From the NCBI GenBank assembly GCA_038153405.1, contig JAYOYH010000082.1:1-15314 (forward strand): a stretch of 15,314 nucleotides of DNA. The letters are read 5' to 3'. The notes beneath the pieces are model-generated. The model saw nothing but the letters and a program-made list of their open reading frames with translations, did no database searches and was not told the DNA's origin. The position numbers were made by a program, and so were the translations under genes. Of the stretch, positions 1 to 15,314 are shown piece after piece; within the stretch, counting starts at the first letter, position 1; each line of letters begins with the position of its first letter. The DNA comes from Gemmatimonadota bacterium (GTDB lineage: Bacteria; Latescibacterota; UBA2968; UBA8231).

Positions 1-645
1 CAGCGCTTGGCCGGCGACGTCTTTCCGTGGATGGCCAAGCGCTGGAACTCGGAGCATCGGGGCGGCTACCGCTACCGCTCGGAAAGCGTGGCGTTGGCCG
101 AAGAGAATAAGGGACCGCCGCCGCCGGAGCAGCTAGAGCTGTGGTGGCAGCGCTTCTGCGCCGTCTACGAGCGGCTGGTGCCCATTGCCGAAGAAGGTGG
201 AATTAAGCTGGCCATTCATCCGTCCGATGCGCCTTTTCCCGACACGCCGCTGGGGGGACTGGGCTATCATCGGGTCATTGACGCCTTTCCCAGCAAACAC
301 GTGGGCTACCTCTACTGCTGCGGCACGCGGGCCCAGGCCGGTGGTTCGCCGCTGGTGCTGGACGAACTGCACAATTACGGGCGCAAGGGACGGCTCTTTA
401 TGATCCACCTGCGCAACGTGCGCGGCTCGTTGGCCACGGCCGGCGGCTTTGAGGAAGTCTTGCTCGACGACGGCGATATGAATCCGGCCAAAATCCTCTT
501 GGAGCTGCGGCGCGTGGGCTTTGACGGCTGTATCAACCCCGACCACATACCGGCGCTGGAGGGCGACGAGGGTGCCCTGACCAAGGGAATGGCCTACAGC
601 GTCGGCTATCTAAAGGCGCTCTTTGCGGCGATGGCGGTTATCTGA
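1..645 (+). CDS. Mannonate dehydratase (UxuA)-like protein, 5'-truncated by window edge
   Basis: Frame is open from base 1 (QRLAGDVF...). It carries UxuA-family motifs IHPSDAP (cf. HPDDPP), IHLRNV, EEVLLDDGDMN, PDHIP and C-terminal AYSVGYLKAL. Its TGA overlaps the next ATG (TGATG, 643-647). Confidence 0.8.
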   Translation, partial: QRLAGDVFPWMAKRWNSEHRGGYRYRSESVALAEENKGPPPPEQLELWWQRFCAVYERLVPIAEEGGIKLAIHPSDAPFPDTPLGGLGYHRVIDAFPSKHVGYLYCCGTRAQAGGSPLVLDELHNYGRKGRLFMIHLRNVRGSLATAGGFEEVLLDDGDMNPAKILLELRRVGFDGCINPDHIPALEGDEGALTKGMAYSVGYLKALFAAMAVI

Positions 646-1847
646 TGGGCGAAAAAAAGAAAATAGCTGCGATTGTCACCGAGTACCGGCCGCGATCGCA
701 CGCCGACGTAATCGTCACCAAGTTTTTGCACGGCTTTCCCACCGACGAGGGGCTGCTGGCGCCGCGGGTGGAAATTGCCTCGCTGTATTTGGATCAAATA
801 CCCGATAACGATCTCGGCGTGGGCATTGCCCGGCAGCACGGCGTTCCGCTATACGATAGTATCAACGCCGCCCTGTGTTTGGGTGGTAGTGAGCTAGCGG
901 TGGACGGCGTGCTGCTCATTGGCGAGCACGGCGATTATGCGTGGAACGAGAAGGAGCAGCACCTCTATCCGCGCCGCTACTTTATGGAGCAGATTTGCGG
1001 TGCTATGGCCACGGCTGGACGCGGCGTGCCGATCTTTAACGACAAACACCTGTCCTACAATTGGGCAGATGCCAAGTGGATGTACGACCGTGCGCAGGCG
1101 CTAGGCGCGCCCTTTATGGCCGGTTCGTCGCTGCCGGTGGGCTGGCGTTCGCCGTGGGTAGAACACCTCCTCGATAGCCCGTTAGAAGAGTCAGTGGCCA
1201 TTGGTTTTTCCGGTTTGGATATCTATGGCTTTCACACGCTCGAAGTGCTGCAGTGCATGGCCGAGCGTCGCCGCGGAGGAGAGACGGGCGTGGCTGCGGT
1301 AACGTGTCTCGAGGGCGAGGCCGTGTGGCAGGCGGCAGCCGACAGCCTGTTTTCAATGGACTTGGCCGAAGCGGCTTGCGCCGAAATTGAGAACAAGCCC
1401 AGTGGGACTATGCAGGAACACTGCGAAAATCCCGCGCTTTTTTTGGTGGAGTATCGCGACGGGTTTAAGGGATCTGTGCTGATGCTCAACGGCTATGTCA
1501 CCGATCTGGCCTATGCCGGACGCGTCGATGGGCAGATCGAGGCCTGTGAGTTTTATCTGCAGGGGCACGGCGGTGAGAACGGCGCCTACGCGCACTTTAG
1601 CTACCTATCGCTCAACGTCGAGGAGATGTTTGTCACCGGGCAGCCCCAGTATCCGGTCGAGCGCACGCTGTTGACCAGCGGTGTTCTGGAGGCTGCGCTC
1701 GATTCGCGCTACTGCGGCCACGTGCGCGTGGAGACGCCGTGGCTCGATACGAGCTATCGCTCGCACGGCGATTTTACGTGGCGACCTCGGGGCCAACGGC
1801 CAGCGGGGGCGTGCCTAGACCCGTTCCCGCCGGAAGGGAGCGCATAG
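645..1847 (+). CDS. Conserved hypothetical protein, probably a Gfo/Idh/MocA-like oxidoreductase
   Basis: 400-aa ORF coupled to both neighbours. Segments VDGVLLIGEHG, PIFNDKHLS, FMAGSSLP and DIYGFHTLE resemble the Gfo/Idh/MocA layout. The CDS is solid; the function is inferred. Confidence 0.65.
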   Translation: MGEKKKIAAIVTEYRPRSHADVIVTKFLHGFPTDEGLLAPRVEIASLYLDQIPDNDLGVGIARQHGVPLYDSINAALCLGGSELAVDGVLLIGEHGDYAWNEKEQHLYPRRYFMEQICGAMATAGRGVPIFNDKHLSYNWADAKWMYDRAQALGAPFMAGSSLPVGWRSPWVEHLLDSPLEESVAIGFSGLDIYGFHTLEVLQCMAERRRGGETGVAAVTCLEGEAVWQAAADSLFSMDLAEAACAEIENKPSGTMQEHCENPALFLVEYRDGFKGSVLMLNGYVTDLAYAGRVDGQIEACEFYLQGHGGENGAYAHFSYLSLNVEEMFVTGQPQYPVERTLLTSGVLEAALDSRYCGHVRVETPWLDTSYRSHGDFTWRPRGQRPAGACLDPFPPEGSA

Positions 1848-2684
1848 ATGGGCGTCGTGCTGACGGGGTTTGCCGACGAGATTGGTCCCGATCCACAGCT
1901 GCAGATTGGCACGCTGCAAGAGGTCGGGCTGCATTTTTTGGAACTGCGCGCCGTTGGCGGCAAGGGAGTGCTCGACCTGAGCGATGGCGAAGCAAACGAA
2001 TTTAAGCGCGCGTTGGATGCGGCTGATATCAGCGTGTCGTCGATCGGTTCGCCCATCGGCAAGGTGCAGGTGCGCAGCGATCTGGCGGCTCACTTTGCGC
2101 GTTTTGAAGTCGCGCTGGAGCGCGCGCAGTTCTTCGCGGCGCGCTATGTGCGCGTTTTCTCGTTCTATCACGAAGGTGAAGAGGCCGCTGCCTGTCGCGG
2201 CGAAGTCGTAGATTTTTTCCACCGCATGGCCGAATCGGCAGCGAAGCGAGGTGTCGTTCTGCTGCACGAGAACGAGAGCCATATATACGGCGACGTGCCC
2301 GAGCGCTGTGTCGATTTGCTGGAGACGGTGGACCACCCCGCTCTACGCGCTGCGTTCGACCCGGCCAATTTTATTCAGGTTGGCGCCGATCCGCTGCGTG
2401 CCGCCTGGCCGCTGCTGGAGAAGTACACCGAATATTTTCACGTAAAAGACGCGCTTGCCGCATCGCGCGCGGTAGTGCCAGCCGGCTACGGCGACGGTGG
2501 GGTTGAGGAGATCCTGCGCCGCGCTATAGGTGCGGGTTTTAGCGGTTTTCTCTCGCTGGAGCCCCATCTCAAAGCCGAAGATCCCGCGCACGGCGGCACG
2601 GGCCCAGAGCGCTTTGCCAAAGCAGTGGCTGCGCTGCGTCAGGTGCTGGCGCGCATCGGCGTCGAAGAAGTTTCGCGTGTTTAA
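1848..2684 (+). CDS. Sugar phosphate isomerase/epimerase (xylose-isomerase-like TIM barrel)
   Basis: Motifs GFADEI, SIGSPIGK, VRVFSFY, LLHENE, FDPANF, FHVKD, VPAGYGDG and SLEPHL (metal-binding E/D/H/E pattern). SD-like GAAGGGAG upstream. Confidence 0.88.
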   Translation: MGVVLTGFADEIGPDPQLQIGTLQEVGLHFLELRAVGGKGVLDLSDGEANEFKRALDAADISVSSIGSPIGKVQVRSDLAAHFARFEVALERAQFFAARYVRVFSFYHEGEEAAACRGEVVDFFHRMAESAAKRGVVLLHENESHIYGDVPERCVDLLETVDHPALRAAFDPANFIQVGADPLRAAWPLLEKYTEYFHVKDALAASRAVVPAGYGDGGVEEILRRAIGAGFSGFLSLEPHLKAEDPAHGGTGPERFAKAVAALRQVLARIGVEEVSRV

Positions 2685-3689
2685 AATCAGCAAGGGCTTG
2701 GGCAACCTCGCAGAGGAAACGCTGCGTTTTTTTGCCCAGATTGGCGTCGAGCAAGTTGGCGTGCCCGTGCGGCTCAGCGACGACATACAGCTGCGGCCGC
2801 TCGTGCCGCCGCCGCAGCTGCGGCCGCCGGGTCCATTGCCGCCTATGTGGGACGAGGGCGAACTGCAGCGCATTGGCGATCGCGTGCGCTCTTTTGACCT
2901 GCAGCCCGCTCTTGTGAACTTGCCCGTGTCGGGGCGCATTCTATTGGGTCTTGAGGGGCGCGAGGAAGATGTGCGCGATTTGGAGCGCCGCGTAGAGATG
3001 GCCGCGCGCATGGGCATCGAAGTGCTGACCTACAACTTTACGGCACTGCGCGCCTCGGAAGGCTATGCCGCGTGCGCCGGTGCTGGCCGCGGCGGGGCCC
3101 ATCTGCGCGACTTTGATGCGGCGCGGATTGACGATCTGCCGCCACTCGAAGACGTTGGCCAACACAGCGCCGAGCAGATGTGGGAGCGGTTGGGATTTTT
3201 GCTACAGGCCCTCGTTCCGGTCGCTGCGCGCGCGGGGCTGCGCTTGGCCCTCCATCCCAACGATCCACCGATCCCCGTCTACCGGGGCGTGGCGCAGCCG
3301 CTGTGGAATTTAGATGCGATGAAGCGTTTGATACAGGTCGTCGATAGTCCGGCCAATAGCATCTTCTTCGACACCGGCGTCACGACCGAATACGGCGACG
3401 ACGCGGTCGAGGCCATTCGCTACTTTGGCGAGCGCGATCGCATTGGCACGGTGCACTTCCGCAACGTGCGCGTGCACGAGCCCTACTATCGCTATACGGA
3501 GACCTTTGTCGACGAAGGGGACTGTGACATAGCGGCCTGATGCGCGCCTTTGTCGCAGTGGGCTACCAGGGCGGTATCGACCCAGACCACACGCCGGGCA
3601 TTATCGGTGACGGCGAGCAGTCACCCATCGGCTGGGCCTATGCCGTCGGACAGCTGCGGGCGCTGCGCGTAGCGGCGATGGGGCACTGA
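2677..3689 (+). pseudogene. Second UxuA-like dehydratase, interrupted by a 1-nt frameshift at ~3538-3542 (pseudogene, split gene or sequence error)
   Basis: Likely GTG start at 2677 overlapping the previous gene. Motifs YNF, LHPNDPP, HFRNV and ETFVDEGD are followed by TGA at 3538-3540. The missing C-terminus (MRAFVAVGYQGGIDPDHTPGIIGDGEQSPIGWAYAVGQLRALRVAAMGH*) is in the frame starting at ATG 3540 and ending at TGA 3687-3689; it parallels the C-terminus of the 1..645 paralog. Confidence 0.8.
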
Positions 3690-3726
3690 ACGTTTGGTGT
3701 CGCATGCAGCGCGTACCGCGTAGAAT

Positions 3727-4377
3727 TTAGGCTTCCTTGCCGGACAAGCGGTCAAAGGGGTTGACGACGCTCGAAGCAACGTTTGACAGATGGGCGCTGA
3801 TGCGGCGCAGAAAGCGCGCGGCTAGGGCGAAGGGAACGGTATCGTTACTGCGGCCATCGTCTTTGACGAGCTGTTCTATCAGTGCACTGCTCTGCTCTTT
3901 TATTGCTTCATGCTGGCGCATTACGCCGCGCGCTAGGTCGGTGTTGCTATCGCGCAGCGCTTCGATCACTTGGGAAAAGAGCGGTGCGATAGCACGCTGC
4001 AGTGCGCGACAGGAATCGGCATGAATCGAGGCGCTGCGATCTAAATTGGCCCACTCGCTTAGCTCTATCAAACTCTTGGCATAGTCGCCGCTGCGCTCGA
4101 TATCGTGGACTATGATCAGCAGCGATAGGCTCGTCGGTAGGTCCTGCTGTGGATTGAGCGTCAGGTGCTCGAAGATCATGCGGCGAACGATGCGTTCAAC
4201 GGTGTTGATCTCGCGATCTTCCCGCTGGACTTCGGCGCTGTTGTCCTCGTTTTCCAATAGATTGCCGCAGGCTAGGCCGAACATGCGCTCGGCGCGGCCT
4301 AGCATGCCCAATACCTCGTATATGGCATCGTAGAGCAGCGTAGTGCGTTTGCCCGTTTGTATTATTTCTTTAAACAT
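3727..4377 (-). CDS. PhoU-domain protein (phosphate uptake regulator family)
   Basis: 216-aa helical protein with two PhoU-like repeats (DREINTVE...HDIERSGDYAKSL; RFLRRISAHLSNVA). It starts 3 nt after the Na/Pi transporter stop, with a GGAG SD. Confidence 0.8.
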   Translation of the reverse strand: MFKEIIQTGKRTTLLYDAIYEVLGMLGRAERMFGLACGNLLENEDNSAEVQREDREINTVERIVRRMIFEHLTLNPQQDLPTSLSLLIIVHDIERSGDYAKSLIELSEWANLDRSASIHADSCRALQRAIAPLFSQVIEALRDSNTDLARGVMRQHEAIKEQSSALIEQLVKDDGRSNDTVPFALAARFLRRISAHLSNVASSVVNPFDRLSGKEA

Positions 4378-4380
4378 GGT

Positions 4381-5475
4381 TCATCTCCAGACGAGAATGA
4401 GCAGTAGCGGGATCAAATAGAAAACGCAGATTACATAGACAAAGGCATAGACCCTGGATCGACTCGTCACCTCGGCCAGTCCGCGCGCCATCTTCAGGGG
4501 AAGCTGGCGAATCTGGGAAATGGGATAGACGATCGCGATGCCCGTCACGTTGAAGAACAAATGGGCAAAGGCGACGGTGACGGCCGCGATATTACCGGTG
4601 GCCAGCGAGGCTAGCATGGCGGTGACCGTGGTGCCGATATTGGCTCCGAGCGTGAAGGGAAAGACCTGTTCGAGCGTCAGGATGCCGGCGCCGATAAGGG
4701 GCACGATCATTGAGGTGGTGATGGACGAACTCTGGACCATGATGGTGAGAACGATGCCGAAGAGCATGGCGGTGGGCGCTGCGTCGAATAGGTATTTGTG
4801 CAAATAGCGCTCGGCCCGTTGGACGACGACGCCCCGGGCTAGGTCGACCAGAAACTTGAGCGCCAGATACATGATGATTAATGCGACGACGAGGCATGCG
4901 ACGGGATTGGCGCCAAGCAATTCGATAAGCCATTTAATGACGGGCTCGGTTATCGTCTTGAGCGGGTTGGCGAACTTCATGCCACCCATGCCCTGAAAGA
5001 GCGCAGCGGTTTTTTCCGACAGGTGTTGGAGGTAGCCCGTGGCGATTTCTAGCGGCAGCAGGATGAGCACGGCAATCAGGTTAAAAAAGTCGTGCACCGT
5101 TGCGCCGGCCAGCGCGCGTTTAAATTCTTCTTTGCGGGTTATATGTCCCATGGAGACTAGCGTATTGGTCACGCTGGTGCCAATATTGGCGCCCATGATA
5201 ACGGGAATGGCACCCTCAATGGTTAGCGCGCCGCCAGCGACCATTCCTACGGCGATCGAACTGGTCGTCGATGAACTTTGGGCCAGCGTGGTGGCCAAAA
5301 TGCCAGCAAAGAGGCCGACGAGCGGGTTTGACGTCATCTCAATGAGCTGTTTGGCCAGATCCTTGCCAAATAGCTTGAATGAACCGCCGAGCAAGCCGAT
5401 GCTTACGAGGAATATGTAGAGAATCAGCACCAGGCCGATTATCTGTAACCACAACTGCAGCGTATCGCGTTTCAT
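4381..5475 (-). CDS. Na+/phosphate cotransporter (NptA/SLC34-like)
   Basis: Hydrophobic protein with two copies each of QSSS and GANIGT, plus ATVHDFFN. The start is probably ATG 5475 (MKRDT) or 5484, not 5532. Confidence 0.92.
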   Translation of the reverse strand: MKRDTLQLWLQIIGLVLILYIFLVSIGLLGGSFKLFGKDLAKQLIEMTSNPLVGLFAGILATTLAQSSSTTSSIAVGMVAGGALTIEGAIPVIMGANIGTSVTNTLVSMGHITRKEEFKRALAGATVHDFFNLIAVLILLPLEIATGYLQHLSEKTAALFQGMGGMKFANPLKTITEPVIKWLIELLGANPVACLVVALIIMYLALKFLVDLARGVVVQRAERYLHKYLFDAAPTAMLFGIVLTIMVQSSSITTSMIVPLIGAGILTLEQVFPFTLGANIGTTVTAMLASLATGNIAAVTVAFAHLFFNVTGIAIVYPISQIRQLPLKMARGLAEVTSRSRVYAFVYVICVFYLIPLLLILVWR

Positions 5476-5484
5476 AGGCCTCAT

Positions 5485-5692
5485 TAGTATGGAAATTAGT
5501 AGCGCAAAGTAACGCAGTCGTAACATAACCAAAAGAGTTATCCAGTGACAATACCACTATATTACTCGGCGCGATGTGTGCTGCGGGCGCACTGCGCCAC
5601 CAGTGCGATATCTTTACTTATCTGGTTTATTGCCCTACTTTTGCCCCCTTGTTCAACGGCCTATTTTTCCCCGCTTATTAGGGTATATTCCA
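5485..5692. promoter_or_regulatory. Divergent promoter region between the Na/Pi-phoU operon and the nagB operon
   Basis: AT-richer non-coding spacer between divergent genes. It contains GTAAC-N6-GTAAC (5509-5524), a 7-bp inverted repeat (5588-5607) and TTGCCC-N5-TTGCCC (5630-5646). Confidence 0.6.
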
Positions 5693-6436
5693 ATGAAGGG
5701 ACGCATCCGCCTACAGGTCGTTGAAGACGCTGCCGATGTCGCCCGTATAGCAGCTCAGCACCTGTGCGCGCAAATACGCGAGCGATCCGATGCAGTCTTG
5801 GGTCTGGCAACGGGATCCACTCCAGAAGCTACCTATGCCGAGTTGGTGCGTGCCTACCGAGAGCGACGGCTTTCGCTTGCGCGCGTGCGCAGCGTAAACC
5901 TCGATGAATACCAGGGGCTCGATGGGACGCATGAGCAGAGCTATCGCCACTATATGCAGCACCATCTATTTGAGCACGTCGATATGCTACCGTGGAATGG
6001 GTTGATGTTGGATGGTAACGCCGTCGACGGAGAGGCCGAATGCCGCGCCTACGAAGAGCGTATTCGCGCCTTGGGCGGCGTGGACTTGTGGCTACTAGGC
6101 CTTGGTGGCAACGGGCATATTGCTTTTAACGAACCCGGTTCGGCGCGCGATAGCCGCACGCGCTGCGTGCCGTTATCGGCCGAGACAATTGCCGATAATA
6201 GTCGGTTATTTATCGCGCCTACAGAAGTCCCGCGTCGCGCTTATACAGTGGGTATTGCCACGATCATGGAGGCGCGCCGCGTGCTGCTGCTGGCCACGGG
6301 CGCGCACAAGGCGCGCGCCGTGGCCGCGGCGCTGCGCGGTGAAGAAGGCGCGCACTGTCCGGCCAGTTTTTTGCGAGGACATGCCGATTGCACCTTTCTC
6401 ATCGATCGCCAAGCGGCGTCTCTGTTAGAGAGCTAA
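5693..6436 (+). CDS. nagB: Glucosamine-6-phosphate deaminase
   Basis: Motifs LGLATGSTP, NLDEY, QSYRHYM, LGLGGNGHIAFNEPG and TVGIATIMEA. ATG 5693 gives the typical ~247 aa. Confidence 0.93.
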   Translation: MKGRIRLQVVEDAADVARIAAQHLCAQIRERSDAVLGLATGSTPEATYAELVRAYRERRLSLARVRSVNLDEYQGLDGTHEQSYRHYMQHHLFEHVDMLPWNGLMLDGNAVDGEAECRAYEERIRALGGVDLWLLGLGGNGHIAFNEPGSARDSRTRCVPLSAETIADNSRLFIAPTEVPRRAYTVGIATIMEARRVLLLATGAHKARAVAAALRGEEGAHCPASFLRGHADCTFLIDRQAASLLES

Positions 6437-6439
6437 TTT

Positions 6440-7636
6440 GTGATTTTAGTGCTCAACTGCGGCTCTTCTTCGCTGAAGTACAGCCTATTTGATAGCGCAG
6501 AGCGGGTGTGCGCCCGCGGTTTGGTCGATCGCATTGGTCAGAGCGAGTCGGTCGTAGTGCTCGAGCGGGGCGGTGAACGCCAATCGCACACGGCGGCTAT
6601 TGGCGATCACGGCGAGGCGCTGTCGGCGGTCGTTGGCTTTTTGCAGGAACAGGGACAGGGAGCGAACCTGCTCGAGGGCATCGGTCATCGCGTGGTGCAC
6701 GGCGGCGAGTATTTTGTCGAAGCCGCGCTAATAACGGAAAGCGTGGAGAGCGCAATAGCGGCCTGCACCCCGCTGGCGCCGCTGCACAACCCGGCGGCGT
6801 TAGAGGGACTGCGCGCCGCGCGAAAACTGTTCGACGGCGTTCCACAGGTCGCCGTTTTTGATACTGCGTTCCATCAGACAATGCCGCCGCGCGCCTTTCT
6901 CTACGCCGTGCCACGCGCGCTGCACGCCGAGCAGGGCATTCGCCGCTATGGCTTTCACGGGACCTCGCATCGCTATGTAGCGCAGCGCGCTAGCGAGCTG
7001 TTGGGCGTGGACTTGGACGCGTTGAACCTAATTACTTGCCACTTAGGTAACGGCTGCTCGCTGGCGGCTATTGCCGCGGGTCGTTCGGTCGATACGACGA
7101 TGGGTCTGACGCCGTTGGAAGGCGTGGCGATGGGCACGCGTTCGGGCGACGTCGACCCTGCGCTGATCTTTCATCTGGCCCGCAGTGGTATGCCGTTGGA
7201 TGCAATCGAGAAGATGCTGCTGCACGAGAGCGGTTTGCTCGGCCTGTCCGCTCGTTCGCAGGACGTGCGCGAGGTAGAGGCTGCGGCGTTGGATGGCGAT
7301 CAGGCCGCTCGTGAAGCGTTAGAGGTGTTTACCTACAGAGTGCGCAAAGCAATTGGCGCCTACTGCGCAGTCCTCGGGCGCGTTGATGCGCTGGTATGCA
7401 CCGGAGGGATCGGCGAAAACAGCGCGTTTGTGCGCCTGCATATTCTCGATGGACTCGAACACATGGGTATATGCATCGATCGCGTGCGCAACCGCACGCA
7501 TGCAGGGCGCGAAGGCGATATATCGAACGTGGATTCGCGGGTAAAGATTTTAGTTGTCCCCACAAACGAAGAGCTCGTGATTGCCCGCGAGGTACGCGAA
7601 GTGCTGGCGGGTAGCAGCAGCGCAAGTGCCCTGTGA
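6440..7636 (+). CDS. ackA: Acetate kinase
   Basis: Motifs ILVLNCGSSSLK, GHRVVHGG, APLHNP, VFDTAFHQT, RRYGFHGTSH, CHLGNG, GTRSGD, TGGIGEN and PTNEE. GTG start 3 nt after the nagB stop. Confidence 0.96.
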   Translation: MILVLNCGSSSLKYSLFDSAERVCARGLVDRIGQSESVVVLERGGERQSHTAAIGDHGEALSAVVGFLQEQGQGANLLEGIGHRVVHGGEYFVEAALITESVESAIAACTPLAPLHNPAALEGLRAARKLFDGVPQVAVFDTAFHQTMPPRAFLYAVPRALHAEQGIRRYGFHGTSHRYVAQRASELLGVDLDALNLITCHLGNGCSLAAIAAGRSVDTTMGLTPLEGVAMGTRSGDVDPALIFHLARSGMPLDAIEKMLLHESGLLGLSARSQDVREVEAAALDGDQAAREALEVFTYRVRKAIGAYCAVLGRVDALVCTGGIGENSAFVRLHILDGLEHMGICIDRVRNRTHAGREGDISNVDSRVKILVVPTNEELVIAREVREVLAGSSSASAL

Positions 7637-7658
7637 ATCAATCTACAAGGAGTGCACA

Positions 7659-10004
7659 ATGATAGACGATACGCTAACGGCAGTGGAGCGCAGGGCGCTC
7701 GAAGGTTCGCCCTTTGGCGATCTTTACGCGCCCAGAGAAAAGTTGCGTACGCTGGTCGTCGACAACTTCCCATCGCTGGGCAAACTGGCTGCTATGCGCT
7801 TTATCGAATGGGTGCAGAACAACCCGGGCGGCGTCGTCTCGCTGCCGACGGGTAAAACGCCTGAGCACTTTATTCGTTGGGTAATGTATCTGATGCAGGG
7901 ATGGGGCACAGACGAGGTTGTGCGCGAACTAGAGGCCAACGCAATCGATCCCGCCCCCAAGCCCGATATGGCGTCGCTGCACTTTGTGCAAATCGATGAG
8001 TTCTATCCGATTGGCTCGCAGCAGGGAAACAGCTTCTACTCCTATGTAAATCGATTTTACATCGACGGCTTTGGCTTTTCTCGCGACCGGGCGCTGTTGA
8101 TAAACTGCGACGAAATAGGCCTGCTGCCCGGACAGACTTTGCAGAATTTATGGCCCGATGGCGAAGTCGATCTCTCGCTGCGCTACCGAGCTGCGCAAGG
8201 CGGGCGCGAAAGCGTGCAGCAGCAAGCACTTATGCGCATTGATCAGTGGTGTCAGCAATACGAGCAGCGCATCCGCGACTTGGGCGGAATCGGCTTTTTT
8301 CTCGGCGGGATTGGTCCGGATGGACACATCGGTTTTAACGTGCGCGGATCCGATCACTTTAGCACGACGCGTCTGACGGAGGTCAACTACGAGACGCAGG
8401 CCGCCGCCGCTGGAGATCTCGGTGGTATCGAAGTGGCGCGCAAGCGGCTGGTCATTACGATCGGCTTGGGTACTATTGCTTACGACAAGAGCGCATGCGC
8501 GCTGATTATTGCCGCCGGCGAAGCCAAAGCGGGCATCGTCGCCGACGCCGTTCAGCAGGACAAGGACGTCCGCTATCCGGCTACGGCGCTGCGCGATCTG
8601 CCCGGTGCGCGGTTCTACATAACGCTGGGTGCGGCCAAGCTGCTGGAGCGTCGGCAACTGGACCTGCTGGTGCGGCAGGAGCGCATTGACGACGAGACGG
8701 TCGAGAAGGTAATCGTCGATTTGTCGGTGAGGTTAAAAAAGAAAATAGATGAGCTGACGGCCGCCGACTTTGCCGCCGATGAGTTTGCCCATGCGCTCGT
8801 AGCGCGTCGCCCCGAAAGCGCGCAAGAGCTCGCAATTTCGGTGCGCGATGCATTGATTGCCAAGCTAGAACGCGGCATGCAGACGCTGCAAAACACTCGT
8901 TTTTTGCACACCGAACCGCACCATGACGACCTAATGCTAGGCTATTGGCCCTACATCGTGCGCCACATGCGCCCGGCGAGCAATACGCACTTTTTCGTTT
9001 GCTTAACGGGCGGGTTTACAGCCGTTACAAACCAGTTTATCTGCGATCATATCAGACGCCTTCGCCGTTTTTTGCGCGGTGCTGACTGTGCGCAACTGAT
9101 GCAGGAAGGCTATTTCGACCCCTCCTACAGCGAGGGGCGCAATCGCGATGTCTGGCAGTACCTTGATGGCGTAGCGGCTGACGATGACGAATTGCGCAAC
9201 GAGGGCATGGCGCGCCGCTTCCTGCGCAACTTGATTGACTTGTACGGTCCAATGGAAAGCGAGGCCATCGAGGCGCGTATTGGAGGGCTGGAAGCCTATT
9301 TTGCCGACCACTATCCCGGGCAAAAAGACGAGCCGGAAATACAGCAATTAAAGAGCATGTGTCGCGAATGGGAAGCCGAGTGCACTTGGGGCTATTTGGG
9401 CTGGAACTGCGACAGTGTCAAGCACCTGCGGCTCAGCTTCTACACCGGTGATATCTTCACGCGCGAACCCACGGTGGAAGGCGATGTGGCGCCGGTCATA
9501 GAGTTGCTAACAGAGGTCAATCCCGACATCGTTAGCGTGGCGCTCGACCCCGAGGCCAGCGGGCCGGATACCCACTACAAAGTCCTGCAGGCCATTACGG
9601 AAGCGCTGCGGCGCTATGAGAAATCGAGCGGGCGCTCGGACATCAAGGTGTGGGGCTACCGCAACGTGTGGTTCCGCTTCCACCCGAGCGAGGCCGATAT
9701 TTTTGTGCCGGTATCGCTCAATATGCTGTCCGTTATGCACAGCGCATTTATGAATACGTTTATCTCGCAGCGAGACGCGTCGTTTCCTAGCTACGAACAC
9801 GACGGTCCCTTCTCTGAACTAGCGCGCAGAGTGCAGGTAGATCAGTATCAAAAGCTCAAGACGTGTTTGGGCCGCGAGTGGTTTCAGGAGCACGACAGTC
9901 CGATGATTCGCGCGACGCGCGGGCTGGTATATTTGAAAGAAATGGAATTGAGTGCGTTCTACGAGCACAGCCGCACGCTCATGCTGGCGGCGGAAAATCG
10001 CTGA
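7659..10004 (+). CDS. Large NagB-like deaminase fused to a PIG-L/LmbE-type deacetylase domain (781 aa)
   Basis: AAGGAG SD precedes ATG 7659. The N-terminal half has SLPTGKTP, QIDEFY, GGIGPDGHIGFN and ITIGLGTI. The C-terminal half has EPHHDD (HxDD), DPEASGPDTH and WGYRNVW, as in NagB/PIG-L fusions. Confidence 0.85.
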   Translation: MIDDTLTAVERRALEGSPFGDLYAPREKLRTLVVDNFPSLGKLAAMRFIEWVQNNPGGVVSLPTGKTPEHFIRWVMYLMQGWGTDEVVRELEANAIDPAPKPDMASLHFVQIDEFYPIGSQQGNSFYSYVNRFYIDGFGFSRDRALLINCDEIGLLPGQTLQNLWPDGEVDLSLRYRAAQGGRESVQQQALMRIDQWCQQYEQRIRDLGGIGFFLGGIGPDGHIGFNVRGSDHFSTTRLTEVNYETQAAAAGDLGGIEVARKRLVITIGLGTIAYDKSACALIIAAGEAKAGIVADAVQQDKDVRYPATALRDLPGARFYITLGAAKLLERRQLDLLVRQERIDDETVEKVIVDLSVRLKKKIDELTAADFAADEFAHALVARRPESAQELAISVRDALIAKLERGMQTLQNTRFLHTEPHHDDLMLGYWPYIVRHMRPASNTHFFVCLTGGFTAVTNQFICDHIRRLRRFLRGADCAQLMQEGYFDPSYSEGRNRDVWQYLDGVAADDDELRNEGMARRFLRNLIDLYGPMESEAIEARIGGLEAYFADHYPGQKDEPEIQQLKSMCREWEAECTWGYLGWNCDSVKHLRLSFYTGDIFTREPTVEGDVAPVIELLTEVNPDIVSVALDPEASGPDTHYKVLQAITEALRRYEKSSGRSDIKVWGYRNVWFRFHPSEADIFVPVSLNMLSVMHSAFMNTFISQRDASFPSYEHDGPFSELARRVQVDQYQKLKTCLGREWFQEHDSPMIRATRGLVYLKEMELSAFYEHSRTLMLAAENR

Positions 10005-10019
10005 CCGAGAGGATCGTTT

Positions 10020-10532
10020 ATGCTGAGTGAAAAAGTGCAAGAAGCGCTAAACAAACAGCTCAATGCCGAGTTTTACTCGGCCTATTCTTATTTGTCATTG
10101 GCTTCCTACTTTGAGGATTTAGATCTCAACGGTTTTGCCCACTGGATGAAGATTCAGTACCAAGAGGAGCTGCAGCACGCCGATAAAATCTACACCTATA
10201 TCAATAATCGCGATGGGCGCGTTCAGCTGCATCCCATTGCCGCGCCGCAATTCGACTGGCAGTCGCCGTTGGATGCCTTCAAATTCGCCTTGGGCAACGA
10301 GCGCAAACTGAGTGCGGATATCTACCAAGTCGTCGATATGGCTCTCAGTGAACGCGACCATGCCACGCACGCGTTTATGCAGTGGTTTGTCAACGAGCAG
10401 GTCGAGGAAGAAGCCATTGTGCGCGACATCGTTAGCGATATTGAGCGCGTTATCGAGAGCAAAGACGGTCTGTTTCTCATGGATCGCGACTTGGCCGGAC
10501 GGCAGCCGGACAAGGTAGGCCAAAGCGCCTGA
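10020..10532 (+). CDS. ftnA: Non-heme ferritin
   Basis: 170 aa with LNKQLNAEFYSAYSYL, QEELQHA and FMQWFVNEQVEEE ferroxidase-centre motifs. GAGG SD upstream. Confidence 0.93.
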   Translation: MLSEKVQEALNKQLNAEFYSAYSYLSLASYFEDLDLNGFAHWMKIQYQEELQHADKIYTYINNRDGRVQLHPIAAPQFDWQSPLDAFKFALGNERKLSADIYQVVDMALSERDHATHAFMQWFVNEQVEEEAIVRDIVSDIERVIESKDGLFLMDRDLAGRQPDKVGQSA

Positions 10533-10535
10533 AGC

Positions 10536-10584
10536 TAGTTTTTAAAAAAACTACTTGACGTTTAATTGCTGAATTGAGCATGGT
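10536..10584 (+). promoter_or_regulatory. Putative sigma70-type promoter with AT-rich UP-like palindrome
   Basis: TAGTTTTT-AA-AAAAACTA (10536-10553) lies immediately before a near-consensus -35 TTGACG (10555-10560). A weak -10 candidate CATGGT is at 10579-10584 (18-nt spacer), placing the start near 10591. Confidence 0.55.
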
Positions 10585-10590
10585 TAGAAC

Positions 10591-10898
10591 GAGAGCAGAG
10601 AGTCGAGACTGGGTACCACCGGTCGCCGATCGAAAAGGTCCTCGATTCGCTCTGGAGTCCTAACAGACGCCCCACCGCATCGGGTTAGCATCCAACGCAG
10701 ATGCACCGACCGGGGAAGCACTTCCCAACGGCGTCGATGGCTCGAGTGCGGATCCAACGCGCAGCGGGACCGCGATCGTGAGTGGATAGGCCGAAACGAT
10801 TTTTTAACAGGAGGTCGCATGCCGCCGGACAGGATAGAGCGGCTGTAGCGGTCGGTGGGTGTAGTCAGATCCCAAGCCGCTGCGGCCGCTCTTTTTTT
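10591..10898 (+). ncRNA. Putative ~305-nt structured non-coding RNA, family unassigned
   Basis: Lies between convergent genes and is bounded by a promoter and a terminator. Several nested helices contain G-U pairs that work only on the + strand. No credible long ORF. Confidence 0.65.
10836..10898 (+). terminator. Intrinsic terminator (long hairpin plus U7)
   Basis: 10836-10852 pairs with 10876-10892 (17 bp, 3 G-U pairs), with an inner UGGG/CCCA stem. A T7 run occupies 10892-10898. Confidence 0.8.
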
Positions 10899-12057
10899 AG
10901 CCTATCAGCTCTGCACGCTCCCAGATGCCTTGCTCGTACTCGACGCCTAGGCCTGGTCCGGTTGGCACGTCGATGTAACCGCCATCGCCAATGGTAAAAT
11001 GGGGCGAATACCAATCGGAGTAGGTCACGGGAGCGGCGGGAAATTCTAGGTGGGGTCCGGTGTGTTTGACGACGGAAGCAAAATGTAGAAGGGTGGCTAG
11101 CTCCGGGTTGTGCTTGGGGCTGTGCGGCGTGACGGGTATACCTGCTTCGGCGGCCATCTGCGCCACGCGTAGGGCGCGTATCAATCCACCGTTATACATC
11201 AAGTCAGGTTGAATTACGTCGACGGTGCGCCGTCGTATCATTGCGCGAAAGTGGCCCATATTGCAGTCCTGTTCGCCGCCGGCGACGTCGATGGTGAGAG
11301 CGTCTGCCACAGCCTGCGTCTCCTCGTACTGCTCAAATGGACAGGGTTCTTCGAAAAACGCGCAGCCCAAGTCCTCCATTAGACGCCCCACTTCAATTGC
11401 ACGCCGATGGTCGTAAGAGCCGTTGGCATCTGCGTAGATGGCCACGTTAGTGCCCCACGTCGAACGCGCTAGCTCGAGCACGCTTTCCGCGCGCCCCGGC
11501 AGTGAATCGGCGTTGTTGGCCATGCGTCCACCAATCTTGAGTTTGACTCCTGTGGCCCCGGTTTCGGCAAGGCGTTGACTAAGCCAGGCCACTTCCTCTT
11601 CCGGCGTGGTATCTCGGCGCATGCTCGACAGGTAGATGGGTATGCCCTGGCGATAGGGCGTGCCGATGAGTTGGCCAACGCTGCGTCCGCTGACTTGTCC
11701 GAGCAGATCCAACAGGGCGGCTTCAGCATAGGCGACACAGTTCCACAGCGGCGTGCCCTGATACTTGTAGTTGCTGCCCCAAGTATAGACTTCGTTGACG
11801 AGGATTTCGAGATCGCGCGCGTCGCGGCCGATGAATGCAGGGGCAACGAGTTGAGTAAACATGGGCATTAGGTAGGCCATGCGGCGGTTGGCCGTGGCCA
11901 TGCCAACGGCGCCGTCGGCGCTGGTGGCGCGCACGAGGTAGGTGCCGTCAAAACGCCTCACCTGAAGGTCTTCAACCACTAACGGCGCTGTGGAGATCGA
12001 AGAGAGGTTGAGAAATGCGGGCCAGCAGTGCTGGTCAGAATACGTGGATTCGAGCAT
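10897..12057 (-). CDS. Mandelate racemase/muconate lactonizing enzyme family enolase (probable acid-sugar dehydratase)
   Basis: KLKIG (KxK) motif; metal ligands in DAN, EEP and GEQ; QPD; TPH; VPTGPGLG. AGAGGG SD upstream of ATG 12057. Confidence 0.92.
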   Translation of the reverse strand: MLESTYSDQHCWPAFLNLSSISTAPLVVEDLQVRRFDGTYLVRATSADGAVGMATANRRMAYLMPMFTQLVAPAFIGRDARDLEILVNEVYTWGSNYKYQGTPLWNCVAYAEAALLDLLGQVSGRSVGQLIGTPYRQGIPIYLSSMRRDTTPEEEVAWLSQRLAETGATGVKLKIGGRMANNADSLPGRAESVLELARSTWGTNVAIYADANGSYDHRRAIEVGRLMEDLGCAFFEEPCPFEQYEETQAVADALTIDVAGGEQDCNMGHFRAMIRRRTVDVIQPDLMYNGGLIRALRVAQMAAEAGIPVTPHSPKHNPELATLLHFASVVKHTGPHLEFPAAPVTYSDWYSPHFTIGDGGYIDVPTGPGLGVEYEQGIWERAELIG

Positions 12058-12143
12058 AGTTTGCCCTCTGGGGATTGAGTCGCTGAGCGCGCCGTATTAT
12101 TTTCGGCGCGTGGGAAATAACCATCCAACGTGGAGCAATATAC
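12058..12143. promoter_or_regulatory. Divergent promoter region with a GC-rich inverted repeat
   Basis: TTGAGT (12075-12080)-N17-TATTTT (12098-12103) on the + strand. CGCGCCG-N9-CGGCGCG (12088-12110) flanks the -10. GGAG SD at 12132-12135. Confidence 0.5.
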
Positions 12144-12977
12144 ATGCATATTGCCGTTACCGGCGCGGCCGGTCGCATCGGCCGCCATATAGTATGTGAT
12201 CTGCGCACGGCGGGCCACAGCGTGCAGGGAATGGACGTCGCCGCGGGCGCCGGTTTGCAGGTTGACTTAACGGATGCCGGTCAGGTCTACGCTGCGCTAG
12301 CCGGCGCCGATGCCGTGGTGCATATGGGCGCCTGGGCCAACGCGGGTATGGTAGTGGATCCGCGGACATACGGCGACAATGTAACCGGCACCTACAACGT
12401 ATTTCAGGCCTGTGCTGACCTGGGTATCCAGCGCGTAATTTCCGCCTCTAGCAACCAGGTATACGGTTTCTTCTCGGCGCCGCCGCTGTATGCACCGATC
12501 AACGAAGCGCATCCAACGCGTCCAGTCAACAGCTATGCGCTGTCCAAACTCGCCGGTGAGCAGGCGGCCGAGTATTTTACGCGCACGCGCGGCATGGAGA
12601 TTCTCTCTTTCCGCATTATGGGTGCGCGCGTGCCGGCCGAGTTACCCGGCGATATACAACAGGTCCGGGCGGACGTGGCGGCGGCGGCCAAACTGCTGTG
12701 GACGCGCAGCGACGCGCGCGATATTGCGCTAGCCTGTCGTCTAGCCGTCGAAGCCGATGAAGTCGAGTCGGGTATCTATAACATCACCGGGCCGCGCGTA
12801 GTGCTCGACGAGGAAACGCGCGCGCTCTTCGCGCGCTACTGCCCCAGCACACAACTGCGCGATGGCTTGGAGGGGCACGCTGCGCCTCTAAGCTGCGACA
12901 AAGCGCGGCGCGCCTTTGGCTATGAACCGCGTTACGCGTGGTCGGAGCACATCTACCATCTGGAGGATCAAGCGTGA
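12144..12977 (+). CDS. NAD-dependent epimerase/dehydratase (extended SDR)
   Basis: VTGAAGRIG Rossmann motif, VVHMGA, NVTGTYNV, ASSNQVYG and catalytic YALSK (YxxxK). Confidence 0.92.
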   Translation: MHIAVTGAAGRIGRHIVCDLRTAGHSVQGMDVAAGAGLQVDLTDAGQVYAALAGADAVVHMGAWANAGMVVDPRTYGDNVTGTYNVFQACADLGIQRVISASSNQVYGFFSAPPLYAPINEAHPTRPVNSYALSKLAGEQAAEYFTRTRGMEILSFRIMGARVPAELPGDIQQVRADVAAAAKLLWTRSDARDIALACRLAVEADEVESGIYNITGPRVVLDEETRALFARYCPSTQLRDGLEGHAAPLSCDKARRAFGYEPRYAWSEHIYHLEDQA

Positions 12978-14197
12978 GTACATTAGCGATCCATGGGGGT
13001 AAACCGCTATATAACAAACCGTGGCGCACGGGTCCGTTTCACATAGGCGAAGAACTGCGCGTGCTGGAGCGCGTGCTGTCTGGGCCGGCGCTGCCGATGG
13101 CGCGGGGTCCGCGCGTGATGGCACTGCGCGAAGCGTTGCAGCGCTGCTATGGCATGCGCTATGCCGTGCCCGTATCGTCGGGTAGCGCGGCCATTCACGT
13201 GGCGCTCTTTGCCGCGGGCGTGGGCGCTGGTGACGAGGTGATCGTAAGCCCGCTGACCGACTACGGCAGCATTATTGGCATTTTCCAACTCAACGCGATA
13301 CCGGTCTTTGCCGACGTGCGGTCGGGCAGCCTGCTGATGGATGTCGCCGATGTCGAGAAAAAAATAACGCGCCATACAAAGGCGATTATGCCGGTGCACA
13401 ACGGGGGATATGCCGTCGATATGCGCGCTCTGGCGAACGTGGCCAAGCGACGCGGTGTGCACATTGTCGAGGACTGCGCCCAAGCACACTTGGCTATGTT
13501 GGGCCGTAAATACCTGGGCAATTACGGCGCCATATCGGCCTGGAGCGTCAACGAGAGCAAGCATATGAAAGCCGGTGAGGGAGGCTTTGTGCTGACGAAT
13601 CAGAAAGTACTGGCCGAAGCGGCCGATCTATTTGCCGATAAGTGCTATCCGCGCTTTCCCGGCGCGCCGCCAACGCCGGCCTTTCCCGCGCTCAATGTGC
13701 GCCTCAACGAGATCAATGCGGCGCTGGCATCCGTGCAGCTAAAGCACCTGCCCAAGTGGATCGAGAAGCGTCGCCGCTTTGCCGATGCGCTGCATGCGGA
13801 AATGCGCGACGTGCCTGGTGTCGCTGCCGAGTGGCAGCCGCGCGGTGCGCGGCCGAGTTATTGGTGGGTGAGTTTTGCCGTCGACGAGCGCGTGCTGGGC
13901 GTAGATGCCAAGGTTTTCTGCCAAATGCTCAGCGCCGAGGGGATTCCCAGCGGTGCGCGGGTGCAGCAGTACGTGCCGGGTTGGGAGGTGTTCCGCACGC
14001 TGCACGAGAACCCGGATGCCTTTGCCAGTTACCGACCGGGCCGCTTGAAAAGGGGGCGATACCCGCTCGACGTAGCACCCATAGCGCAGCGCGCCGAAGG
14101 GGTGGTTGGCGCCGTGCGCATGACGCAGCACAATACGGTCGCCGAGGCGCGTGCAGCGGGCAGGGCGATGAAGAAAATTGCAGGGGAGTTAGTATGA
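12974..14197 (+). CDS. DegT/DnrJ/EryC1/StrS PLP-dependent aminotransferase
   Basis: GTG 12974 overlaps the previous stop (GTGA), with a GGAGG SD. Motifs LAIHGG, SSGSAAIH, GDEVIV, PVFADV, EDCAQA and SKHMKAGEGG (PLP lysine). Confidence 0.92.
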   Translation: MSTLAIHGGKPLYNKPWRTGPFHIGEELRVLERVLSGPALPMARGPRVMALREALQRCYGMRYAVPVSSGSAAIHVALFAAGVGAGDEVIVSPLTDYGSIIGIFQLNAIPVFADVRSGSLLMDVADVEKKITRHTKAIMPVHNGGYAVDMRALANVAKRRGVHIVEDCAQAHLAMLGRKYLGNYGAISAWSVNESKHMKAGEGGFVLTNQKVLAEAADLFADKCYPRFPGAPPTPAFPALNVRLNEINAALASVQLKHLPKWIEKRRRFADALHAEMRDVPGVAAEWQPRGARPSYWWVSFAVDERVLGVDAKVFCQMLSAEGIPSGARVQQYVPGWEVFRTLHENPDAFASYRPGRLKRGRYPLDVAPIAQRAEGVVGAVRMTQHNTVAEARAAGRAMKKIAGELV

Positions 14198-15314
14198 AGA
14201 CGGACGTGCTGATCATAGGCGGCGGCACCGGTGGCGTAGCCGCTGCGCTGAGCGCTGCGGCGCGGGGCAAGCGCGTTATTATGACGGAAGAAACGGATTG
14301 GGTTGGCGGACAGCTGACGTCACAGGGCGTGCCGCCCGACGAACATCCGTGGATTGAATCGTTTGGCTGCACGGCGCGCTATCGCCTGTTTCGCCAGCGG
14401 GTGCGCCAGTACTATCAGGATTTTTACCCGCTTAACCACAGCGCGCGCGCCAACCCTAGGCTGAACCCTGGCGACGGCAGCGTGTCGCGACTGTGCGCTG
14501 AGCCACGCGTCTATTTGGCCGCGCTCGAAAGCATGATGGCCTACGACGTGGCCTGTGGGCGTCTACAGGTGCGTTTGCACACAAGAGCAACCGGCGTTGA
14601 CATCGACGGCGATCGCGTGCGTGCCGTGCACATTCTCGATGGGCATACGGGGCGTGAAGAGACGATTGAAGCGGCCTACGTGCTCGATGCGACGGAGCTG
14701 GGTGACCTCGTCAAACTGGCTGGGGTAGAATACGTTTCTGGGGCGGAATCGCAGGCGCAGACCGGCGAACTGCACGCCAGCGCTGAGGCCGATGCTGAAA
14801 ACGTGCAGGCGCTGACCTGGTGCTTTGCGATGGGCTACGATCCAGACGGGCATCACGTAATTGATCAACCGGTAGCCTATAGGCGCTGGCGCGACTACGA
14901 TCCGGGGCTGACGCCTTCTTGGCCGGGCAAGATGCTCGATTGGACCTACACCCATCCGATTTCGCTGGATCCCATTACGGCGACGTTTGACCCGGCACGT
15001 GGAGAGGGGTCGCTGTGGCGTTATCGTCGACTCATTGGCAGTGCGCACTACGCGCCTGGCTGTGCGCCACACGAGGTTGCGCTGGTCAACTGGCCGCAGA
15101 ACGACTATCTCGAAGGCAATATTATCGACAAAGAAGAGCGAGAGGTTGCCCATCACCTGCAGCAGGCGCGCGAGCTTTCGATGTGCCTGTTTTACTGGAT
15201 GCAGACGGAAGCGCCGCGTCCCGACGGCGGGACGGGTTTTCCCGGGCTGTATCTGCGGCCCGACGTCATGGGCACCGACGATGGGTTGGCCAAAGCGCCC
15301 TACATCCGCGAAGC
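14194..15314 (+). CDS. FAD-dependent oxidoreductase, 3'-truncated by window edge (absent from the ORF track)
   Basis: ATG 14194 overlaps the previous stop (ATGA), with a GGGGAG SD. Translation begins MKTDVLIIGGGTGGVAAALSAA...EETDWVGGQLTSQGVPPDE, includes LDATELGDL, and ends in frame at ...AKAPYIRE. Confidence 0.9.
   Translation, partial: MKTDVLIIGGGTGGVAAALSAAARGKRVIMTEETDWVGGQLTSQGVPPDEHPWIESFGCTARYRLFRQRVRQYYQDFYPLNHSARANPRLNPGDGSVSRLCAEPRVYLAALESMMAYDVACGRLQVRLHTRATGVDIDGDRVRAVHILDGHTGREETIEAAYVLDATELGDLVKLAGVEYVSGAESQAQTGELHASAEADAENVQALTWCFAMGYDPDGHHVIDQPVAYRRWRDYDPGLTPSWPGKMLDWTYTHPISLDPITATFDPARGEGSLWRYRRLIGSAHYAPGCAPHEVALVNWPQNDYLEGNIIDKEEREVAHHLQQARELSMCLFYWMQTEAPRPDGGTGFPGLYLRPDVMGTDDGLAKAPYIRE

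Follow-up and report, generated by a model that had tools for sequence, protein, structure and literature searches.

A stand-alone RNA gene with a conserved Met-Pro-Pro micro-ORF in a class of uncultured Latescibacterota and its possible role in ribosome pausing

Introduction

Leader-peptide attenuators such as Salmonella mgtL and E. coli pyrL, the latter including the EF-P/polyproline reporter of PMC5021804, combine a promoter with a short proline-containing ORF that overlaps one arm of a terminator. These are the elements that resemble the RNA gene described here. Dual-function small RNAs such as rnTrpL/peTrpL (10.1101/606483; PMC7968998) and SgrS/SgrT are stand-alone small transcripts with a translated small ORF. 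The frameshift stem-loops of dnaX and HIV (PMC7282821) and the EF-P-dependent PPX pauses (PMC4140641; PMC13602936) are similar in that a Shine-Dalgarno (SD) sequence lies upstream, slow codons occupy the P site and a stem-loop follows 11-12 nt downstream. 6S RNA (RF00013) and Ms1 RNA (PMC4191392; PMC9130861) share a rod of 160-200 nt with paired ends and a promoter and terminator of their own, and tmRNA (RF00023) is a structured RNA of similar size that engages ribosomes via a short frame.

Here, we report on an RNA gene that is real, stand-alone and common to a class of uncultured Latescibacterota bacteria. It represents an undescribed RNA gene family that is not simply non-coding and falls into none of the families tested. 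No description of this RNA was found in the literature; the supplements of the motif screens PMC6429828, PMC8632094 and PMC8040213 could list the motif.

An RNA gene with its own promoter and terminator

The window, i.e., the whole stretch of 15,314 nt that was analyzed (contig JAYOYH010000082.1), originates from a genome labelled G000, the assembly of which comprises 4.86 Mb and is 93% complete. Homologous genomes carry working labels of the same kind (G001, G005 and so on), and their loci carry L labels (L010, L160 and so on). In G000, the RNA gene occupies the gap between a ferritin gene and a gene for a member of the enolase superfamily, and the following features were assigned:

10020-10532, + strand, ferritin gene, stop at 10532, upstream neighbour of the RNA gene
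10536-10553, + strand, A/T-rich UP-like tract (A/T run 10539-10550), assigned from sequence, near-palindromic in G000 only
10555-10584, + strand, sigma70-type promoter: -35 TTGACG 10555-10560, 18-nt spacer, -10 CATGGT 10579-10584
10591-10898, + strand, RNA gene, start predicted: folded domain, then SD, 9-codon frame and terminator
10597-10805, + strand, folded domain, including a predicted outer helix P0 (10597-10605/10797-10805) in G000 and G001 only
10620-10793, + strand, conserved core rod: P1 10620-24/10789-93, P2 10627-32/10773-78, P3 10637-41/10767-71, from RNAalifold and pair counts
10668-10733, + strand, distal junction in the predicted fold: P5 10668-71/10730-33 bearing hairpins P6 10680-10709 and P7 10713-10726
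10809-10815, + strand, Shine-Dalgarno sequence AGGAGGT, complementary to the 16S 3' end of the same genome
10819-10848, + strand, micro-ORF MPPDRIERL-stop, 9 codons, of which start-Pro-Pro-(Asp/Ile/Gly) is the kept part
10837-10898, + strand, GC-rich hairpin serving as intrinsic terminator in G000: stem 10837-10891, U7 10892-10898
10897-12057, - strand, enolase-superfamily gene, convergent with the RNA gene, stop end at 10897

The initial annotation of this gap, made from the sequence alone, had pointed to an A/T tract with TTGACG at the 5' end and to a hairpin with U7 at the 3' end, and both are present. The -10 element is weak, the palindrome of the A/T-rich tract is not kept in G001 when the homologues are compared, and a consensus promoter scan of the sequence did not call the promoter of the RNA gene. 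An equivalent promoter layout occurs in 12 of 14 full-length homologues, 232-281 nt 5' of the start codon, as compared to 6.8% of shuffles, and transcription is predicted to start near 10591. On the + strand, the element folds better than all of 100 shuffles (z -2.6, 0 of 100 reach), whereas the - strand folds no better than shuffles (z -0.17), in agreement with the strand originally deduced from wobble pairs. The terminator hairpin of G000 begins at +19 of the micro-ORF, and its 5' arm holds the last three codons and the stop. Its stem shows compensatory changes between homologues, and these persist where the next gene is convergent (G000 versus G005). In G000, the next gene is indeed the convergent enolase-superfamily gene, so that the RNA stands alone there and is no cis leader, just as had been proposed. 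Directly 5' of the ferritin gene, an operon consisting of nagB, the acetate kinase gene and a gene for a long NagB-like fusion extends from 5696 to 10004 of the window.

The view that the RNA belongs to no known family and is not tmRNA, RNase P RNA or SRP RNA was also borne out. When the window was searched against Rfam 15, a single chance match to a miRNA (E 0.18) was obtained on the terminator, and the same search with 22 homologue loci revealed nothing on the element near a family cut-off. Canonical housekeeping RNAs are encoded elsewhere in the carrier genomes (tmRNA, six checked; SRP RNA, 5/5; RNase P RNA, 5/5). In contrast to tmRNA, the RNA described here has no tRNA-like domain and starts at an SD and AUG. 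The assembly of G000 itself contains no match to tmRNA, RNase P RNA or a full rRNA, though its relatives have them, and many of its tRNAs lie at contig ends; the idea that the RNA is the missing tmRNA or RNase P RNA of G000 was rejected because these are merely unassembled in G000 and the carriers have canonical copies. A riboswitch was dismissed as well, since there is no common downstream gene and the SD lies outside the conserved helices.

Distribution and copy number

Homologues and covariation had been named at the outset as a check on the RNA gene, and both were found: about 53 of the 132 class genomes carry the gene, with two-sided changes across four families. The tally includes copies found via the 3' module, six genomes with a short leader, and three 5'-deleted copies and one decayed copy (G020, G031, G023, G034). 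The RNA gene is present once in G000 and in one to three copies per genome elsewhere, so that the MITE or dispersed repeat considered originally was rejected. In three well-sampled genera, the majority of genomes, including closed ones, yielded no copy. Given this patchy distribution and the 5'-deleted or decayed copies, the gene is dispensable.

Several searches contributed to this picture. A DNA search of 61 genomes gave matches in six, three of them true homologues; the BLAST-level matches in G057 and G054 were due to chance. The micro-ORF pattern matched 13 of 168 genomes of the phylum, with five control matches in other genomes; a second pattern match in G056 sits in a gene. A covariance model of the domain alone yielded 42 matches in 39 of the 132 class genomes (by family, f1 9/75 without G000, f2 20/31, f3 2/3 and f4 7/22) and none in 36 genomes of the phylum outside the class; one match, in G004, was discarded as chance. 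Thirty matches lay beyond the training set. Among the 27 that were read (the short matches in G107 and the second in G078 being outside the read set), 23 run into an SD, a start codon and Pro-Pro, three reach a start codon without Pro-Pro and one is a false match inside a gene. One genus accounts for 17 of the 23, the other six stemming from four more genera.

A scan of 185,579 species genomes, which allowed spacers of 8-16 nt and used a pattern tuned to family f1 that divergent forms would escape, returned 87 matches, 12 of them with a terminator (11 of 80 by terminator filter and one of the other seven by eye). All 12 have the in-frame spacer of 12 nt, and the other 75 spread over all lengths. 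As the 12 represent genomes already known from the phylum pattern, the species scan adds the absence of indel variants and not new lineages. The architecture was found in none of six pattern matches among 251 genomes around a Gemmatimonadales genome, in none of five single genomes of other groups and in none of 3 and 19 pattern matches on viral contigs; there was no match among 72,556 plasmid or 50,697 phage records. A metagenome scan gave three matches, each close to known copies.

The six short-leader genomes keep the promoter, SD, MPPD and hairpin and are devoid of the folded domain. At the short-leader loci L129-L132 and L137 (G035, G123, G017, G122 and G030), the promoter lies 90-136 nt before the MPPD frame, and three to four hairpins with C-rich linkers precede a strong terminator downstream of this frame; two to three tandem units occur in G030. 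Upstream of the RNA gene at L130, L132 and L137 there is a short gene in which CTA codons are followed by an in-frame TGA; it reads Cys-Thr-Ala and resembles a selenoprotein of the SelT/SelW type.

A folded domain closed by long-range helices

RNAalifold on ten homologous leaders gives nested long-range helices, P1 to P3, which join the ends of a domain of ~175 nt and have a 2x10 loop and an AAAA/G loop between them. In a MAFFT alignment, 93.8% of the cells are paired and nine of 21 pairs show two-sided change. The corresponding values are 93.9% and 12 of 21 for 14 sequences aligned to the covariance model, which leans towards the structure. Paired share and two-sided counts were reached by none of 500 shuffles, and slid controls were 31-53% paired. 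The compensatory changes in the long-range helices span four families. The folded-domain model recovers homologues in three other families, and four loci of two other families that had been left out of training scored E 4e-19 to 7e-9, all four immediately 5' of their micro-ORFs. P7 co-varies, and P5 and P6 differ between genera. Overall, the domain is rod-like, has paired ends and measures ~160-200 nt (typically ~180 nt); for 10597-10806, folding gave a z of -1.8. A partial duplicate of the domain is present in G083.

All complementary segments listed in the initial annotation exist in the sequence, yet the architecture derived from them has to be revised. Its 3' domain, closed by 10729-10738 with 10814-10824, is mutually exclusive with the co-varying P1-P3 and was given up. 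Its 5' three-way junction is what the naked transcript of G000 adopts at minimum energy (-128.7 versus -119.1 kcal/mol for the conserved rod; mean pair probability 0.63 for the junction and 0.06 for the rod), but it is not conserved, as even the nearest homologue is mismatched in its closing helix, and it excludes P1-P3. For G000, the rod is favoured in the predicted fold (0.60-0.65) when the ribosome window is kept unpaired or when the RNA lacks its 3' part. The preferred predicted fold of the naked RNA buries the start codon.

A Shine-Dalgarno sequence and a Met-Pro-Pro frame between two helices

The SD and the micro-ORF are absent from the initial annotation, and its term 'non-coding' is not supported, since the SD-start-Pro-Pro frame with its start-codon and synonymous swaps is the most conserved part of the gene. 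The best-kept block in the alignment of true homologues comprises the SD and ATG CCG CCG, with the terminator's 5' arm following after a spacer of 12 nt. Thirty-eight full-length units were compared. An SD is present at start-codon distance in 37 and decayed in one; the start codon is ATG in 35, GTG in two and TTG in one; codon 2 is CCA (27) or CCG (9), and codon 3 is CCG (15), CCA (15) or CCT (5). The fourth residue is most often Ile (17/38, one genus). Three units are without Pro-Pro, and two of these are second paralogues in genomes that also have a Pro-Pro copy. For comparison, just one of 229 long G000 ORFs preceded by GGAGG-ATG starts with MPP. Two trivial reasons for the prolines were discarded: pairing of CCNCC with the GGAGG of the SD, which is weakly predicted, would require a U that is found in 0 of 36 Pro codons at position 2, and pairing with the hairpin arm as an antiterminator is broken by CCA in 27 of 38 units.

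The frame is held at fixed distances between two helices. The upstream helix ends 22-28 nt before the start codon in the 38 units, and the next hairpin begins at +16 to +24 from the start, 29 of 38 at +18/19/21/22 (+18/19 in G000), positions that were taken from minimum-energy folds with an uncertainty of ~2 nt. The conserved unit is a window of ~43 nt, which is the size of a ribosome footprint. Depending on the copy, the stop codon lies before, inside or after the hairpin, and the hairpin offset stays put. With peptides of 6-32 residues and such variable stops, the peptide itself is probably of no importance. The hairpin that follows the micro-ORF is not the terminator in several lineages, and several genera contain two or three tandem SD-start-hairpin units. 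In G081-G083 (L237, L238, L239), extra tandem units of SD and start are located 300 nt 5' of the MPP frame; these frames spell Arg-Pro-Asp, some with TTG or GTG starts. Codons 5-6 are often Cys or Phe (U-rich), and second tandem frames retain the Cys codon; this could reflect cysteine sensing or a preference at the RNA level.

Occurrence in RNA libraries

Five RNA-seq runs from three studies contain the stretch. The runs were picked for containing the element, and their contigs indicate presence, not strand, ends or level. Exact contigs of 136-205 nt inside the element were obtained in all four runs examined, which cover three studies (10625-10829, 10602-10784, 10603-10792 and 10628-10763). 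Between 7000 and 13000 of the window, no contig of at least 99% identity was located outside 10602-10829 and none on the terminator; the uncovered stretches carry no weight. The ribosomal-protein operon of the same organism is represented by near-identical contigs in three of the four runs (28, 18 and 28 of 30 bins), whereas run X1 gave only short pieces of it.

A possible function in ribosome pausing

The reading we prefer, and to which we give an even chance, is that of a free-standing RNA gene that likely recruits a ribosome, with a pause predicted at the two prolines, that would act as a parking site and as a gauge of prolyl-tRNA/EF-P status, and that would serve neither as a message for a protein nor as a switch of a neighbouring gene. 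We infer such a ribosome-pausing RNA from the strength of PPX pauses, from hairpin offsets that match the distance at which the A site is blocked and from CCA as codon 2. In the extracts of PMC13602936 and PMC4140641 considered here, PPD, PPG and PPN rank with the strongest pauses that depend on EF-P, and PPI, which is typical of the large genus, is not a top-ranked triplet. According to PMC7282821, a stem-loop 11-12 nt past the P-site codon inhibits binding of tRNA to the A site; this distance corresponds to +18/19 for Pro2 and +21/22 for Pro3, the positions of the 29 predicted hairpins mentioned above. CCA, the commonest second codon in the micro-ORFs, is described in PMC8129111 as a pause-tuning Pro codon in E. 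coli.

Mechanistically, the folded domain and the GC-rich hairpin would flank a ribosome-sized window with a strong SD and Met-Pro-Pro, and the swaps between ATG, GTG and TTG together with the synonymous Pro codons suggest that the micro-ORF is translated. Two brakes would then coincide, slow Pro-Pro bond formation and a stem-loop that would reach the mRNA entry channel once the P site is occupied by Pro2 (for a hairpin at +18/19) or Pro3 (for one at +21/22). The folded domain would come to lie directly to the rear of the bound small subunit, where contacts with the subunit or a partner protein are conceivable. The dwell of the ribosome could set the fold or lifetime of the RNA, just as holding the window open shifts the predicted G000 fold to the rod. 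It may be short, because EF-P normally relieves such pauses and is encoded in G000, and parking would matter only if the RNA is very abundant, since one RNA per gene copy holds just one to three ribosomes. Unlike frameshift pause sites, the RNA gene has neither a slippery site nor a long protein, and the predicted pause signal is its entire coding content. Our guess is that the physiological output is in slow growth or stress.

Alternative functions

A rather unlikely but serious alternative is that the function resides in the folded domain, which would bind a protein, for example RNA polymerase as an analogue of 6S or Ms1, and that the micro-ORF and hairpin form a trailer tuning maturation or decay. 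The size, rod shape and paired ends of the domain fit, a search of 11 carrier genomes, some of them closed, did not find Rfam 6S in any, and the RNA contigs cover the domain, those of two studies beginning at 10602/10603, a weak hint. A gene for an RpoS-like group-2 sigma factor adjoins the RNA in four genera from three families and a ferritin gene in five genera. These recurring neighbours may hint at a stress context. Genes for CBS-domain proteins and bifunctional nucleases recur, too, and the sigma-factor/ferritin context is seen at L010, L011, L128, L142, L226 and L229. 6S RNA is characterized by a large two-sided central bubble. In contrast, the two-sided bubble never exceeds 8x7 nt in 38 predicted folds of the domain, and the 6S and Ms1 models give no score, even when permissive E-values are allowed. 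Unlike 6S and Ms1, the gene is patchy in occurrence and has an obligatory SD-micro-ORF trailer. Moreover, the short-leader subtype lacks the domain altogether, making the ribosome module and not the domain the common denominator.

Less probable still is a translation-coupled attenuator of the pyrL/mgtL type, in which fast translation of Pro-Pro would melt the 5' arm of the terminator and cause read-through, slow translation would let the terminator form, and many copies would have lost their target. In G000-type copies the stop codon does lie in the terminator 5' arm, and in four genomes of family f2 a CBS-domain gene follows on the same strand 40-100 nt past the terminator. In the reporter of PMC5021804, a polyproline stall before the pyrL terminator raises termination without EF-P. 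However, the next gene is convergent at about 26 of 40 loci (counted with a longest-ORF heuristic, two known mis-calls cancelling each other), which speaks against a general attenuator, and the compensatory terminator changes are kept there. In one genus with 17 genomes, both flanking genes are on the opposite strand at nearly all loci. Where neighbours do share the strand, they are mutually unrelated (epimerase, FAD oxidoreductase, transhydrogenase-type protein, 2-hydroxyacid dehydrogenase, ABC ATPase, sigma factor, CBS protein), and several have a promoter-like site of their own. In G079, a ZTP riboswitch (Rfam RF01750, 53.3 bits; L160:1682-1769) directly behind the terminator of the element precedes a 2-hydroxyacid dehydrogenase gene, and a similar sequence is present in L159 (G078). 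Apart from the four genomes with the CBS gene, the RNA gene differs from leader-peptide attenuators by the lack of a constant downstream gene; in addition, it contains an upstream co-varying domain of 180 nt and keeps its hairpin offset even where the hairpin is not the terminator.

That the RNA is an mRNA encoding a small peptide for signalling or regulation behind a long structured leader appears very improbable to us. The strong SD, the real start codons and a Cys, found at position 5 in 19 of 38 units and at 5 or 6 in additional copies, would be in favour of such a message, but nothing past residue 4 is kept across genera, and neither a modifying enzyme nor a transporter recurs constantly next to the gene. 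The Arg at position 8 results from the CGG of the hairpin, which persists past an earlier stop in G042, G081, G082 and G083. Dual-function small RNAs differ in the same respect, as here the peptide is kept for four residues only; furthermore, no conserved single-stranded seed was seen and most of the transcript is locked in long-range helices. Finally, a non-functional or selfish remnant, be it a small mobile element or a chance structure, is the least probable of all and already largely refuted, because varying neighbours, patchy presence and up to three paralogues in one genome are outweighed by the single copy in G000, compensatory changes across four families, synteny with ferritin in several genera and the negative plasmid, phage and viral searches.

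Significance

Returning to the ribosome-pausing RNA, a bolder version, which we regard as possible rather than probable, is that it exemplifies a new kind of RNA gene for holding ribosomes: the domain would dock to the rear of the small subunit, and the ribosome would be frozen at its first two peptide bonds by Met-Pro-Pro together with a hairpin at a precise distance, resulting in a ribosome store or an EF-P/proline gauge. Tandem landing pads would allow its expansion, and it may have arisen in other phyla, too. To our knowledge, the stall peptides described so far act on a gene downstream of them, and the factors known to store ribosomes are proteins. The host is uncultured; the RNA gene is short and is available in more than 50 natural variants, including Pro-Pro-less, domain-less and tandem forms. 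If the ribosome-pausing reading is true, a dedicated RNA gene that occurs across a class and keeps a ribosome-sized window in which two pause signals coincide, but has no target gene and no conserved product, would constitute a new way to sense or buffer translation.
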